Shown: in pieces, positions 1-64,000 of the stretch
How the letters are laid out: the number at the start of each line of letters is the position of its first letter
Numbering within the stretch: position 1 is the first letter of the stretch
Origin: an uncultured Actinomycetes bacterium
GTDB lineage: Bacteria; Actinomycetota; UBA4738; HRBIN12
Assembly (NCBI GenBank): GCA_963771385.1
Contig: CAVYTE010000016.1
Location: 23,664 to 87,663, forward strand
Length of the DNA stretch: 64,000 bases
Direction of reading: 5' to 3'
The notes under the pieces: model-generated
Database searches by the model: none
What the model was told of the DNA's origin: nothing
Seen by the model: only the letters and a program-made list of their open reading frames with translations
Made by a program: the position numbers and the translations under genes

Positions 1-1892
1 ATGGGCTCGAGGCGATCCGGCAGGCGATCGTCCGCATGCGCGACCCGAACACCCCGGCCGACGAGGTCGCCGAGCTCGCCGCCTCGACCCCCGCGTTCCT
101 GTACATCGCGGGCAACGTCCACGGGACCGAGGAGTCCGGGACCGATGCGTCGCTCCACGTGCTCCACGACCTGGCCGATCGCACCGATTGCGCGGCGATG
201 CGGATCGTGGACAACGCGATCGTGTTCATCCTGCCGACCCAGAACCCGGACGGACGCGAGGCCGAGACACGACGCAACGCCTACGCGTTCGACATGAACC
301 GCGACTGGTTCGCGCGCACCCAGCCCGAGACCGATGGCAAGGTCGAGCTCCTGCGACGCTACCCGCCGCTGCTGTTCGTCGACGCCCACGAGTTCGGCTA
401 CTACCGGTCGTTCTTCGCGCCGAACGACGACCCCGTCTACCACGACGCGCCGGAGCCGGTCCTCGGATGGATGAACGAGCTCTACGCGCCGGCGCTCGCC
501 AGGGAGTTCCGGGAGCGCGACTGGGGGTTCTTCAACTACGGGGGGTACGACTTCTTCATGCCCGGGTACGGCGACACGGTCCCGGCGAACGGGTTCATGG
601 CGGCCGCCTTCACCCTCGAGCACTACGACGGCGCGCCGATGGAGGTCCGCGAGCAGAAGACGCATCTGCAGTTCTGGCTCCTGCTCACGATCGCCGCCCG
701 GAACCGGCAGCGGCTGCTGATCGAGCAACACGATGCGTACGTGGAAGCGGTCGAGCAGGGTCGTCGAGGGATCCTGGAGCCCAACGGGCTGTCGAACCCG
801 CGCAGCGAACTGATCGCGGAGGTTCCCCACCGTCGGGTGCGGCACTACTTCGTGCTCGACGAGCCGGAACGCGCGTTCGAGGCCGCGTTCCTCGTGCGCC
901 GCCTGCAGCGGATGGACGTGCAGGTCTACCGGCTCGACGCCCCGCTCGAGGTCCCCGACTACCGGCCGTACGCGAGGTCACCGGTCGCGCGCACGCTCCC
1001 GGCGGGCACCTACTGGATCCCGATGGCCCAGGCGCAGAAACACTGGATCCAGCTGATGCTGAACGAGGACACGTACGTACCGGTGCGTCGCACGTACGAC
1101 ATCACCGGCTGGTCGAGCCCGTTGCTCATGAACCTCGACGGTGGATCCTCCGGGCGCAGGCTCTCGCCCTCCGCCTCGCTCGTCCCACCCGTCGACGACC
1201 CGACCTGGGACGGCGACGCGGTCGGCTCACCGCGGGTCGGCATCCTCCCGCTGTCGAAGGCCGTGTACGCGTTCGAGGGGCAGGGGCAGCTCCGCTGGTT
1301 GATGGACTCGGTGTGGCGTGTGCCCTACGAGGTCCTCACGCCCGACGACGTCCGCCGCGGGGCGCTGAACGGCGTCGACGTGCTCGTCGTGCCCTCGGGC
1401 GGATTCGTCGTCGGCCGGCGCAACCTCGGACCGGCCGGCGTCGAGCGACTCGTCGAGTGGGTCGGGGACGGGGGCAGGTACGTGGGCTACAAGTTCGGCG
1501 GTGCACTGCTCGCCGATCACATCGGCATCACGACCGCTCGATTCCGGCAATCACCGTACGAGGTCGAGGGCACGCTGATCCGGGTTCGCGTCGATCGCTC
1601 GAGCCCGCTTTCGGACGGGGTGGGTGGGGACGTCTGGGCGATGTTCTCCAGCGACGACACGATCCGCGTTCGACCGAGCCTCGCCCCCCTGCGGTATCCG
1701 CGGGCCGACGGGTTCGCGACCTCGGGCCTGTCGCTCCACACCCGTGGGCTGGCCGGTCAGCCCGCCGCCGTCGACGAGGCGTTCGGCGACGGGCGGGTGA
1801 TCCTGTTCCCCTTCGACATGAACTTCCGCGGGCTGACGCAGGGCACGCAGCGCATCCTGTGGAACGCGGTCTACGGTCCGGATCCCCGCTAG
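1..1892 (+). CDS. M14-family zinc carboxypeptidase (5' partial, continues upstream of the window)
   Basis: The frame is open from the window edge, with no stop upstream of Met36. It carries the zinc motif NVHGTEESG (HxxE) plus NRDW and DAHEF, all typical of peptidase M14. Stop is TAG at 1890-1892. Confidence 0.85.
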   Translation, partial: GLEAIRQAIVRMRDPNTPADEVAELAASTPAFLYIAGNVHGTEESGTDASLHVLHDLADRTDCAAMRIVDNAIVFILPTQNPDGREAETRRNAYAFDMNRDWFARTQPETDGKVELLRRYPPLLFVDAHEFGYYRSFFAPNDDPVYHDAPEPVLGWMNELYAPALAREFRERDWGFFNYGGYDFFMPGYGDTVPANGFMAAAFTLEHYDGAPMEVREQKTHLQFWLLLTIAARNRQRLLIEQHDAYVEAVEQGRRGILEPNGLSNPRSELIAEVPHRRVRHYFVLDEPERAFEAAFLVRRLQRMDVQVYRLDAPLEVPDYRPYARSPVARTLPAGTYWIPMAQAQKHWIQLMLNEDTYVPVRRTYDITGWSSPLLMNLDGGSSGRRLSPSASLVPPVDDPTWDGDAVGSPRVGILPLSKAVYAFEGQGQLRWLMDSVWRVPYEVLTPDDVRRGALNGVDVLVVPSGGFVVGRRNLGPAGVERLVEWVGDGGRYVGYKFGGALLADHIGITTARFRQSPYEVEGTLIRVRVDRSSPLSDGVGGDVWAMFSSDDTIRVRPSLAPLRYPRADGFATSGLSLHTRGLAGQPAAVDEAFGDGRVILFPFDMNFRGLTQGTQRILWNAVYGPDPR

Positions 1893-1907
1893 GCCGCACC
1901 CGTTCCG

Positions 1908-4398
1908 TCACCCCTCGAGCCGCGCCCGCACGGCGTCCTCGAGCGCCGCGACCCGCTCCGGGTCCTCGACCCGTCGTCCGAGGTCGTCCCGGACGTAGAA
2001 CGCATCCACGACGTGCTCCGCGTACGTCGCCACCTTCGCGATGTGCACGTCGACCCGCTGGTCGGCGAGCGTCCTCGTCACGTCGAACAGCAGCCCTACC
2101 CGGTCGGGCGCCCGTACCTCGATCACGGTGAAGAAGTCCGAGGCGCCGTTGTCCACCTCCACGCGGATCGGAAGCCCCGTGCGAGGAGCGGGATAGTGGC
2201 GTCGCTTCTCTCGGACCCGATGGTCGAGGGAGACGCGGCCCTCGACGGCGCGCCGGAGCGTGGTGCGGAACTCGCGCCACCGCTCCTCGCGCACCTCCGT
2301 CTCGAACGCGCCCTCGACCTCGAACAGGTCGACGGCCACACCGTCCTCGGTCGTGAACACCTGCGCGGACAGGATCGACAGCCGAGCGAGCGTCAGCGCT
2401 CCGGCGATCAGCGAGAGCAGGCCCGGCCGGTCCGCCGCCACGACCGTGATGTCGTAGGTCCCCGCCCGCGATCCCTCCGCGGACGCCGAGCGGATCTCCT
2501 GAGCTCCGATCGGTGGTTCCACCAACGGGAAGTGCCGGGTGATCCGCTCGGGCGGGACGCCGAGGAGGTAGGCCCGCGGCATCCGGCCGACGAACCGCTC
2601 GACGGCGGAGGGATCCTCCCCGCGCAGCGCGGCACGAACGGCCTCGGACCGCACGGCCAGGCGTTCCGCCGTCTCCGTCCCGGCCTCCCCCCGCTCCAAC
2701 ACGCGCTGGACCTTCGCGACGAGCTCGCGGGTCAACGTGGCGCGCCAGGGCGTCCAGGCGAGCGGTCCGGTGGCATGCGCGTCCGCGATCGTCAACAGGT
2801 ACAGGGCGGCCAGCCGGTCGGGCGTGCCGACCCGCGCGGCGATCCCGAGCACCAGATCGTCGTCCTCGAGGTCCCGGCGGGTGGCCGTGTCGGAGAGCAA
2901 CAGGTGCTCGTCGACGAGGAAGACCACGAGATCGCCGGTCCCGGCCGACAGGCGCATCGCGTCCACCGTTTCCCGCGCGATCCGAGCACCGTTCGGGACG
3001 TGGTTGCCCTCGCCGGTCTTGCCGATGTCGTGCAGCAGCGCACCGAACCGCACCGCGTCGCCATCCACCACGGCCTCGGACGCGCGGGCGGCGAGCGGGT
3101 CGTCGTCCGGGTCTTCAAGCAGACGCGAGACGTGCGCGAACGTCTCGAGCAGGTGCACGTCGACCGACGACCGGTGATACGGATCACGCTGGGGCCGGCA
3201 TCGCACCGCCGCCCACGCCGGGAGGTAGCGCGCGAGCAGGCCGAGCCGGTCGAGCGTCTCGAGCGCTCGGGTCGCCTGGGGGCCGGCCCGAAGCAGCGCG
3301 AGGAACGCGTCGCGCACGTCGTCGGTCCACTCGACCTCGGGGGGCACGACCGCGGCGTCGATCGCGTCCAGCCAGAGCGCGGGCATCACGCCGCCGTGCC
3401 CGGCGACGGTCGTGAACGTCCGGAGGATCCCGGCGGCCGAGGGGTCGACGGGTGGAACGTCGGTGCTGTCACCGAGGGCTCGATCGAACACCACCGACCC
3501 GACGTGCTCGAGCTGACGCGCGTGCTCGAACACCGACCGCATCGAGCCCGTCCACCGCGATGAGTCCGGGCTCGTCCTCGAAGCCCATCGCCGAGGCGAT
3601 CGCCGGCTGGTGCTCGAGCAGCAACCGCTGCGTCGGGCGGCCGGTCTCCAGATGCAGGGCGCTGCGCACACGGATCAAGAACTCCTCCGCATCCGCCACG
3701 GCCCGCCGTTCGGCCGTGCGGAGCAGTCCGGCGTCCTCCAGCCGTTCGCCGAAGGCGGCCTCGAGCCACCCGAGCGCCTGCGCGTCGCGCAGCCCGCCGG
3801 CACCGTCCTTCAGGTCGGGCTCGAGCAGCGAGGAGACGGGGCCGTGGCGTTCGAGCCGCGCGAGTGCGTCCGCGCGGAGCCAGGTGGCGAACGCCCGCGC
3901 GTCGGACCGGACGTCGGACACGACGGGCTCCAGCGCCTCGTCCCAGACCGGCGTCGACCCAGCCAGGACACGGCCGTCGAGCATCGCCGTCGTCGCGTCG
4001 AGGTGCTCGGTCGCGACCGACCGGCACTCCTCGGGCGTTCGGAGCGCATGGCTCACGCGAAGCCCGGCGTCCCACAACGGGTACAGGAGCCGTTCGACGA
4101 GCGCCACCATCCGGTCGGGCGCCGGGCCGTCGTGGACGAGCAGCAGATCGATATCCGAGCCGGGCGACAACATCGCGCGTCCGTATCCGCCGAGCGCGAC
4201 GAGCGCGACGCCCCCGGGGGGCCGCGCGTCCCCGAACAGCTCCCGCAGGCATACGTCCACCAGCTCCGCGCGGCGCGCGCCCGACCAGCGACCGTGATGG
4301 CCGAGCGAATACGCGCGGTCGAGCGCTCCGAGCTCGTCGAGGAGCCGCGCCACCGGCGCCGGACGCTCGGCGCTCGGCACGGCCGTGGGCTCGGCCAT
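1908..4398 (-). pseudogene. glnD: [Protein-PII] uridylyltransferase GlnD, one frameshift near 3543-3550
   Basis: The N-terminal nucleotidyltransferase part (MAEPTAV...GGYGRAMLSPGSDIDLLLV) lies in the frame that ends at 3469. The HD domain and two ACT domains lie in ORF 1908..3671. The two frames differ by 1 nt, and the junction reads ...GLIAVDG|SMRSVFEHARQ. The ATG at 4398 lies 2 nt after the PII stop. Confidence 0.85.
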
Positions 4399-4400
4399 CG

Positions 4401-4805
<405 letters not shown>

Positions 4806-4808
<3 letters not shown>

Positions 4809-5706
4809 CCCCGCGGCGGCCTTCTTCCGCGGAGCCGCCGCCTTCTTGGCCGCCGCCGGCTTCTTCGAGGGCGCCTTGCGCGCCGAGGGCTTGCGCGCGC
4901 TCGACCGCTTCGCCCCGGAGGACGAGGGGGTCTTCGACTTGGCGGCCGCCACCGACGCCTTGAGCGCCTCCATCAGGTCGACCACCCTCGCGGGCGCCTC
5001 CTCCGCCGGCGCCTCGATCGGCTCGCCGGCGAGCTTCTTCTCGACGATCTCCAGCAGCGCCTCGCGGTACGCGTCCGTGTAGGCCTCCGGTTGCCATGGC
5101 TCGGTCAGGCTGTCGATCAGGGAACGCGCCATGTCGACCTCGTTCTCGCGCACCTTCTCGTCGGAGCCGAGCGTGTCGAAGTCCGCCGCGCGTACCTCGT
5201 CCGGCCAGTACATCGTCTCGAGCACGAAGACGTCGTCCTTGAACCGCAGGGCCGCCAGGTGCTCCTTGTCGCGGAAGCTCACCTTGGCGATGCCGACCTT
5301 GGCCTGCTCCGAGAGCGCCTTGCGAAGCAGCGCGTAGGCCTTGGCGCCCGTCTCCTCGGGGATCAGGTAGTACGACTTCTTGAACAGGATCGGGTCGATC
5401 TCCTCGAGCTCCACGAACTGCTGGATGTCGATCGCGCGGCTCGACGGGATCGGGACCGCGTCGAGGTCGTCCTCCGTGATGGATGACGTAGCGGTCCTTC
5501 TCGACCTCGTAGCCCTTCACGATCTGGTCGTACTCCACCTCGTCGCCGTCGACCGAGCACACGCGCTTGTAGCGGATCCGGCCCATGTCCTGCTCGTGGA
5601 GCTGGTTGAACTTCAGGCTCTTCTCCTCGGTCGCCGGGTACACGGCGACCGGGATCGTGACGAGGCCGAACGAGATGGCCCCCTTCCACATCGCCCTGGG
5701 TGGCAT
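4806..5706 (-). pseudogene. ku: Ku (NHEJ DNA end-binding protein), one +1 frameshift near 5481-5487
   Basis: The N-terminal part MPPRAMWKGAISFGLVTIPVAVYPATEE...KDRYVI lies in one frame. The rest, TEDDLDAVPIPSSRAIDIQQFVELEEIDPILFKKSYYLIPE... with a Lys/Ala-rich tail, lies in ORF 4806..5414. The span is 901 nt (3n+1). A GGGAGGAG RBS lies upstream of the ATG at 5706. Confidence 0.85.
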
Positions 5707-5941
5707 GTCGTCTCCTCCCGTGTGATCGGTCCCGGTCTGCGAGGGGGACCTGGGGAACAGCGATTCTAATCCTCGAGGCCGACATCCCTCCGATCGTCCC
5801 CGGCGCGGGACGCGCACCGAGCCGAGCCTGACGGCTACGCTGGCCGGATGCCGGCGAGGAAGAAGGGCTCCGGAGGCCGCCCGTTCACCGTCGGGTTCCC
5901 GAACGCGTTGCCGGCCGAGCGACGACGGCGACGCCTGGTGG

Positions 5942-8405
5942 ATGGAGGCCGACGGGCGCGAACTGCGCCTGTCGAACCTCGACAAGGTCTTCTGGCCCGA
6001 GGAGGGCTACACGAAGGGCGACCTGCTCGGCTACTACTTCAACGTCGCCGAGCTGATCCTGCCGCACCTGCGCGAACGCCCGCTCACGATGAAGCGGATG
6101 CCGGACGGCATCACGGGTCCGTACTTCTACGAGAAGACCGCGCCCTCGCACACGCCGGACTGGGTCGCTCGCTGCCACGTCGAGAGCGCCGAGAGGCGAA
6201 GAACGGCGTCATCGACTTCCTGACGGTCGAACGACGTCTGCCGACGCTGCTGTACGTGGCGAACCTCGGCTGCGATCGAGATGCACCCGTTGCACTCGCG
6301 CTGCGGCTCGATCGAGCACCCCGACTACCTGTTCTTCGACCTCGACCCGATGGGCGCGAGCTTCGAGGACGTGCTCGTCGGTCGCGCTCCACGTGCACGG
6401 CGGCGCTGCGACCGCTCGAGCTCGCGAGCTACCCGAAGACCTCCGGCGCGACCGGGGTCCAGATCTACGTCGCGATCGAACCCGGCTGCGTACCTACGAC
6501 GAGGTGCGGGAGCTTCGTCGGCACGATCGGGCGGCTGATCGAAGGCGCCGACCGCGACCGGGTCACGATGGAGTGGCAGATCGGCAAGCGCACGCGGCAA
6601 GGTGTTCATCGACCACAACATGAACCGGCGCGGAGCGAACATCGCCGCCGTCTACTCGCTCCGGCCGGAGCCGGGCGCCACGGTCTCGACGCCGCTCACC
6701 TGGGAGGAGGTCGAGGCCGGCGGTGCGCGCCGCAGGACTTCCGCATCGCCAACGTGTGGGACCGCTTCGCGGAAGCTCGGCGACCTGTTCGACGGCGTGC
6801 TGCACCGAGCCCGCAGGACCTCGCGCCGGCGCTCGAGGCCGTCGGGCATCGCGCGATCGCCAGGGCCGATCCCGCCGATGTCCACGCCCGCGACGCCGGA
6901 CGACGACCTCCGAGCGAACGTGATCGCCGCCGTCGAAGGACCCCCAAGCTCGGCCGAGTACCTGCGCAAGCGCGCACTTCGGACCGAGCGGACCCCCGAG
7001 CCGGCGCCGGGCGCCGCGGCCGGCGCGGGGAACTCGTTCGTCGATCCAGAAGCACGGGCGACCCGGCTGCACTACGACGTCCGGCTCGAGCGGGACGGAG
7101 CGCTGGCCTCGTGGGCGGTCCCGCAAGGGGCTCCCGACGCAGCCCGGGGACAAGCGGCTGGCGGTCCACACCGAGGACCACCCGCTCGAGTACGGCTAGC
7201 TTCGAGGGCTCGATCCCGGAGGGCCACTACGGCGCCGGCGAGGTCCGCATCTTCGACGAGGGCTGGTACGAGCCGCTCGAGTGGACCGAGAAGAAGGTCA
7301 CTTCCGGCTGCACGGCCGCCGGTACCCCGGCCTCGAGTACCACTTCGTGAAGACACGGACCGACTGGCTCGTGTTCCTCGCTTCCCGCCGGCCGGCGCCG
7401 ATGCTCGCCTCGCCGCCCGCGATGCAGCCGATGCTCGCCGAGGGCGGGTCGCAGGCGTTCGACGACCCCGCGTGGTGGTTCGAACCGAAGTTCGACGGGA
7501 TCCGGGCCGTGCACGACGATGGCGACCGACTCGACGCGCCTGGTCACCCGCAACGGCCGCGACGTCCGGGCAAGTACCCGGAGCTGGCGATGGTCCACGA
7601 GCTCGTGAACCAGGTGAACGCGGTGCTCGACGCCGAGATCGTCGCCTTCGACGGCGACGGGACGAACTCGTTCGAGGCGCTCCAGCAGCGGATGAACCTG
7701 GCGAACGAGCGCGAGATCAAGCGGATCGCCGCAGAAGATCCCGGTCGCCCTCGTCGCGTTCGACCTGCTGTGGCTGGACGGGCGCGACCTGACCGGGCAG
7801 CCCTGCAGGAGCGGCGCGAGCTGCTCGAGGAGATCGTCGAGCAGGACCACCGCCTGCAGCGTGGTCACGCACGTCGAGGCGGACGGCACGCGATTCGTCG
7901 AATCGCGCAGCGACCTGGGGCTCGAGGGCGTCGTCGCGAAGCGGCTCGGCTCGAAGTACCAGCCCGGCCGGAGATCGCCGGACTGGCGCAAGATCAAGCT
8001 CACGAACACGCAGGACTGCGTGATCCTCGGGTGGACGCCCGGCCAGGGCGGGCGCGCGGGGACGTTCGGGGCGTTGCTCGTCGGGGCCTACGACGACGGC
8101 GGAACTGCATGTGGATCGGTCAGGTCGGCACGGGGTTCACCGCAGCAGACGCTCGAGCGTCTGATGGAGGCGCTCGAGCCGCTCGTCCGCACACGCCCGC
8201 CGATCGACGACCCCGAGCTCGCGAAGGTGAAGGGCGCGACGTTCGTCGAACCCGTGCTCGTGTGCGAGGTGGAGTACCTCGAGATCACGAAGAGCCGAAG
8301 AAGATGCGCGCGCCGTCGTTCAAGGGCATGCGCGACGACAAGGCGCCCGAGGACTGCATCCTCGAGCGGCCCCGCGCCATGGCCGGCCGCGGGGCGAAGC
8401 GCTAG
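5942..8405 (+). pseudogene. ligD: Three-domain ATP-dependent DNA ligase LigD (Pol - phosphoesterase - ligase), about 20 or more frameshifts
   Basis: Conserved LigD segments can be read only by hopping between all three frames. Pol domain: RLSNLDKVFWPEEGYTKGDL...YPKTSGATGVQIYV...KVFIDHNMNRRGANIAAVYSLRP. PE domain: FV|IQKH|..RLHYDVRLE, SWAVPQG, DKRLAVHTEDHPLEYG, FEGSIPEGHYGAGEV. Ligase domain: WWFEPKFDGIRAV, VLDAEIVAFD, EGVVAKRLGSKYQPGRRSPDWRKIK, WIGQVGTGFT. The start codon is uncertain and could be as early as 5848. Confidence 0.8.
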
Positions 8406-8427
8406 CGACGCGCCGGGCGGACGCCGG

Positions 8428-8955
8428 TCAGAACGGCTCGAACCCGGCGCGCACGAGCATGGCTCGAACCTCGCGCTCGTCGATGCCGCGATCCACGAGC
8501 TCCTTGTAGATCCGCACCGCGCCGAGCGAACGGCCGCAGCGCGGGCAGTACTGGAAGTGGTCCTCGACCGGCGTCTCGCACCATGGGCATCGTGTGAGCT
8601 GGACGCGGTTGTCGGGCTCGAGCCCCGTGTCGGCCAGCGCGTCGATGTACCCCTTGCCGTAGTCCCACTGGATGTACTCGTCCTCCCGGACCTCGAACGC
8701 GGGCTCGTGCATCCTGGGCTCCCCGGTCTGCAGCATGTGCTCGAGGTTCTCCTGGAGCAGCTCCCACTCGTAGAAGTGATTCTCCCCGCAGTCCTGACAG
8801 GCGATCACGACGCCCTTCACGCCCTGGCCCTGGAACGTGCGCCGCATCCCCGCGAGGTCCAGGAGGTCCGCCCGGACGTTGTCCTCCTCGCCGGGCTCGA
8901 GCCCGAAGGTCTCGCGCTCGTCGTCGCCCTGGGGCTCTTCCCGCGGCTCTTCCAT
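8428..8955 (-). CDS. Conserved hypothetical protein: DUF5319-like core plus C-terminal zinc ribbon
   Basis: An intact 175-aa ORF with an acidic N-terminus. The core IACQDCGENHFYEWELL...HEPAFEVREDEYIQWDYGKGY resembles, from memory, the actinobacterial Rv3412/DUF5319 family. A CPWC...CPRC pair sits at the C-terminus. Confidence 0.6.
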   Translation of the reverse strand: MEEPREEPQGDDERETFGLEPGEEDNVRADLLDLAGMRRTFQGQGVKGVVIACQDCGENHFYEWELLQENLEHMLQTGEPRMHEPAFEVREDEYIQWDYGKGYIDALADTGLEPDNRVQLTRCPWCETPVEDHFQYCPRCGRSLGAVRIYKELVDRGIDEREVRAMLVRAGFEPF

Positions 8956-9659
8956 CAGTCCTGGTCCTCGTCACGCAGATCGAATGCCTTGAACCCCTCG
9001 GCGAGCGCCACCCCGCCGAGCTCGCCGAGCTCGGCGGCGCGCTTACGGACCCATCCCTCGGCGTCCTCGACGCCCTGCGAGACGTGGCACGCGAGCGCCT
9101 GGAGCTTCGTCTCGATCGTGTCCGAGATGTCCACGAACGTGTCCGGCTCCTCGGAGCCGAGCCACAGGTGCGGAACCTCGAACGGCTCCAGCCTCTCCTC
9201 GAGCAGCTCGGGGAACTGCGGTCGACTCGGCGCATCCGGCATCACGGCGCAGAGCGCCAGGGTTCCCGCCTGCTTGTGGTCCCAGTGGTTGATGTAGCTG
9301 TTGCGGAACCACAGGGCCGCGGGGTCCTGCGCGACGATGACCTCCGGGCGGGCCCGGCGCACGACCCGCGTGACGGCTCGCCGGGTCTCGAGGTTCACCT
9401 CGAGCTCGCCGTCCGTGAACCCGAGGAAGGACACCGACTTCACCCCGAGCACCTCGGCCGCTGCCCGCTGCTCGGCCTCCCGGATGGGAACGAGCCCCTC
9501 GCGCGTGACCCCCGGCTCGTTCGAGCCGGCCGAGCCATCGGTCACGACGCAGTAGTGGACCTCGGTCCCCTCCTTCGCCCACGCGGCGATCGTGCCGCCG
9601 CACAGGAACTCGCCGTCGTCGGGATGGGCGAAGATCACGAGCGCGCGTGCGAACACCAC
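8955..9659 (-). CDS. PIG-L family deacetylase (LmbE/MshB-like)
   Basis: 234 aa with the motif VIFAHPDDGEFLCGGT, a later HxDH segment, and a typical LmbE fold signature. Its stop overlaps the start of the downstream gene by 1 nt. Confidence 0.85.
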   Translation of the reverse strand: MVFARALVIFAHPDDGEFLCGGTIAAWAKEGTEVHYCVVTDGSAGSNEPGVTREGLVPIREAEQRAAAEVLGVKSVSFLGFTDGELEVNLETRRAVTRVVRRARPEVIVAQDPAALWFRNSYINHWDHKQAGTLALCAVMPDAPSRPQFPELLEERLEPFEVPHLWLGSEEPDTFVDISDTIETKLQALACHVSQGVEDAEGWVRKRAAELGELGGVALAEGFKAFDLRDEDQD

Positions 9660-9669
9660 GAACCGAAGC

Positions 9670-11046
9670 CTACCGCGCGCCTCCGTCGGCGCCGCCGGCC
9701 TCGGCCGCGGCGCGGCGGCGCTCCGCGCGCATCGGCATCCCGCCGCGGGGACGCAGCGAGATCACCGGCTGGAGCTCCGGCTCGAACCCGCTCCGCAGGC
9801 GCAGGCACCACCGCCGCGCGATCGTCGCGAGCAGCAGGACGCCCTCGAGGCGCGCGAACGGCTCGCCGATGCACATGCGCGGGCCGGCGCCGAACGGCGC
9901 GAACGCCGCCCGAGGACGTTCGGGAGCGTCGTCGAGCCACCGCTCGGGCCGGAAGGCGTCGGGGTCGGGCCACCACCTCGGGTCGTGGTGGAGCAGCCAC
10001 GGCGAGACGACGACCGTGGAACCCGCGGGCAGGAGGTACTCCCTCGCGCGGTGCTCGGTCACGACCGTCCGGCCGATCGCCCACGCCGGCGGGCGCAGCC
10101 GCATCGACTCGGACAGCACCGCCCGGGTGTACGCGAGCTTCGGAAGATCATCGGCCGTCGGAAGGGACCCGTCGAGCTCCCGGTCGAGTTCCGCGTGCAG
10201 TCGCGCCTCCGCGTCCGGATGCCCCGAGAGGAGCCACCACGTCCATGTGAGCGCGTTCGCCGTGGTCTCGTGGCCGGCGAGGAACAGCGTGAGCGCCTCG
10301 TCGCGCACCTGCCGGTCGGTCATCCCGTCCCCGCCCTCGCCCGCCCGCAGCAGGAGCGAGAGCAGATCGTCTCCGGCGACGTCGTTCGCGCGTCGCTCGG
10401 CGATCATGCCGGCGATCACGTCGTCCAGGTCGGCCTCGAGCCGGTGGAAACGGCGCATCGTCGGCGACGGCAGACGGACGAGCAACCGGAACAGCGGGGA
10501 GTACGCGCGGCCGAACATGCCGAGGCTGTCCGTGAGGGCCCGCCGGACGGTCGCGCTCCGATCCTCGTCGACGTCGGTCCCGAACAGCGTCTCCCCGACG
10601 ATCGCGAGCGTGAGCGCGCCCATCTCCGCATGCACGGCGAGCTCGGCGCCCTCGCTCCACCGCTCGCTCGTGCGCTCGGCGACCCGGGCCATCGTCTCGC
10701 CGTAGGCGGCGATCCGCTCGTGGTGGAACATCGGCTGGATCAGCCGGCGCTGCCGGCGGTGGTGCTCGCCCTCGCTCGTCAGCAGTGACTCGCGGAGCAG
10801 GATCTTCGCGGCCTGGATCGTCGGGCCCTTGCGGAACGATCGATGGTCGGTGACCAGCACGTCGCGGACCAGGTCCGGGTGGTTCAGCAGATAGGCATCC
10901 CGTCGAGGGACACGGAGGTGCACGACGTCGCCGTAGCTCGCGAGGCGCTCGAGCAGTCCGAGCGGATCGCGACGGAACGCGCGGACGGACGCGAACGGTG
11001 ACAGGTTCGGACCCGGTGGACGCGGATCCGCCGCAGCCGCCACCAC
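9670..11046 (-). CDS. Cytochrome P450
   Basis: 458 aa with the heme-binding loop FAPFGAGPRMCIGEPFA, an ExxR motif, and an I-helix-like LAGHETT. Confidence 0.9.
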   Translation of the reverse strand: MVAAAADPRPPGPNLSPFASVRAFRRDPLGLLERLASYGDVVHLRVPRRDAYLLNHPDLVRDVLVTDHRSFRKGPTIQAAKILLRESLLTSEGEHHRRQRRLIQPMFHHERIAAYGETMARVAERTSERWSEGAELAVHAEMGALTLAIVGETLFGTDVDEDRSATVRRALTDSLGMFGRAYSPLFRLLVRLPSPTMRRFHRLEADLDDVIAGMIAERRANDVAGDDLLSLLLRAGEGGDGMTDRQVRDEALTLFLAGHETTANALTWTWWLLSGHPDAEARLHAELDRELDGSLPTADDLPKLAYTRAVLSESMRLRPPAWAIGRTVVTEHRAREYLLPAGSTVVVSPWLLHHDPRWWPDPDAFRPERWLDDAPERPRAAFAPFGAGPRMCIGEPFARLEGVLLLATIARRWCLRLRSGFEPELQPVISLRPRGGMPMRAERRRAAAEAGGADGGAR

Positions 11047-12099
11047 TCAGACCTCCTGGAAGCGGAACAGGCTCCTCGCGATCGCGAACGAGACGAGCAC
11101 CCACCCCGCGAGCATCGCGATCTGGGGACCCGCGGCCGAGATCGGCTCGCCGTCCACCGCGACGATGCGCATCGCCTCGAGCAACGGCGTGAGCGGCAGG
11201 AAGGCGACGACGGTCTGGAGCACCTCGGGCAGCGTGTCGATCGGGAAGAAGGTGCCCGAGAGGAACAGCATCGGCAGCGCGATCGCGTTCGCCATCCCGT
11301 CCGCGGCGTCCGGATTCCTCGCCCGCCCGGCGATCGCGAACCCGATGTTCAGGAAGATCAGGTTCGCGAACACCGCGAGCACGAACAGCCAGACCACGTC
11401 GCCGTGGATCGTTGCGTCGAAGACGAACACGCCGACCCCGAGGATCAGCGCCGCCTGCACGATCGCCAGGACGAGCCGGGCCCCGACCTGCGCGACGAGG
11501 AACCGGTTCGGGTCCAGCGGCGTCGCGAGGATGCGGCGCAGGATCTTCTGCTCCCGGAACCGCGAGATCGCGACCGCCATCCCGCCGATCGACGCGTTCA
11601 TCAGCCCCATGGCGACCAGGCCCGGCAGCAGGAAGTCGTAGTACGTGACGTCGGCGCCGGCGACGGCCGTCGCCTCCACGGACACGGCGGGCTCCGTGAT
11701 CCCGGCGGCCTCCAGGTTCGCATCGCCCACCACCTGGTCGATCGCGGCGAGCGCGAAGCGGTTCGTCTCGAAGTTCGTCCGGTTGTACCGGATGTCGACC
11801 GCGGTCCCCTCGACGGCCACGACGATGTCGGTCTCCCCGTCCTGCACGTTGGCGGCGGCCGCCGCGGCGTCGTCGCTCTTCGTCACGGTGAACGACTCGA
11901 TGCTCGACAGGCCGTCCTCGATCGCCCGGTACAGGGGGGCGCCGCGGTCTCCCTGCAGCTCGATCTCCACCTCGGGGGCGTCCTCGAAGCCGAACAGGCC
12001 GAACACGACGGCGAACAGGATCGGGAAGACGAGCGCCCAGAACAGCGCCTGCCGGTCCCGGTAGATCATGCGGACGCTCGCGGTGAACAGTCTCGCCAT
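11047..12099 (-). CDS. ABC-2 type transporter permease
   Basis: Starts MARLFTASVRMIYRDRQALFWALVFPILF, with multiple TM segments. The ATG at 12099 lies 2 nt after the ATPase stop. The longer ORF-track start is unlikely. Confidence 0.85.
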   Translation of the reverse strand: MARLFTASVRMIYRDRQALFWALVFPILFAVVFGLFGFEDAPEVEIELQGDRGAPLYRAIEDGLSSIESFTVTKSDDAAAAAANVQDGETDIVVAVEGTAVDIRYNRTNFETNRFALAAIDQVVGDANLEAAGITEPAVSVEATAVAGADVTYYDFLLPGLVAMGLMNASIGGMAVAISRFREQKILRRILATPLDPNRFLVAQVGARLVLAIVQAALILGVGVFVFDATIHGDVVWLFVLAVFANLIFLNIGFAIAGRARNPDAADGMANAIALPMLFLSGTFFPIDTLPEVLQTVVAFLPLTPLLEAMRIVAVDGEPISAAGPQIAMLAGWVLVSFAIARSLFRFQEV

Positions 12100-12101
12100 G
12101 C

Positions 12102-13067
12102 TCACTCCCGAAGGCTCCGACCGGTGAGCGAGAGGAAGACGTCCTCGAGGGTCGCCGGCACGACCTGCACGTCGTCGATCTCGACGCCCCTCGACCTCGC
12201 CCAATCCAGGAACGCGGGAAGCGTCTCGCGCGCCTGGGCGACCCGGAGCTCGTAGTCGAACCCGCCGAGCGGGATCGGAGCGACCTCGTGGACCCCGGGC
12301 AATGCGTGCAGCTCGCTCGCGTTCACGCCGTTCCGGGTCGCGAACTGGATCCGGTACGCGGCGGGCAGCTCGCGGATGAGGCCGAGCGGCGTGTCCAGCG
12401 CCACGACCCGACCGTGGTCGATGATCGCCACCCGGTCGCACAGGACCTGGGCTTCCTCCATCGAGTGGGTCGTCATCACGACCGTCGTGGCCTCGGCGCC
12501 GTTGATGTGCTCGATCAGGTCCCAGAGGTTCCGCCTGGCCTGGGGGTCCAGGCCGGTCGTGGGCTCGTCGAGGAAGACGACCTCGGGATCGTTCACCATC
12601 GCCGCCACGATCGAGAATCGCTGGGCCTGACCGCCGGAGAGATGCTTCACGAGCGAACCTCGCTTCTCGAGGAGCGCGACCCGCTCGAGGAGCCGTTCGG
12701 GCGGCGACGAGCGCTCGTAGAAGGAGCCGAACAGCTCGAGGATCTCCTCGAGGGTCAGGTACTCGAAGTACGCGCTCGACTGCAGCTGCACGCCGATCCG
12801 CTGCTGCATCGCGTCTCGCTCCGTGACCGAGTCCATCCCGAGGACCCGCGTCGTGCCCGAGGTCGGCGTGGTGAGGCCCTCCACGATCTCGAGCGTCGTC
12901 GTCTTGCCGGCGCCGTTGGGACCCAGGAACCCGAACACCTCTCCCCGGCGCACGTCGAACGACACGTGGTCCACCGCGGCGAGCGTCGCGCCGTCCGGCG
13001 TCGGGTACTGCTTCACCAGGTCGTGGACCTCGACCGCGAACCCGTCCCCGACGCGAGCGGCCGTCAT
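12102..13067 (-). CDS. ABC transporter ATP-binding protein
   Basis: Carries Walker A GPNGAGKTT, the signature LSGGQAQR and Walker B VVFLDEPTTGLD. The ATG at 13067 forms an ATGA overlap with the PadR stop. Confidence 0.9.
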   Translation of the reverse strand: MTAARVGDGFAVEVHDLVKQYPTPDGATLAAVDHVSFDVRRGEVFGFLGPNGAGKTTTLEIVEGLTTPTSGTTRVLGMDSVTERDAMQQRIGVQLQSSAYFEYLTLEEILELFGSFYERSSPPERLLERVALLEKRGSLVKHLSGGQAQRFSIVAAMVNDPEVVFLDEPTTGLDPQARRNLWDLIEHINGAEATTVVMTTHSMEEAQVLCDRVAIIDHGRVVALDTPLGLIRELPAAYRIQFATRNGVNASELHALPGVHEVAPIPLGGFDYELRVAQARETLPAFLDWARSRGVEIDDVQVVPATLEDVFLSLTGRSLRE

Positions 13068-13627
13068 CGTCCGCCCGCCGTGGGTCCGGGGCCTTCGAGG
13101 TCCCGCTCGGTCCGGTCGCACCACCGGATCGCCGCCCGGACGTAGGCGAGCCCGTACGTGAGCGTCAGATCCCGCTCGACCTCCGCTTCCGCGAGCTCGC
13201 GCTCGATGTCGCGGAACACGCGGAGGAGCTCCGCGAGCTGGCGGCGGTGTCCTCGAACGAGCTCCCGCGTGGTCTCCGGGCCCGCGAGGTGACTGAAGAA
13301 CAGCCGGAGCAGGAAGGGGCTCTTGATCGGCTCGATGCCGGGCGGCCCCGCGTCGAGCCAGTCGCGGAGCATCCGCTCGCCCACGTCGGTGATGCGGTAG
13401 ATGCGCTTGTCCGGCCGGTCGGTCTGCTCGACCTCACGCTCGGTCGCCCAGCCGAGCTCCACGAGCCGCCGGAGCTCCGCGTACAGCTGGCTCTTCGCCG
13501 GCGCCCAGAAGAAGCCGATCGAGCCGTCGATCGCCTTGGCCAGGTCGTAGCCCGACGACTCGCCGAACGTCAGCATGCCGAGCACGCCGTACGCGGTGTC
13601 GGGGACCCTCGTGGTCGGTGTCGCCAT
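13064..13627 (-). CDS. PadR family transcriptional regulator
   Basis: MATPTTRVPDTAYGVLGMLTFGESSGYDLAK...YAELRRLVELGW...RIYRITDVGE is a winged-helix PadR sequence. It is the first gene of the PadR/ABC ATPase/permease operon. Confidence 0.85.
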   Translation of the reverse strand: MATPTTRVPDTAYGVLGMLTFGESSGYDLAKAIDGSIGFFWAPAKSQLYAELRRLVELGWATEREVEQTDRPDKRIYRITDVGERMLRDWLDAGPPGIEPIKSPFLLRLFFSHLAGPETTRELVRGHRRQLAELLRVFRDIERELAEAEVERDLTLTYGLAYVRAAIRWCDRTERDLEGPGPTAGGR

Positions 13628-13716
13628 GTCGTTCAAACTTAGTCCATTTAGAACTAGACCTACTCGAACCATAGGGCCCGCCCGCGGGCCGAGTCAAGCC
13701 CCCGTACGCTGAACGC

Positions 13717-14652
13717 ATGGGCCCCCTGCCCCCGGGCTACGCGACCCGGCCCCCGACGTTCGATGACATCGAGGCGATCGCCGAGGTGCTGCTGGCCGAC
13801 GACCTGCAGGACACCGGGCAGTCGATCTACGACGCCGACTTCGTGCGCAACCAGTGGCCGGTTCGGGACTTCGATCCCGCGCGGGACGGACTGCTGGTGC
13901 TCGGACCCGGCGGCGCGGTGGTCGGGTTCGGCAACGTGCTGCCGGAGGGCGAGACCCGCGTGAAGTCCTGGGGGGTCGTCCATCCGAAGCATCGCGGCCT
14001 CGGGATCGGCTCGACGGTGTTCGACTGGATCGAGTCACGCGCGCTCGAACGGCTCGCCGGGGTCGCCGGCGCGACCTTCGAACACTCGATCAACGACGTC
14101 GACGAGGCGGCGCGCGCGATCGTGCTCGCGCGTGGCCTCCGGCCCGTCCGGAGCTTCCGGCACATGCAGATCGACCTCGATGGCCCACGCGACCCCGGCA
14201 CGCCGCCTGCCGGTGTGGAGATCCGGAGCGTCGAGGCACCGGCCGACCTCGAACGGGCCCACGCGATCTTCGTCGAGGCGTTCGAGGACGAATGGGGGTA
14301 TCGGGTTATCCCCTTCGAGGAGTGGCGCGCACTCGAGGTCGACATCCCGGGCTTCGATCCCTCGCTCTGGCTCCTGGCGAACGAGGGCGGGGACGCCGTC
14401 GGGGCCCTGAACGCCTCGGCGGACAAGGATCGAGGGTGGATCGGCGAGATCGGCGTGCGCCGCGCCTGGCGCGGGCGCGGGATCGGTTCGGCGCTCCTGC
14501 GGCGATCGTTCGCCACGTTCGCCCAACGCGGCACCCCCCGGGTCCTGTTGAACGTCGACTTCGAGAACCCGACCGGGGCGATGGCGCTCTACGAGAAGGT
14601 CGGCATGCGCGCCGTGCGCGGGTACGACGTCTTCGAGAAGCCGATCGGCTAG
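13717..14652 (+). CDS. Tandem GNAT N-acetyltransferase (MshD-like architecture)
   Basis: 311 aa with two acetyl-CoA motifs, HPKHRGLGIGSTV and RRAWRGRGIGSAL. The substrate is unknown. Confidence 0.8.
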   Translation: MGPLPPGYATRPPTFDDIEAIAEVLLADDLQDTGQSIYDADFVRNQWPVRDFDPARDGLLVLGPGGAVVGFGNVLPEGETRVKSWGVVHPKHRGLGIGSTVFDWIESRALERLAGVAGATFEHSINDVDEAARAIVLARGLRPVRSFRHMQIDLDGPRDPGTPPAGVEIRSVEAPADLERAHAIFVEAFEDEWGYRVIPFEEWRALEVDIPGFDPSLWLLANEGGDAVGALNASADKDRGWIGEIGVRRAWRGRGIGSALLRRSFATFAQRGTPRVLLNVDFENPTGAMALYEKVGMRAVRGYDVFEKPIG

Positions 14653-15350
14653 GGCTCCTTGTAGATCGCCCAGAACTTCTTGACGGGCGCGAGCGCCCTC
14701 CAGGTGGCCTTCGTGCCCTTCGGTGTGACGAGGACGTCGCCCGGTCCGGCGCGGCGGACGGTGCCATCACGGTCGGTGACCTCGACCTCGCCCTCGATCA
14801 GCACCGCGATCTCGTGGTAGGGCGGTTCCATCGGGCCGGTCTCGGGCGCCCGGCGCCACAGGCCGAAGCTGAACCGAGCGTCGCCCGCTCGGAAGACGAC
14901 GACCTCCTCCCCCGGCGGGTTCGGATCGCCCTCGCCCGTGGGGATGACCTCCCATGGGAGCGCATCGTGGCGGCTCGCCTCGAGCACGCGCACGCGGCCG
15001 TCCTGCCCATCCTCGCCCTCGCCGGCCGAGGGGAACCGCAGCGAAGCGAGCTGGGCACGCGCCCGGTCGACGGCCTGGGTGAGCCAGTCGCCGTCCTGCG
15101 GTCCCCGGTCGTCCTCGCGCGGGAACATGAACTGGTTCAGCGTCTCGTCCGACCCGAACTGGATCCCCTTCGTCCGCAGGAACTCACCCACGGCGAACTC
15201 CCAGGAGAAGAGCGCCGTTGCGTCGTCCTGCGCTTGGACGGTGTAGGTGAGGAACTGGTTGGGCTCCGCGACGAAGGTGCGAACGCCTCGCTGGGAGCGG
15301 CCGGTGCCGGGACGGAACCCCTGCTCGAGGAGCGCCTGCTCGAAGTCCAT
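14649..15350 (-). CDS. Hypothetical protein with C-terminal cupin (DUF861/EutQ-like) domain
   Basis: An intact 233-aa ORF. The C-terminal sequence FGLWRRAPETGPMEPPYHEIAVLIEGEVEVTD..GDVLVTPKG looks like a cupin barrel. The N-terminal half is unassigned. Confidence 0.6.
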   Translation of the reverse strand: MDFEQALLEQGFRPGTGRSQRGVRTFVAEPNQFLTYTVQAQDDATALFSWEFAVGEFLRTKGIQFGSDETLNQFMFPREDDRGPQDGDWLTQAVDRARAQLASLRFPSAGEGEDGQDGRVRVLEASRHDALPWEVIPTGEGDPNPPGEEVVVFRAGDARFSFGLWRRAPETGPMEPPYHEIAVLIEGEVEVTDRDGTVRRAGPGDVLVTPKGTKATWRALAPVKKFWAIYKEP

Positions 15351-15359
15351 GCCCGGAGT

Positions 15360-16379
15360 CTAGGGAACGGCTCGGAGCACGCCCTCGGGGCCGTCGGCGG
15401 ATGCCGGGCCGCGCCGCCCCCGCGCGACCGAGGCTCGCGCCTTGCCGATCCCCGAACGCAACTCGTCGGCCCCGTTGGCCACCATCGTGGACGCCTTGGC
15501 GATCTTGTTCTCGATCACCGACTCCATGACGTCGAGCAGTTTGGCGACCTCCGCGATGCATCCCTGCGCGTCGCCGGCGTCACCGAACCGGTCGGCGAGG
15601 CTGTAGAGGAAGAGCAGGACCGGCATCGCGGTGGAGTAGGGCACGACGACGACGCCGTGAGCGAACGCGTCCGCGTGCGCGCGCCGGAGCACCGCGTACG
15701 CGGCGTCGGGAACGGCCGCTACGGCCACGGGCGCCGTGAGCGCCGGGTCCAGGTACTGGGCGACCTCTCGCGCCCGGAGCGCGACCTGGCGTTCGACCTC
15801 ACGCGCCCACGTCTCGCGCTCCCCGGGGTCGTCGCAGCCCTGGAGCGCCTCGAGCTCGGCCACCGCGCTCCATTTCGAGTCGATCGGCAGCCGGCGCCCG
15901 TCCGGAAGCAACAACCCGAACTCGACCACCCGCCCGTTCACGCGCAGATCCGTTACGAGCATCCCCGGAGGCAGCTGCGCGAGATGTTCGCGCAGCAGGT
16001 TCTCGCCGGCCCGACCCTTCGCGGCGCCTCCCGCGAGCACCGTGGACAGCCGGGTCACGACCTCCCAGGACTCCCGTTCGCGCTCGCGGCGCTCCTCGTC
16101 GCGCACCGTGAGGGCCTCGAGCGCGCGCCTGGCGCCGGCGACGTCCGAACGCAGGTGCTCCGCCGAACCCTCGCGCGCCGCGGCCAGGTCGGCCAGCCGG
16201 CGGATCTCGGCGGCCTGGAGCTGGAGCCGCGCCTCGACGCCGTCCGGCGGGGTCGCCGGCCGGCGCCGCGTGGCGAGCACGCCGAACGCGGTCCCGATGC
16301 CGAGCGCGACCACGACCAGCACCAGCGTCATCTCGCCTCCGTCCATCGCTCGATCGAGGGTAGGGAGGGGGTCTGACAC
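15360..16379 (-). CDS. rmuC: DNA recombination protein RmuC-like
   Basis: An N-terminal TM segment and coiled coil are followed by a conserved core (GENLLREHLAQLPPG...VEFGLLLPDGRRLPIDSKW). An ATG at 16331, preceded by GGAGG, is a more likely start than the GTG at 16379. Confidence 0.75.
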   Translation of the reverse strand: MSDPLPTLDRAMDGGEMTLVLVVVALGIGTAFGVLATRRRPATPPDGVEARLQLQAAEIRRLADLAAAREGSAEHLRSDVAGARRALEALTVRDEERRERERESWEVVTRLSTVLAGGAAKGRAGENLLREHLAQLPPGMLVTDLRVNGRVVEFGLLLPDGRRLPIDSKWSAVAELEALQGCDDPGERETWAREVERQVALRAREVAQYLDPALTAPVAVAAVPDAAYAVLRRAHADAFAHGVVVVPYSTAMPVLLFLYSLADRFGDAGDAQGCIAEVAKLLDVMESVIENKIAKASTMVANGADELRSGIGKARASVARGRRGPASADGPEGVLRAVP

Positions 16380-16395
16380 TCCTCCCCGGTGCCTG

Positions 16396-17058
16396 CTACG
16401 AGGGGAGACGGTCGGCCGCGAGGTCCTCCAGGATCTGCGTCAGCTGCTCCTCGGGCACCGAGCCCAGCACCCTCGCGGCGTCCCCCGTCGAGTCGATGAA
16501 GACCCAGGCCGGCTGGAAGGGCACGCCGAAGCGCGCGAACAGCCGCTCGTCGGCGTCGTTCAGATGCGGGAACGAGTCGAGGCCGAACTCGTCGATGAAG
16601 TCCTGCATCGCCTCCTGCGTGTCACGCCATCCGATGCCGAGGAACCGGATCTGCGTCTCGTCGTCTCGCGCCAACTGCGCGACCAGGGGGGCCTCCCCCC
16701 GTCAGGTGCTTCACCACGGCGCCCAGAACCAGATCGCGATCGGCGTGCCGGCGAGCTCCGCCGCGTCGAACGTGCCACCTCCCACCAACGGCGCCTGGAA
16801 GTCGAGGATCTCCGGGACGGCCGCGGGCTCACTGCCGGGCGAGACCGAAGGCGGAGGTGACCCCGACGTGGGACCGCTCGCCGCGGGCGAACCGATGCCG
16901 CCGGTCGCGTCCGGTGCGACCGACGAAGCGCAGGCGGACCCGAACAGCGCGAGGAACAGGAGGATCGAGTGGGCGGACCGCACACGTCTCACCGCAGCGA
17001 TTCTACGGCGAACCCTCCGGGGTCTCGTGTCTCGGGGATCGCGTTCCCGGAGGACCAC
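16396..17058 (-). CDS. TlpA/ResA-like thiol-disulfide oxidoreductase with two in-frame TGA codons at the CxxC positions (candidate UxxU selenoprotein)
   Basis: ORF fragments 16711..17058 and 16396..16674 are in the same frame, since both low coordinates are 1 mod 3. The only stops between them are TGA at 16711-16713 and TGA at 16702-16704. Read-through gives ...PIAIWFWAPW-U-S-T-U-RGEAPLVAQLARDDETQIRFLGIGW..., which matches the WCxxC(R/K)xExP redoxin motif. The N-terminus carries a signal or lipoprotein-like peptide (ILLFLALFGSAC). The likely start is the GTG at 16983. Confidence 0.7.
16666..16700 (-). promoter_or_regulatory. Two consecutive mRNA hairpins downstream of the UGA codons (candidate SECIS elements)
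   Basis: On the minus strand, GGGGGG-AGG-CCCCCC occupies 16700-16686 and UCGCGC-AGUUG-GCGCGA occupies 16682-16666. The first hairpin starts 10 nt after UGA1. The second starts 19 nt after UGA2. Confidence 0.45.
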
Positions 17059-17125
17059 CGGGCTCGGGTAGGCTTCCGCCGACCTGGGTTCGGATCGACC
17101 AAGCGAAGGAAAGGATCGTGGCAGC

Positions 17126-18568
17126 GTGCTCGACGTCGCCAGACAAGCCGTCGCCGCGGCGATCGCCGCCGGGGCCGACTACGCGGACGGTCGGATCGTC
17201 GCGGAGGATACGGAGTCCCTCACCGTTCGGAACCAGGAGATGGAGGGCATCGACCGCTCCTCGTCCGAGGGCGTCGGGATCCGCGTCCTCGTGAACGGCT
17301 ACTGGGGGTTCGCGGCCACCGCGCGCCTCGAACCCGCCGAGATCGACGGCACCGCGGCGCTCGCCGTCGAGATCGCGAGGGCGGCCGCCCGACTGCCGAT
17401 GGAGCCGGTGCGCCTCTCCGAGGTCGAGCCCGCCACGGGCACCTGGCACTCGCCGATGCAGGAGGACCCCTTCAACGTCCCGCTCGAGGAGAAGATCGCG
17501 CTCCTCATGGAGGCGAGCCACCGGATGCAGTCCGTGAAGGGGCTGTCGTTCGCCGAAGGTGGTCTCGACCTGTTCCGGCGACGCACGTTCCTCGCGACGA
17601 GCGAGGGCACCGCGGTCGAGCAGACGACGGTGCAGTCAGGCGCCGGGATCGAGGCCACCGCGGTCGGCGACGGCGAGCTCCAGCGCCGCTCCTACCCGAA
17701 CTCGTTCCGCGGGCACATCGCGGCCCACGGGTGGGAGCACATCCAGAAGCTCGGTCTGATCGAGGAGGCCGAGCGAACGGCGACCGAGGCCGTCGAGCTC
17801 CTCGAGGCCCCGGACTGCCCGAGCGAGGTCACGACGCTCGTGATCGATTCCGGACAGGTCGAGCTCCAGATCCACGAGTCCATCGGCCACCCCGTCGAGC
17901 TCGACCGCGTGCTCGGCATGGAGGAGGCGTACGCGGGCTCCTCGTTCGTCCGGCCGCAGGACCGCGGGAGCCTCCGGTACGCGAGTCCGCTCGTGTCGAT
18001 CACCGCGGACGCGTCGCTGCCCGGGGGCCTCGGCTCGTTCGGCTGGGACGACGAGGGCGTGCCCGCGCAGCAGGTCCCGATCATCGTGGACGGGATCTTC
18101 CACAACTTCATCTCGAGCCGCGAGACCGCGAGCGTCCTCGGCCAGCCGTCCTCGGGCGCGATGCGCGCCGACGGGTGGGCGCACTACCCGCTGATCCGGA
18201 TGACGAACATCTCGATCGAGCCGCGCGAGGGGTCGCTCTCCGACATCATCGGCGACACGAAGGACGGCATGTTCTTCTCCACGAACACCTCCTGGTCGAT
18301 CGACGACCATCGCGTGAACTTCCAGTTCGGGTGCGAGGTCGCGTGGCGGATCGAGGACGGCAGGCTCACGCAGATGTACCGGAACCCGAACTACACGGGG
18401 ATCACCACCGAGTTCTGGGGCTCGTGCGACGCGGTCGGCGGGCGCGAGGACTGGACGCTCTGGGGCACGCCGAACTGCGGCAAGGGCCAGCCCGGTCAGG
18501 TGGCGCGCGTCGGTCACGGCGCGGTCCCCGCGCGGTTCCGCAACGTCCGGATCGGGGTCCGCGGCTGA
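17126..18568 (+). CDS. tldD: TldD-family metalloprotease
   Basis: 480 aa with the motif IHESIGHPVELDR (HExxxH) and TldD/PmbA family conservation throughout. Confidence 0.9.
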   Translation: MLDVARQAVAAAIAAGADYADGRIVAEDTESLTVRNQEMEGIDRSSSEGVGIRVLVNGYWGFAATARLEPAEIDGTAALAVEIARAAARLPMEPVRLSEVEPATGTWHSPMQEDPFNVPLEEKIALLMEASHRMQSVKGLSFAEGGLDLFRRRTFLATSEGTAVEQTTVQSGAGIEATAVGDGELQRRSYPNSFRGHIAAHGWEHIQKLGLIEEAERTATEAVELLEAPDCPSEVTTLVIDSGQVELQIHESIGHPVELDRVLGMEEAYAGSSFVRPQDRGSLRYASPLVSITADASLPGGLGSFGWDDEGVPAQQVPIIVDGIFHNFISSRETASVLGQPSSGAMRADGWAHYPLIRMTNISIEPREGSLSDIIGDTKDGMFFSTNTSWSIDDHRVNFQFGCEVAWRIEDGRLTQMYRNPNYTGITTEFWGSCDAVGGREDWTLWGTPNCGKGQPGQVARVGHGAVPARFRNVRIGVRG

Positions 18569-19914
18569 TGCCGGGGATCATCGGGCCCGACGAGGTGCGG
18601 CGGGTCACGCAGGCGGCGTTGGAGCTTCCGGGCGCCGAGGTCGAGGTCCTGTTCATGCACGAATGGGGCGGACTCACCCGGTTCGCGTCGAGCTCGATCC
18701 ACCAGAGCACGCACCGGGAGGACACGGGCATCCGCGTGCGCGTCGTCTCGGACGGACGGATCGGCGTCGCGGGCTCGAACGACTTCTCCCCCGACGGCGC
18801 GCGCCGCGCGGCCGAGAGCGCGCTCGAGATGGCCGAGGTCGCGGCGCCGGACCCGCAGTTCCCCGGGCTCGCACCGCCGACCCCCGTCGCCGAGCTCGAC
18901 CGGTTCGACGAGGCCACCGCGACGACGTCGCCCGATGCGCGGGCGGAGGGCGTCGCCGAGCTGGTCGGGCAGTGCCCGGAGGGCTTCACGGCCGCCGGGG
19001 CGTTCGAGACCCTGGCGAGCGAGGTCGCGATCGCGAACTCGAACGGTCAGTTCTGCTGGGCACCGTCCTCGCAGGCGTCCGTGACGACCGTGGTGAGCGG
19101 CGACGGCGGCGGCAGCGGGTTCGCGGAGGTGTTCGCGGCCGGCGTGGACGGGGTGGACCCCGCGGCGATCGGTCGGCGGGCCGCGGACAAGGCGGTCGCC
19201 TCGCGCGCGCCCGGTGACCTCGAGCCCGGCCGGTACCCGGTGGTGCTGGAGCCCGCGGCGGTCTCGACGCTCGTCGGGTTCCTCGCCTGGGTGGGGTTCG
19301 GCGGCCGGGCGCTGCACGAGGGACGCTCGTGCTTCTCGGGCAAGCAGGGCCAGCAGGTCGCGGCGCCGGCCGTCTCGATCTACGACGACGCCGCGGCGGA
19401 GGGAACGCTCGGCCTCCCGTTCGACTTCGAGGGCGTGCCGAGATCACGGGTCGACCTGATTCGCGACGGCGTCTTCCTCGGCGGCGTCTACGACCTGCGG
19501 ACCGCCACGTCGGCCGGCACGCGGACGACCGGCCACGCCCTGCCCCCGCCGAACCCGGAGGGTCCCTTCCCGCTCAACCTGTTCATGGAGCCGGGCGGAT
19601 CGAGCCTGGACGAGATGATCGCCGCCACGGACCGCGGGCTCCTGGTCACGCGGTTCCACTACACGAACGTCGTGCACCCGGTCGAGTCGACGATCACCGG
19701 CATGACCCGCGACGGCACCTTCCTGATCGAGGACGGGCGGGTCACCGGACCGGTGAAGAACTTCCGCTTCACCCAGTCGATCGTCGAGGCGCTGTCGAAC
19801 GTCGAGATGATCGGGCGGGACACCGAGCTCGCGAGCGAGTTCTTCTTCTCGGCGAGCCGGGTCCCGGCGCTCAAGATCTCCTCGTTCAACTTCAGCGGGC
19901 GCTCGGACCACTAG
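18568..19914 (+). CDS. PmbA/TldE-family protein (TldD partner)
   Basis: The ATG at 18568 overlaps the tldD TGA (TGATG). About 448 aa, ending in TldD/PmbA-type sequence (GLLVTRFHYTNVVHP...GMTRDGTFLIEDG). Confidence 0.85.
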   Translation: MPGIIGPDEVRRVTQAALELPGAEVEVLFMHEWGGLTRFASSSIHQSTHREDTGIRVRVVSDGRIGVAGSNDFSPDGARRAAESALEMAEVAAPDPQFPGLAPPTPVAELDRFDEATATTSPDARAEGVAELVGQCPEGFTAAGAFETLASEVAIANSNGQFCWAPSSQASVTTVVSGDGGGSGFAEVFAAGVDGVDPAAIGRRAADKAVASRAPGDLEPGRYPVVLEPAAVSTLVGFLAWVGFGGRALHEGRSCFSGKQGQQVAAPAVSIYDDAAAEGTLGLPFDFEGVPRSRVDLIRDGVFLGGVYDLRTATSAGTRTTGHALPPPNPEGPFPLNLFMEPGGSSLDEMIAATDRGLLVTRFHYTNVVHPVESTITGMTRDGTFLIEDGRVTGPVKNFRFTQSIVEALSNVEMIGRDTELASEFFFSASRVPALKISSFNFSGRSDH

Positions 19915-19990
19915 GGGCGCCGCCCGGCGGGTGCGGACGGGTCGGCGATAGACTCTCCGACGCCGCTTCCCACGATCGGAGGTACCGGCG

Positions 19991-20443
19991 ATGCAGGTCC
20001 GCGACATCATGCACACCGATGTGAAGACGACCTCGCCCGGCGACACGTTCGAGCACGTCGCGACGATGCTCCACGACCACGGGATCTCGTCCGTCGTCGT
20101 CCTGGACGAGGAGAGCCTCGTCGGGATCGTGACGGAGCGCGACCTCGTGAACGTCGTGGCCGAGGGGCGCGACCCGAAGGCCACGACGGTCGGCGAGCGT
20201 ATGACGCGCGACCTCGACACCGTCGAGCCGAAGACCGACATCGCCGAGGCGGCCGAGCACATGGCGCGTTTGAAGATCCGTCACCTCCCGGTCGTGCAGG
20301 AGGGAGCGCTCGCCGGGATTATCTCGATCCGGGACCTGACGAACTGGGCCGTCCACGAGCTCACGTCCGGCCACGAGCTGCCCGACCTCGAACGCAGCCA
20401 CACCGCGTTGTCCGCCGCGGCCGAGGTCAACCGCGCGCAGTAG
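19991..20443 (+). CDS. CBS-pair domain protein
   Basis: 150 aa with two CBS motifs, ISSVVVLDEESLVGIVTERDL and IRHLPVVQEGALAGIISIRDL. Confidence 0.85.
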   Translation: MQVRDIMHTDVKTTSPGDTFEHVATMLHDHGISSVVVLDEESLVGIVTERDLVNVVAEGRDPKATTVGERMTRDLDTVEPKTDIAEAAEHMARLKIRHLPVVQEGALAGIISIRDLTNWAVHELTSGHELPDLERSHTALSAAAEVNRAQ

Positions 20444-20446
20444 CCC

Positions 20447-21757
20447 TCAGCCGGGATCCGCCGGCGTGGAACCGGCGGCTCGTTCGAACGGTCCGCGCGG
20501 ATGTTCGAGGGAGCCGAGCTGCGCGAGATCGCGCGGGAACAGCAGCGCGACCGTCCAGTCGACGGCGATCTTCACCTTCCGCGTTAGGGTCGGCATCGCG
20601 AGCAGGTGGTACGAGCGATGCGCGAACCAGGCGGGGAACCCACGCAACCGGACCCCGAAGATCGCCGCGACGCCCTTGTACCGTCCGAGCGAGCACACCG
20701 ATCCGATGCCTCGGTAGTCGAACGGTTCCAACGGCACCCCTCCGAGCGTCGCGAGGAGGTTGCCTGCCAGGTGTGTGCCTTGGCGCATCCCGTGCTGCGC
20801 GGTCGGGGGCATCGTGCCACCGGTTCCGACCTCGGGGACCGCCGCCGCGTCCCCGGCCGCCCACGCGTCCTCGACACCTTCGACACGGAGGTACACGTCG
20901 GTCCGGACCCGGCCGTCCCCGTCCACGGGGAACCCGGAGGCAGCCGCGAGCGGTGACGGCTTGACGCCGGCCGTCCACACGAGGGTGTCCGCCGGGAACG
21001 CCTGTCCGTCCGAGAGCCGGACCACCCCGCCCTCCGCGGAGTCGAGGCGGGTCCGGAGCAGCACCTCGATCCCGCGTTCCTCCAGCCGCGCTCGCGCGTA
21101 GTCGGCCAGGGCCGGTCCGAGCTCGGGGAGGATCTGGTCCGCGGCCTCGACGAGCACCCACCGAAGCTCGGGACGCCGGAGACCCCGGTAGCTCCGCACC
21201 GCGTCGCGCGCGAGGTCCTCGAGCTCGCCGAGCGCCTCGACCCCCGCGAAGCCGCCGCCGACGAAGACGAACGTCAGGGCGGCGAGGCGGCGCTCCGGAT
21301 CGTCTGCCACCTCGGCGAGGTCCAGGCGCGACAACACCCGGTTGCGCAGCCAGATCGCCTCCTGAACGGTCTTGAACCCCACCGCACGCTCCGCGAGCCC
21401 GGGGATCGGGAGCACGCGCGCCCAGGACCCGGCCGCGAGCACGACGACGTCGTAGTCGAGCGAGGTCTCCCGTCCGTCCGGCAACCGCACCGACGCGCGC
21501 CGGGATGCGTGGTCCACGCGCTCGACCTCACCGATCACGACCTCGCAGTGGCGGAGCACGCGGCGGAGCGGGACGACGACCGCGCGCGGGTCGATCGTTC
21601 CCGAGGCGACCTCGGGCAGGAACGGCTGGTACTGCATGAAGTTCTCGGGGTTGACGACCGTCACGCGGTGGCCGAGCGCGACCGCGCCTCGGAGCCGCAT
21701 CGCCGCGTACAGCCCCGCGAAGCCGGCGCCGACGACGAGGATCCGTTGCCCGGTCAC
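20447..21757 (-). CDS. ndh: Type II NADH dehydrogenase (NDH-2)
   Basis: 436 aa with two dinucleotide-binding motifs, ILVVGAGFAGL and FVFVGGGFAGVE, and C-terminal membrane-association helices. Confidence 0.9.
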   Translation of the reverse strand: MTGQRILVVGAGFAGLYAAMRLRGAVALGHRVTVVNPENFMQYQPFLPEVASGTIDPRAVVVPLRRVLRHCEVVIGEVERVDHASRRASVRLPDGRETSLDYDVVVLAAGSWARVLPIPGLAERAVGFKTVQEAIWLRNRVLSRLDLAEVADDPERRLAALTFVFVGGGFAGVEALGELEDLARDAVRSYRGLRRPELRWVLVEAADQILPELGPALADYARARLEERGIEVLLRTRLDSAEGGVVRLSDGQAFPADTLVWTAGVKPSPLAAASGFPVDGDGRVRTDVYLRVEGVEDAWAAGDAAAVPEVGTGGTMPPTAQHGMRQGTHLAGNLLATLGGVPLEPFDYRGIGSVCSLGRYKGVAAIFGVRLRGFPAWFAHRSYHLLAMPTLTRKVKIAVDWTVALLFPRDLAQLGSLEHPRGPFERAAGSTPADPG

Positions 21758-21819
21758 GCCTCGATGCTACGCGGCGACGCGGTACGGCTCGTACGCCGGC
21801 CGACCGGCCGGAGGGCCGC

Positions 21820-22653
21820 TCAGCGTCCGGCGAGCGCGCGGAGCCGTTCGAACGCGGCGGGCGAACACAGCGACGTTCCGAGCCGGATCGGTTCGTACCG
21901 CGTCCCGTGGCAGTCCGAGCCGCCGGTCGCCACGAGGCTCAGGCGGTCCGCCAGGTCCCGGTAGTGGGCTCGATCCTGTGGCGTGTGGTCCGTATGGTCG
22001 ACCTCGAGCCCGCTCATCCCGGCGGCCGCCATCGCCTCGATCAACGGTTCGGGGACCGAGCGCTCGTCTCCCCACATGCCGGGATGCGCGAGCACGCAGA
22101 CACCGCCGGCGCCGCGGATCAAGCCGACCGCGGCCACGGGATCCAGCGCGTGCTTCGGGACGTGCGCCGCGCGCCCGTCCGCGATGTATCGGTCGAACGC
22201 CTCCTGCTCGGTTCCGACCACGCCGGTCTCGACGATCGCCTGTGCGATGTGGGGCCGCACGATGTTGTCGCCGGCCGCGATCTCGCGGACGCGCTCGAAC
22301 GTCACCAGCACACCGAGCTCCCGGAGCCGCTCGACCATCAGCTCCCCGCGACGGAACCGCTCGTCGTGCAGCCGCTGCAGCTCCCGTTGCAGGGGTTCGT
22401 CTGCGATGTCCATCCAGTAGCACAAAACGTGGACGCTGGTCTGCTCGTACTCGGCCGAGAGCTCGACCCCGGGAACGACCTCGACCCCGACCTCGGCCCC
22501 CGTCGCCAGCGCCTCGTCGAGGCCGGCGGTCGTGTCGTGATCGGTCAGGGCGACGACGTCGAGATCGCGCGACGACGCCAGCCGCACGAGCTCGGGCGGG
22601 GTGAACGTCCCGTCGGAGAAGGACGAGTGGGTGTGCAGGTCGATCCCGGGCAT
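21820..22653 (-). CDS. PHP-domain metal-dependent phosphoesterase (TrpH/YciV-like)
   Basis: MPGIDLHTHSSFSDGTFTP...ALTDHDT...VLAHPG...GGSDCHG are the characteristic PHP His/Asp motifs. Confidence 0.85.
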   Translation of the reverse strand: MPGIDLHTHSSFSDGTFTPPELVRLASSRDLDVVALTDHDTTAGLDEALATGAEVGVEVVPGVELSAEYEQTSVHVLCYWMDIADEPLQRELQRLHDERFRRGELMVERLRELGVLVTFERVREIAAGDNIVRPHIAQAIVETGVVGTEQEAFDRYIADGRAAHVPKHALDPVAAVGLIRGAGGVCVLAHPGMWGDERSVPEPLIEAMAAAGMSGLEVDHTDHTPQDRAHYRDLADRLSLVATGGSDCHGTRYEPIRLGTSLCSPAAFERLRALAGR

Positions 22654-22686
22654 CGCGGGTCATGCTCGCAGACGGCCCGATGGCCG

Positions 22687-23703
22687 TCAGGTGCGCGCGA
22701 CGGAGGCGCTCGTGATGTCCGCGACCGTCCGCGTCCCCGCGAGCGTCATCACGTTCTCGAGCTCCTCGCGCAGGATCCGCAGGACGTCGTACACCCCGTC
22801 CTCCCCCGCCGCCGCGAGACCCCAGGCCGTCGGCCGCCCGACCAGCACGGCCGAGGCGCCGAGGGCCAAGGCCTTGAACACGTCGGTGCCACGGCGGAAC
22901 CCCCCGTCGACCAGGACCGGGATCCGTCCCTGCACCGCGTCCACGATCTCGGGCAGGACGGCGAGCGGCGCGGCGACCGCGTCGAGCTGACGAGCGCCGT
23001 GGTTCGAGACGACGATGCCGTCGACGCCGTGGTCGAGTGCGACCCGAGCGTCCTCGGCCGTCATGATGCCTTTGACGAGCAGCGGCAGCGGCGCCTGCTC
23101 ACGGATCCACGCGAGGTCGTCCCACCTGATGTTCGGGTCGAACACGAGATCGTCGTCCGGCAGGCCGACCGGCATCTCGAACCCACTGCGTGTGTCGCGG
23201 TGACGCAGACCCGCGACGGGGAAGTCGACCGTGAAGCAGATCGCCGCGTAGCCGGACGCGGCCACGCTCTTCAGCCGCTCCGCAGTGAACCCGCGGTCGG
23301 TGAAGATGTAGAGCTGCCACCACTTGGGGCCCTCGGCGGCGGACGCCACGTCCTCGAGGTAGGCCTGCGTCGTGGTCGAGACCACCATGATGGTGCCCGC
23401 GTGCGCGGCGGCACGCGCCGTCGCGAGCTCGCCGTCCGGATGCGCCATCTTCTGATACGCCCAGGGCGCGATGAGGATCGGCATCGCGATGCGAGATCCG
23501 AGCAGGTCGGTCGAGGGGTCGGGAGGATAGGCGCCCGTGAGCATCCTCGGTCGGATCACCCACCGCTCGAACGCCCGGCGGTTCTCGGCGAGCGTCCACT
23601 CGTCCCCCGCACCGCCCGCGTAGTAGTCGTACACGTCGCGCGGCAACCGCTCGCGCGCGACCGGCTCGTAGTCCTCGACGGTCACGAAGGGACGGTCGTC
23701 CAC
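22687..23703 (-). CDS. FMN-dependent alpha-hydroxy-acid oxidase/dehydrogenase (lactate/glycolate oxidase family)
   Basis: 338 aa: DYYAGGAGDEWTLAENRRAFERW..., VSNHGARQLD, GGFRRGTDVFKALALGA. Confidence 0.85.
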   Translation of the reverse strand: MDDRPFVTVEDYEPVARERLPRDVYDYYAGGAGDEWTLAENRRAFERWVIRPRMLTGAYPPDPSTDLLGSRIAMPILIAPWAYQKMAHPDGELATARAAAHAGTIMVVSTTTQAYLEDVASAAEGPKWWQLYIFTDRGFTAERLKSVAASGYAAICFTVDFPVAGLRHRDTRSGFEMPVGLPDDDLVFDPNIRWDDLAWIREQAPLPLLVKGIMTAEDARVALDHGVDGIVVSNHGARQLDAVAAPLAVLPEIVDAVQGRIPVLVDGGFRRGTDVFKALALGASAVLVGRPTAWGLAAAGEDGVYDVLRILREELENVMTLAGTRTVADITSASVART

Positions 23704-23721
23704 GAGCGAACCCTATCGGGC

Positions 23722-24537
23722 TCAGATCTGCGAGGCCGGGACCGCCGTCGGGAGCACCGTCTCCGAGGACGTGAACCGGAAGAACCCGTCCTCGAAGGCG
23801 ATCGTGCCGCGCAGGTAGGAGGGCGGGCAGCACGGCGGCTCGCCGTTCGGGTACTGGGCCGAGTACTCGGAGATCTCGCCCGCGGACACGACCACCGCGC
23901 CGCGGGCGGCAGGGTCCGGATGCGCGAGCACCTCCGGGAGGTTGGCCTGCGAGTAGCCGACGATGTCGTACTCGAGCGTCTGGGCCTCGTCGATCACCCG
24001 GAAGCCGACCAGGAGCTCGGACACGCCGTCGCCCGTGAGGTCGGTCGCGAGCACGTTCGCGTCGGACCAGCGCTCGCCCGTCGGGTCCGACGCCTCGAGC
24101 CACGCGACCCACCCGCCCGCGTCCCGCACGTAGCTAGAGACCCGAACGGTGAACGCCGGCGCGCCGGTCGGCGTCGTCGCCTGCTGGACGACCCAGACCA
24201 CCCGCTGGCCGCCCACGAGCACCTCGCCGCACCCACCGAGCGTCCCGGGCTCGATCAGCGCGGCGCACGTGGCGTTCGACGGCGCCGGGTTCACGGGCCG
24301 ATCGCCCTCCTGCAGGATCTGTCCCTCGCTCGAGATCGCCGGGGTCTCCCCCGGCGTGGGGGTCACGACCACCGGCGGCGCCACGGTCGCGGACGGCTCC
24401 GGGCTCGGCGAGGGCGATGCCAGCGAGCCTTCGTCGCCGTCATCGGTCCCGCCGATCAGGAACCCGAGCAGCAGTCCGACCCCGAAGACGACGACGGCGC
24501 CGACGATCACGGCCAGGCGGGCCTGTGGGTTCACCAC
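23722..24537 (-). CDS. Membrane-anchored hypothetical protein
   Basis: The GTG at 24537 gives VVNPQARLAVIVGAVVVFGVGLLLGFLIGG (one TM segment), then a Pro/Ser linker, then a globular domain with a DLTGDGVSELLVG (FG-GAP-like) stretch and a CCPPSY motif. It has been carved out of a longer spurious ORF. Confidence 0.55.
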   Translation of the reverse strand: MVNPQARLAVIVGAVVVFGVGLLLGFLIGGTDDGDEGSLASPSPSPEPSATVAPPVVVTPTPGETPAISSEGQILQEGDRPVNPAPSNATCAALIEPGTLGGCGEVLVGGQRVVWVVQQATTPTGAPAFTVRVSSYVRDAGGWVAWLEASDPTGERWSDANVLATDLTGDGVSELLVGFRVIDEAQTLEYDIVGYSQANLPEVLAHPDPAARGAVVVSAGEISEYSAQYPNGEPPCCPPSYLRGTIAFEDGFFRFTSSETVLPTAVPASQI

Positions 24538-24639
24538 ACCGACGCTACGACCCCGCCCGGACGCGGACAAGGACCCGCGGTTCGGACGCGACGCGGTGAG
24601 CACGGGCGGGCGAACGCCCACTGTTACGATGCGCGAGCC

Positions 24640-25221
24640 GTGGCGACCGCCGCCGACCTCCGCGCCGCCGTCTTCTTGAAGGTGGTGACGTGGGCACGCG
24701 TCGCGCTCGTCCCGGTGATCCTCGCGCTGATCCTCGCGGGCCCGGACGACGAGGACGCCTTCACCGTCGCCGCCGTCCTGTTCGCGATCGCGGCCCTCAC
24801 CGACTTCTTCGACGGCCTGCTCGCACGACGGTGGGCGCAGACGAGCGTGTTCGGCAACTTCCTCGACACGACGGCCGACAAGCTGCTCGTCTCCGGTGCG
24901 CTCGTCGGCCTGCTCGTGGTGGACCGGGTGTCGCCGTGGATCGCCCTGATCATCATCGGCCGCGAGGTGCTGATCATCGGCCTGAAGGGCGCCGTCGCCT
25001 CGACAGGCGACCTCGTCCAACCCTCTATGTGGGGCAAGGCGAAGGCGAACGTGCAGTTCCTCGCGATCTTCCTCGCGATCGTGCGGCCCGGTGAACCGAT
25101 CGGCGCCCTGTACATCGACCAGTACGCGATGATCGCGGCCGCGGCGATCACGGTGCTCTCGGGGATCGAGTACGTCGTGCGGTTCCGCGGCGCCATCACC
25201 ACCGGTGACCGGACGGCGTGA
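24640..25221 (+). CDS. pgsA: CDP-alcohol phosphatidyltransferase (PgsA-like)
   Basis: Carries the motif DFFDGLLARRWAQTSVFGNFLDTTADK (DGx2ARx8Gx3Dx3D) and multiple TM segments. The GTG at 24640 is the inferred start. Confidence 0.85.
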   Translation: MATAADLRAAVFLKVVTWARVALVPVILALILAGPDDEDAFTVAAVLFAIAALTDFFDGLLARRWAQTSVFGNFLDTTADKLLVSGALVGLLVVDRVSPWIALIIIGREVLIIGLKGAVASTGDLVQPSMWGKAKANVQFLAIFLAIVRPGEPIGALYIDQYAMIAAAAITVLSGIEYVVRFRGAITTGDRTA

Positions 25222-26288
25222 ACGGACCGGTCTTCCTGACCGGCGGCTCGGGGGTCGTCGGCCGGGCGATCCTCGAACGTCTCGTAGCCGACGGCCACGA
25301 CGTGCGGGCGCTCGCGCGATCGGACCCCTCGGCCGAGACCACCCGGTCGCTCGGTGCACGTCCCGTACGGGGCGATGTGCTGGACCCCTCGACGCTCACC
25401 GACGCGATGCGCGGGTGTTCCACCGTGTTCCACGTCGCCGGCGTGAACGCGATGTGCCAGCGCGACCCTCGCGGGATGCTCCGCACGAACGTCGAGGGGT
25501 CCGCGAGCGTGGTCCGCGCGGCGGCCGAGGCCGGCGCGGGTCGCGTCGTCCACACCTCCTCGTCCTCGGCGATCGGCGAGGCACGCGGCACCGTCGGCCG
25601 CGAGGACACGCCTCACCGCGGGAGCTACCTGTCCGAGTACGAACGATCGAAGCACCTGGCCGAGCGGCGCGTGCTCCAGCTCGCCCGGTCGCTCGCCGTC
25701 GACGTGGTGGTGGTGAACCCGTCCTCGGTGCAGGGCCCCGGGCGCGCGACGGGATCCGCCCGGCTGCTGCTCGACGTCGTGAACGGACGACTCCCCTTCC
25801 TGGTCGACACCACGATCTCGCTCGTGGACATCGCGGACTGCACCGAGGGCCACATCCTCGCCGCGGAGCGGGGGACACCCGGCGAGCGCTACCTCGTGTC
25901 GGGCGCGACGCTCACGACGCGGGAGGCGGTGGAACTGCTCCGGCGGATCTGGGGCCTGCGCCGGCACGTCCGCTTCGCGCCCGCGTGGCTCGCCCAGGGT
26001 GGCGGCACGGCGATCGGCGCCGGCGCTCGGCTCGTGCGTCGCGACCCTCCCGTGTGCCGCGAGGCCGTCCGGACCCTGCTCCACGGACACCGATACGACG
26101 GCTCGAAGGCCGTGCGTGAGCTCGGACTGCGGTACACGCCGGTCGAGATCACGCTGCCGCGCACGCTCGAGTGGTTCGCGGAGCGTGGCCAGATCCCCCG
26201 ACTCGCCGGCGGGCCCGAACGTAGGATGGTGGCCCGGCAGCCGCCGGCGCCCGACGGCCGACCGCAGGAGACGCGCGACGATGGATGA
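25218..26288 (+). CDS. NAD-dependent epimerase/dehydratase (extended SDR)
   Basis: Has a Rossmann motif, [13 protein letters not shown], and a YxxxK-type core. There is a GTGA overlap with pgsA and an ATGGATGA overlap with glpX. Confidence 0.85.
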
Positions 26289-27273
26289 CCGCCCCGACCG
26301 CAACCTCGCGCAGGAGCTGGTCCGGGTGACCGAGGCCGCGGCGCTCGCCGCGGGTCGCTGGGTCGGTCGAGGCGACAAGGCGGCGGCGGACCAGGCGGCC
26401 GTCGACGCGATGCGCCTGATGATCGACACGGTGGCGATGGACGGCGTCGTCGTGATCGGCGAGGGCGAGAAGGACGAGGCCCCGATGCTGTTCAACGGCG
26501 AGTCCGTCGGCACCGGCGACGGCCCCGGGTGCGACGTCGCGGTCGACCCGATCGACGGCACGAGGCTCACCGCGATGGGTCAGCCGAACGCGCTCTCGGT
26601 GATCGCGCTCGCCGAACGCGGGTCGATGTTCTTCCCCGGCGCAGCCGTCTACATGGAGAAGGTGGCGACCGGCCCGGAGGCGGCCGACGCGATCGACGTG
26701 ACGGCGCCGCCGGAGGAGAACGTTCGTCTCGTCGCCAAGGCCAAGGGCGTGCGCCCCGAGGAGATCGGCGTGGTGATCCTGGACCGCGATCGCCATGCGG
26801 AGATGATCCAGCGCGTGCGCGAGGCCGGCGCGCGCGTGTACCTGATCACCGACGGGGACGTCGCCGGCGCGATCTCGGCGGCCACGACCCGCCGGTCGGG
26901 CCTCGACCTGCTGCTCGGGATCGGCGGCACGCCCGAGGGTGTGGTGGCGGCGGCCGCGCTGAAGTGCGTGGGCGGCGCGATGCAGGGACGCCTGTATCCA
27001 CGCAACGACGACGAGCGGCGGCGGTTGCTCGACGCCGGCTTCGACATCGACCGGGTGCTCACGACCGACGACCTCGTCGCCGGCCAGGACGTCTTCTTCG
27101 CGGCGACGGGCGTCACGGACGGATCGCTGCTGCGTGGGGTGAAGTACTGGCCGGACGGCGCCACGACCTCCTCGATCGTGATGCGCTCGCGTTCGGGGAC
27201 CGTCCGGACCGTCGAGGCCGAGCACCGCTTCGAGAAGCTCGAGAAGTACTCGCCGATCGAGTACCGGCGCTAG
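26281..27273 (+). CDS. glpX: Class II fructose-1,6-bisphosphatase
   Basis: About 330 aa: [26 protein letters not shown]...VAVDPIDGT...GIGGTPEGV, typical of GlpX. Confidence 0.9.
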
Positions 27274-27863
27274 CGCGACCGCTTCCGGACGAGACGCCAT
27301 GCGAGCGGGAGCAGCCCCGCGGCCGCGAGGAGCTTCAGCGTGTCCCCCACGATGAACGGGGCGAGCCCCTGCTCGAGCGCCTCCGTGAGCGAGAAGCCGG
27401 CCGCCTGCATGAGCCACGGGATCGCGACCGCGTACAGCACGACCTCGCCGAGGAACATCGCGCCGATCGAGCTCCGGATCGAGCGGTCCCAGCCGCGTCG
27501 AGCCAGCGCGCCAACGACCGCCGCCGACAGGACGAACCCCCACAGGTAGCCGCCGGTCACGGCCGACAGACGGAGGAACTCCGTCCCGGAATCCCCACCG
27601 GAGTAGAAGGGCAGCCCGATCGCACCCTGCGCGAGGTACAGCAGCATCGACGCGGCCCCGAGCCCGGGGCCGAGCGAGGCGCCGACGAGCAGGACGCCGA
27701 GCGTCTGCCCCGTGATCGGGACGGGCGTGAACGGCAGGTGGATCTCGAACTGCGCGAGGGCCGCGACGAGCCAGCTTCCGGCGAACGCGAGGAGCACGCG
27801 CCACGCGATCCTCGACCGGACGGCTGAGGGCGAGGCCGCGAGGGCCAGGGTCGTGGAGCTCAT
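27270..27863 (-). CDS. bioY: Biotin transporter BioY
   Basis: 197 aa, containing [19 protein letters not shown]...[17 protein letters not shown]...GYLWGF, a BioY signature. Confidence 0.9.
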
Positions 27864-27875
27864 CCCGACGCCACC

Positions 27876-28103
27876 CTATCCAGGGTCGCCACCCGGAGCG
27901 AGCACGTACACGCCCGTCCCCCGCTTCTCGAGCTCGCCCGACCGAACGCCCTCGGCGAGCGCCGTGAGCAGTCCCTTGCGCACCTCGGGCTGCTCGAACG
28001 GATCGACGTAGCCGCGCCGGAGCGCGAGGTCCTGGATCTTCGTCCAGTGCAGCGGCTCGCCCTCCTCGCGGAGCACGGCGATCGCGGCCTCGAGGAACTC
28101 CAT
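27876..28103 (-). CDS. Small HARE-type winged-helix protein
   Basis: 75 aa. MEFLEAAIAVLREEGEPLHWTKIQDLALRRG resembles the HARE-HTH domain found at the N-terminus of RNAP delta. Confidence 0.55.
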   Translation of the reverse strand: MEFLEAAIAVLREEGEPLHWTKIQDLALRRGYVDPFEQPEVRKGLLTALAEGVRSGELEKRGTGVYVLAPGGDPG

Positions 28104-29101
28104 CTAGAGCTCGTGCGCCGCCGGGAGCACCGCCTCGGCGAACACGTCGAGCATCGAGGGATCGGGCATCGCGAACCAGACCGGGGCGGGGCACACGATG
28201 AGCTCGCTCACCCCCAGCCCCGCGAACCGCTCGAGGCGTTCGAGCACCCGATCCGGCGTTCCCACGAGGCCGTCGATCCGCAGTGCGTCCAGCGGCGCCG
28301 CCACGTGGGCCGGGAGCCGCTCCCCGATGACCTCGTACCGGCGAACCACGTCCGCCTCGTCCTCACCCACGACCGTGAACAGGCCGAGCGAGAGGCGGAA
28401 CCGCGTCGGGTCGCGCCCCGAACGTTCGCACGCCTCGAGGGCGGCCGCGGCGCGAGGCGCGTACGCGTCCGGCGTCCACCGCCACACGGTGTTCCATCCG
28501 TCCGCGACACGGCCGGCGAGCCGCAGCAGCCTCGGGCCGCCCTTGCCGCCCACGAGCAGCGGCGGCGGCTCCTGCACGGGCCTCGGATGGTTATACGCCC
28601 CCGCATCTCGAACCGCTCCCCCCGGAACGAGGCCGGCTCGCCATCGAACAGCGCCGCGAGGTACCCGACGGTCTCCTCGAGCAGCCCGAAGCGCTCGCCC
28701 ACCGACCCGAAGGGATACCCGAAGCCCTCGAACTCGCCGGCGAACCACCCGGCTCCCAGGCCGAGGTCGAGACGGCCGGCGGACAGCCGGTCGATCGCCG
28801 ACGCCGACTTCGCGACCAGGGCGGGATGTCGGAAGCCGGCAGACAGGACGAGCGTCCCCAGCCGCACCCGTGACGTCATCTGCGCGAGCGCCCCGAGCGT
28901 CGCCATCGGTTCGAGCGACCCGTAACGCAGCGTCCCACCGCCGAGCCGATCGAGCGACACGAAGAAGTGATCGGACACCCACACCGAATCGAAGCCGAGG
29001 CGTTCGGCACGAACCGCCTCCGACGCGAGGGCCTCGAACGTCACCGGCGCGCCGGACGGGAGAGAGTAGTCGTAGTGCGGCAGCGCCAGGCCGACCCGCA
29101 T
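28104..29101 (-). pseudogene. LLM-class (luciferase-like, probably F420-dependent) oxidoreductase, 1-nt deletion in a homopolymer
   Basis: The N-terminal part is in ORF 28208..29101 (MRVGLALPHYDY...SVWVSDHF). The C-terminal part is in ORF 28104..28982 (PPLLVGGKGGPRLLRLAGRVADGWN). The junction GERFEMRG|AYNHPRP falls at the C5 run 28598-28602. The span is 998 nt (3n+2). Confidence 0.8.
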
Positions 29102-29105
29102 GCGC

Positions 29106-30500
29106 CTACAGGTACCGCAACACGTCCGCCGGCCCCGCCACCTCGACGCCGGGCGGGATCCGGATCCCGGACGGGAGCTTCAGCCTGGGGTAGACGGCGA
29201 CATCGTCGGCCAGGTGGACGCCCGGGTACACGAGGACCTCGTCGCCGAGCGCCACCCAGCGCTCGATCGAGGTCTGGTTGAAGGGCTCGGACCGGATCTC
29301 GGTCATCGAACCGACGACAGCATCGGAGAGGTGGGCGGACGGGCCGACGATCGCGCCGTCTCGGATCTGGGAGCGTTCGATCCACGCGTCGCGGTGTACC
29401 TCGATGTCGTCGTCGAGGTTCGAGTCCCGGATCCGCACGCCGGGGTGGATCTCGCAGAAGCGGCCGATCCGGACCGCGGGCCCGATCTCGACCCGCCCGT
29501 CCGCGATCTTCTCCGCGAGCGTCGCGCCGCTCGTCGAGTCGCGGAGCGACAGCGACTCGGGGGCGATCCAGACGTTGCGCTCGGGGTCGAACGGGGGCCC
29601 GAGCAGCCGGTCCACCGATTCGAACCTGCCCTGGAGCACCTCGACCATCGTCTCGAGGTAGTCACGCACGTTGCCGAGGTCGCCGATCCGTCGCACGGGG
29701 AACGCGGAGACGCGGTGCCCGTTGCCGACGAGCCACGGCAGGAGATCCTTGCCGAAGTCCAGGCGCCCTTCGCGCAACCGCGCGATCTCGGGATGGGCCG
29801 CGAGCTCGCGCAGGCGGCCCGTCTCGATGAGGTAGAAGCCGGCGTTCGTCATGAGCGGCAGGCGCCGGAACTCGTCCTCCGTGGCCGGCTCGAAGTGGGC
29901 ACGGATCTCGGCGAGCGTCGGCTTCTCGACGAACAACTGCACGCGGTCGTCCTCGTCCGCGATCAGGACGCCGTACTTCTCGGCGACCTCGTCGGGCTCG
30001 CGCATCATCGCCGCGATCGTGGCGATCGCACCGGACGCCCGGTGCGCCTCGAGCATGGGTGCGAGGTCGAAGTCGATCACCGAGTCGGTCGGGAACACGA
30101 GCGCGGTCTGCGTGACGTCCCAGTGGTCCATCATCCGCAGCGCCGAGTCGGCGCTCCCCGTCGACAGCGTGTCGTACTTGACGGGCGAGTACTTCACGTC
30201 GACGCCGAAACCCTCGCCGTACCCGATCAACACCTTGATCTGGTAGCGGTTCTCCTTGCCGTGCGCGATGACGTAGTAGTCCTTGATCCCCTCGCTCGAT
30301 AGCATCTGGATCACCCACCGGATCAGCCGGCGACCGAGGAACGACATCGCGGCCTTCGAGCGCAGGTAGCCGGGCGCCTTGAGGGTGAGCGGGCGGGCGC
30401 GCGTCCCCTGCCCGCCGGCGAGACCGAACCCGACGACCTCGGACACCTCCGGCATGAGGCCGCCATGATAGGAGGCTTCGCTTCCGGGCATCCGAGGCAA
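29106..30500 (-). CDS. NDP-sugar pyrophosphorylase-like nucleotidyltransferase with C-terminal left-handed beta-helix
   Basis: Carries the motif GLAGGQGTRARPLT (GxGTRxxPLT), an NTP-transferase core, and hexapeptide-like repeats at the C-terminus. The start codon is uncertain (30500, 30491 or 30455). Confidence 0.75.
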   Translation of the reverse strand: MPRMPGSEASYHGGLMPEVSEVVGFGLAGGQGTRARPLTLKAPGYLRSKAAMSFLGRRLIRWVIQMLSSEGIKDYYVIAHGKENRYQIKVLIGYGEGFGVDVKYSPVKYDTLSTGSADSALRMMDHWDVTQTALVFPTDSVIDFDLAPMLEAHRASGAIATIAAMMREPDEVAEKYGVLIADEDDRVQLFVEKPTLAEIRAHFEPATEDEFRRLPLMTNAGFYLIETGRLRELAAHPEIARLREGRLDFGKDLLPWLVGNGHRVSAFPVRRIGDLGNVRDYLETMVEVLQGRFESVDRLLGPPFDPERNVWIAPESLSLRDSTSGATLAEKIADGRVEIGPAVRIGRFCEIHPGVRIRDSNLDDDIEVHRDAWIERSQIRDGAIVGPSAHLSDAVVGSMTEIRSEPFNQTSIERWVALGDEVLVYPGVHLADDVAVYPRLKLPSGIRIPPGVEVAGPADVLRYL

Positions 30501-30514
30501 CGAGGGAGGCAGGC

Positions 30515-31543
30515 ATGCAACCGTGGGGCCGAACGTTCGAGGGGCGGCTGGATGAGCTCGAGATCGACAGCGAGGCGCTGCGGGGCAACCGGCTCGGGGA
30601 CCCGCACGTCCGGCCGCTCTGGGTCTACACGCCGCCGGGGTACGACGACGATGCCGAGCGGCGATACCCGTGCGTGTACGTGATCCAGGGACTCACCGGA
30701 CAGCTCGACATGTGGCACAACCGCGAGCCGTTCCGCGCCAACTATCCGGAGATGGTCGACGAGCTGTTCGCCTCGGGCTCGACGCCGCCGGCGCTCGTGG
30801 CGTTCGTCGACTGCTGGACCTCGATCGGCGGCAGCCAGTTCCTGAACTCGCCCGGCACGGGGCGCTATCAGGACTTCCTGTGCGACGAGGTCGTGGCGTT
30901 CGTCGACGAGCGGTACCGGACGTTCCCCGATCGCGAGCATCGTGGGATCCAGGGCAAATCGAGCGGCGGGTACGGCGCGCTCGTCACGCCGATGCTGCGA
31001 CCGGACGTGTTCTCGGCGCTGGCGTCGCATGCCGGCGACGCGCTGTTCGAGGCATGCTACCTCCCGGAGTTCCGCGAGACCGTCCGCGCGCTCCGCGAGC
31101 ACTACGGCGGGTCGTACGAGCGGTTCTGGGAAGACTTCCGTTCGCGGCCCGCGATGTCGAAGAAGGACGACGGCACGCTCTTGAACGACTGGTGCATGGC
31201 GGCCTGCTACTCGGCGGACGAGGACGGGACGGTTCGGCTGCCGTTCGACGTCGCGACGGGCATGCTCATCGACGAGGTGTGGCAGCGGTGGCTCGCCCTC
31301 GACCCGGTCCGGATGGTTCCACGGCACGTGGACGAGCTGCGCTCGATGCGGGGGATCTGGCTCGACGGGGGCACGAGGGACGAGTGGTACCTGGACAACG
31401 GCGCGGTCGCGGTGTCGAAGCAGCTCGAGACGATCGGCGTCGAGCACACGCTCGAGCTGTTCGACGCCGGTCACATGTCGATCGGGTACCGGTACCCGCG
31501 TTCGCTCGCGTTCCTGGCCGAGGCACTTTCCGAGCGGACGTGA
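30515..31543 (+). CDS. Alpha/beta hydrolase, putative esterase family (enterochelin-esterase-like)
   Basis: 342 aa with the nucleophile elbow GKSSGG. A GAGGGAGG RBS lies upstream. Confidence 0.75.
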   Translation: MQPWGRTFEGRLDELEIDSEALRGNRLGDPHVRPLWVYTPPGYDDDAERRYPCVYVIQGLTGQLDMWHNREPFRANYPEMVDELFASGSTPPALVAFVDCWTSIGGSQFLNSPGTGRYQDFLCDEVVAFVDERYRTFPDREHRGIQGKSSGGYGALVTPMLRPDVFSALASHAGDALFEACYLPEFRETVRALREHYGGSYERFWEDFRSRPAMSKKDDGTLLNDWCMAACYSADEDGTVRLPFDVATGMLIDEVWQRWLALDPVRMVPRHVDELRSMRGIWLDGGTRDEWYLDNGAVAVSKQLETIGVEHTLELFDAGHMSIGYRYPRSLAFLAEALSERT

Positions 31544-31552
31544 GGGGGTCGA

Positions 31553-32332
31553 CTAGGCCGACTGGTCGACGGTCCCCGACAGCACGACGTCGCCGGCCGC
31601 GTCGACGACCACCACGTCGCTGAAGCCCGACAGATCGGCGCGCTTGAACTGGTAGAACACCTCGGCGCCGCCGTCCGCGTCCAGCTCAACGATCCGACCC
31701 GCGCGCAGCTCCTTGCCCGTGCGGGTGTTCACGAGCCGGACCCGGTACGGGAGACGCTGAGTCGCGGCGGGATCGAGTCCGTTCACGATCACCATCGAGA
31801 AGTCCAGGAGCCGGGGCGAGACGAGCTGCAGGGCGAACCCGCCGCCGGTCCCGGTGGCGACCGGCGAGAGCGGCGCCAGATGCATGTTGCTCTCGGAGAC
31901 GGTCTGACCGGGGAAGAGCTGCGCGATCGTCCGCTGGAACCGTTCGAGCGCCTCCGCCTGGGTGCGCTCCGCCAGGGCCGCGCGCTCGGCGAACCGGTCC
32001 GCGCGACCCGCCATGACCGCGCCCCACCCGAGGCTCGCGACGGCGATCATCGCGGCCACGATCGCAGCCGCGGCGGTCCGGGCGCGCCTGGGGGTTCCCG
32101 GCGCACCCGCCGACCGGCGCACCCGGGCGACGACCCGCTCGCCGAGGCCCTGCGGGACCGGAGCCGGCTCGAGGGTGAACCCGAACGTCGCCGCCGCCTG
32201 TCCGAGGTCCGAGGCCTCCTTGCGGCATCCGGCGCACCAGTGCAGATGACGCTCGACCCTCGCGCGATCGTCGACGGACAGCACCCCGACCGCGAGCTCC
32301 GGCAGGAGCTCTCGAACGTCGAGGCAGGTCAC
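31553..32332 (-). CDS. Anti-sigma factor (zf-HC2 type)
   Basis: The GTG at 32332 forms a GTGA overlap with the sigma gene stop. It carries the HLHWCAGC zinc motif, a single TM segment (AAAIVAAMIAVASLGWGAV) and an extracytoplasmic domain. Confidence 0.8.
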   Translation of the reverse strand: MTCLDVRELLPELAVGVLSVDDRARVERHLHWCAGCRKEASDLGQAAATFGFTLEPAPVPQGLGERVVARVRRSAGAPGTPRRARTAAAAIVAAMIAVASLGWGAVMAGRADRFAERAALAERTQAEALERFQRTIAQLFPGQTVSESNMHLAPLSPVATGTGGGFALQLVSPRLLDFSMVIVNGLDPAATQRLPYRVRLVNTRTGKELRAGRIVELDADGGAEVFYQFKRADLSGFSDVVVVDAAGDVVLSGTVDQSA

Positions 32333-32964
32333 GGCCGTTCCTTGTCCTGGTTCGCGCGGCGGACCTTGATGAGCGCGGTGCGCAGCCGTGTCTTCACCGT
32401 TCCGAGCGGGATCCCGTCCGCCTCGGCGATCTCGCGGGCGGTGAGCCCGCCGAAGTACGCGCGGCCGAGCAATCGCTTCTCCGCGTCCGAGAGGGACTCG
32501 AGGGCCCGGATCGCGGCATCGCGTTCGATCAGTGGCTCTTCCTCGTCGACGCCGCCGATCTCCGGCACCTCGTCGACGAGCACGAGGTGCGGGCGCGTCA
32601 CGCCCGTCTCCCGTCGCAGCCGGTCGACCGCGAGGTTGTGCGCGATCGTCATGAGCCACGTCGACAGGCGACCGCGGGAGGGGTCGAACCGAGCGGCCTT
32701 GCGCCATGCCGCGAGGAAGACGTCCTGGGTCAACTCCTCCGCCGCCTCCGAGCTCCCGAGCAGCCGCAGGCCCAACGTGAAGATCGGACGCGCATAGCGC
32801 GCGTAGAGCGCGCGAACGGCTTCTTCGTTGCCGGCAAGGAGCCCCTCCACGAGTTGTTGCTCCTCGCGGGCGAGGAGCGGTCCGTCGGGCCGAGTGCCCA
32901 CCCGGTCTCCTTCCCGGTATACGACCATCGCGCCGCGCCTAGTTTGGCGGGACGTCATCGACAT
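32329..32964 (-). CDS. ECF (sigma-70 family) RNA polymerase sigma factor
   Basis: Region 2 reads EELTQDVFLAAWRKAARFDPSRGRLSTWLMTIAHNLAVDRLRR. Region 4 reads LTAREIAEADGIPLGTVKTRLR. The start is uncertain (32964, 32958 or 32925). Confidence 0.85.
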   Translation of the reverse strand: MSMTSRQTRRGAMVVYREGDRVGTRPDGPLLAREEQQLVEGLLAGNEEAVRALYARYARPIFTLGLRLLGSSEAAEELTQDVFLAAWRKAARFDPSRGRLSTWLMTIAHNLAVDRLRRETGVTRPHLVLVDEVPEIGGVDEEEPLIERDAAIRALESLSDAEKRLLGRAYFGGLTAREIAEADGIPLGTVKTRLRTALIKVRRANQDKERP

Positions 32965-33053
32965 GATGCCACGCTCGACCTCATTCGGGTGCCTCCGCGC
33001 GCGAGGTTCATCTTGTTGCAGTAGGCGCTCGAGCCGACCCGCCCGCGCCCTGG

Positions 33054-33726
33054 TCAGTGACCGTTCGAGGAGAAGTGCTGGTAGTCCTTGACGGACGACC
33101 AGTTCCCTCCCCACTCCCAGCCGACACGGTGGAAGGCACGCCAGACCGGGTCACGGTCCACCACCATCCCCGGGCGGACGTCGGAGCGGTCGAGGTAGCT
33201 GCGGCCCCTCCGCGGCGAGACCCGATCGCCGTCGACGTACGGGTTCTCGACGGGGTTGATGTCGACGGCGCGTCCGTAGGCGTGTTGCGACCAGGTGGTC
33301 GTCCCGGCCACGTAGCGACAGTTGAACGCCGACGTGTTGTCGTGGCGCATCGACTCGCGGTCGTCCGCACCGTAGCGGTCGACGAGCGCGAACCCGGTGG
33401 ACGTGGAACCCGCGCTCGAACAGGTTCCGGAAGACCTCGAGGATCTCGTCGGCCCATCCTCGATGCACGACCAGCCGGCCGCGCTGCGTCTCGCCGTTGA
33501 ACCCCACGTACGTGAGCCGCACGATGCGGAGGTTCCGCAGCGGGACGGGGCATCCCGGGCGCCACGACGACCCGGTCATCAGGTCCCTGGTCTCGCGATC
33601 GATCCGCGAGACCGACCCCACGAACGGCTCGCCGGCACCGGCCGGCGCCGGGGCGGCGGCCACCAGGACCGCGACGAAGCACCCGAGCGCGACCCCGCGT
33701 CGCACGAGGCCCAGCGTACGCGCCAT
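33054..33726 (-). pseudogene. M15-family D-Ala-D-Ala carboxypeptidase/peptidoglycan hydrolase (VanY-like), one frameshift near 33391-33400
   Basis: The signal peptide and N-terminal part (MARTLGLVRRGVALGCFVAVLVAAAPAPA...RNLFERGF) lie in one frame. The catalytic part (FALVDRYGADDRESMRHDNTSAFNCR...SQHAYGRAVDINP...DYQHFS) lies in ORF 33054..33350. The span is 673 nt (3n+1). Confidence 0.8.
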
Positions 33727-33763
33727 CCATCCACGCCGGTGCGATGATGGTCTCGGTGACCTG

Positions 33764-35092
33764 GTGAACCCTCGACGTGGCCTCGCCCTCGCCGCCCTCG
33801 CGGTCTCCGGGTTGGCGACGTCGGCGTCCGGTGCCCTCGCGCAGTCCGCGAGCCCGGTCGTGATCGAGCTTCGGATCGACGGAGTGGTCGATCCGTTCAT
33901 CGCGGATCACGTGGAGAGCGGGATCGCCCAGGCGCAGGACGAGGGCGCCGCGGCGGTGCTCCTGACGCTCGACACGCCGGGCGGGCTCGACTCGTCGATG
34001 CGACAGATCACCCAGGCGATCCTGAACGCCGAGGTGCCGGTGATCGGTTACGTGTCGCCGCAGGGCGCTCGGGCCGCCTCCGCCGGGACGTTCATCCTCC
34101 TGTCGACGAACATCGCCGCGATGGCGCCGGCCACCAACGTCGGGGCCGCACAGCCGGTCGGTCTGTCCGGGGCCGTCGCGTCGGAGAAGGCCGTGAACGA
34201 CGCCGCCGAGTACATCGTGAGCATCGCCGAGGCGCGCGGACGCAACGCCGAGTGGGCGGAGTCGGCGGTCCGCGAAGCCGAGAGCATCTCCGCGGAGCAG
34301 GCGCTCGAGCTCGGCGTGATCGACCTCATCGCGACCGACGTCCCGACGCTGCTGCAGGAGGTGAACGGCACCGTCGTCGAGCTCGCGGACGGCGAGGAGG
34401 TCACGCTCGAGCTCACCGGTGCGACGGTGCGCCAGGAGGACCTCGGCTTCTTCGCCGGCGTCCTGCATGCCCTGCTCGACCCGAACCTGGCGTTCCTGTT
34501 CTTCTGGCTCGGGCTGGCGCTCATCGTGCTCGAGTTCTTCGTGCCGGGCGGGATCGCGGGCACGCTCGGGGTGATCCTGTTCGTGTCCTCGCTCGTGGCG
34601 CTCGGAACGCTGCCCGTCCAGCTGATCGGTGTCGTGCTGCTCGTCGCCTCGATCGTGTTCTTCGTCCTCGAACTGCTGCATCCGGGGGTGGGGCTGCCGG
34701 CGATCGCCGGCGTGATCTGCGTGGTGCTGGGCGGGCTGTTCCTGTTCGACACGTCCGTCCCCGGCGTCGCCGTCTCACCCCTGTTGATCGTGCCGGTCGC
34801 GGGGTTCGCGGCCTTCTTCTTCCTCGTCGTCGCCCGCCAGGCGCTGCGCCTGCGCCATCGCAAGGTGATCACGCGCGACGAGCAGCTCGTCGGGCGTGAG
34901 GGGGTCGTCGTGCGCGACCTGGCACCGACCGGCGTCGTCCAGGTCGCCGCGGAGGAATGGACGGCCGAGGCCGTTCGGGGGACGCCTCGGACGGGCGACC
35001 GGGTCCGGGTCGTGGGGTTGGACGGGCTGAAGCTGAAGGTCGAACCCGCGGAAGAGCCGGCGACGGCGGCCGCGGAAGAGCCGAGTCGATGA
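33764..35092 (+). CDS. NfeD-family membrane-bound serine protease
   Basis: A ClpP-like domain (LDTPGGLDSSMRQI...GARAASAGTFI) is followed by several TM segments and a C-terminal NfeD OB domain. An SPFH gene follows directly. Confidence 0.85.
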   Translation: MNPRRGLALAALAVSGLATSASGALAQSASPVVIELRIDGVVDPFIADHVESGIAQAQDEGAAAVLLTLDTPGGLDSSMRQITQAILNAEVPVIGYVSPQGARAASAGTFILLSTNIAAMAPATNVGAAQPVGLSGAVASEKAVNDAAEYIVSIAEARGRNAEWAESAVREAESISAEQALELGVIDLIATDVPTLLQEVNGTVVELADGEEVTLELTGATVRQEDLGFFAGVLHALLDPNLAFLFFWLGLALIVLEFFVPGGIAGTLGVILFVSSLVALGTLPVQLIGVVLLVASIVFFVLELLHPGVGLPAIAGVICVVLGGLFLFDTSVPGVAVSPLLIVPVAGFAAFFFLVVARQALRLRHRKVITRDEQLVGREGVVVRDLAPTGVVQVAAEEWTAEAVRGTPRTGDRVRVVGLDGLKLKVEPAEEPATAAAEEPSR

Positions 35093-35114
35093 CGAGCGGA
35101 TAGGAGGAGAGACC

Positions 35115-36011
35115 GTGGACTGGATCCCGTTGGCGATCGGCGTCGGCGTGGTGTTGCTGCTGCTGGTCCTGATCCTGCCCCAGGCGCTGCGGATCGTTCG
35201 CGAGTACCAACGCTTGATGGTGTTCCGGCTCGGTCGGTCGATCGGTGCGAAAGGACCCGGGCTCGTCTTCCTGATCCCCTTCGTCGACAAGGGCGTCATG
35301 GTCGACCTCCGCGAGCTCTACCTGGAGATCCCGCACCAGACCGCGATCACGGAGGACAACGCGACGATCTCGATCGACTTCATCGTCTTCTATCGCGTCG
35401 TCGACGCCGCGATGTCGGTGATCGAGGTGGCGAACTTCGCGGGGGCGGCTCAGAACATCGCCTCGACCACCCTCCGATCGGTCGTCGGCGACATGGCGCT
35501 GGATGAGGTGCTCGCTCGGCGCGAGCAGATGAACGAGATCCTGCGCACGAAGCTCGACGAGGTGACCGAACGGTGGGGCACGAAGGTCACGAACGTCGAG
35601 ATCCGCGAGGTGATCCCCCCGCCCCAGGTGCTGGACGCGATGACCCGGCAGATGTCCGCCGAGCGCACGCGCCGCGCGGTCGTCACCGAGGCCGACGGGG
35701 CCAAGCAGGCCGCGATCACCGTCGCCGAGGGCAACAAGCAGTCGGCGATCCTGAACGCGGAGGGCGACCGGCAGGCCGCGATCCTTCGAGCGGAGGGGTT
35801 CGCGCTCGCGCTCACGAAGATCTACGAGTCGGCGCAGGCCGTCGACGGGAAGACGATGAGCCTGCAGTACCTCGACGCGCTGAAGCAGATCGGCGCCTCG
35901 CCATCGACGAAGTTCGTGATCCCGATGGAGTTCACGCAGCTGCTCTCCGGGATCACGGACTACGCGGAGCGAACGTTCGGCAACGGCCGCTCGGGAGACG
36001 GGGCCGCGTAG
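35115..36011 (+). CDS. SPFH/band-7 (stomatin-like) protein
   Basis: 298 aa: an N-terminal TM segment, then RIVREYQRLMVFRLGR...LEIPHQTAITEDNATISID. This is a classical NfeD-stomatin pair. Confidence 0.9.
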   Translation: MDWIPLAIGVGVVLLLLVLILPQALRIVREYQRLMVFRLGRSIGAKGPGLVFLIPFVDKGVMVDLRELYLEIPHQTAITEDNATISIDFIVFYRVVDAAMSVIEVANFAGAAQNIASTTLRSVVGDMALDEVLARREQMNEILRTKLDEVTERWGTKVTNVEIREVIPPPQVLDAMTRQMSAERTRRAVVTEADGAKQAAITVAEGNKQSAILNAEGDRQAAILRAEGFALALTKIYESAQAVDGKTMSLQYLDALKQIGASPSTKFVIPMEFTQLLSGITDYAERTFGNGRSGDGAA

Positions 36012-36024
36012 CGACCTCCCCCTC

Positions 36025-36052
36025 GGAACCGATCGCCTTGCACCGGTGTAGA
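36025..36052 (+). promoter_or_regulatory. Candidate ECF-type promoter of the second sigma gene (GGAACC-N13-CGGTGTAGA)
   Basis: GGAACC lies at 36025-36030 and CGGTGTAGA at 36044-36052, ending 5 nt before the GTG at 36058. The identical motif and spacing recur at 37418-37445. Confidence 0.5.
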
Positions 36053-36057
36053 GCGGG

Positions 36058-36644
36058 GTGACCGACCGAGTGGAGGGCCGTCCACTGGAGGACGTCGAGC
36101 TCGCCCGCCGGGCGAGGGACGGCGACGTCCACGCCTACGGCGAGCTCGTGGAGCGGTACCGGGAGGTGGCGTTCCGAACGGCGTGGCTCATCACCCGGAG
36201 CTCGGCGGATGCGGAGGACGCAGCGCAGGACGCGTTCGTGAAGGCGTTCTACGCGCTCGCCCGGTTCCGGAAAGGAGAGGCGTTCCGGCCGTGGATCCTT
36301 CGGATCGTTTCGAACGAGGCGAAGAACCGACGACGTTCGGCGGGCCGGCGGGAACGGCTGACGCTGCGCCTCGCGGACGACCCCGGCTCGGGGGGCGCGG
36401 CCCCGTCCCCCGAGGCCGCGGTGCTGGGGCTGGAGGCGCGGCAGGCCCTGCTCGCCGGGCTGGAGCGGCTCCCCGAGCCGCGACCGGCTCGTCGTGGCCT
36501 ACCGGTACCTGCTCGAGCTCTCGGAGGCGGAGACCGCCGAGCGCGCTCGGGATCCGACCGGGCACGGTCAAGTCCCGGCTCTCGCGGGCGCTCGACCGGC
36601 TGCGGAGCCAGATGGAGACGACGGAGACGACGGACGATGGATGA
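36058..36644 (+). pseudogene. ECF sigma factor, two frameshifts (about 36480 and about 36545)
   Basis: Region 2 (EDAAQDAFVKAFYALARFRKGEAFRPWILRIVSNEAKNRRR) lies in frame 1. DRLVVAYRYLLELSEAETAER lies in frame 2. IRPGTVKSRLSRALDRLR lies in frame 0, ending with TGA at 36642-36644. Confidence 0.8.
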
Positions 36645-37411
36645 GCCGCACCCGATGAGCGACGATCGGCTCGCCGAGGTCCTGACCTCGCTCGGCCACG
36701 AGGTCGACTATCCCGCGACCGCCGGCTCTCGTGTCCGCCGTCACCGCCCGCCTCGAGACCGACCGCGCGGGGCGCGCCCGGCCCGCGTTCCCCCGCATGG
36801 CCCTGTGGGGTCGTCGGCGCACGCTCGGACTCGTCGCGATCGGGCTCCTGGCGCTCGTCGGACTCGCCGCGGCGGCCAGACTCACGATCGGCGCGTTCGA
36901 GATCCGCGTGCAGCCGGACGTGACCCCGTCGGTCTCGATGCCGCCCGTCGACCCCGGCGTGCTCGGGCACCCGCTCCCTGCGGCGGAGGCCGTGGCCAGT
37001 CGCCGGGTTCGACCCGCCGTTGCCTGCCGGGCCGGCCCCCGACGAGATCTACGTCGTCGACAGCCCGTTCGGGGATCCCGGCCTCGTCTTCGCGTGGCGG
37101 CCCGATCGAGCGGTACCCGAGGATCTCCGGGACCGACTGGGGGCAGCTCCTCATGTCCTTCCAGGGCGACGACGAGCAGGTCGTGAAGACCGTGGAGCGC
37201 TTCGAGAACGTCGAGGAGGTCCGGGTGAACGGCGGCCGCGCGTACTGGATCACCGGTCCCGCACGAGATCGTGTTCGAGACCGAACGAGGCGCCGAGACG
37301 TTCTCGGTCACCGGCAACGTCCTGATCTGGCAGGTGGGCGACATCGCGTACCGGCTGGAGACCTCGCTCGGCCGCGGGGCCGCGATCGCGGTGGCCGAGT
37401 CGGTCCGCTGA
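36637..37411 (+). pseudogene. Sigma-associated membrane protein (anti-sigma-like, DUF4367-like C-terminus), about 4 frameshifts
   Basis: The ATG at 36637 overlaps the sigma stop. MDEPHPMSDDRLAEVL... is followed by a TM segment (LGLVAIGLLALVGLAAAA) and then ...VVKTVERFENVEEVRVNGGRAYWITGP | HEIVFETERGAETFSVTGNVLIWQVGDIAYRLE. It is readable only across three frames. Confidence 0.6.
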
Positions 37412-37417
37412 GCGGAG

Positions 37418-37445
37418 GGAACCGGACGTTCCCGAGCGGTGTAGA
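37418..37445 (+). promoter_or_regulatory. Second copy of GGAACC-N13-CGGTGTAGA, upstream of the cupredoxin gene
   Basis: GGAACC lies at 37418-37423 and CGGTGTAGA at 37437-37445, 35 nt before the ATG at 37480, which has a GGAAGGAGGG RBS. Confidence 0.5.
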
Positions 37446-37479
37446 CGCGTCAACGCAGGTTCGAGGGAAGGAGGGCTTC

Positions 37480-38046
37480 ATGGCCCGTCGGATCGGAACC
37501 GCTCTGGCCGCGACGTTCCTCGTGGCCCTGGTCCTCCCGGCGTCCGCGGCGCTCGCCGGCGGCGGCTGTCACACGGGCGCGACGCAGGGCGAGGGAGACA
37601 CGGTCGAGATCAAGGACGCGTGCTTCGCGCCGTCGATCTTGCAGGTCGATCCCGGCGACAGCGTCACGTTCGTGAACCTCGACGAGGTCACCCACAACGT
37701 CGGTGGGAACGCGTGGGGCAACTTCGAGGACATGAACCTGAACGACGCGTTCACGCGCCACGTTCGACGAGGCGGGCGTGTACCCCTACGCCTGCTCCTA
37801 CCACCCGGGGATGACCGGTGCGATCGTCGTCGGCTCCGGCAGCGGCGCGGGGAACGGCGAGGCCGTGTCGGTCGCGGCGTTCCAGCAGCCGGCCGCGGCG
37901 TCCCCGGTCGTCGAGGTCCGCACGGTCACCAAGGAGGCCGGCGGCGCCCCGATCGCGATCGGATGGGTCGTGGGCGGCGCGATCGGCCTCGCGCTCGGGA
38001 TCGGATCGCGGCGCTCGCCAGGCGAGGCGGGCGGACCGCGGCCTAA
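37480..38046 (+). pseudogene. Type-1 copper cupredoxin (amicyanin/plastocyanin-like) with signal peptide and C-terminal TM anchor; two compensating frameshifts
   Basis: MARRIGTALAATFLVALVLPASAALAGGG is followed by ...VTFVNLDEVTHNV...; after a shift near 37755 comes TFDEAGVYPYACSYHPGMTGAIVV, which supplies the Cys-x2-His-x2-Met ligands. There is a probable shift back near 38005 that gives ...GLALGIGIAALARRGGRTAA. Confidence 0.75.
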
Positions 38047-38084
38047 CCGCGCCCGCGCGCGGCTCCAGCGGCTCGGGTCCGGCG

Positions 38085-39255
38085 TCAGGCCGATCGCCCG
38101 GGAGCGGGATCCGGGCCTGCTGGAGCTGCAGCGTGAAGTCGTGGGGGTTCGATGAGGCCGCGAGCGCGGCGTCGACCGTGACCCTGCCCCCCGGACGAGC
38201 CCGAGCAGGCTCTGGTCGAACGTGCACATCCCGTAGTACTCGCCCTCGGCGATCACGTCGTGGATCTCGGCCGTCTTGTCCGCGTCGGCGATCCGCTCGG
38301 CGATGCGGCCGTTGTTCACCAGGATCTCGTGGTCGGGATCACGGCCCCGTCCGGCGTCGGGACGAGCCGCTGGCACACGATCCCGCGCAGCGCCCCGGCG
38401 AGCGTGAGCCGGATCTGGCCCTGCTGGTCGGCGGGAAGAAGTCGACGATGCGGTTCACGGTCTCGGTGGCGTTCGAGCGTGTGCAGCGTCGACAGCACGA
38501 GGTGTCCGGTCTCCGCCGCCTGCAGGGCGGCGCGCACGGTCTCCGGTGTCGCGCATCTCGCCGATCAGGATCACGTCGGGGTCCTGGCGGAGGGCCGCCC
38601 GGAGCGCCGCGAGGAAGTCTCGGTGTCGTTGCCCACCTCGCGCTGGTTGATCGATGCGACGTCGTCTCGGAACAGCACCTCGATCGGGTCCTCGATCGTG
38701 ACGATGTGGCACTGGCGTCGTGTGGTTCACGTGCTCGATCATCGCCGCCAGGGTCGTGGTCTTGCCGGAGCCCGTCGGGCCGGTGACGAGCACGAGGCCG
38801 CGGGCCTCCTCCGCCAGCCGGCGGACCACGTCCGGGAGCCCCATGTCCTCGAACGACGGGCCGCCGAACCGGAGCTTGCGCAGGACCGCGGAGATCGACC
38901 CCCGCTGGCGGAAGACGTTGGCCCGGAACCGCCCGACGCCGGCGAGGGAGTACGCGAAGTCCACCTCGCCGGTGCGTCCGCAGCCGTTCCATCCGATCGC
39001 TCGGCACGATCGCGTTCCCGATCGCCTCGGTCTCGAAGTGCGTGAGCGGCGTGCGGTCCAGCGGGACGAGCGCGCCCGGCCTCGCGGAACTTCGGCGGCG
39101 ACCCCGACCTTCACGTGCAGGTCGGACCCCTTGCGCTGCAGGAGCTCGGCGAGCCATCCGTTGAACTCGCCGACGATGCCCGTGACGTTGCCGGCGTCGA
39201 GGTCCGCCAGGCGGATCTCGCGTTCGGGCGGCCGGTCTTGCTGGGGATCGAGCAC
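38085..39255 (-). pseudogene. pilT: Type IV pilus retraction ATPase PilT-like, at least 10 frameshifts
   Basis: GSDLHVKVG, GEVDFAYSLAGVGRFRANVFRQRG, Walker A GPTGSGKTTT, CHIVTIEDPIEV, DPDVILIGEMRD, TGHLVLSTLHT and NATETVNRIVDFFP are spread over three frames. The GTG at 39255 is preceded by AGGAG. The 3' end is uncertain. Confidence 0.75.
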
Positions 39256-39287
39256 GTTCGGGGCTCCTGCGCGGTCGGATGTCTGCT

Positions 39288-40023
39288 CTATCGGCCGGTG
39301 CGACGGTGGCCCTGAGGTGCGAGCCCGAACGAGGTCAGGACGCTCGAGCGCCGGCCTCGAGCCGGCACGTCGATCCGCTCGGCGAGCGGAGAGAACGATC
39401 GCAGCTCGAGCGGGGGCCTCAGCGCCGCGAGCATGCCCTCCACGAGCCCTCGGTGCACGGCGCAGACGAGCTCGCGATGGTCGTCGAGGAGCTCGCGGAA
39501 CGGGCAGTCGCGCAGGGTCACCTCGACCGAGCCGTCGGGGCCGCGCCGGAAGCGCGGATCGAACCCCGCCGAGGCCATCGCCTCCTGCAGCACCGCGAGG
39601 CCGAGCCGGCCGGCCGCGCGGGTGCCCGGCTTCGGGCCGCCACGGACGGCCAGGTACTGCGCCCCACTCCCGCGCCAGGCCGACGGCGCGAGCGCGGGCC
39701 CTCGCGCCGGTCGCGAGCCCGGCCAGGATCTCGGCCAGCAAGCGGAAGTCACGCGTGTCGCCGTCGGCGCGCTCGACGGCGACGTACAGGGTCTGGGGCC
39801 GGCCCACGGTCGCCGCCCGATGCACCTCGCGCCGGACGAGGCCCGCCTCCTCCAGACGCCGCAGGTGCGGCCGGAGCGTGTTCGGGTGCAGCGAGAGCCG
39901 GGTCGAGAGCTCGCGGACGGCGACCGGCCGCCCCGAGAGCCCGAGGTATCGGTACAGCCGGAACCTGGTGTCGTCGGCGAGCGCCTTGTGGATCTCGAGC
40001 GGCGTGGGCTCACGCGGCGGCAT
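39288..40023 (-). pseudogene. ArsR/SmtB-type HTH regulator with C-terminal extension, one frameshift near 39650-39670
   Basis: MPPREPTPLEIHKALADDTRFRLYRYLGLSGRPVAVRELSTRLSLHPNTLRPHLRRLEEAGLV is a winged-helix sequence. The C-terminal part lies in ORF 39288..40316 (...DCPFRELLDDHRELVCAVHRGLVEG). The span is 736 nt (3n+1). Confidence 0.75.
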
Positions 40024-40086
40024 CGTCGCGCCTCGGTCCGGGCCGGCATCGACGACGCCGTCCCCCGGCCGTACCATGGGAGTACG

Positions 40087-40102
40087 CACGGTTCGCACCG
40101 TG
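40087..40102. promoter_or_regulatory. Palindrome CACGGT-TCGC-ACCGTG in the ArsR/mrp divergent intergenic region (candidate operator)
   Basis: A perfect 6-4-6 inverted repeat that ends 30 nt upstream of the mrp GTG at 40132 and starts 64 nt upstream of the ArsR ATG at 40023. Confidence 0.35.
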
Positions 40103-40131
40103 TCGACCAGGATAATCTCGAGGAGGTCCGC

Positions 40132-41309
40132 GTGGTCACAGAGCAGCAGGTCCGCGAGGCGCTCCGATCGGTCCTCGACCCCGAGATCGGCCGTCCCATC
40201 GAGGACCTCGGCATGCTCCGGGGGATCCAGATCGAGCCCGACGGCCTGGTCCGCGTGTACGTGCTCCTCACGATCGAGGGCTGTCCGCTGAAGGATCGGA
40301 TCAACAACGACGTCACCGCCGCCCTCTCGCCGCTCGAAGGGGTCGAGCGGGTCGAGGTCTCGCTCGCCCCGATGAGCGAGGAGCAGCGCGCGTCGCTCGT
40401 CGCGACGCTCGCGGCGGCAACGGCGGAACGGCGGCCACGGCGGTGCGGCGCCGCAACCGCAGAAGACGTTCTTCACGAACGACGACACGACGGTGATCGC
40501 GGTCGCATCGGGCAAGGGCGGCGTCGGCAAGTCGAGCGTCACGGTCAACCTCGCGTGCGCCCTCGCGGCCGAGGGGCACCGCGTGGGCATCCTCGACGCG
40601 GACGTGTGGGGGTTCAGCGTCCCGAGGATGCTCGGGGTGAGCGGCAAGCCCGTCGGGTTCAACGACATGATCCTGCCGCTCGAGTCCCACGGGGTGAAGG
40701 TCATCTCGATGGGGTTCTTCGTCCCGGAGGAGACCCCGGTGATCTGGCGCGGCCCGATGCTCCACAAGGCGATCGAGCAGTTCCTGGGCGACGTGTACTG
40801 GGGCGAGATCGACTTCCTGCTGTGCGACCTGCCGCCGGGAACCGGCGACGTCTCGATCAGCCTCGCGTCGTTCCTTCCGGGCGCGTCGATGCTCGTCGTG
40901 ACCACGCCGCAGGAGGCGGCTCGCAAGGTCGCCGAGCGCGCCGGCAAGATGGCGGAGCGGACGAACCTTCGACCGGTCGGCGTCATCGAGAACATGTCGT
41001 GGTTCGCGTGCCCGCACTGCGACGAGCGCGACGCTGATCTTCGGCGAGGGCGGCGGCAGCGAGGCCGCCGAGACGCTCGGGGTCCCGTTGCTCGCGCAGG
41101 TGCCGCTGATGCCGACGCTCCGCCAGGGCGGCGACGCGGGGACGCCGATCGTCGTCTACGACCCGGATGCCGCCGCGAGCGAGGCGCTGCGCGGCGCCGC
41201 GCGGGAGCTCGCCCGGCTCACACGCTCGAAGGTCGGCAGGCCGCTGCCGCTGATGGCCACACCCGGCGCCGCCGCGGCGGCCGGCGGCCACCACGGCCAC
41301 GCGCACTAG
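40132..41309 (+). pseudogene. Mrp/ApbC-family Fe-S cluster carrier ATPase (N-terminal DUF59 domain), two frameshifts
   Basis: The GTG at 40132 follows an AGGAGG. The DUF59-like part reads VREALRSVLDPEIGRPIEDLGML...TIEGCPLKD. A shift at about 40400-40465 leads to IAVASGKGGVGKSS...FACPHCDER. A shift at about 41028 leads to TLIFGEGGG...LAQVPLMP. It ends with a His-rich tail. Confidence 0.8.
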
Positions 41310-42260
41310 CACTGGGCAGGCTGCGAGCGCGCCTTCCGCCCGCCTCGCGATCGTCGGGCGGCCGCGCCGGATCGCGCGTGAGCGGATCGCCCACACGATC
41401 AGCGTGACGGTCGCAGATCACGGACACCGTGAGGCCGGTCCACTGTGATCCGGTCATCCCGAAGATCCGCTTGTCGACTCGCAGGAAGTCCTCGATCACG
41501 CGCGCCGCGCCGTACGCGGCCCCGAACGTCAGCGTGAGGATCCCCAGGCGCCGGGGCGGACCGCGAGAGCACGTACAGCGCGAGGAAGATGCACGTGGCG
41601 AAGAACATGTCGTACAGCGCCGTCTGGTGGACGCCGAGGCCGCTCCCGAGGAGCTCGCCGGTCGCCGAGGTGAGCGTCGCGCTGCCGCGCTCGATCGTGA
41701 GGACCTGGCCGCCCTCGAGCGTGCGTGCGGCAGACCTCGGCGACGCAGGAGAACCCGGCCGGCTGACCGCCCTCGTACCCGAACGCGAGAGCCCAGCTCG
41801 TCGGCTTGCCGAGGTGGTCGCCGATGATGAGGTCGCCGATCCGGCCGAACGCGATCCCGAACGCGATGCCGATGACCGCGCCGTCCATCACCTGGAAGAA
41901 CGAGTAGCCGTACCTGCGCATGAGCGGGACGTTGATGAGGACGGCGCCGGCGATCCCGCCGAGCAGCGTCAGCCCCCCGTTCCACAGGGCGAGCATCTCG
42001 CCGACGCCGTCGAACTCGGAGAAGTGGCCGATCACGTAGAACAGGCGCGCGCCGATGATCGTCCCGATCAGCGCCCAGAACACCATCGTGTTGATGTGCT
42101 CGACGGTCAGGCCGCGCTTGGGTCCCTCGTGCTGCAGGATCCAGGTGCCGAACAGGAAGCCGATCGCGATCCCGATGCCGTGCGGGCTGATCGCGAGATC
42201 GCCGAACAGCTGGATCCGGTCGAGGACGGGCCAGCCGATCTCCGCGAGGACGCCGGGCAC
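41306..42260 (-). pseudogene. lgt: Prolipoprotein diacylglyceryl transferase, at least 3 frameshifts
   Basis: ISPHGIGIAIGFLFG...LALWNGGLTLLGGIAGAV...FGRIGDLIIGDHLGKPT lies in ORF 41529..42260. Further pieces (VHQTALYDMFFATCIFLALYVL; LTFGAAYGAARVIEDFLRVD) lie in other frames. The 3' end is inferred. Confidence 0.7.
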
Positions 42261-42296
42261 GGGCCGAGTCTAGCCGCGGTCGGACGAACCGGTCGG

Positions 42297-42894
42297 TTAC
42301 CGACGGTGTCCCGCGCCGTCGAACGCCGCCGCGACGCCCCTGCCGACGAGGACGCCGCCGATGACGTCCGCCGGGTAGTGCACGCCCACGTAGACGCGCG
42401 ACGCGCCGACCGCGCCGGCGAGCGCGTCGAGCGCGAGCCGCGCGGACCGGCCCGCCCCCAGGTCGCTCGCCGCCGACGGTGAGGAACGTGAGCAGGACCG
42501 CGGGGTGGCTGCTCGGCCACGAGGTCCCGTTCGGCTTGCCGATCCGCAGGTGCGCATCGCCCGGCGTCGGCGTCGTACGGCCGCGGGCGGCCGAACGCTT
42601 TCTTCAGGCCCTGTCCCGCGAGCCACGCGAGCGACGCCGCGAACAGGCCGCGGGCGGCGGCCCGGCGCCGGCCCGCGGCCGCGAGGACCGCGCGCCGCCC
42701 CGACCGACGCCCAGATCGAGCCGAGCTCGGTGACGCCTCGATGGAACCCGTCCGCGGCGGGACCGCGGTCGCGGTTCGCCGCACGGAACAGCCTCGGCGT
42801 CGAGCTCCCGCCCGCGTCCCGCCGAGCTCCACGCCCCGACGGCGAGCGCCGCTCCCGCGAGCGCTACCCCACGAACGACCGACCGCGCGTGCAC
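42297..42894 (-). pseudogene. PAP2-family phosphatase, several frameshifts
   Basis: The three PAP2 motifs, KKAFGRPRP, PSSHPA and SRVYVGVHYPADV, are recoverable only across different frames. Confidence 0.65.
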
Positions 42895-42944
42895 CGCCGA
42901 TGATGATGCGAGGATACGGACGATCCGCGGTACGGGGGGAAGCC

Positions 42945-43267
42945 ATGCGCAAGGAGGGCGACGACTTCGAGCAGCGGGCGCGACCCGGGCGGAGGCCGAA
43001 GCGAACCCCTCGAGCCGGCCCGGTCGGGCGTCACGCCGCGGCAGGTCGTCATCGGCATCGTCGCGATCGTCCTCATCGCCTTCGCGATCGCGAACTTCGA
43101 CCCCGTGAACGTCAGCTTCCTGCTCTTCGACTCCGAAGCGCGACTCGTGACCGTGATCGCGATCTCGGCCGGGCTCGGGTTCGTGCTCGGGTACTTCGTC
43201 GGTCGGCCCTCGAAGCGAGCAGCGTCGGGTCCTTCGTCGGCACGAGCGACGCGCGGACGACGACTAG
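42945..43267 (+). pseudogene. Small LapA/DUF1049-like membrane protein, frameshifted
   Basis: MRKEGDDFEQRAR... is followed, after a shift, by TPRQVVIGIVAIVLIAFAIANFDPVNVSFLLFDSEARLVTVIAISAGLGFVLGYFVGRP. The end is inferred at TAG 43265-43267. Confidence 0.5.
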
Positions 43268-43748
43268 ATCCGAACGGTCAGCCGCCCGATCCTGCGCAGG
43301 TACCGGTCCTCGATCTCGCGCTTCTGCGCGAGGGTGCCCCGGCGAAGCGCCAGGTGGGCGCCCCCGACCCGCGCGAGGCTCCGCGCGGCCAGCGTCGCCG
43401 AACGGTCCGCCTCGGAAGCGGTAGTCGACGATGTGCTCGAGGAGGCTCCGTCCCGCGCTGAGCGGCTCGATCGTCGAGGTCACCGTCGCGTCGAGGAGGC
43501 CCGATGAGGCGGATCGTCGAACCCCGTGGCGGATCCCACTCCACCACCTCGCCGTCGACCCTCGTACGGAACGCGAAGAACCGCATCTCGGTCGTGTAGC
43601 GCATCCCCTCTCGCAACCCGTCGGGCGGGACGCCGTCCACGTGCACGATGTGCTTGTCCCAGTGGGGCAGGTTCCGCGGGTCCGAGATCACCTCCCACAC
43701 CGACTCGGGCGGGGCCTCGATCACCACGTCGAACTCCGCCCGCGTCAT
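43264..43748 (-). pseudogene. SRPBCC (START/polyketide-cyclase-like) protein, at least 2 frameshifts
   Basis: MTRAEFDVVIEAPPESVWEVISDPRNLPHWDKHI... continues as LLDATVTSTIEPLSAGRSLLEHIVDYRF in other frames. The ATG at 43748 forms an ATGA overlap with the upstream gene stop. Confidence 0.6.
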
Positions 43749-44702
43749 GCGGCCACCGTGCCGGACGTCCATCCCCGCCACCAGACGAGGCTGCTCGGAC
43801 GCACGCGCACCACCGCCCCGTCGGACGGCTCGACGCCGGCCGATCGTGCGATCCGTTCGAACGACCCGGCGCCGGACGACAGCTGCGCGCCCACCGCGAT
43901 CTCGCCTCGCCCGCGGATCATCGCACCCGCCATCGCCCGCGCCCTCCACGAGGTCGGGTCGGTCGACGCCGAGCGCCGTCGGAGTCTCCGCTCCGACCCC
44001 GGCGAGCGCGAGCGCCTCCGCGCGGGTCGCCGCGTAGATCGCGGCGCCGTCGACGGTCCAGGCGCACGGGAGCACGACGAGACCCTCGTCGCCCTCGAGC
44101 GGCGAGCGCCCCCTGCCCCCCGTCGCCGAGATCGCGGCGGACCTCGTCCGGCAGCCGCTCGAGCGGGCCGACGCCTGCCCGCACAGCCCGGAACCGATCG
44201 GCGCCTCGGGCCCGGTCGCTCCACGTTCCCCACGTACCGGAGAGCCGGCCGTCCTCGACGCACGACCGCGCGTTCGAGCCGGAGCTCGGCGAACACGCCG
44301 ACCGGGCGGCGTCCAGGCGAGCGGCACGCGATGCGCGTCGACCGCGTACCCCGCGAAGAACTTGGCGTTCTTGCGCGTGAACCGCAGCGCGGCGAGCGCG
44401 AGCGCGGGGCTCTCGGCGATCGAGCGACCCCACGTCTCCCGGTCGAGCAGGTCGTACGTCCGCACCGACCCCGTGAACGCCACCGACCCGGCGCTCGATC
44501 GGACGAGCCCGGCGACCCATGGATCGCGCCTCCACGCCCGGGCCTTCACCGATCCTCGCGACGTCGTGACCCACACACGGCCGCCCGCCTCGGCGAACAC
44601 CATCGGCGTGACGTGCGGGCCCTGTGGTGTCGAGCTGGCGACGTGGCAGAAGGGACCACGCCGCAGCACGTCCAAGACCTGCGGTGCCGGCCCGTCGCTC
44701 AT
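43745..44702 (-). pseudogene. Pyridoxamine 5'-phosphate oxidase-family (PPOX/F420-type) protein, several frameshifts
   Basis: MSDGPAPQVLDVLRRGPFCHVASSTPQGPHVTPMVFAEAGGRVWVTTSRGSVKARAWRRDP... is PNPOx-like. The later parts are scattered over three frames. The span is 958 nt (3n+1). Confidence 0.6.
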
Positions 44703-45329
44703 CGAACGCTCGGCCGGCGCGAGGCGGACGACCGGGAGGGCGATCATGAGCCCGGTCCACACGACGTGGCACGCGAGCGGCGCGAGCACGCCGCCCGTCC
44801 ACCACGCGAGCGCACCCCAGACCGCTCCCCCGACGACCGCTCCCGCCGCGATCGCGAGGTTGGCGCTCGGCAGGTTGGCCACCACGAACGCCACCCACGC
44901 CACGACGGCGGCGACCGCGATCTGCCCGTCGAGCGCCGATGCCAGTTCCTCCTGGACGAGCCCTCGCCAGAACAGCTCCTCGCCGGGCACCGACAGCGCC
45001 AGCGAAAGCGCGAGGGCGAGGCCGAGCGAGAGCCCGCCCTGACGTTCGTACATCTGGACCGAGTGACGCTCGAACAGCGACCAGCGGGTGAAGACGAGCA
45101 TCGCGACCCGCGTGGCGACGTACAGCGCGACGCCGAGCGCGAGTCCCACCGCGAGTGCCACGCCGCTCGAGACGTCCGGCGACCACTCGGGCGGCCCTGC
45201 CAGCAGCGCGGCAACGCCCATGATCGCGAGCGTCGGCGTCATGTGCGTCCAGACGTTCCCTCCTCGCGAGACCCGCCACCAGGCGATCATCTCCGCGACG
45301 AGCCCAGCGACGATCACGATGGCTTCCAT
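44699..45329 (-). pseudogene. CPBP-family intramembrane glutamic endopeptidase (CAAX protease-like)
   Basis: MEAIVIVAGLVAEM... carries the motif PGEELFWRGLVQ (EExxxR) and later His motifs. As sequenced it reads through into the PPOX gene. A 1-nt shift near the 3' end would restore a TGA at 44699-44701 in an ATGA overlap. Confidence 0.6.
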
Positions 45330-45333
45330 CGGG

Positions 45334-46110
45334 CTACGGCAGGAAGGTGACCTTGGCGGCGAACTCGGCCGTGAGCGCGGTGATCACGGCGAGGTAGAAG
45401 AACCCGGTCGCCGCCTGGACGGCCGAGGAGCGATCGGTCCGAAGCGTCAGCCGGATCATCACGGCGATGAGCGCGGTCGCTCCGACCATCCCGAGCGCGA
45501 TCCACGAGGCGAGACCGGCGGAGGTGAGCAGCGGGTTGAACTCCGACGAAGCGTCCGTCGGACCGAACCCCCCGATCAGCAACGCGGCGGCCTCGAGCAC
45601 GACGCCGGCGAACAGCAGGTTCGTCGTGCGGTTGATCGGCCGCCGCGTGAGGCCGCGGTCCGTGAGGTACCAGTGCCCGAGCAGCAGGCCGGAGATCACG
45701 GCGCCGAGGAACGCCGCGCCCCCCAGCAGCTGCAGGAACGCGACGATCCACGAGCCCTCCGCCGTCCCGGCCATCGCGGCGAGCACCGCGACGGCGACCG
45801 GCACCGATGCGACGCCGACCACCCGGGCCGCTGCGTGGCGTTTCGCGAACAGCAGCCCGACCCAGACCAGGTTCACGAGAGCGAGGGCCGCCGACGTCCG
45901 CACCGACCAGCGGCCGGCATCGCTGCCCGGGACGAGCGCCGCCGCCGCGGATCCCCATGCCGCCAGGGAGAGCGCGAACAGGATCGACCCGGTGAGCGTG
46001 AAGAACCCGCGCTTCACCTCGTCCCACAGCGGCGTCAGGAACAACAGCACGAGTCCTCCCGCAACCGTCTCGGCCAGGACGAGCGCCGTCACGCCGGCCG
46101 GGCCGCTCAC
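45334..46110 (-). CDS. Polytopic integral membrane protein, function unknown
   Basis: An intact 258-aa ORF with about 7-8 hydrophobic segments and no recognised motif. Confidence 0.6.
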   Translation of the reverse strand: MSGPAGVTALVLAETVAGGLVLLFLTPLWDEVKRGFFTLTGSILFALSLAAWGSAAAALVPGSDAGRWSVRTSAALALVNLVWVGLLFAKRHAAARVVGVASVPVAVAVLAAMAGTAEGSWIVAFLQLLGGAAFLGAVISGLLLGHWYLTDRGLTRRPINRTTNLLFAGVVLEAAALLIGGFGPTDASSEFNPLLTSAGLASWIALGMVGATALIAVMIRLTLRTDRSSAVQAATGFFYLAVITALTAEFAAKVTFLP

Positions 46111-46172
46111 GGGCTCACCACGCGCGCAAGCCTACCCGCGCCTTCCGCGCGGCCCGTGTCCTCCGGACGCAC

Positions 46173-46991
46173 GTGCTGCCGGTACCCTGGGGCCCGATGG
46201 ACTGGCGTTCCTACGACTCGGTCGCGCAGACCTACGCGAGGGTCCATGCGTCCAGACTGGCCGAACCCGCGCGCGACCTCGTCGCGCTCGCGGGCGTCCA
46301 GCCCGGTGCGAGGGTGCTCGACGTCGGGACCGGCACCGGTGTTGCCGCGGTCGAGGCGGAGGGCGCGGGCGCCGAGGTCGTCGGCGTCGACGAGGCCTAC
46401 GGGATGCTGCTCGCCGCTCGGGGCTCGAACCCGAACGGCGACCTGCGGCTCGCGGCGGCGCAGGCGATCGACCTGCCGTTCCGCGACGGCGCGTTCGACG
46501 CCGTGATCGCCAGCTTCGTCATCGCCCACTTCACGAAGTACACGACGGCGCTGCACGAGATGCTCCGGGTCCTGCGACCGGGCGGCCGGATGGCGCTGAC
46601 GGCGTGGGCCGACACGCCCGACGACCTCCAGCGGACCTGGACCGAGCTCGTCGAGTCCGTCATCCCGCGTGAGGTGCTGAACTCGGCCATGGACGAGCGT
46701 CTCCCGTGGCGCGAACGGTTCCGCCACCGGCAGCCGCTCGAGGAGGCGCTGCTCGAGGCGGGTCTCCGGCAGGTCCGCACCGAGGTCCGCCCCTACCGGT
46801 TCCGGTACAGCCTCGACGAGTACGTGGACGGCCTCGGGACATGGGCGACCGGGCGCCTCGTGCGTTCGATGCTCGGCGGACCCGGCTACGAGGCCTTCGA
46901 GCAGCGCGCCCGGTCGGTGTTCGCCGAGCGGTTCGCGGATCCCGTGAACGACTTCCGCGAGGTCATGTTCGCCACCGGGACGAAACCCTAG
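46173..46991 (+). CDS. Class I SAM-dependent methyltransferase
   Basis: Motif I reads VLDVGTGTGV; further motifs are FDAVIASFV and LRPGGRMAL. An alternative start is the ATG at 46197. Confidence 0.85.
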   Translation: MLPVPWGPMDWRSYDSVAQTYARVHASRLAEPARDLVALAGVQPGARVLDVGTGTGVAAVEAEGAGAEVVGVDEAYGMLLAARGSNPNGDLRLAAAQAIDLPFRDGAFDAVIASFVIAHFTKYTTALHEMLRVLRPGGRMALTAWADTPDDLQRTWTELVESVIPREVLNSAMDERLPWRERFRHRQPLEEALLEAGLRQVRTEVRPYRFRYSLDEYVDGLGTWATGRLVRSMLGGPGYEAFEQRARSVFAERFADPVNDFREVMFATGTKP

Positions 46992-48529
46992 GCGGGTCGA
47001 CGCCGGCGGCTCGAGCCGGCCGAGCTCACCGCTTTGCGCTTCGACGCCCCGTCCGCCTGACCCAGGACGTAGCCGACGAGCGCCCGGACCGGCGAGCCGG
47101 TCGCGCCCTTGGGCCAGTAGTCGCCGGCGCGTTCGGCGAACGCGGGACCGGCGATGTCCAGGTGCACCCACGGCGTGTCGCCGACGAACTCCCGAAGGAA
47201 CATCGCGGCGGTGATCGCGCCGCCGTATCGCTTCCCGATGTTCTTGATGTCGGCGACGTCCGAGTCGATCAGTCTGCGGTAGGGCTCATGCATCGGGAGC
47301 TCCCAGCCGGGTTCGCCCGCCGCCTCGCCCGCCTCGAGCACGTCCGAGATGAGCTGGCGGTCGTTGCCCATCGCGCCCCACAGATCCGTGCCGAGCGCGA
47401 CCATGCAGGCCCCGGTCAGCGTCGCGGTGTCGATGATCACGCGCGGCTTCTTCTCGACCAGGTAGGCGAGGGCGTCGGCGAGCACCAGACGTCCCTCCGC
47501 GTCGGTGTTCAACACCTCCGAGGTCGTGCCGCCTCGGTGATGCAGGACGTCGCCGGGACGGATCGCCGAGCCGCTCGGCATGTTCTCGGCGGTCGGGATC
47601 GCCGCGATGACGTTCACCTTCGGCTTGAGGAGCGCGACCGCGCGCATCGTCGCGAGGATCGAGGCGGCGCCGCCCATGTCGGACTTCATCCACTCCATCC
47701 CCTGGGCGTCCTTGATCGACAGGCCGCCCGAGTCGAACGCGATCCCTTTGCCCGTGAGTCCGATGGGCGGACCGGATCCGCCGCCCTCGTAGCGGAGCTC
47801 GATCATCCGCGGCGGGCGAACGCTCCCCTGTCCCACGCCGACGATGCCACCGAACCCGCCCTTCTTCAGCTCCGCGTCGGACCAGATCCGGGAGGTCAGC
47901 CCCACCTGCTTCGCCATCGCCTGCGCCTGCTTCGCGAGCTCGGCCGGCGGGAGATCCAGTGCGGGGGTGTTCACCAGGTCGCGGGCCCAGGCCTGCGACT
48001 CGGCGATGACCTGCCCCTGCTTCATGGCGTCCTTGAGGGCCTTCGCGTCGGGCTTGGCGCGGGCCAGGATCGTCACCTTCGCGAGCTTGCGTGCGGCGCC
48101 GTCGTCGTTCGACTTGTATCGCCCGAAGCGGTAGGAGCCGAGGAGCACCCCCTCGACCGTCGCCTGGGTCGCACGGACGACATCCTTCGCGACCTGCGGG
48201 AGCGTGGTCGCGACGCTCTTGCGCTTGGCGAGCTGACCGGCGACGCGTCCGATCGCGCGCCTGCAGGTGTCGGCGTCCGCCTCCGCACGCTTGCCGATCC
48301 CCACCAGCAGGACCGAGGTCGCCGCGAGGCCCTTCACGCCGGTGTTCGGAACCAGGAGGAGCTCGCCCGCCTTGCCGCTGGCACCCGAGGCTCCGTACAA
48401 CGCCATCAGGTCGAGCCCCTTGACGTCGCTCACGCCGGGGCCGGGCTCCGGGCCCTCGAAGACGGGGAGGACGAGCACGTCGACGGCCACGTCCGTCGGC
48501 CGTTCGGTCGAAGGTGCGAAGGTCGGCAC
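46988..48529 (-). CDS. pepA: Leucyl aminopeptidase (M17)
   Basis: 513 aa with the signature NTDAEGRLVLADAL and the metal ligands of M17. The GTG at 48529 is preceded by AGGAG. Confidence 0.9.
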   Translation of the reverse strand: MPTFAPSTERPTDVAVDVLVLPVFEGPEPGPGVSDVKGLDLMALYGASGASGKAGELLLVPNTGVKGLAATSVLLVGIGKRAEADADTCRRAIGRVAGQLAKRKSVATTLPQVAKDVVRATQATVEGVLLGSYRFGRYKSNDDGAARKLAKVTILARAKPDAKALKDAMKQGQVIAESQAWARDLVNTPALDLPPAELAKQAQAMAKQVGLTSRIWSDAELKKGGFGGIVGVGQGSVRPPRMIELRYEGGGSGPPIGLTGKGIAFDSGGLSIKDAQGMEWMKSDMGGAASILATMRAVALLKPKVNVIAAIPTAENMPSGSAIRPGDVLHHRGGTTSEVLNTDAEGRLVLADALAYLVEKKPRVIIDTATLTGACMVALGTDLWGAMGNDRQLISDVLEAGEAAGEPGWELPMHEPYRRLIDSDVADIKNIGKRYGGAITAAMFLREFVGDTPWVHLDIAGPAFAERAGDYWPKGATGSPVRALVGYVLGQADGASKRKAVSSAGSSRRRRPA

Positions 48530-48543
48530 GGTCGGCTCCTTGT

Positions 48544-48556
48544 ATCTCCGGGAGAT
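48544..48556. promoter_or_regulatory. Palindrome ATCTCC-G-GGAGAT just upstream of the pepA RBS
   Basis: A perfect 6-1-6 inverted repeat 15 nt upstream of the pepA GTG, in the pepA/cupin divergent region. Confidence 0.3.
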
Positions 48557-48641
48557 CGCAGTCTACCGGCGGCGGATCGCCCGGTTCCGCCGGACGATCG
48601 CCGGCCGGTCGCGGTTCCGTTCGCGGGTAGGCTGGCGAGCC

Positions 48642-48980
48642 ATGCACGCGAGGGACCTGCGCGACCTCGTCCGGTTCGACGAAGAGGCGCCGCGCCACGA
48701 GACGCTGTTCGAGTCGGCGCACCTGTGGTCCGAGGTGGTGTGCCTGGATCGCAACCAGATCGTCGGCCCGATCTCGGACCCGGACTCGGACGCGCTCGTG
48801 CTCATCGTGACCGGGAGGGTCGTCGTGCAGGTGGACCGCGGCCGCAAGCGGCTCGAGCAGTGGGAGACCTCCGTCGTGCCGGCCGGGTCCGAGCTCACGG
48901 TGACGAACGCGACGGGAGACCCGGCCGTGGTGCTCGTGGTCGCCGCGCCGCCGCCGGTCCGGCGCGCGATCACCGAGTAG
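48642..48980 (+). CDS. Small cupin-domain protein
   Basis: The ATG at 48642 gives 112 aa with a beta-barrel-like sequence (ALVLIVTGRVVVQVD...VVPAGSELTVTN). It has been carved out of a longer ORF-track frame. Confidence 0.55.
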   Translation: MHARDLRDLVRFDEEAPRHETLFESAHLWSEVVCLDRNQIVGPISDPDSDALVLIVTGRVVVQVDRGRKRLEQWETSVVPAGSELTVTNATGDPAVVLVVAAPPPVRRAITE

Positions 48981-50353
48981 CGGGGCGTCTCGGGAGCAGC
49001 AACGTCAGCGCGAAGGCCACCGCGAAGCTCGGGATGCTCGCGCCCAGTCGGGAGCCGAGCAGCGGGAACGGGAGCCCGAGCCCCTCGAAGACCCCCCGGA
49101 CGGCGTCCACCCATCCCTGCGGCCCGGTCGGGACGCTCCAGTGGAAGACGAGGAACCCGGCGAGCCACGGCACGAACGCGAGCCACCGGACGCCGTCCGG
49201 CTCGAACAGCGTCCGCTCGCCGTAGCGTCCCCCCGAGCGCAGGTGGTAGTCGGCGAGGAGCACGGCAGCCAGCGGCACGAAGACCGAGCCGATCAGGAAC
49301 AGGAAGACCTCGTAGCGCTCGATGCTGAACCCGAGCGCCACGACGAACCCCACCAGGCCGACCCCGGCGGCGAGGGCGCGTTGCGGCACCTGCGGCGCGA
49401 CGTTCTGGGTCGACACCGCGGCCGAATAGATGTCGGCGAACGCGTTGTCGCTCTCGCCGACCAGCAGGGCCAGGAGCACGATGCCGCCGCCGGCGACCGC
49501 GACGATCCCGGTGCCGATGCCGGCGACGTCCGCGCTCGCCCCCGCGGACAGGACCAGGAGCGCGCCGAGGGCGTAGAACCATGCGTTCCCGGCCGCGTAG
49601 CCGGCGTACGTGCCGAGCCCGGCGCGCGCGCCGGGATCGCGCGAACCGGCTGTAGTCGGCCGCGAGCGGCAGCCACGAGACCGGCATCACGATGACGAGG
49701 TCGACGGCGAGCCAGAAGGGCAGCCCGCCCTGTCCGGGCGCGCCCCAGATCTCGCCGAGGCCGTCGCCGGCGCGGAGCACCTCGAACGTGATCCACGCCG
49801 CGGTACCGAGGAGGACCCAGATGCCGAAGCGCTCGAGCCACCGGCGCACGACGAGCACCGGCCCACCCATCGCGAGCGCCGTGCACACGACGGCGACGAC
49901 CGCGAGCCAGAACGGTCGCGACTCGAACCCGAACAACCGCCGAGAGGCGACGTTGGCGACCTCGCCCATCACCCAGAACTCGACGGCGGTCCACCCGACG
50001 AGCTGCACCACGTTCAGCGCGGAGGGGACGTACGAACCTCGCGCGCCGAGGACCGGCCGGAACAGCACCATCGTCGGGACGCCCTCGCGCTGTCCCGCGC
50101 GGGCGACGAGCGCGAGCGGGATGCACCCGAGGGCGGTGCCGACCACGATCGCGAGCAGCGCCATGCCGAGGCCGAGCGCCGGGACGAGCAGCGCGCCCGT
50201 CACGAGCACGAGGAGCCCGACCGACAGGTCGAACCACAACACGCCGAGGTCGAGACCCCGCAGCCGTCGGAGCTCGGGTGGGACCGGGCGGATGCCCCAC
50301 GCGGGCGCCTCCCGATCGAAGAGCCGTTCGAGGCGCTGGGCGACGCTGGCCAT
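48970..50353 (-). pseudogene. NCS1-family (purine-cytosine/HMP permease-like) transporter, one frameshift near 49636-49642
   Basis: The N-terminal 240 aa are in ORF 48563..50353 (…LPLAADYSRFAR). The rest (PGARAGLGTYAGYAAGNAWFYALG...ESDNAFADIYSAAVS...) is in the frame of ORF 48970..49479. The span is 1384 nt (3n+1). A TPP riboswitch precedes the gene. Confidence 0.8.
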
Positions 50354-50356
50354 GTG

Positions 50357-50480
50357 CTCCCTCCGCCGGCGTGAACCGGATCAGGTTCGAAGGGTCGCCG
50401 GCGGCGGGTCGGTGCGCCGGTGTTCCGCGACGGCCCGAGCCCCAGCCGGCCTCTCAGCCCGGTTCCCCGGACTCCCCCGC
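50357..50480 (-). promoter_or_regulatory. TPP (THI-box) riboswitch
   Basis: The minus strand reads GCGGGGGAGUCCGGGGAACCGGGCUGAGAGGCC...ACCCUUCGAACCUGAUCCGGUUCACGCCGGCGGAGGGAGCAC-AUG. This contains the conserved GGGG...CUGAGA and ACCUGAUCCGG...GCCGGCG.AGGGA blocks of RF00059. The 3' GGAGGGAG doubles as the permease RBS. Confidence 0.85.
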
Positions 50481-50516
50481 TTCGAACCTCGATGCTACCC
50501 CGCGTACGATGCGCAC

Positions 50517-51036
50517 GTGATCGGCCGGGACGACGCGATCCGTCTCCTCGAGGAGCAACACGCCGAGGTCGCGGGCCTCCTCGGGGAGCTGGACGGACGA
50601 CGCGTTCGCGCGACGCGGCACGATCGGCGGCGGCGAGTGGTCGGCGAAGGACCTCGCCCTGCACCTCGGGTCCTGGGAGGAGCTGGCGAGGGCGACGCTC
50701 ACCGAGTTCGCCCGAGGCGTACGACCGGGCGTCGAGGACACGTTGGTCCAGGCCGGAGACAGCGACCGGTTCAACGACCAGCAGGTGCGCGAGCACCGAG
50801 ACGTCGCTCCCGACGAGGCTCGAGCGAACTTCGATCGGCACCACGCACGGGTCGTCGAGGCGATCGCCGCGACCGAGGACGGCGTGTGGGACTCGCCCTA
50901 TCCGTTCGACCCGGACGTCGCCACGGTCGCCGAGCGGATCGGATCCCTGCTCGGCTCCGACGAGGGTGGAGACTTCACGCACGCGCGCGCCCACCTTCCG
51001 GACCTGCGGGCCTACGTCGCGTCGACCAGGCGCTGA
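50517..51036 (+). pseudogene. DinB-family (DinB_2 / mycothiol-dependent-enzyme-like) protein, one frameshift near 50594-50597
   Basis: VIGRDDAIRLLEEQHAEVAGLLGELD is followed, after the shift, by DAFARRGTIGGGEWSAKDLALHLGSWEE...THARAHLPDL. The span is 520 nt (3n+1). Confidence 0.65.
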
Positions 51037-51449
51037 AGGCGGGAGAGCCCGCGGCGCATGAGACGCCGCAGGAACGGACGGTAGGCCAGCAGTGCGAGCT
51101 CGCCGAGGAACGGCACCGGCAGGAAGAGGTCCTCCGTCCACGTGAAGCGCGTGCCGTCGCGCCCCGGCTCGAGCCGCCAGGTCCCGAGGCCTCGAACGAA
51201 GCTCCGATGACGCATCTCGAGCCGTGCCGGCGGATCCCACCTCGTGACCTCGAGCTCCTCGGCGAACAGCGGGACGTGCAGGACGCGGTTCTTCACGCGG
51301 ATCCGGGTCCCCAGACCTTCCCGCTCGGACGAGACCACGCGCACCCAGACGGCGTCCTGCATCCACCGCGGCTGCTCCTCCCAACGGATCGCCGCCGCCC
51401 ACACGCGCTCGGGTTCGGCTCCGAACAGCGCCGAGGCCTGGACGCGCAT
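51012..51449 (-). CDS. SRPBCC-family protein
   Basis: The ATG at 51449 gives 145 aa: MRVQASALFGAEPERVWAAAIRWEEQPRWM...TRFTWTEDL. The longer ORF-track start is unlikely. Confidence 0.65.
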   Translation of the reverse strand: MRVQASALFGAEPERVWAAAIRWEEQPRWMQDAVWVRVVSSEREGLGTRIRVKNRVLHVPLFAEELEVTRWDPPARLEMRHRSFVRGLGTWRLEPGRDGTRFTWTEDLFLPVPFLGELALLAYRPFLRRLMRRGLSRLQRLVDAT

Positions 51450-51457
51450 CGCGGCGA

Positions 51458-52674
51458 CTACAGGCCCGCGGCCTCGCCGGTCTTCGGCAGCCTCGTCATC
51501 GTCTCGCGGATCGAGAGCACGAGCCCGAGCGCGACGACGGCCGGAAGCGCGCTGATCGCGAACGCGGCTCCGAAGCCGAACGCGTTCGCCGACCAACCGG
51601 CGATGAGGGGTCCGACGACGAACCCGAGGTCTCCCGCGAACCGGAAGGCCGCGACCGCCGAGCCCTTCATCTCGGCGGGCGTCACGTCGGAGAGCATCGG
51701 AGCGGGGGGGACGCCCGCGAAGCCGCTCGCCACGCCGAGCACCCCCATCGCGATCATGAACGTGATCGTGGTCGAGGTGAGCCCGAAGGCCGCGGTCGAC
51801 AGCGCGAGGCCGATCAGCGCCGGGATCAGGACGGCACGCCGTCCCCGGTGGTCGGTCGCGTGACCCGCCGGATAGAGCACGGCGAGCTCGGTGGCGGTCG
51901 CGATCGCGAGACCGAGGCCGACGCCGCTGAGGGTGAGCCCGAGCTCCTCGGTCCCGAATAGGGCACGAGCGTCTGGAAGATGGCTCCGATCATCCACAGG
52001 TAGACGCCGTTCACGACGAGCACCGTGATGAAGGGCCGGCTCCACGGGAGACGCCGGATCCCGCCGCGCCGCACCTCGTCCTCGTGCCGCCCCGGATCGT
52101 GGATCGTCCGCCAGAACATCACGGCCGAGACGAAGCACGCCGCCGCGTAGATGTAGAGCGGGCTCACCAGACCGAACCACCGGGCCATGAGCCCTCCGAG
52201 CGGGCCGCCCGCGATGAACCCGATGTTGAACGACGCGAAGTACACGCTCATCACGCGCCCCTGGCGTTGGGTCGGCACCGTCCGCAGCAGGAACGAGAGC
52301 AGCGCCGCGAAGAACAGGGCGGAGCCGACGCCGCCCGCAGCCCGCAGGATCACGAGCAACGGGAACGTCGGCGCGAGCGCGGCACCGACCGACGAGACCC
52401 CGACCCAGACGGCTCCGAGGGTCGCCATCGCACGCTCCCCGTACCGGTCGATGTACCGCCCGACGAACGGATCGGCCACCAGCCGCGTGAACGAGAACGC
52501 AGAGATCAGCAGGCCGACCGAGTCGTAGCCCACGCCGAAGCTCCTCGCGTAGTTCGGCAGGACCGGGGCGAGGATGCCGAAGCCGAGCATGATGACGAAC
52601 GTCCCGAGCATCGCGGCTCGGATCTCCGGGAGACGGAGGATCTCCCGGACGCCGAGTTTCTCCGCCCCGCTCAC
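51458..52674 (-). pseudogene. MFS transporter, 1-nt deletion in a homopolymer near 51961-51963
   Basis: The N-terminal six helices are in ORF 51826..52755 (…GRYIDRYGER motif). The C-terminal half is in ORF 51458..52180. The junction is ...IFQTLVP|LFGTEELGL, and adding one C to the CCC run restores the frame. Confidence 0.8.
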
Positions 52675-52753
52675 GCCGCGCAGTCTACGGGTGGGCCCCC
52701 GCGGCGCACGGAGGCGCTTGCGCCGCACCCGGTCCGTGCGATTCGATGGCCAC

Positions 52754-53959
52754 ATGCCCGACGCAACGAGCGGCGCGGTCGCCGCGACCAGCCTCGCGAC
52801 GCCCTCGCTCGACGGGGGATCCGCGCTCGAGACATCGGACGCGGCCGTCGCATGGACGGACGGCGTGATCAGCTACGTGGGACCGGCCGCGGGGCTGCCG
52901 GGCGGCGAGCCGGAATGGTTCGAGGGCTGCACGATCGCGCCGGGGTTCGTCGACTGTCACACGCACCTGCCGTTCGTCGGATGGCGGGCCGACGAGTTCG
53001 AGGCGCGCCTGTCCGGTGTGTCGTACCGGGACCTCCACGGCGAAGGGGGGATCTACCGGAGCGCACACTTGCTCGCCGAGGCGTCGGACGACGAGGTCCT
53101 GGCGTTCTGTCGCCCGCTCGTGCGGGAGATGGCCGAGCACGGGACGACGACGCTCGAGCTGAAGACCGGGTACGGACTCTCCGTCGAGGGTGAGCTGCGA
53201 CAGGCGCGTCTCGCGCGCCGGCTCGCCGAAGAGGCTCCGCAGACCTGCACCGTGACGTTGCTCGCCTGCCACGCGGTCCCGGATGGGATGGAGCGCTCGA
53301 CATGGGTCGAGGCCGCCTGCGCCGAGCTGATCCCGGCCGCCGCGGCCGAGGGCCTTGCCGACGCCGTCGACGTCTACGTCGAGGACATCGCGTTCTCGCT
53401 GGACGATCTGGCGTCGGTGGCCGAGGCGGCCTCGGCGGCGGGCCTGCCGCTTCGATGTCACGCCGACCAGCTCGGTCCCTCCGGCGCGGCCGAGTCCGCC
53501 GTCGCGCTCGGAGCTCGGAGCGCCGACCACCTGAACCACGTCTCAGCGGACGGTGCCGCCGCGCTCGGCGCCGCACCCGAGACCGTCGCCGTGCTCCTGC
53601 CGACCTCGACCTTGTTCCTGCGCTCGTCCCCGCCCGACGCGCGCGCGCTGCTCGACGCCGGCGCGGTGGTCGCGATCGCGAGCGACTGCAACCCGGGCAC
53701 CTCGCCCGTGGTCTCGATGCCCGAGGTGATCGCGACGGCCTGCTCGCTCTACGGGCTCTCGCCCCTCGAGGCGCTGCGAGGCGCGACGGCGAACGCCGCC
53801 CGCGCACTCGGACTCCACGAGCGCGGTACCCTGGCCCCGGGCAGGCCCGCCGACCTCGTCGTCGTCGAGGGCGATGCCTTCCGGCAGGTGCCGTACCGGC
53901 CCGGACACAACCCGGTCCGGCGTACGTTCGTGGACGGGAGGAGGGTCGCGGAACGATGA
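52754..53959 (+). CDS. hutI: Imidazolonepropionase
   Basis: The ATG at 52754 gives about 401 aa with GFVDCHTHLPF, CHADQL, ADHLNH and IASDCNPGTS, the amidohydrolase/HutI motifs. Confidence 0.9.
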   Translation: MPDATSGAVAATSLATPSLDGGSALETSDAAVAWTDGVISYVGPAAGLPGGEPEWFEGCTIAPGFVDCHTHLPFVGWRADEFEARLSGVSYRDLHGEGGIYRSAHLLAEASDDEVLAFCRPLVREMAEHGTTTLELKTGYGLSVEGELRQARLARRLAEEAPQTCTVTLLACHAVPDGMERSTWVEAACAELIPAAAAEGLADAVDVYVEDIAFSLDDLASVAEAASAAGLPLRCHADQLGPSGAAESAVALGARSADHLNHVSADGAAALGAAPETVAVLLPTSTLFLRSSPPDARALLDAGAVVAIASDCNPGTSPVVSMPEVIATACSLYGLSPLEALRGATANAARALGLHERGTLAPGRPADLVVVEGDAFRQVPYRPGHNPVRRTFVDGRRVAER

Positions 53960-55114
53960 GGAGGATCCCCGTGTTGGTCCTCGCGCTCGTCGCGGCCTTC
54001 CTGCTTCCGACCCCCGCGGCGGCACAGACGTCGCCCACCCTCACGCTCACCGCGTCGGCGGGCAGGATCGACTTCGGCGAGCGGGTGACGCTTTCGGGCA
54101 CGTCGTCGGCCGCCCTGGCCGGCGCGAACGTGGAGATCGTGGACGCGGCGGGCACGGTCGTCGCGAGCGACGCGATGAACGCCGACGGCACGTTCGGGGC
54201 GACGATCTCGCCGGACGGGACCGACCGCTATCGCGCGCGGTTGGGGGACGCGACGAGCGAGGCGGTCACCGTGCGGGTGCGCGCCCGGCTGACGGTGCGG
54301 ATGTCGCCGGTTCGGCTCTTCGACGTCGTGGTCGTTCGGGGCACGGTCGCACCCGCCCGGCCGGGAGAGCGCGTGAAGGTCACCCTGACCAGGGGCGGGC
54401 GAACGGTGGCGCGCCGAACCGTCGTGGTCCGCGCGGACGGGGTGTTCCGGGCGACGTTCCCGATCGATCGCGCCGGCACCCATCGGGCGGTGGCGTCGTT
54501 CGCGACCGGGGACCTGGTACGCGCCCAGGCGAGGACCGACGCCGACATGACGCCGCTGCCGACGTTGTCCGCCGGCGATCGCGGCGTGTTCGTCGGCCTG
54601 CTCGAGCGGCGACTGGTCGAGCTCCACTACCGGCTCGCGGACGCGAGGGATCGAACCTTCGACTTCCGGACCGGCGACGCGGTCGTCGCGTTCCACAAGG
54701 TGCAGGGCATGGAGCGCGTGTTCGTCGTCCGCGAGGCGACGTGGCGGCGCATGGCGCGCACCCCGCACCCCGCATCCTCGGCGCGACTGGAACGGCTTCC
54801 ACTTCGAGGTCGATCAGACGCGCCAGGTCCTCTACACGGTGGAGGACGGCGAGATCACGAACGTGCTGCACGTCTCGACCGGCGCGGGCGGGGCGACCAG
54901 GGACGGGAGCTTCCGGGTGCACCGCAAGCTCGCCGGGTACTCACCGAACCGCCTCTACTACCCGAGCTACTTCGACGGCCTCCGCGCGCTGCACGGCTGG
55001 ACCGAGGTGCCGACCTATGCCGCGAGCCACGGGTGCGTCCGGATCCCGTACTGGAACGCGCAGTGGGTCTTCGCGCTCGCGGACTACGGCACGCCCGTCG
55101 TGGTCTACCACTGA
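53956..55114 (+). pseudogene. Secreted L,D-transpeptidase (YkuD domain), at least 1 frameshift near 54765-54795
   Basis: The ATG at 53956 forms an ATGA overlap with the hutI stop. The signal peptide is MRRIPVLVLALVAAFLLPTPAAAQ. The catalytic part is in ORF 54839..55114 and contains SHGCVRIP. The span is 1159 nt (3n+1). Confidence 0.8.
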
Positions 55115-55157
55115 GGTCGCCCGAGTCGGTCGCGACCGGCCGTGACGAATAGCGGGG

Positions 55158-55574
55158 TCATCCCTGTGGTTGGCGAGGGTCACCGGCGGTGGTGGCCGTT
55201 CCGATCGAGTCGAGCGCTTCCTTGGCGAGCTCGAGCGCACGTGCTGCGTCCACACCCAGCTGACGGGCTCGGACGGCGAACGCCTGCGCGGCGTCCGCCA
55301 TCGCCTCGGTCGAGACGCCCCGTTGCGTTCCGCCGTTCATCTCGGCCACGAACGACCCGTGACGGCCCCGGGTGGCGATGACCCCGTCCGCCTCGAGCTC
55401 GCGGTACGCGCGCGCGACGGTTCCCCCGGCCACGCGGAGGTCCTTCGCGAGCTGGCGGATCGTCGGGAGTCTCGCTCCGACACCGAGCACACCCGTCGCG
55501 GCCATCGTCGCGATCTGCGTGCGGATCTGCTCGAACGGGGGCACGGGCGACGACGCGTCGACACGGACGATCAT
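55158..55574 (-). CDS. Short GntR-family regulator (YhcF-like, no effector domain)
   Basis: The ATG at 55574 gives 138 aa: PPFEQIRTQIATMAATGVLGVGARLPTIRQLAKDLRVAGGTVARAYRELEADGVI. There is an ATGA overlap with the upstream membrane-protein gene. Confidence 0.85.
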   Translation of the reverse strand: MIVRVDASSPVPPFEQIRTQIATMAATGVLGVGARLPTIRQLAKDLRVAGGTVARAYRELEADGVIATRGRHGSFVAEMNGGTQRGVSTEAMADAAQAFAVRARQLGVDAARALELAKEALDSIGTATTAGDPRQPQG

Positions 55575-56425
55575 GCGGCACTCCGCACCCCGCGACGGAC
55601 CCGAACGCGCGTGGGGTGGGCGACGTTCATCCAGCACACGAGGGAAAGCAGGAACAGCAGGACGACCGTCACCCCGGCGACGATCCCTCCGGCCTCCCCG
55701 GGGATCCCGGCGGCAAGGGTGATGGCGACCAGAGGCCCAGCGAACTGGATGAGGAGCGCGATACCGGCACCCGCGACCACATGGACCGAGGTGGATCGCA
55801 TCGCATCGTCGATCTCCAGGTCGTCGATGTCCGCCAGCGATTGACGTCGTGCCACGATCCGGCGCTCGATCATCTCGACGAGGACGGCGATCGTTGCTCC
55901 GGCCAGGCCGTACGACGCGATGCTGCCTGGGCCGGGCAGATCGATGTCGGCGGTCGGCTGGAGGAGCGCGTACGGGAGGATCATGGCGACTGCGAGGGCG
56001 CCGAGGGCTCGCTGCAGCAAGAGGAGACGGCGAGAGAGGTAGTCGACGAGGCTTCGAGGTCGCATCAGGGCGATCGACCCGGGCTCCCGACTTCGATGCG
56101 CGGCGAACTCCGCAACCAGAGCGCCGAGCAGGTACCCGACGAGCATCAACGGGATGGCCCACGCACCCTCATCGATCGTGCGACCCGAGACGACCGAGTA
56201 GAGCCACGGCGACAGGAAGCCGACGACCGCGCCGATCCTGCGTCCGCGTCGGCTCCAGAGGAGGTAGCGCCGTACGACGAGGGTCGTGTCAGTGGTGAGC
56301 TCGATGCCTGTCGCCTCGACCCATCGCTTGAGTTCGGTGGTGTCGGCTCCGTTTCGCCGGGCGAGCCCCATCGCCAAGATCACCGCCAGCACGCCGAGCG
56401 CGAGCAGTTCCGTCCGGCCTAGCAC
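55571..56425 (-). CDS. Membrane protein co-transcribed with the GntR regulator
   Basis: About 284 aa counted from the GTG at 56425, which is preceded by GGAGGAG. It has several TM segments. The ORF-track start at 56470 would bury the promoter/operator-like AT-rich palindrome. Confidence 0.6.
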   Translation of the reverse strand: MLGRTELLALGVLAVILAMGLARRNGADTTELKRWVEATGIELTTDTTLVVRRYLLWSRRGRRIGAVVGFLSPWLYSVVSGRTIDEGAWAIPLMLVGYLLGALVAEFAAHRSREPGSIALMRPRSLVDYLSRRLLLLQRALGALAVAMILPYALLQPTADIDLPGPGSIASYGLAGATIAVLVEMIERRIVARRQSLADIDDLEIDDAMRSTSVHVVAGAGIALLIQFAGPLVAITLAAGIPGEAGGIVAGVTVVLLFLLSLVCWMNVAHPTRVRVRRGVRSAA

Positions 56426-56449
56426 TGGCTCCTCCGAGCTGTTTGTAGC

Positions 56450-56465
56450 ATTGTAGCGATACAAT
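56450..56465. promoter_or_regulatory. Palindrome ATTGTA-GCGA-TACAAT (candidate GntR operator overlapping a TACAAT -10 box)
   Basis: A perfect 6-4-6 inverted repeat in the only AT-rich patch of the region, 25-40 nt upstream of the GTG at 56425. It has the GT...AC core typical of GntR-family operators. Confidence 0.45.
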
Positions 56466-56573
56466 CGCACCTATAGAGAGGGCCGTCAAGTCCCGGTAGA
56501 GAGAGGTGGCCCCACGAAGGACCCGCAGCCGATGCCGTCGGTAACCGTGGAGCCGACAGCGTAGGAGCCCTCT

Positions 56574-58100
56574 TCAGTCGAGGGGTCCGACCGCCGACTC
56601 CGCGGCCTCGAGCAGCGCACCCGACCGGACGAGCTCGGTGACCGCGCCGATGTCCGCACCGAGTTCTCGGTCCGCGTCGAGGAACGCCACCCGCTCGCGG
56701 ATCGCGTCGTGGGCTCCGCGCGTCCCGGCGGCGGGTTCGATCGGCGATCGCAGATCGATCGCCTGGGCGGCGACGAGCGCCTCGAGCGCGACCACGAGCT
56801 CGGCGTTGCCGACGACCTCGCGCGCGTGCCGCGCCGAGGTCATCCCCATGCTCACGTGGTCCTCCTGCCCGGCCGACGAACCGATCGAGTCGACCGAGGC
56901 CGGGTGCGCGAGCGTCTTGCACTCGGACACGAGCGACGCGGCCGTGTACTGGACGAGCATGAAGCCGGAGTTCAGTCCGCTCTCGGCGACGAGGAATGCC
57001 GGGAGACCGTTGTTGCGCACGGGATCGAGCAGACGGTAGAGGCGGCGCTCGGCGATGCTCGCGAGTGGGACGGTGGCCGCCGCGAGCGCATCGAGCGCCG
57101 CGGCCACCGGTTGCCCGTGGAAGTTGCCGCCGGAGAGCACCTCGCCGTCCTCGGGAAGGACGATCGGGTTGTCGGAGACGGCGTTCGCCTCGGTGCGCAG
57201 GACCTCGCGCGCGAAGCGCAGGACCTCCCGGGTCGCGCCGTGCACCTGCGGTGAACACCGCAGCGAGTACGCGTCCTGCACGAGGTGCGTGCTGTCTCGA
57301 TGCGAGGCGACGATCGCGCTCCCGGACAGCAGGCGGCGGAGGTTCGAGGCGGAGGCGGTCACGCCGGGGTGCGGCCGAAGCGCCGCGAGTCGCTCGTCGA
57401 ACACCCGGTCCGAGCCGAGTGCACCCTCGACGCTCATGGCGGCCGTGACGTCCGCGGTCCTCGCGAGCCGCTCGATCCGGTCGGCCGCCATGATGCCGAC
57501 CGCGAGCATGCCCTGGGTCCCGTTCACGAGCGCGAGACCCTCCTTCGCTTGCAGGGCGATCGGCTCGAGGCCCGCGGCACGCAGCGCTTCGTCGGCCGCG
57601 GTCGCGACGCCGTGCACGAGCACCTCACCGCGACCGAGCAGCGGAAGCGCGAGGTTCGCGAGCGGGGCGAGATCGCCCGAGGCGCCCAGCGACCCCTGCT
57701 GCGGTACGACGGGGATCAGGTCGCCGTTCAGCATCTCCACCATCCGTTCGACGATCTCGGCCCGGACCCCGGAATGGCCGAGCGCCAGGACGTGCGCGCG
57801 CAGCAACAGCATCGCTCGGGTCTCCTCGCGAGACAGGGGATCCCCGACGGCGGTCGCGTGCGATCGCACGATCCCCTCCTGGAGGGCGTCGGCCTGCTCG
57901 GGCTCGATCCGGACGTTCGCGAGCGACCCGAACCCGGTCGTGACCCCGTAGACCGTGGCCCCCGAACCGACGGCTCGTTCGACGACCTCGCGAGCCGCGC
58001 CGATCCGGCCGATGGCCGCCGGTCCGAGCTCGACCTCCGCGCCGTTCGCGACCGAGACGACGTCCTCGAGCGAGAGCGCTTCCCCGACGCTGACCGGCAC
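56574..58100 (-). CDS. hutH: Histidine ammonia-lyase
   Basis: 508 aa with the MIO-forming GSLGASGDLAPLA motif. Confidence 0.95.
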   Translation of the reverse strand: MPVSVGEALSLEDVVSVANGAEVELGPAAIGRIGAAREVVERAVGSGATVYGVTTGFGSLANVRIEPEQADALQEGIVRSHATAVGDPLSREETRAMLLLRAHVLALGHSGVRAEIVERMVEMLNGDLIPVVPQQGSLGASGDLAPLANLALPLLGRGEVLVHGVATAADEALRAAGLEPIALQAKEGLALVNGTQGMLAVGIMAADRIERLARTADVTAAMSVEGALGSDRVFDERLAALRPHPGVTASASNLRRLLSGSAIVASHRDSTHLVQDAYSLRCSPQVHGATREVLRFAREVLRTEANAVSDNPIVLPEDGEVLSGGNFHGQPVAAALDALAAATVPLASIAERRLYRLLDPVRNNGLPAFLVAESGLNSGFMLVQYTAASLVSECKTLAHPASVDSIGSSAGQEDHVSMGMTSARHAREVVGNAELVVALEALVAAQAIDLRSPIEPAAGTRGAHDAIRERVAFLDADRELGADIGAVTELVRSGALLEAAESAVGPLD

Positions 58101-58177
58101 GGCGCAAGGCTACGGAGGCGTCCGCAGCCCGGCAAGCCGGTCCCCGCGCGCCGGCGGCGGCCGTACCCTGGGTCGGG

Positions 58178-58708
58178 ATGGCGAACCCGTGGGACGACCT
58201 CGACCCCGACTCGGCCCGCGACGAGGTCGCGGCGGCGGCACCCGGCCGGCGCGACGGGGGCACATCCCGACGCGCGCATCGGCCGGGCGAACCCGGCGCG
58301 TTCGTCGCCCTCGGACGCGGTCTGTTGCGCCGATGCCCCCGGTGCGGATCTCGCGGCCTGTTCGCAGGCTGGTTCAAGATCCGGCCGCGCTGCCCCACCT
58401 GCGGGCTTCGGCTGGAGCGCGAGGAGGGGGGGTTCCTCGGCGCGATGGTGATCAGCTACGTGGCCACCGCCCTCGTCTGGGTGACGCTGCTCGTCGTGTG
58501 GCTGGTGATCGACCTGCCCGACCTCCACGTGGCCGCGCTCACGATCGTGTCGATCGCCGTCGCGGCGCTGTTCCCGCTGCTGTTCTGGCCGTTCTCGAAG
58601 ACGATCTGGGCGGGCGTCGACCACCTCGTGGACCGGACGAGCCCGGACTACGAGGACCGGGAGGTCGCCGATCGTGCGGGGGGCAACGGCGGCCGCCGAG
58701 CGACGTGA
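58178..58708 (+). CDS. DUF983-like zinc-ribbon membrane protein
   Basis: RCPRCGSRGLFAGWFKIRPRCPTCGLRLEREEGGFLGAMV is followed by two TM helices. Confidence 0.65.
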   Translation: MANPWDDLDPDSARDEVAAAAPGRRDGGTSRRAHRPGEPGAFVALGRGLLRRCPRCGSRGLFAGWFKIRPRCPTCGLRLEREEGGFLGAMVISYVATALVWVTLLVVWLVIDLPDLHVAALTIVSIAVAALFPLLFWPFSKTIWAGVDHLVDRTSPDYEDREVADRAGGNGGRRAT

Positions 58709-58724
58709 CCGACGGATGCGCCGG

Positions 58725-60395
58725 CTACTCCGCGCGCCACGGGAGTCGGACACCGCGGTCGGCGGCGACCGCGAGCGCCGCTTCGTACCCGGCGTCCGCG
58801 TGACGGACGACGCCCATCCCCGGATCGGAGGTCAGCACCCGTTCCAATCGCGCCGCGGCGTTCTCGGTCCCGTCGGCCACGACCACCATCCCGGCGTGGA
58901 TCGAGTACCCGATCCCCACGCCGCCGCCGTGGTGCACGCTCACCCAGTGGGCGCCCGCCGCGGTGTTCACGAGCGCGTTCAGGATCGGCCAGTCGGCGAT
59001 CGCATCGGATCCGTCCAGCATCGCCTCCGTCTCGCGGTACGGGCTCGCGACGCTGCCGCTGTCGAGGTGGTCGCGGCCGATCACGATCGGCGCGGAGAGC
59101 TCGCCGCTTGCCACCATCTCGTTGAACCGCAGACCCGCCGTCGCGCGTTCGCCGTACCCGAGCCAGCAGATCCGCGCGGGGAGGCCCTGGTACGCGACGC
59201 GGTCCTCGGCCATCTCGAGCCATCGGAGGAGACGGTCGTTCCGCGGGAACAGCTCGGCCACCGCGCGATCCGTCTTCGAGATGTCCTCGGGATCGCCCGA
59301 CAGCGCCGCCCAGCGGAACGGGCCCTTGCCCTCGCAGAACATCGGACGGATGAACGCCGGAACGAACCCCGGGTACGCGAACGCGCGCGCGCGGTCCAGC
59401 CCACCCTGCTGCGCACCGGCCCGCAGGTTGTTGCCGTAGTCGAACACGACGGCGCCGGCCTCCAGGAACCCCACCATCGCGTCGGCATGTGCCGCCATCG
59501 ACGCGTAGGCGCGCCGTTGATACGTCGCGGGATCGGAGGCGCGGAGGACCGACGCGTCCTCGAGCGACAGCCCCGAGGGCACGTAGCCGCCGAGCGGATC
59601 GTGCGCGCTCGTCTGATCCGTCACGAGATCCGGGCGGAACCGTCGCCGCAGCAGATCGGGCAACATGTCGGCGCAGTTGCCGACCAGGCCGATCGAGCTC
59701 GCCTCGCGCGCCCGTCTGGCCTCCTCGACCCACCGGAGCGCCTGATCGACGTCGTCGGTCTCGCGATCGAGGTACCGCGTCTTCACCCGCCGTTCGATCC
59801 GCGCCGGATCGACCTCGACGCAGAGCGCCACGCCGCCGTTCATCGTGACCGCGAGCGGCTGCGCCCCGCCCATCCCGCCGAGCCCACCCGTGAGCGTCAC
59901 CGTCCCGGCGAGGGACCCACCGAACCGCTGCGACGCCGCTTCGGCGAACGTCTCGAACGTCCCCTGGAGGATCCCCTGCGTTCCGATGTAGATCCACGAC
60001 CCCGCCGTCATCTGCCCGTACATCGTCAGGCCCGCGTCCTCGAGCTCGCGGAACGTGTCCCAGTCGGCCCACTTCGGCACGAGCATCGAGTTCGAGATCA
60101 GGACGCGCGGCGCCTGGTCGTGCGTTCGGAACACGGCGACCGGCTTGCCCGACTGCACGAGGAGGGTCTCGTCGTCGCCGAGCTCCCGAAGCGACCGCAC
60201 GATGGCATCGAACGCCTCCCACGATCGCGCCGCTCGCCCGGTCCCGCCGTAGACGACGAGGTCCTCCGGGCGTTCGGCCACGTCGGGGTCGAGATTGTTC
60301 ATGAGCATGCGCAGCGCGGCCTCCTGCGGCCACGAGCGGCACGACAACGTCGTCCCGCGCGGCGCTCGGATCTCGCGCGCGCTCACGCCGACCAC
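58725..60395 (-). CDS. hutU: Urocanate hydratase
   Basis: 556 aa: [47 protein letters not shown]... is a canonical HutU sequence. Confidence 0.95.
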
Positions 60396-60447
60396 ATCCC
60401 GTCGCGATGATAGTGCCGTACGAAGCCCCCGCCGGATCGGCGGACGC

Positions 60448-60924
60448 CTACGTCGCTTCGCCCGGGGCTTCCGGGCCGGGTGGCGGCGTGTTCCCGAGGA
60501 CGTCGGCGATCCGCGCGAGCAGCTCGGGCGTGTCGAACGGCTTCACGACGTAGTCGTCGGCACCCACGGAGAAGCCGGCGAGCCGGTCCGCCGACAGCCC
60601 CCGAGCCGTCAGCAGGATCACCTTGGCCGAGGACGTCCGGTCGTCCTCGCGCAGCCGTCTCGTGAGCTCGAACCCGTCCATGTTCGGCATCATGACGTCG
60701 GCGAGGACGAGCTCGGGACAGCGCTCCCGAGCGAGCTCGAAGGCCCGCTCGCCGTCGTTGGCGGCGCGCACCTCGTAGCCCGCCGCCGTGAGCTCGATCT
60801 CGAGCAGGCGGGCGATGAACCGGTCGTCATCGACCACGATGAGGGACGCTGCGACCGCGGGGCCTCCCGGCTCCCGGGTGGGCGTCCGGAGCGTCTCGGC
60901 TTCCACGAGGATTGGAATCGGCAC
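60448..60924 (-). CDS. Single-domain response regulator (CheY-like receiver)
   Basis: LIVVDDD..., [13 protein letters not shown] (phospho-Asp) and DDYVVKPF are present. There is no output domain. The start codon is uncertain. Confidence 0.8.
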
Positions 60925-60992
60925 GTTCGAGGTTCGGGTGTAGGGCTCGCGCGTTCGAGCTCCGGGGACCGACGGGGCGCGTTCGTGGGAGG

Positions 60993-62396
60993 ATGGCGCC
61001 CCGGCAGGGCTCGTTGGAGGGCGCGCGCGTGGAAGTGCTCGATACGTTCCTGGACGCGGTGGGTGACACGCCGCTCGTCCGGCTCCACAAGGTCGGGCGC
61101 GGCGTCGAGCCGACGGTCCTGGCCAAGCTCGAGATGCTGAACCCGGGGGGCAGCGTCAAGGACCGGATCGGGCTCCGCATGATCGAGGTCGCCGAACGGG
61201 AAGGCAGGCTGAAGCCCGGTGGGACGCTCGTCGAGCCGACCTCGGGCAACACGGGCCACGGCCTGGCGATCGCGGCGGCGATCCGCGGATACCGGTGCAT
61301 CTTCGTGATGCCCGACAAGATGAGCCAGGAGAAGATCTCGCTGCTGCGGGCCTACGGCGCCGAGGTCGTCGTCTGTCCGACCGCGGTCCCGCCCGAATCG
61401 CCCGAGTCCTACTACCGGGTCGCCGATCGCCTCACCGAGGAGATCCCCGGGGCCTTCCAGCCGAACCAGTACTTCAACCAGGAGAACCCCGCCGCCCACT
61501 ACGACACCACCGGACCCGAGATCTGGCGGCAGACCGACGGCGAGGTCGACGTGCTCGTGTCCGGCGTCGGCACGGGGGGAACGATCACGGGGGTGGCGCG
61601 CTACCTGAAGGAGCAGAAGCCGGACCTGCTCGTCGTCGGTGCCGACCCGGAGGGTTCGATCTACTCCGGCGACGTGCATCCCTACCTGACGGAGGGGATC
61701 GGGGAGGACTTCTGGCCGACGACGTTCGATCCTTCGCTCGTGGACCGCTACATCCGCGTCTCCGATCGCGACGCCTTCCGGATGGCCCGCCGGATCACGC
61801 GCGAGGAAGGCATCCTGGTGGGATCGTCCTCAGGGACCGCGGTGGTCGCCGCCCTCGAGGTCGCCACCGGGCTCCCCGAGGAGGCAACCGTCGTCGTGAT
61901 CCTGCCGGACACCGGACGCAACTACCTGTCGAAGGTCTACTCCGACTCGTGGCTGATCCAGTACGGGCTGCTCGAACGTCCGGAGGTGGTGCGGGTCGAG
62001 GAGGTCCTGCACGCGAAGCACGGCGAGGTCCCGCCGCTCGTGACGGTGAACGCGCACGAGAAGGTGCGACAGGCGATCGACGTGCTGCAGCGTTTCAGCA
62101 TCTCGCAGGCCCCCGTCGTCCGAGGGTCCAGCGACGACGTCGCGCAGTTCGTCGGCTCGATCCGCGAGAACGCGCTGCTCGACCGCATCTTCCGCGACCC
62201 CGACGCGCTGCAGGCCGACGTCGCCGAGGTCATGGGTCCGCCGATCGCGATGGTCGAGTTCGACGCGCCGATCGACCTCGCGTTCGAGACGCTCCAGCAC
62301 GGCCCCGCCGTCCTGGTCGTGAAGGCCGGCCAGGTGCTCGGCGTGCTCACCCGAAGCGATCTGCTCGAGTTCCTCGCCCACCGCTCTCGCGTCTAG
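60993..62396 (+). CDS. cbs: Cystathionine beta-synthase (PLP domain + CBS pair)
   Basis: The ATG at 60993 follows GGGAGG. Motifs are LNPGGSVKDRIG (PLP Lys), PTSGNTGHGLA and GTGGTITG, with two C-terminal CBS motifs. Confidence 0.9.
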   Translation: MAPRQGSLEGARVEVLDTFLDAVGDTPLVRLHKVGRGVEPTVLAKLEMLNPGGSVKDRIGLRMIEVAEREGRLKPGGTLVEPTSGNTGHGLAIAAAIRGYRCIFVMPDKMSQEKISLLRAYGAEVVVCPTAVPPESPESYYRVADRLTEEIPGAFQPNQYFNQENPAAHYDTTGPEIWRQTDGEVDVLVSGVGTGGTITGVARYLKEQKPDLLVVGADPEGSIYSGDVHPYLTEGIGEDFWPTTFDPSLVDRYIRVSDRDAFRMARRITREEGILVGSSSGTAVVAALEVATGLPEEATVVVILPDTGRNYLSKVYSDSWLIQYGLLERPEVVRVEEVLHAKHGEVPPLVTVNAHEKVRQAIDVLQRFSISQAPVVRGSSDDVAQFVGSIRENALLDRIFRDPDALQADVAEVMGPPIAMVEFDAPIDLAFETLQHGPAVLVVKAGQVLGVLTRSDLLEFLAHRSRV

Positions 62397-62401
62397 GCCG
62401 C

Positions 62402-63250
62402 GTGCGCTCGCTGGGGATCGACGTCGGCGTTCGCAAGGGCCTCGATCTGGTCCTGCTCGACGGCGACCGCGAGGTGCTCGACACGGCGCGGCGCGTCTCG
62501 GTCGACGACCTGCACAAGCTGGTCCCCGACTTCGACCCCGACGTCGTGGCGATCGATGCGCCGCCGACCTGGGCCTCGGCGGGCCGCTCGCGCCTGACGG
62601 AGCGAGAGCTCCGCTGGTTCGGGATCCAGTGCTTCAACACGCCGTCGGACGAGCGGATGGCCGAACACCCCTTCTACGAGTGGATGACGATCGGTTTCGC
62701 GGCGTTCCGCGCGATCGAGGAGACGTACCCGCGCTATCGCGGCGGATCCGCGAAGGGCTCGGCGATCGAGGTCTTCCCGCACGCCGCCGCCGTCGTCCTG
62801 GCGGGTTGCCTTCCCCCGCGAGGGGTCACCCGTCATGCGTGGAGGCGCGGGGTCCTGCGGGCGCAGCGGGTGGAACCGTCCGCGCTGCGTTCGGCCGACC
62901 AGGTGGACGCGGCGCTCGCGGCGCTCACCGGCTTGTTCGCCCTCGAGCGGCGGTTCAGCGCCCCGGGTGATCCGCGCGAGGGGCAGATCGTGCTCCCCGC
63001 GGCGACGCTGCCGGCGAACCCGTACCGTCGTGGCGCGACGCCCGAGCGCACCCGCGAGCAGCCCTCGCTGCCCGGGCTCGCGGCCTGCGCATGCGGCCAG
63101 CCCTCGTGCACATCGCTCACGGGACGGGAGTTCGCGCCCGGCCACGACGCGAAGCGCAAGTCGGCCTTGTGGAAGCTCGCGCGCGACGGCCAGGAGGCGG
63201 TCGACGAGCTGACGAAACGCGGCTGGGCGATCCCGCCGGAGATGCGATGA
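62402..63250 (+). CDS. DUF429-like (RNase H-fold) protein with Cys-rich C-terminal tail
   Basis: The GTG at 62402 gives VRSLGIDVGVRKGLDLVLLDG...VVAIDAPP...DQVDAALAALTG. The tail is ACACGQPSCTSLTGREFAPGHDAKRK. It sits between cbs and the gamma-lyase gene, with an ATGA overlap at its 3' end. Confidence 0.6.
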   Translation: MRSLGIDVGVRKGLDLVLLDGDREVLDTARRVSVDDLHKLVPDFDPDVVAIDAPPTWASAGRSRLTERELRWFGIQCFNTPSDERMAEHPFYEWMTIGFAAFRAIEETYPRYRGGSAKGSAIEVFPHAAAVVLAGCLPPRGVTRHAWRRGVLRAQRVEPSALRSADQVDAALAALTGLFALERRFSAPGDPREGQIVLPAATLPANPYRRGATPERTREQPSLPGLAACACGQPSCTSLTGREFAPGHDAKRKSALWKLARDGQEAVDELTKRGWAIPPEMR

Positions 63251-64000
63251 GCGACGACGCCGGCGAGATGCGGTTCGAGACCCGCGCGATCCATGTGGGC
63301 CAGGATCCCGATGCCGAGTTCGGCTCGGTGAACGTCCCGATCTACCAGACCTCGACGTACGCGCAGCCCGCCGTCGGCAAGCCCAGGGCATGGGACTACG
63401 CGCGGGCCGGCAACCCGACGCGCGAGGCGCTGCAACAGGTGCTCGCCTCGCTCGAAGGTGGCTCGAAGGGTCTGTGCTTCTCGAGCGGGCTCGGCGCGAC
63501 GACGACGCTCCTGCTCACGCTGAAGCCTGGCGACCACGTGCTGATCTCGGACGACGTGTACGGCGGCACCTACCGTCTGCTCGCCCGCGTGATGGATCGG
63601 TGGGGCCTCGCGTTCGACACGGTGGACATGACGGACCTCATCGCGTGCCGTGCGGTGGTCCGGGAGGACACGGCGCTCGTGTGGGTCGAGTCCCCCACGA
63701 ACCCCTTCCTGAAGGTGGTCGACATCGCCGCCGTGGCGGAACTCGCGCACCAGGCGGGCGCGCGGTGCGTCGTGGACAACACGTTCGCGACCCCGTACCT
63801 GCAGCGGCCGCTCGAGCTCGGCGCCGACGTCGTGCTGCACTCGATGACGAAGTACCTCGGCGGCCACTCGGACCTGATCGGTGGCGCGCTCGTGACGAGC
63901 GACGACGAGCTGATCGAACGCCTCTCGTTCCTCGTGAACGCGGCGGGCGCCGTCCCCGGCCCGATGGACTGCTACCTCGCGCTCCGAGGCGTGAAGACGC
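63247..64000 (+). CDS. Cystathionine gamma-lyase/gamma-synthase family PLP enzyme (3' partial)
   Basis: The ATG at 63247 gives MSDDAGEMRFETRAIHVGQDPD...YARAGNPTREAL...VLHSMTKYLGGHSD (PLP Lys). The frame is open to the window end. Confidence 0.9.
   Translation, partial: MSDDAGEMRFETRAIHVGQDPDAEFGSVNVPIYQTSTYAQPAVGKPRAWDYARAGNPTREALQQVLASLEGGSKGLCFSSGLGATTTLLLTLKPGDHVLISDDVYGGTYRLLARVMDRWGLAFDTVDMTDLIACRAVVREDTALVWVESPTNPFLKVVDIAAVAELAHQAGARCVVDNTFATPYLQRPLELGADVVLHSMTKYLGGHSDLIGGALVTSDDELIERLSFLVNAAGAVPGPMDCYLALRGVKT

Follow-up and report, generated by a model that had tools for sequence, protein, structure and literature searches.

Bacterial thioredoxin-fold selenoproteins with UxxC or UxxU active sites have already been catalogued, and a UxxC member of the family described here is present in the 2008 GOS dataset. 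As summarized in the reviews PMC9312934 and PMC13188914, the Prx-like thiol:disulfide oxidoreductase family (PF00578; Kryukov and Gladyshev 2004) has UxxC or UxxU motifs and contains one or two selenocysteine (Sec) residues. SelL, or GOS Prx-like 2, is a set of diselenide proteins with a UxxU motif, described from fish, invertebrates and marine bacteria (Shchedrina et al. 2007, as outlined in PMC2397514). There are documented cases of Actinomycetota that use Sec and encode the machinery for it, and FDH is reported as the sole selenoprotein of mycobacteria. The mycobacterial redoxins DsbF (Rv1677) and DsbE/MPT53 (Rv2878c) are exported proteins with Cys at both active-site positions, and M. tuberculosis DsbF is a lipoprotein.

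Here we analysed a redoxin gene in a 64-kb stretch of DNA, the whole of which we call the window. We consider it likely that this gene encodes an extracytoplasmic, lipid-anchored oxidoreductase of the DsbE/DsbF (MPT53) family in which both active-site Cys residues are replaced by Sec (W-U94-S-T-U97-R). Very few natural proteins have a diselenide redox centre, and the window gene would be a compact bacterial example. It would add the exported DsbE/DsbF proteins of Actinomycetota, whose M. tuberculosis representatives have been studied in the Cys form only, to the groups that include selenoproteins. A preliminary description of this DNA had called UxxU motifs very rare and named SelL as the known example. 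The form is indeed rare, but bacterial UxxU redoxins were already in the literature. Since both these and the UxxC form of the present family have been catalogued, we claim no new mechanism or class.

Two UGA codons in a DsbF-like redoxin gene

The ORF list presents the redoxin gene as two pieces in one frame, 16711..17058 (115 aa, ending ...FWAPW) and 16396..16674 (92 aa). The only stops between them are two TGA codons (Table 1), just as the preliminary description had it. The minus strand reads tgg ttc tgg gcg ccg tgg TGA agc acc TGA cgg ggg gag gcc ccc ctg gtc; translated across both codons, this gives ...WFWAPW*ST*RGEAPLV.... The start is ambiguous: translation could begin at the GTG adopted here or at another at 16983, and the earliest possible start of the ORF is 17058.

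Table 1. Predicted features of the redoxin gene and its transcript, in window positions
Feature	Position	Strand	Details
Redoxin CDS, both UGAs predicted to be read through	16396..16992	minus	198 codons from GTG 16992-16990; TAG 16398-16396
Lipoprotein-type signal peptide, MRRVRSAHSILLFLALFGSA-C	16930..16992	minus	Basic n-region, hydrophobic core, lipobox-like FGSA-C; lipobox Cys21 at 16932-16930 (from translation)
Pro/Ser/Gly-rich linker, residues 22-56	16929-16825	minus	From translation
Thioredoxin-fold catalytic domain, residues 57-198	16399..16824	minus	DsbF alignment and Pfam envelopes
UGA-1, predicted Sec94	16711..16713	minus	N-terminal (nucleophilic) Cys position of CxxC; Cys in homologues
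UGA-2, predicted Sec97	16702..16704	minus	Resolving Cys position of CxxC; Cys in homologues
Hairpin 1, CGGGGGG-AGGC-CCCCCUG	16684..16701	minus	Directly 3' of UGA-2; MFE and centroid fold
Hairpin 2, candidate SECIS, UCGCGC-AGUUG-GCGCGA	16666..16682	minus	MFE and centroid fold; covariation

We aligned the translated protein with eight Cys homologues (P0001-P0008), which read FWAPWCS[TVIR]C[RN]... at the active site, and with DsbF (WFWAPWCPTCQGEAP) and MPT53. All of these proteins have Cys at the two positions in question, and hence both TGAs fall on the CxxC columns. The original proposal that UGA replaces both redox cysteines therefore holds, each in-frame UGA being aligned with a homologue Cys.

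Could the UGAs be read by something other than Sec-tRNASec? Of the window's 38 long coding ORFs, 17 end in TGA, which also closes the orthologous genes of two related loci, L001 and L130. We conclude that UGA is a stop in the window organism and that there is no code change; genetic-code reassignment was accordingly rejected. Among the stops used in the window, TAG is unusually common. GC3-based scans of the window for other genes with an in-frame TGA returned none but a weak candidate at +6221-6223, which looks non-coding. Near-cognate read-through by Trp or Cys, or a reassigned codon, would leave W or C in the protein. The abundance of TAG stops can be counted for this reading, as can the UGAC formed by UGA-2 and the C after it, at which E. 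coli terminates poorly. It is opposed by the use of UGA as a stop here, and also by the placement of the UGAs exactly on the redox Cys positions, with a hairpin behind them that covaries and has GGU or GU in its loop; this combination is the signature of a selenoprotein. Moreover, a protein with Trp in place of the catalytic Cys would be inactive, which does not fit the purifying selection on the gene (see below). We regard a non-Sec reading of the UGAs as improbable; that both are read as selenocysteine is the most likely interpretation of the sequence.

The translated protein belongs to the thioredoxin-fold redoxins, with four Pfam scores above the curated cut-offs: AhpC-TSA (PF00578; 39.7 bits, cut-off 26), Redoxin (PF08534; 35.3, 26.6), Thioredoxin_8 (PF13905; 32.2, 27) and Thioredoxin (PF00085; 31.9, 23.5). 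In a PDB sequence search its best solved-structure matches were DsbF (3IOS, E=2.4e-30; chain residues 15-144, 131 query residues) and MPT53 (1LU4, E=1.1e-26), followed by a ResA (E=5.5e-11). The window protein is about 40% identical to the two mycobacterial proteins, a likeness drawn from sequence, and is similar to them in domain length. It has in common with them the WFW(A/T)PW-CxxC-xxEAP block and the QPA(W/Y/F) cis-Pro loop, present here as WFWAPW-U94-S-T-U97-RGEAP and QPAW within the catalytic domain. By closest similarity, the WFWxPWCxxCxxEAP block and the QPA cis-Pro loop, it is thus an actinobacterial DsbE/DsbF (MPT53) protein. A contig scan with the cysteine pattern WFWAPWC returned only Cys homologues of Actinomycetota, with identities of 50% or less.

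The preliminary description had called the gene TlpA/ResA-like. The thioredoxin-fold part of that description stands, but the nearest characterised relatives are DsbF and DsbE/MPT53. ResA, TlpA and CcmG have the same fold and the same WCxxC...E...P signature, with weak NCBIfam and PDB matches: the window protein scored 47 bits against ResA (cut-off 170), 32 against TlpA (230) and 37 against DsbE (123). Its gene neighbours are RmuC, a TldD/PmbA pair, GNAT, cupin and CBS genes; ccdA, resB and resC are not among them. With scores so far below the cut-offs and unrelated neighbours, we rejected a ResA/TlpA/CcmG role in cytochrome-c maturation. The ResA-like WAxxUGC selenoprotein model NF041054 was likewise rejected (32.4 bits against the 300 required).

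How does the protein relate to the known diselenide families? The window protein and the Prx-like family have the same best Pfam model and the same UxxC/UxxU motif, and both are predicted redox selenoproteins. The window protein thus falls within the definition used in the reviews (PF00578 plus UxxC/UxxU), an assignment made by domain and motif only. Published Prx-like members are mostly from Deltaproteobacteria, whereas the window family is actinobacterial, lipoprotein-anchored and DsbE/DsbF-like. The Prx-like exemplar WP_010940744.1 is presumably from Geobacter. SelL/Prx-like 2 and the window family both have a thioredoxin-like fold, two Sec residues two positions apart and bacterial members in aquatic metagenomes. 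However, membership in SelL/Prx-like 2 was rejected: BLASTP against a GOS Prx-like 2 UxxU read gave E=0.07 over a spurious segment, and the motif contexts (...HYFATQG-UAGU-T... against ...FWAPW-USTU-RGEAP) have only UxxU in common. From these comparisons we conclude that the window protein is no SelL orthologue.

The N terminus had been taken for an export or lipoprotein signal. A lipobox can be read in the translation (Table 1), in line with the secreted or lipoprotein N termini of DsbE/DsbF proteins. The pattern of a basic region, a hydrophobic stretch and Cys matches 80 of the 92 distinct complete N termini among the matches listed. Most of the misses still show ...AACG or ...TTCA by eye, and the Cys homologues have LLAGCG or LLGACG. 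The redoxin would thus be exported and anchored in the membrane.

UxxC and UxxU relatives

We scanned metagenome contigs for the pattern WAPW-TGA-x-x-(TGC/TGT/TGA), in which the first TGA is a search criterion, and obtained at least 120 contigs. Among the matches listed, most family members are UxxC: the second position is TGC or TGT in 110 of 122 and TGA in 12 of 122, the window included. In a neighbour-joining (NJ) tree of the matches listed, the UxxU sequences fall into two distinct clades, both embedded in UxxC branches. One, the USTU clade, consists of the window gene and L130 and is sister to L001 of assembly GCA_975905775.1, a UGTC form whose second codon is TGC. The other, the UPFU clade (TGA-CCG-TTT-TGA), comprises at least nine contigs with three distinct sequences among the matches listed (L096, L109 and L172); its P-F dipeptide is also found in the CPFC of MPT53. 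A further TGA-AGC-ACC-TGA sequence, L188, has a frameshift and was not included in the tree. Several family members lie on long contigs: Ga0209828_1000038 (97 kb, with a UPFU form), ORXM01000003.1 (553 kb), Ga0209185_1000008 (503 kb) and Ga0209091_10000009 (213 kb).

L130 and L188 differ from the window gene at 13% and 17% of nucleotides, respectively, and both lie at RmuC-syntenic loci. Because the RmuC neighbour is conserved at 71-85% amino acid identity, we treat the USTU genes as orthologues. The L001 orthologue is 70% identical over the mature domain, the stretch past the TGAs included.

That two chance mutations or errors should fall on exactly these codons had been judged unlikely from the window alone, and the relatives strengthen that judgement. 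An artefact would require that the second TGA, or both, be base-call errors. A single base separates TGA from TGC, and the metagenome-derived relatives L188 and L191 do contain indel errors. However, TGA-AGC-ACC-TGA recurs in three independently assembled sequences at 83-89% nucleotide identity, and TGA-CCG-TTT-TGA is found in at least nine further contigs. We consider a sequencing or assembly artefact highly improbable.

The frame runs on for about 97 codons after the motif in all but a few of the at least 120 contigs. Using the NG86 method, we measured dN/dS 3' of UGA-2 in both UxxU clades and obtained 0.20 for the window against L130 (dS 0.38) and 0.16 for L096 against L109 (dS 1.46). The downstream frame is thus conserved across more than 100 sequences and, by these two values, is under purifying selection. 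With dN/dS of 0.16-0.20 downstream of the second TGA, translation evidently passes both codons.

Perhaps only UGA-1 is decoded as Sec, and UGA-2 is a tolerated nonsense codon? The USTU and UPFU genes would then yield mostly a 96-residue truncated product and be decaying or nearly non-functional. UGA-2 is indeed one base away from the ancestral TGC/TGT and occurs in so few of the matches listed, and the 1-nt deletion in L188 counts against our favoured reading, in which both UGAs encode Sec. Decay would not be expected, however, to leave some 100 later codons in frame at such low dN/dS while the second TGA was kept over these dS distances in both clades. Nor would a pseudogene be expected to acquire and retain a second TGA twice, and the stop positions of the UxxU genes are identical. 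A decaying gene therefore seems an unlikely explanation. Taken together, the Cys alignment, the conserved frame, the recurring UGA-2, purifying selection and the covarying hairpin described below support the view that the window gene behaves as a live selenoprotein gene.

SECIS-like hairpins downstream of the UGAs

The preliminary description had proposed a covariance analysis of orthologous mRNAs. We carried this out on the family sequences and observed a covarying SECIS-like hairpin (hairpin 2; Table 1): a stem-loop shortly 3' of the UGAs with a G in its apical loop and no Rfam match. In the family its helix is 90.3% paired with compensatory changes at three pairs; the pairs at columns 42-50, for example, are GC in 20 sequences, UA in 12 and AU in 3. 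The loops seen are AGGUG, AGGUU, AGUUG or GGGUC.

Two subgroups can be told apart. Type B, which includes the window, is 88.7% paired, with 35 both-side-changed cells against 10.4 expected. The type-B covariation score was reached by none of 500 shuffles, pairing dropped to 37-55% when partners were slid, and RNAalifold recovered the hairpin core. In type A, which includes the UPFU clade, there is a single hairpin, without hairpin 1; pairing in it reaches 97.3%, the loop is invariably GGUC, and there are swaps between UA and CG and between GC and UA or AU. The local fold in the window was no more stable than same-composition shuffles (z = +0.47), and hence it is covariation that carries the case for a SECIS. 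Rfam at gathering thresholds returned no SECIS, tRNA-Sec or other match in the 64-kb window.

The E. coli fdhF SECIS likewise forms a stem-loop within the coding sequence, shortly 3' of its UGA. Type-A members resemble it in their 4-nt GGUC apical loop, short GC-rich stem and bulged base, and the window loop AGUUG, whose SECIS role is predicted, keeps a G and a U. The fdhF loop lies about 18 nt from its UGA; the distance from UGA-1 is 26 nt in type A and 34 nt in type B, unlike fdhF.

In the window, the apical loop of hairpin 2 (16676-16672) lies 34 nt past UGA-1 and 25 nt past UGA-2, spacings that make a single SECIS plausible for both codons; the corresponding type-A distances are 26 and 17 nt. 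The bSECISearch model accepts 16-37 nt between the UGA and the apical loop. In UxxU members the hairpin sits at the same position as in their UxxC sisters. A single SECIS reportedly serves both UGAs of SelL.

Hairpin 1 lies closer, its loop starting 16 nt past UGA-1 and 7 nt past UGA-2. It is probably an accessory structure, and is too near UGA-2 to be the SECIS for that codon. Its helix is 86.5% paired across 37 type-B sequences, with both-side changes at two of five pairs (CG/UA/AU/GC). Part of this conservation is due to coding, since the loop is fixed by invariant Glu-Ala codons. Might hairpin 1 nevertheless serve UGA-1 while hairpin 2 serves UGA-2? In type B, each of the two hairpins is conserved and shows covariation, and the spacings of 16 nt (UGA-1 to the hairpin 1 loop) and 25 nt (UGA-2 to the hairpin 2 loop) fit the bSECISearch range. 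However, type-B members with UGA-1 alone equally have both hairpins, the diselenide genes of the UPFU clade make do without hairpin 1, and the coding-dictated loop of hairpin 1, AGGCC, lacks the GU present in all other loops. We think a two-SECIS arrangement rather unlikely, though it deserves some weight.

Use of one hairpin for both codons would bear on how the diselenide site arose. The UxxU site may have arisen from a selenenylsulfide UxxC site on at least two occasions, with one pre-existing SECIS reused each time for two UGAs; we offer this history tentatively and regard it as doubtful. UxxU genes are in any case a natural test of whether one SECIS can recode two nearby UGAs.

Proposed Sec insertion and redox chemistry

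Are the components for Sec insertion encoded nearby? ARAGORN found no tRNAs in the 64-kb window and no tRNA-Sec in 120 family loci. E. coli SelA, SelB and SelD had no tblastn match in the window, and against all family loci they gave only weak SelB-like GTPase matches, in Cys-homologue loci. The initial reading that the window contains no Sec machinery thus agrees with ARAGORN, Rfam and tblastn alike. The absence of selA, selB, selD and tRNA-Sec applies to the window and about 0.5 Mb of family loci.

From the comparisons above we infer Sec insertion at both codons, single-SECIS use, export, diselenide chemistry and a catalytic direction, in the following sequence. The ancestral gene would already have encoded a UxxC selenoprotein, its SECIS hairpin lying within the reading frame a short way past the UGA. 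A one-base change of TGC or TGT to TGA at the resolving Cys would then have placed a second UGA 9 nt downstream of the first, within reach of hairpin 2. SelB-GTP-Sec-tRNASec bound to hairpin 2 would decode UGA-1 and, three codons later, UGA-2. Sec-dependent export and lipidation would follow. On the outside of the membrane, the U-x-x-U centre would then alternate between its diselenide and diselenol states. Exported proteins may supply its thiol and disulfide substrates, a role that has been put forward for DsbE and DsbF of M. tuberculosis.

Two points count against this scheme. Judged by E. coli, inserting Sec twice in succession should be an inefficient process. In addition, a diselenide is thermodynamically hard to reduce (PMC2397514). 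If the scheme is true and both Sec residues are inserted efficiently, the UxxU members would be extracytoplasmic diselenide oxidoreductases and a natural system for tandem Sec insertion in bacteria. They might then act as oxygen-recyclable catalysts of oxidative folding, independent of a DsbB/VKOR-type partner. The pair formed by L001 (UxxC) and the window protein (UxxU) would allow the effect of the second selenium on a Dsb-type enzyme to be measured, in redox potential as well as in kinetics.

Standard gene callers break genes of this kind apart or cut them short. The L001 orthologue is a case in point: it is recorded in the sequence collection only as fragments, one N-terminal (118 aa) and one C-terminal (71 aa).

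Identity of the gene split by two TGAs

The preliminary description read a gene split by two in-frame TGAs, and this proved accurate throughout. The ORF list breaks the gene into 16711..17058 and 16396..16674, which share a frame. Translation of that frame over 17058..16396 gives one product, …GTPIAIWFWAPW-stop-S-T-stop-RGEAPLVAQLARDDETQIRFLGIGWRD…, whose sole interruptions are the two TGAs tabulated below. On the minus strand the window sequence here is TGG TTC TGG GCG CCG TGG TGA AGC ACC TGA CGG GGG GAG GCC CCC CTG GTC.

Features of the redoxin gene, with the motif column they occupy or the basis of their placement
Feature	Position	Strand	Column or basis
TGA (UGA-1)	16713-16711	-	first CxxC Cys column
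TGA (UGA-2)	16704-16702	-	second CxxC Cys column
hp1	16701-16684	-	window sequence and local fold
hp2, candidate SECIS	16682-16666, loop 16676-16672	-	window sequence and local fold

Profile searches were run on the protein with Cys placed at both stops. This sequence exceeded the curated Pfam cut-offs for AhpC-TSA, Redoxin, Thioredoxin_8 and Thioredoxin, while in NCBIfam the ResA, DsbE, TlpA and WAxxUGC selenoprotein models all matched below threshold. Among all PDB sequences, Mycobacterium tuberculosis DsbF (3IOS, E=2.4e-30) and DsbE/MPT53 (1LU4, E=1.1e-26) ranked first by a wide margin; the third match was a ResA (5.5e-11). Hence, of the earlier label "TlpA/ResA-like redoxin", the thioredoxin fold stands, but DsbF and MPT53 are far closer than ResA or TlpA. 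The active sites of DsbF and DsbE/MPT53 are WFWAPWCPTCQGEAP and WFWTPWCPFCNAEAP, and the full-length homologues with Cys that the protein collection yielded (P0001-P0008) read FWAPWCS[TVIR]C[RN]…. Alignment with these sequences places both UGAs exactly on the CxxC cysteines, as had been proposed. A pattern scan of genome contigs found Cys homologues exclusively in Actinomycetota. Taken with the 71.5% GC and the affinity to DsbE/DsbF, this suggests that the source organism is an actinobacterium.

By sequence, the N-terminus of the window protein is built like a lipoprotein signal: MRRVRSAHSILLFLALFGSA-C, then a linker rich in Pro, Ser and Gly. A basic region, hydrophobic stretch and lipobox Cys matched our pattern in 80 of 92 distinct N-termini among the relatives listed, and most of the remainder show a lipobox by eye. 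The predicted export or lipoprotein-type signal is thus borne out. Neighboring genes in the window encode RmuC, a TldD/PmbA pair, a GNAT acetyltransferase, a cupin and a CBS protein; no cytochrome-c maturation genes were found among these neighbors.

UGA-containing relatives and translation past UGA-2

The first protein search returned one UGA-type relative, a truncated protein (P0009) ending …FWAPW. In its contig, L001, RmuC adjoins the UGA gene, as in the window. The L001 DNA reads TGG TGA GGG ACC TGC CGA, encoding U-G-T-C, and past the stop the encoded sequence matches the window protein at 70% identity. Automatic annotation had recorded this locus (L001:1145-1819) as a 118-aa N-terminal fragment, P0009, and a separate 71-aa C-terminal gene, which shows how such selenoprotein genes drop out of protein databases.

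Scanning metagenome contigs for TGGGCNCCNTGGTGANNNNNNTGHNNNNNNGARGCNCC yielded at least 120 contigs. In all but a few among the matches listed, the frame runs on for about 97 codons up to a conserved C-terminus; the rest either stop short where the contig ends or lose the frame (L188 and L191). Counting the window, 110 of the 122 sequences among these matches were UxxC and 12 were UxxU. The latter comprise a USTU group (the window, L130 and L188) and a UPFU group whose nine contigs carry three or more different sequences (L096, L109-type and L172). In a neighbor-joining tree, from which the frameshifted L188 was left out, USTU and UPFU formed two separate clades nested within UxxC sequences, with L001 as sister to the USTU clade. 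We conclude that UxxU derives from a UxxC selenoprotein and arose at least twice.

L188 (1165-1600) has a 1-nt deletion just past …LDSFPH, after which the conserved C-terminus (LNDADERLFARFGVPFQPAWVFID…) resumes in another frame; the cause is an error of assembly, or else the gene became a pseudogene recently. The UGIC member L191 (minus strand, motif at reverse-complement offset ~3582) loses the frame directly past …QGEAP, which a 1-nt deletion would explain. The scan also picked up, at L145:642-679 (minus strand), a selenoprotein candidate that is thioredoxin-like but shorter and unrelated, …VLVEFWAPW-U-G-H-C-RTEAP… with 73 codons downstream; it has neither the DsbE/DsbF-like C-terminus nor either hairpin type.

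Could the TGAs be sequencing artefacts? The window, L130 and L188 share TGA-AGC-ACC-TGA although their genes are only 83-89% identical in nucleotides and their RmuC neighbors 82-85% identical in protein. Base-call error is thereby excluded, in line with the preliminary description, and we give an artefact next to no credence. Perhaps UGA-2 instead causes termination or is inefficiently decoded? Downstream of it, NG86 dN/dS was 0.20 between the window and L130 (dS 0.38) and 0.16 between L096 and L109 (dS 1.46). Purifying selection thus acts on this region, and ribosomes must reach it, which makes such an outcome unlikely. We conclude that the double-UGA redoxin gene is genuine and under selection.

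Non-Sec read-through of the UGAs was also weighed. Of the window's 38 long coding ORFs, 17 stop at TGA, and so do the L001 and L130 orthologues of the redoxin gene. Hence, UGA is a normal stop here, recoded only at the redoxin site, and we regard non-Sec read-through as very improbable.

The stops of those 38 ORFs, which carry a coding GC1/2/3 signature, were TAG 20, TGA 17 and TAA 1. This TAG share is high for an actinobacterium-like genome of 71.5% GC (the GC of the window), given published reports that Actinobacteria use UGA more often than any other stop. A palindromic CTAG, which gives TAG to both strands, forms the overlap in three convergent gene pairs (14649-14652, 27270-27273 and 46988-46991); Pfam confirmed the first as GNAT and cupin. 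Another in-frame TGA, at 6221-6223 on the plus strand between high-GC3 open stretches of 165 and 104 codons, was rejected as probably not a gene: GC1 is low, the Arg/Ser-rich translation is implausible, and the candidate was absent when the scan was repeated with slightly altered settings.

Hairpins downstream of the motif and probable Sec decoding

Right after the motif, conservation of the coding sequence exceeds what the protein requires. We observed two structural solutions among the UGA relatives, described here with nt numbers that start at 1 on the U of UGA-1. Type A (62 distinct sequences among the matches listed, including the UPFU clade) is a 6-bp stem with one bulge, and its loop, at nt 30-33, is GGUC throughout. 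The stem was 97.3% paired, with compensatory swaps at one pair (UA:49/CG:12/GC:1) and at another (GC:50/UA:7/AU:3). Its covariation score was reached in 0 of 500 shuffles, and slid partners gave 21-66% pairing. Type B (37 sequences among those matches, including the window) has two hairpins, together 88.7% paired: hp1 at nt 13-30 with loop AGGCC, and hp2 at nt 31-49 with loop AGGUG, AGGUU, AGUUG or GGGUC. One hp2 pair covaried as GC:20/UA:12/AU:3, and two others showed compensatory changes.

In the window, local fold stability was no greater than that of shuffles (z=+0.47) and Rfam gave no match. The evidence for a SECIS is hence its covariation, its position and its loop sequence. From UGA-1 to the start of the hp2 loop is 34 nt, and from UGA-2 it is 25 nt; for the type A loop the corresponding spacings are 26 and 17 nt, and the bSECISearch model accepts 16-37 nt. 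The type A GGUC loop is that of the fdhF apical loop. Because its loop begins just 7 nt past UGA-2, hp1 would have to be melted inside the ribosome with UGA-2 in the A site, and only hp2 could serve UGA-2. The hairpin of UxxU members is also that of their UxxC sisters, and its position does not differ between them. A single SECIS for both UGAs is hence the economical reading; Shchedrina et al. are said to have reported in 2007 that one SECIS serves both UGAs in SelL.

Alignments of L082-L201 showed two mutually exclusive SECIS placements tracking the two main tree clades: one hairpin whose GGUC loop occupies nt 30-33, or a hairpin pair in which nt 38-42 form the loop of the candidate SECIS. 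The encoded residues (P-A-V-A-E, P-S-V-E-E, P-T-V-V-E) covary with the stem. In L102 and L149 the GGUC hairpin has moved 3' (GGCUGC-GGUC-GCAGCC, loop about nt 37-40), a third placement.

No selA, selB, selD or tRNA-Sec was found in the 64-kb window, as noted earlier, or in the fetched loci of relatives. That so deep and diverse a family has kept UGA-1 together with a covarying hairpin suggests that these organisms decode Sec. Published Actinomycetota Sec machinery is consistent with this: it is reported in all 84 complete Actinomarina genomes, in ~40% of mycobacteria and in earlier surveys.

Proposed function and known selenoprotein families

In the mechanism we consider quite likely, SelB-dependent Sec insertion at UGA-1 and UGA-2 would be directed by hp2. 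The protein would then be exported and lipidated, and on the outer face of the membrane its U-x-x-U center would alternate between the diselenide and diselenol forms. Substrates may be thiols or disulfides of exported proteins, as proposed for DsbE and DsbF.

Bacterial thioredoxin-fold UxxU selenoproteins are an already known class. Reviews (PMC9312934, PMC13188914) list "Prx-like thiol:disulfide oxidoreductase" selenoproteins (PF00578, UxxC/UxxU, 1-2 Sec), and SelL is a diselenide protein of fish, invertebrates and marine bacteria (PMC2397514). The GOS survey places UxxU sequences within its "Prx-like 2" family, but those reads (…QGUAGuT…) show no relationship to the window protein. The UxxC form of this DsbE/DsbF-like lipoprotein family has been seen before: JCVI_READ_1091141091063 in GOS Dataset S1 (PMC2398784), with lipobox LLGSAC and motif …VLWFWAPYUTTC…, matches the window protein at E=3e-18 and clearly belongs to the same family. 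As far as we searched, the literature does not specifically describe a UxxU form of a DsbE/DsbF-like actinobacterial lipoprotein. The window protein thus adds to a known kind of selenoprotein and is not a new kind. The 2008 dataset files that GOS read among otherwise unrelated Prx-like 2 reads.

Follow-up and report, generated by a model that had tools for sequence, protein, structure and literature searches.

Two adjacent hairpins that follow the in-frame UGA codons of a thioredoxin-fold selenoprotein gene probably form one bipartite bacterial SECIS element, in which the second hairpin would be the site for SelB and the first would be accessory. The gene lies on the minus strand of a 64,000-nucleotide stretch of actinomycete DNA (the window in what follows), and the group to which it belongs, here called type B, appears to be a clade of exported TlpA/Prx-like selenoproteins in high-GC Actinomycetes-like bacteria. 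Models of, and searches for, bacterial SECIS elements assume one stem-loop 16-37 nt from the UGA, and a 2026 review concedes that some selenoprotein genes misfit this description (PMC13188914). The family analyzed here offers a clean natural comparison, namely two SECIS architectures within one protein family, and makes it feasible to test by what means the distance from the UGA to the SelB-binding loop is enforced, whether an intervening helix can offset extra distance, and how one element serves two UGAs three codons apart.

The selenoprotein gene spans positions 16396..17058 (minus strand), as delimited by translation through two in-frame TGAs and by Pfam matches. It ends with a TAG stop at 16398-16396, its start codon is uncertain, and its N-terminus displays a signal or lipobox-like sequence, LFGSAC. 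The translation matches AhpC-TSA (E = 5e-10), Redoxin (E = 1e-8) and Thioredoxin_8, all above cutoffs, showing the thioredoxin fold (PF00578 / PF08534) of the Prx-like and TlpA-like selenoproteins. None of the NCBIfam selenoprotein models reached its cutoff for this gene, WAxxUGC_long scoring 32 bits against a cutoff of 300. Gene callers cut the genes of this family into two 'hypothetical' ORFs, as seen in the fetched loci, and the database protein fragments of the family end at ...WFWAPW.

The first UGA (UGA1, 16711..16713, minus strand) encodes Sec in place of the first CxxC cysteine; about 100 members of the family have TGA here, aligned with TGC or TGT in the 74 Cys-form homologues. The second (UGA2, 16702..16704, minus strand) occupies the position of the second Cys, is a derived TGC-to-TGA change, and is followed in the window by a C. 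In the alignment with the 74 homologues the two UGAs face the two Cys of WFWAPWCxxC, and the frame across these codons reads W-U-S-T-U-R-G-E-A-P-L-V-A-Q-L-A-R, which places them in the active-site context WAPW-U-S-T-U-RGEAP. This alignment bears out an earlier note on the same DNA, which had taken the two TGAs for genuine recoded codons at both Cys of a CxxC thioredoxin-fold active site. Downstream of UGA2, comparison of the window with its 91%-identical relative L001 yields a dN/dS of 0.15, with dS = 0.33. The ORF 3' of UGA2 is under purifying selection and has been kept after the Cys-to-Sec codon change, hence UGA2 is presumably read through.

Genome-wide reassignment of UGA was considered and rejected, as TGA terminates 12 of the 26 confident ORFs in the window. 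ARAGORN found neither a tRNA-Sec nor any other tRNA in the 64-kb window or the closest loci, except one tRNA-Arg in L010. No selA, selB or selD was found in the window or the fetched loci, where tblastn searches with E. coli SelA, SelB and SelD returned weak, generic GTPase matches; we infer the Sec competence of the organism from the gene family only. When the window and the type-B loci were scanned for further selenoprotein candidates with an in-frame TGA, only adjacent same-frame genes came up.

On the minus-strand mRNA the region reads UGG UGA AGC ACC UGA C GGGGGG AGG CCCCCC UG G UCGCGC AGUUG GCGCGA. The tandem hairpins described previously 3' of the two UGAs are there on checking the sequence, and RNAfold predicts both. 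Hairpin 1 (16684..16701, minus strand) has a 7-bp stem, an AGGC loop and a dG of -14.2 kcal/mol, and encodes R-G-E-A-P-L; its G6/C6 core at 16700-16686 is extended by flanking C:G and G.U pairs to 16701-16684. Hairpin 2 (16666..16682, minus strand) has a 6-bp UCGCGC/GCGCGA stem, an AGUUG loop at 16676-16672 and a dG of -10.0 kcal/mol. Counting the U of UGA1 as nt 1, the hairpins occupy nt 13-30 and nt 32-48, and they start 9-10 nt and 27-28 nt after UGA1, respectively. The distances given earlier (10 nt from UGA1 and 1 nt from UGA2 for the G6 stem, 19 nt from UGA2 for hairpin 2) are all correct, and the G6/C6 stem does code for GEAP, the reading frame over hairpin 1 being R-G-E-A-P. Several MFE folds also show a three-way junction, with both hairpins closed off by a lower stem of nt 6-12 and nt 51-57; it is not claimed, since only 57.5% of the cells are paired and the columns with good pairing consist of invariant codons. 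Rfam gave no match at gathering thresholds over the whole window, and a permissive scan of 16560-16800 returned one meaningless match of 8.9 bits.

Hairpins such as these could be incidental, a consequence of the GC-rich coding of RGEAPLVAQxAR, or the double-TGA gene could be a pseudogene or an assembly error; we consider this extremely improbable. The fold of the single sequence is in line with the incidental reading, being unremarkable (81 nt, z = 0.44 against dinucleotide shuffles). Such a z-score is uninformative in DNA of 71% GC, and comparative and codon-resampling tests were used in its place. Resampling of synonymous codons in the window gave p = 0.016 for hairpin 1 and p = 0.11 for hairpin 2.

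The comparative sample comprises 106 unique WFWAPW-UGA family sequences and 74 Cys-form homologues. Type B comprises 41 unique sequences, including the window, that carry both hairpins, and 39 of them have a single UGA (UxxC). Hairpin 1, with varied stems and loops, is counted in 39-40 of these 41 sequences, is absent in all 58 type-A sequences and is uncommon among Cys forms; the type-B Sec forms keep the hairpins although their peptides differ, and the Cys forms as a group lack both. Mean dG values in type B are -11.9 kcal/mol for hairpin 1 and -11.5 kcal/mol for hairpin 2 (41 sequences), against -6.3 and -6.5 kcal/mol at the same positions of the 74 Cys forms, whose GC content is equal or higher (Mann-Whitney p = 7e-12 and 2e-13, respectively). 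In favor of the incidental reading, 24-30% of Cys forms also have a dG of -8 kcal/mol or below over the same stretches, and the loops are dictated in part by conserved residues: Gln-Val codons (CAG GUN) partly impose the (A)GGU loop on hairpin 2, as Glu-Ala does the AGGC loop on hairpin 1. It is contradicted by the difference between type B and Cys forms itself (p of about 1e-12), and by the way in which the stems are preserved.

For hairpin 2, the RNAalifold consensus helix shows compensatory changes in 4 of 5 pairs, with 88.5% of the cells paired, and the double changes comprise U:A to C:G, C:G to U:A, C:G to A:U and G:C to U:A. The hairpin 1 stems (CGGGGGG, CAGGGG, CCGGG, GCCGGGCG, CGGCGC and CAGGC) each have a matching 3' arm. 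Covariation of hairpin 1 exceeds that of all 500 shuffles, although column by column it is blurred by register slippage and slid controls come near or above the named register. RNAalifold on fixed columns misses this hairpin, whose register shifts by 1-2 nt between sublineages, and covariance model R1 likewise fails to re-register it; the evidence for hairpin 1 is therefore per-sequence folding against controls. Against the covariance model the Sec forms of type B score 39-83 bits, and in none of 77 Cys-form loci does the homologous site exceed 37 bits. One further match of the model, L197:4770-4831, lies inside a methyltransferase-like ORF and is due to chance. Stems also survive amino-acid changes through matched synonymous changes on the opposite arm, for example from GCG...GCG to GCU...GAG. 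The window and L001 show zero nucleotide differences over the first 55 nt after UGA1.

Codon usage, raised in the earlier note as a possible source of the stems, does not explain them: the 11 xGEAP Cys-form orthologues, which carry the same peptide, all encode Gly with GGC and not GGG, and have no G6/C6 stem. The comparison of orthologues proposed there finds the structure kept among those containing UGA, with compensatory changes in both hairpins. Taken together, the covariation, the dG gap and the GGC-for-GGG Gly codons of the Cys forms argue that the hairpins are a Sec-specific recoding element, located where a bacterial SECIS is expected, and not a by-product of coding; the comparative data contradict the incidental explanation, which is largely refuted. 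Against a pseudogene or an assembly error stand two independent assemblies, 10% different in nucleotide sequence, that both contain the double TGA, and the low dN/dS downstream.

The bSECISearch model (Zhang & Gladyshev 2005), as summarised in PMC13188914, considers a loop of 3-9 nt, an upper stem of 4-16 bp, a dG of -7.5 kcal/mol or lower, a UGA-to-loop spacing of 16-37 nt and a G at loop position 1 or 2, usually followed by G or U. Both window hairpins are in-frame stem-loops directly 3' of UGAs that align with Cys, their loops, stems and dG values fall within these limits, and dG and covariance-model scores show them conserved in Sec and lost in Cys forms. The loop G is present in both window loops, AGGC and AGUUG, and in hairpin 2 of all 41 type-B sequences; it is missing from hairpin 1 in 7 of the 41 (loops CACCGC, ACCG, UCAG and AAGC). 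Hairpin 2 lies 34 nt from UGA1 (34-35 nt across type B) and 25 nt from UGA2, both in range, whereas hairpin 1 lies 16 nt from UGA1 in the window, at the lower limit, 14-15 nt in 18 of the 41 sequences, and 7 nt from UGA2, out of the consensus range. Overall, hairpin 2 conforms to the full consensus in 41/41 sequences and for both window UGAs, and hairpin 1 in 20/41 and never for UGA2. The loops of hairpin 2 (AGGUG, GGU, AGGUC, AGUUG, GGUCU, GGC and GUU) follow the motif (A)GGU(N), while those of hairpin 1 come in 20 different sequences with no common motif, none of them with GU.

SelB could instead, throughout type B, bind hairpin 1 as the SECIS of UGA1, placed as in E. coli; hairpin 2 would then be an additional element, accessory in UxxC genes or else another SelB site, and would have been co-opted for UGA2 in the UxxU lineage. 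This is the closest to the 'one hairpin per UGA' of the earlier note, and we regard it as unlikely. Its geometry is plausible, since the loop of hairpin 1 begins at nt 18-21, near the GGUC of E. coli fdhF (nt 22-25), where the E. coli SelB minihelix sits, and the window hairpin 1 passes every bSECIS criterion for UGA1 (AGGC, 16 nt, dG -14.2). Moreover, with hairpin 1 unfit for UGA2 (7 nt) and hairpin 2 fit, two sites would then be geometrically necessary for UxxU. However, hairpin 2 is equally conserved and covarying in the 39 single-UGA members, where it would have no job; 20 loops without a motif are at odds with a SelB site in hairpin 1; 21 of the 41 sequences fail on a spacing below 16 nt or on a missing loop G; and an independent UxxU clade, described below, manages on one hairpin.

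In the bipartite element that we favor, hairpin 2 would be the candidate SelB-binding apical stem-loop and would serve both UGAs. It is the putative SelB site on just two features, its spacing and its conserved (A)GGU(N) loop, shared with type A and with the GGUC of fdhF. Hairpin 1 would be an accessory spacer or pause helix, positioned where the mRNA enters the ribosome as long as UGA1 occupies the A site. By sequestering about 18 nt it would bring hairpin 2, otherwise 27-28 nt off, to a workable distance from UGA1, and it could also slow the ribosome. Three codons on, hairpin 1 would be melted, and, counted from UGA2, the base of the hairpin 2 stem would lie at nt 22 and the loop G at nt 30. 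The expected product is a UxxU protein with a potential diselenide as redox centre.

The type-A SECIS is a single hairpin, ...GC-GGUC-GC..., with the GGUC loop at nt 30-33, and the loop positions of type A and type B (nt 30 versus nt 39) are offset by exactly three codons. Hairpin 1 is present in 40 of 42 sequences with the loop G at nt 39 and in 0 of 58 with the loop G at nt 30, an association that may stem from just two or three evolutionary events; the divergent L142 has a type-A-like hairpin shifted to nt 39, plus a hairpin 1. Since the placement of hairpin 2 with respect to UGA2 is the exact type-A geometry, the same hairpin would direct insertion at UGA2. It is conceivable, and we put it forward tentatively, that type B represents a previously undescribed bipartite SECIS class, in which a sequence-nonspecific hairpin 1 shortens the path to hairpin 2 and the latter is reused at UGA2 in a 'two-register' manner. 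Such a design, if true, would explain how a second Cys codon turns into a Sec codon without any SECIS change, and would provide a natural system for measuring how the UGA-SECIS distance is sensed.

Compared with known elements, the type-B structure is similar to the bSECIS consensus and to E. coli fdhF in its in-frame stem-loop 3' of the UGA, small loop with G-G/U, spacing and dG, and the GGUC loop of fdhF resembles the (A)GGU(C/G) of hairpin 2. The consensus and fdhF consist of one stem-loop, which in fdhF is a lower stem starting from the UGA plus an upper minihelix, whereas type B displays two adjacent hairpins. The SelB-like loop belongs to the distal hairpin and, at 34-35 nt from UGA1, is at the far end of the range; the stretch that separates this hairpin from the UGA is taken up by the other helix.

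At the protein level, Prx-like thiol:disulfide oxidoreductase and TlpA-like (cd02966) selenoproteins present UxxC or UxxU motifs with 1-2 Sec (PMC13188914, PMC9312934), and the GOS survey reported UxxU sequences for the 'Prx-like 2' family (PMC2398784). The window gene shares with them the thioredoxin fold, Sec at the first Cys of CxxC, the occasional UxxU and the abundance of Cys homologues, a likeness based on Pfam fold and motif. The reviews list motifs and not SECIS architecture. SelL (SELENOL), a matter of the work of Shchedrina et al. in PNAS in 2007, reportedly comprises UxxU selenoproteins of Prx-like fold for which a diselenide was shown, and one downstream in-frame SECIS is said to have been proposed there for both UGAs; the UxxU of the window gene, in contrast to that diselenide, is known from sequence alone. 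One downstream SECIS has also been proposed for both UGAs of the UXXU Group 4 [NiFeSe] hydrogenases, on the basis that going from one to two UGAs needs no SECIS change (PMC13582414). The window gene resembles both systems in having two UGAs two codons apart at a CxxC-type motif, with hairpin 2 in range of both. It differs from their single stem-loop in that type B adds a conserved hairpin 1, located 1 nt after UGA2. Downstream stimulatory hairpins and pseudoknots aid programmed frameshifting or stop-codon read-through. Hairpin 1 is comparable to these as a very stable GC helix 9-10 nt past the recoded codon, abutting the mRNA entrance, but no frameshift or read-through function is implied for it, and its pausing role is one that we infer.

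The second UGA is, by comparison of relatives, a recent Cys-to-Sec codon change. Within type B the TGC-to-TGA change at this position is common only to the window and L001, which read W-U-S-T-U, the remainder being U-x-x-C; the nearest relatives of this pair are UxxC, at 70% identity or less. As 39 of the 41 tandem-hairpin sequences are UxxC, the hairpin pair is older than the second UGA. An independent UxxU clade (L124, L163 and L176) has a single GGUC hairpin, 26 nt from UGA1 and 17 nt from UGA2, so that one hairpin is apparently enough for UxxU. UxxU persists in this clade across 55-67% protein identity, a divergence over which its persistence suggests that the TGA itself is maintained. Both observations tell against one hairpin per UGA as a design logic, tandem-hairpin genes having mostly one UGA and this UxxU clade one hairpin. 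Part of the idea survives, in that hairpin 1 is placed to matter only during decoding of UGA1, because it is necessarily melted once UGA2 is in the A site, but the pair predates UGA2. Each architecture, the single hairpin and the tandem one, has independently given rise to UxxU double-Sec variants.

A last alternative accepts the hairpins as SECIS and questions the residue: UGA2, or both UGAs, could encode not Sec but Cys, via a tRNA-ReC/SelC*-type tRNA, or Trp, via near-cognate read-through. In effect this would make the protein UxxC or UxxW, the Cys route being SelB- and SECIS-dependent and the Trp route relying on a leaky UGA-C context. We judge this quite unlikely, more so than a SelB site in hairpin 1. 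The Cys route has a precedent, given that tRNA-ReC-like genes are enriched in genomes with UXXU hydrogenases (about 56% versus 2.3%), in which case one or both UGAs may encode Cys (PMC13582414), and Cys is the ancestral residue at the position of UGA2; yet apart from the tRNA-Arg of L010 the window and the related loci examined contain no tRNA gene, and the second clade has kept UxxU over its whole divergence. For the Trp route there is the C that follows UGA2 in the window, although a Trp at the resolving Cys would destroy the redox motif, at odds with a dN/dS of 0.15.

The tandem hairpins lie within a thioredoxin-fold gene on the minus strand (16396..17058), where the sequence reads ...ATC TGG TTC TGG GCG CCG TGG TGA AGC ACC TGA CGG GGG GAG GCC CCC CTG GTC GCG CAG TTG GCG CGA GAC... 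and translates as I-W-F-W-A-P-W-*-S-T-*-R-G-E-A-P-L-V-A-Q-L-A-R-D; the frame has 100 further codons before a TAG at 16398-16396 (minus strand). Counting n from the U of the first in-frame UGA as nt 1 (window coordinate = 16714 - n), UGA1 occupies nt 1-3 (16713-16711), UGA2 nt 10-12 (16704-16702), hairpin 1 nt 13-30 (16701-16684, with a G6/C6 core at 16700-16686 and an AGGC loop) and hairpin 2 nt 32-48 (16682-16666, with an AGUUG loop at 16676-16672), all on the minus strand. On rereading the sequence, the coordinates and distances of the earlier note for UGAs and hairpins were all correct. Domain searches with both in-frame stops set to Cys gave Pfam matches above cutoff to AhpC-TSA, Redoxin, Thioredoxin_8, Thioredoxin and Thioredoxin_2, and in NCBIfam only sub-threshold matches, to ResA, DsbE, TlpA and a ResA-like WAxxUGC selenoprotein model; the two TGAs stand exactly where the WxxWCxxC motif has its two Cys. 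UGA2 is present in two independent assemblies, the window and the related locus L001, which differ at 10% of positions (91% protein and 90% nucleotide identity) and share an identical TGA AGC ACC TGA. Downstream of UGA2 their dN/dS is 0.15 (20 synonymous and 11 non-synonymous differences), so the part of the ORF beyond it is translated, and since TGA is the ordinary stop in 12 of 26 confident window ORFs, UGA is not reassigned in this organism. The search for tRNA, selA, selB and selD, whose scope was the 64-kb window, found none there.

A protein search yielded eight database proteins whose C-terminus lies exactly at ...WFWAPW, and in the contigs of all eight (L001-L008) the frame stays open past a TGA; unlike L001, the other seven each carry TGA-x-x-TGC. 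Scanning GTDB species genomes gave 80 loci, 74 of them ordinary WFWAPWCxxC Cys forms, with U-x-x-C in three uncultured Actinomycetes MAGs (L009, L010 and L013). A metagenome scan with TGGTTYTGGGCNCCNTGGTGA added at least 120 stretches; among the matches listed, about 105 genuinely belong to the family, and the combined set holds at least 106 unique sequences from UGA to +78. Of the 101 members among the matches listed whose domain is full-length, five are UxxU and fall into two separate clades, in each of which the nearest other relatives are UxxC: the window with L001 (nearest others at most 70% identical), and L124, L163 and L176, with mutual identities of 54-67%. Judged from their sequences, these three make up another UxxU clade, older and of independent origin; their motif is WFWAPW-TGA-CCG-TTT/GTT-TGA.

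Folding every family member separated two architectures. Type A (58 unique sequences among the matches listed, mean GC 0.61, many marine) has a single hairpin at nt 22-41, in which the GGUC loop never varies and occupies nt 30-33; the inner stem is 26-29/34-37, the outer one 22-24/39-41, and covariation is seen at pairs 27:36 (UA/CG/GC), 28:35 (GC/UA/AU) and 24:39 (CG/UA/AU/GC); folding of each found stable structure in nt 10-31 in 0 of 58. Type B (41 unique sequences among the matches listed, including the window; GC 0.71, soil and Actinomycetes MAGs) has two immediately neighbouring hairpins, the first inside nt 11-31 (5-8 bp, dG -7 to -18.7 kcal/mol) and the second at nt 30-50 (6-9 bp, dG -8.7 to -15.3 kcal/mol). 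Compared with the type-A loop, that of type-B hairpin 2 is set exactly 9 nt, or three codons, further downstream, an offset equal to the UGA1-UGA2 distance. Type-A members fall within L092-L208 (L119, L128 and L193 are examples), the single-hairpin form being that of most marine and lower-GC members.

Whether the type-B hairpins are more than a by-product of composition is a matter for comparison. RNAfold, as the earlier note had proposed, does predict both hairpins in the window, but the 81-nt segment is no better than its dinucleotide shuffles (z = 0.44), so that a single sequence cannot separate them from GC-rich chance. On the ungapped 41 x 66 type-B alignment, RNAalifold recovered hairpin 2, and 4 of its 5 pairs carry double, compensatory changes; taken as 7 pairs, 88.5% of alignment cells are paired, and several amino-acid replacements in one arm are balanced by synonymous changes opposite, e.g. 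GCG...GCG to GCU...GAG (Ala-Ala to Ala-Glu). Hairpin 1 stems include CGGGGGG/CCCCCUG, CGAGGGG/CCCCUCG, CAGGGG/CCCCUG and CCGGG/CCCGG as well as GCCGGGCG/CGCCCGGC, CGGCGC/GCGCCG and CAGGC/GCCUG, these varied stems encoding the peptides RGEAP, NREAP, QGAAP, RATAP, RRDAP and QGETP. Their register shifts by 1-2 nt, which blurs fixed-column statistics; despite this, two registers each show covariation above all 500 shuffles.

The Cys forms provide the second comparison. Mean dG of the hairpin 1 and hairpin 2 segments is -11.9 and -11.5 kcal/mol in type B versus -6.3 and -6.5 in the 74 Cys-form homologues (GC 0.74; p = 7e-12 and 2e-13), and values of -8 or below are reached by 95% and 100% of type B versus 24% and 30% of Cys forms. 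The possibility that Cys orthologues keep the same G6/C6 through codon usage, which the earlier note had named as a refutation, is not borne out, as the Gly of xGEAP is GGG in Sec forms and GGC in 11 of 11 xGEAP Cys forms, none with a G6/C6 stem. Synonymous-codon resampling of the window peptide gave p = 0.016 (hairpin 1) and p = 0.11 (hairpin 2); type-B codon usage is part of this null, which makes it conservative. A covariance model built on the two hairpins together reached 71 bits in the window, its sole match in 64 kb, and 39-83 bits across type-B loci, but did not exceed 37 bits at the corresponding position of 77 Cys-form loci. Window 16659-16713 and L001 3331-3385 are identical at every nucleotide over the initial 55 nt past UGA1, with dS = 0.33 in the remaining gene, which indicates suppressed synonymous change across the hairpin region. 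The earlier note's tandem hairpins are confirmed, being conserved in type-B Sec forms and not in Cys forms, and their SECIS reading is supported. Two candidates were discarded: a chance model match at L197:4770-4831 (minus, 28.7 bits), where the TGA is not in the frame of the surrounding methyltransferase-like ORF, and an enclosing third stem pairing nt 6-12 with nt 51-57 (a three-way junction), where only 57.5% of cells pair and which is absent in the window. In these columns the x-x-Cys codons pair with downstream (C)AG-UAC/UUC-GAG codons in several sublineages, L112, L120, L197 and L204 among them.

A dual SECIS with one hairpin per UGA, as the earlier note had suggested, finds no support as an account of the arrangement's origin or logic: a lone UGA is present in 39 of the 41 tandem-hairpin sequences listed, UxxU is, on the sequences, a derived state within them, and the other UxxU clade is type A, with a single hairpin whose GGUC loop follows UGA1 by 26 nt and UGA2 by 17 nt; the tandem therefore cannot have arisen to supply one hairpin for each UGA. 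Against the bacterial SECIS consensus (PMC13188914: a 3-9 nt loop with G as its first or second base, 4 bp or more of stem, a distance to the UGA of 16-37 nt, dG of -7.5 or below), hairpin 2 conforms in 41 of 41 type-B sequences listed and hairpin 1 in 20 of 41. Hairpin 2 loops are AGGUG (10), GGU (10), AGGUC (7), AGUUG (5), GGUCU (4), GGC (4) and GUU (1), and its apex GC-AGGUC-GC is essentially that of type A, GC-GGUC-GC; hairpin 1 has 20 different loops, none with GU, and a spacing of 14-15 nt in 18 of 41 type-B sequences. In the window, the spacings from UGA1 and UGA2 are 16 and 7 nt for hairpin 1 and 34 and 25 nt for hairpin 2. Given this consensus fit and the type-A-like apex, hairpin 2 is the somewhat favoured candidate for SelB binding.

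Hairpin 1 is absent in 58 of 58 sequences listed with the loop G at nt 30 and present in 40 of 42 with it at nt 39. If hairpin 2 is the putative SelB site, we infer that hairpin 1 would be a Sec-specific accessory whose presence tracks the SelB-like loop position, and the two may still act at different steps. About 9 nt beyond the A-site codon sit within the ribosomal mRNA channel, so with UGA1 in the A site hairpin 1 would be placed at the channel entrance; once folded, it would leave no more than about 10 nt and a helix width between UGA1 and the foot of hairpin 2, and it could also slow the ribosome. With UGA2 at the A site hairpin 1 would necessarily be unwound, and the stem base and loop G of hairpin 2 would then fall at nt 22 and nt 30 counted from UGA2, exactly where type A places them with respect to UGA1. 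The divergent L142 (L142:298-363, minus; 66 nt from the TGA) has the tandem layout, with hairpin 1 present and a distal hairpin at nt 33-48 whose sequence, GGCUGC-GGUC-GCAGCC, is that of type A and whose loop G falls at nt 39, and may be an intermediate or convergent form linking both architectures.

Selenoproteins of this type and the UxxU motif are known kinds: recent reviews (PMC13188914, PMC9312934) include UxxC/UxxU selenoproteins of the 'Prx-like thiol:disulfide oxidoreductase' (PF00578) and TlpA-like (cd02966) kinds, and the GOS survey contained UxxU sequences (PMC2398784). For UXXU [NiFeSe] hydrogenases one downstream SECIS for both UGAs was proposed, and the genomes encoding them are enriched in tRNA-ReC, a tRNA whose SECIS-dependent decoding of UGA yields Cys (PMC13582414); this enrichment opens the rival reading that UGA2 here encodes Cys, not Sec. 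In E. coli fdhF the GGUC loop lies at nt 22-25, and in type A at nt 30-33. Bacterial SelL is reported to serve its UxxU motif with a single in-frame SECIS (Shchedrina et al., PNAS, 2007). The literature search found no description of a conserved tandem-hairpin SECIS with a distal SelB-like hairpin, nor of two SECIS architectures exactly three codons apart within one family; the interest lies in this bipartite architecture and in the natural experiment on UGA-SECIS spacing.

Gene callers cut the selenoprotein gene in two, annotating its N-terminal part as a 'hypothetical protein' and its C-terminal part as an ORF of 71-92 aa. At the N-terminus (window 16900-16990, minus) a basic N-region precedes a hydrophobic stretch and then LFGSAC, for which orthologues have ASAC; the resemblance to a signal peptide or lipobox makes it probable that the protein is exported or membrane-anchored. 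The neighbourhood surveyed (13717-21757) contains a GNAT acetyltransferase (13717-14652, plus), an EutQ-like cupin (14649-15350, minus), RmuC directly downstream of the selenoprotein gene (15360-16379, minus), a divergent TldD/PmbA pair (17126-18568 and 18568-19914, plus), a CBS-pair protein (19991-20443, plus) and a pyridine nucleotide-disulphide oxidoreductase (20447-21757, minus); in L001 and L002, too, RmuC comes after the selenoprotein gene.
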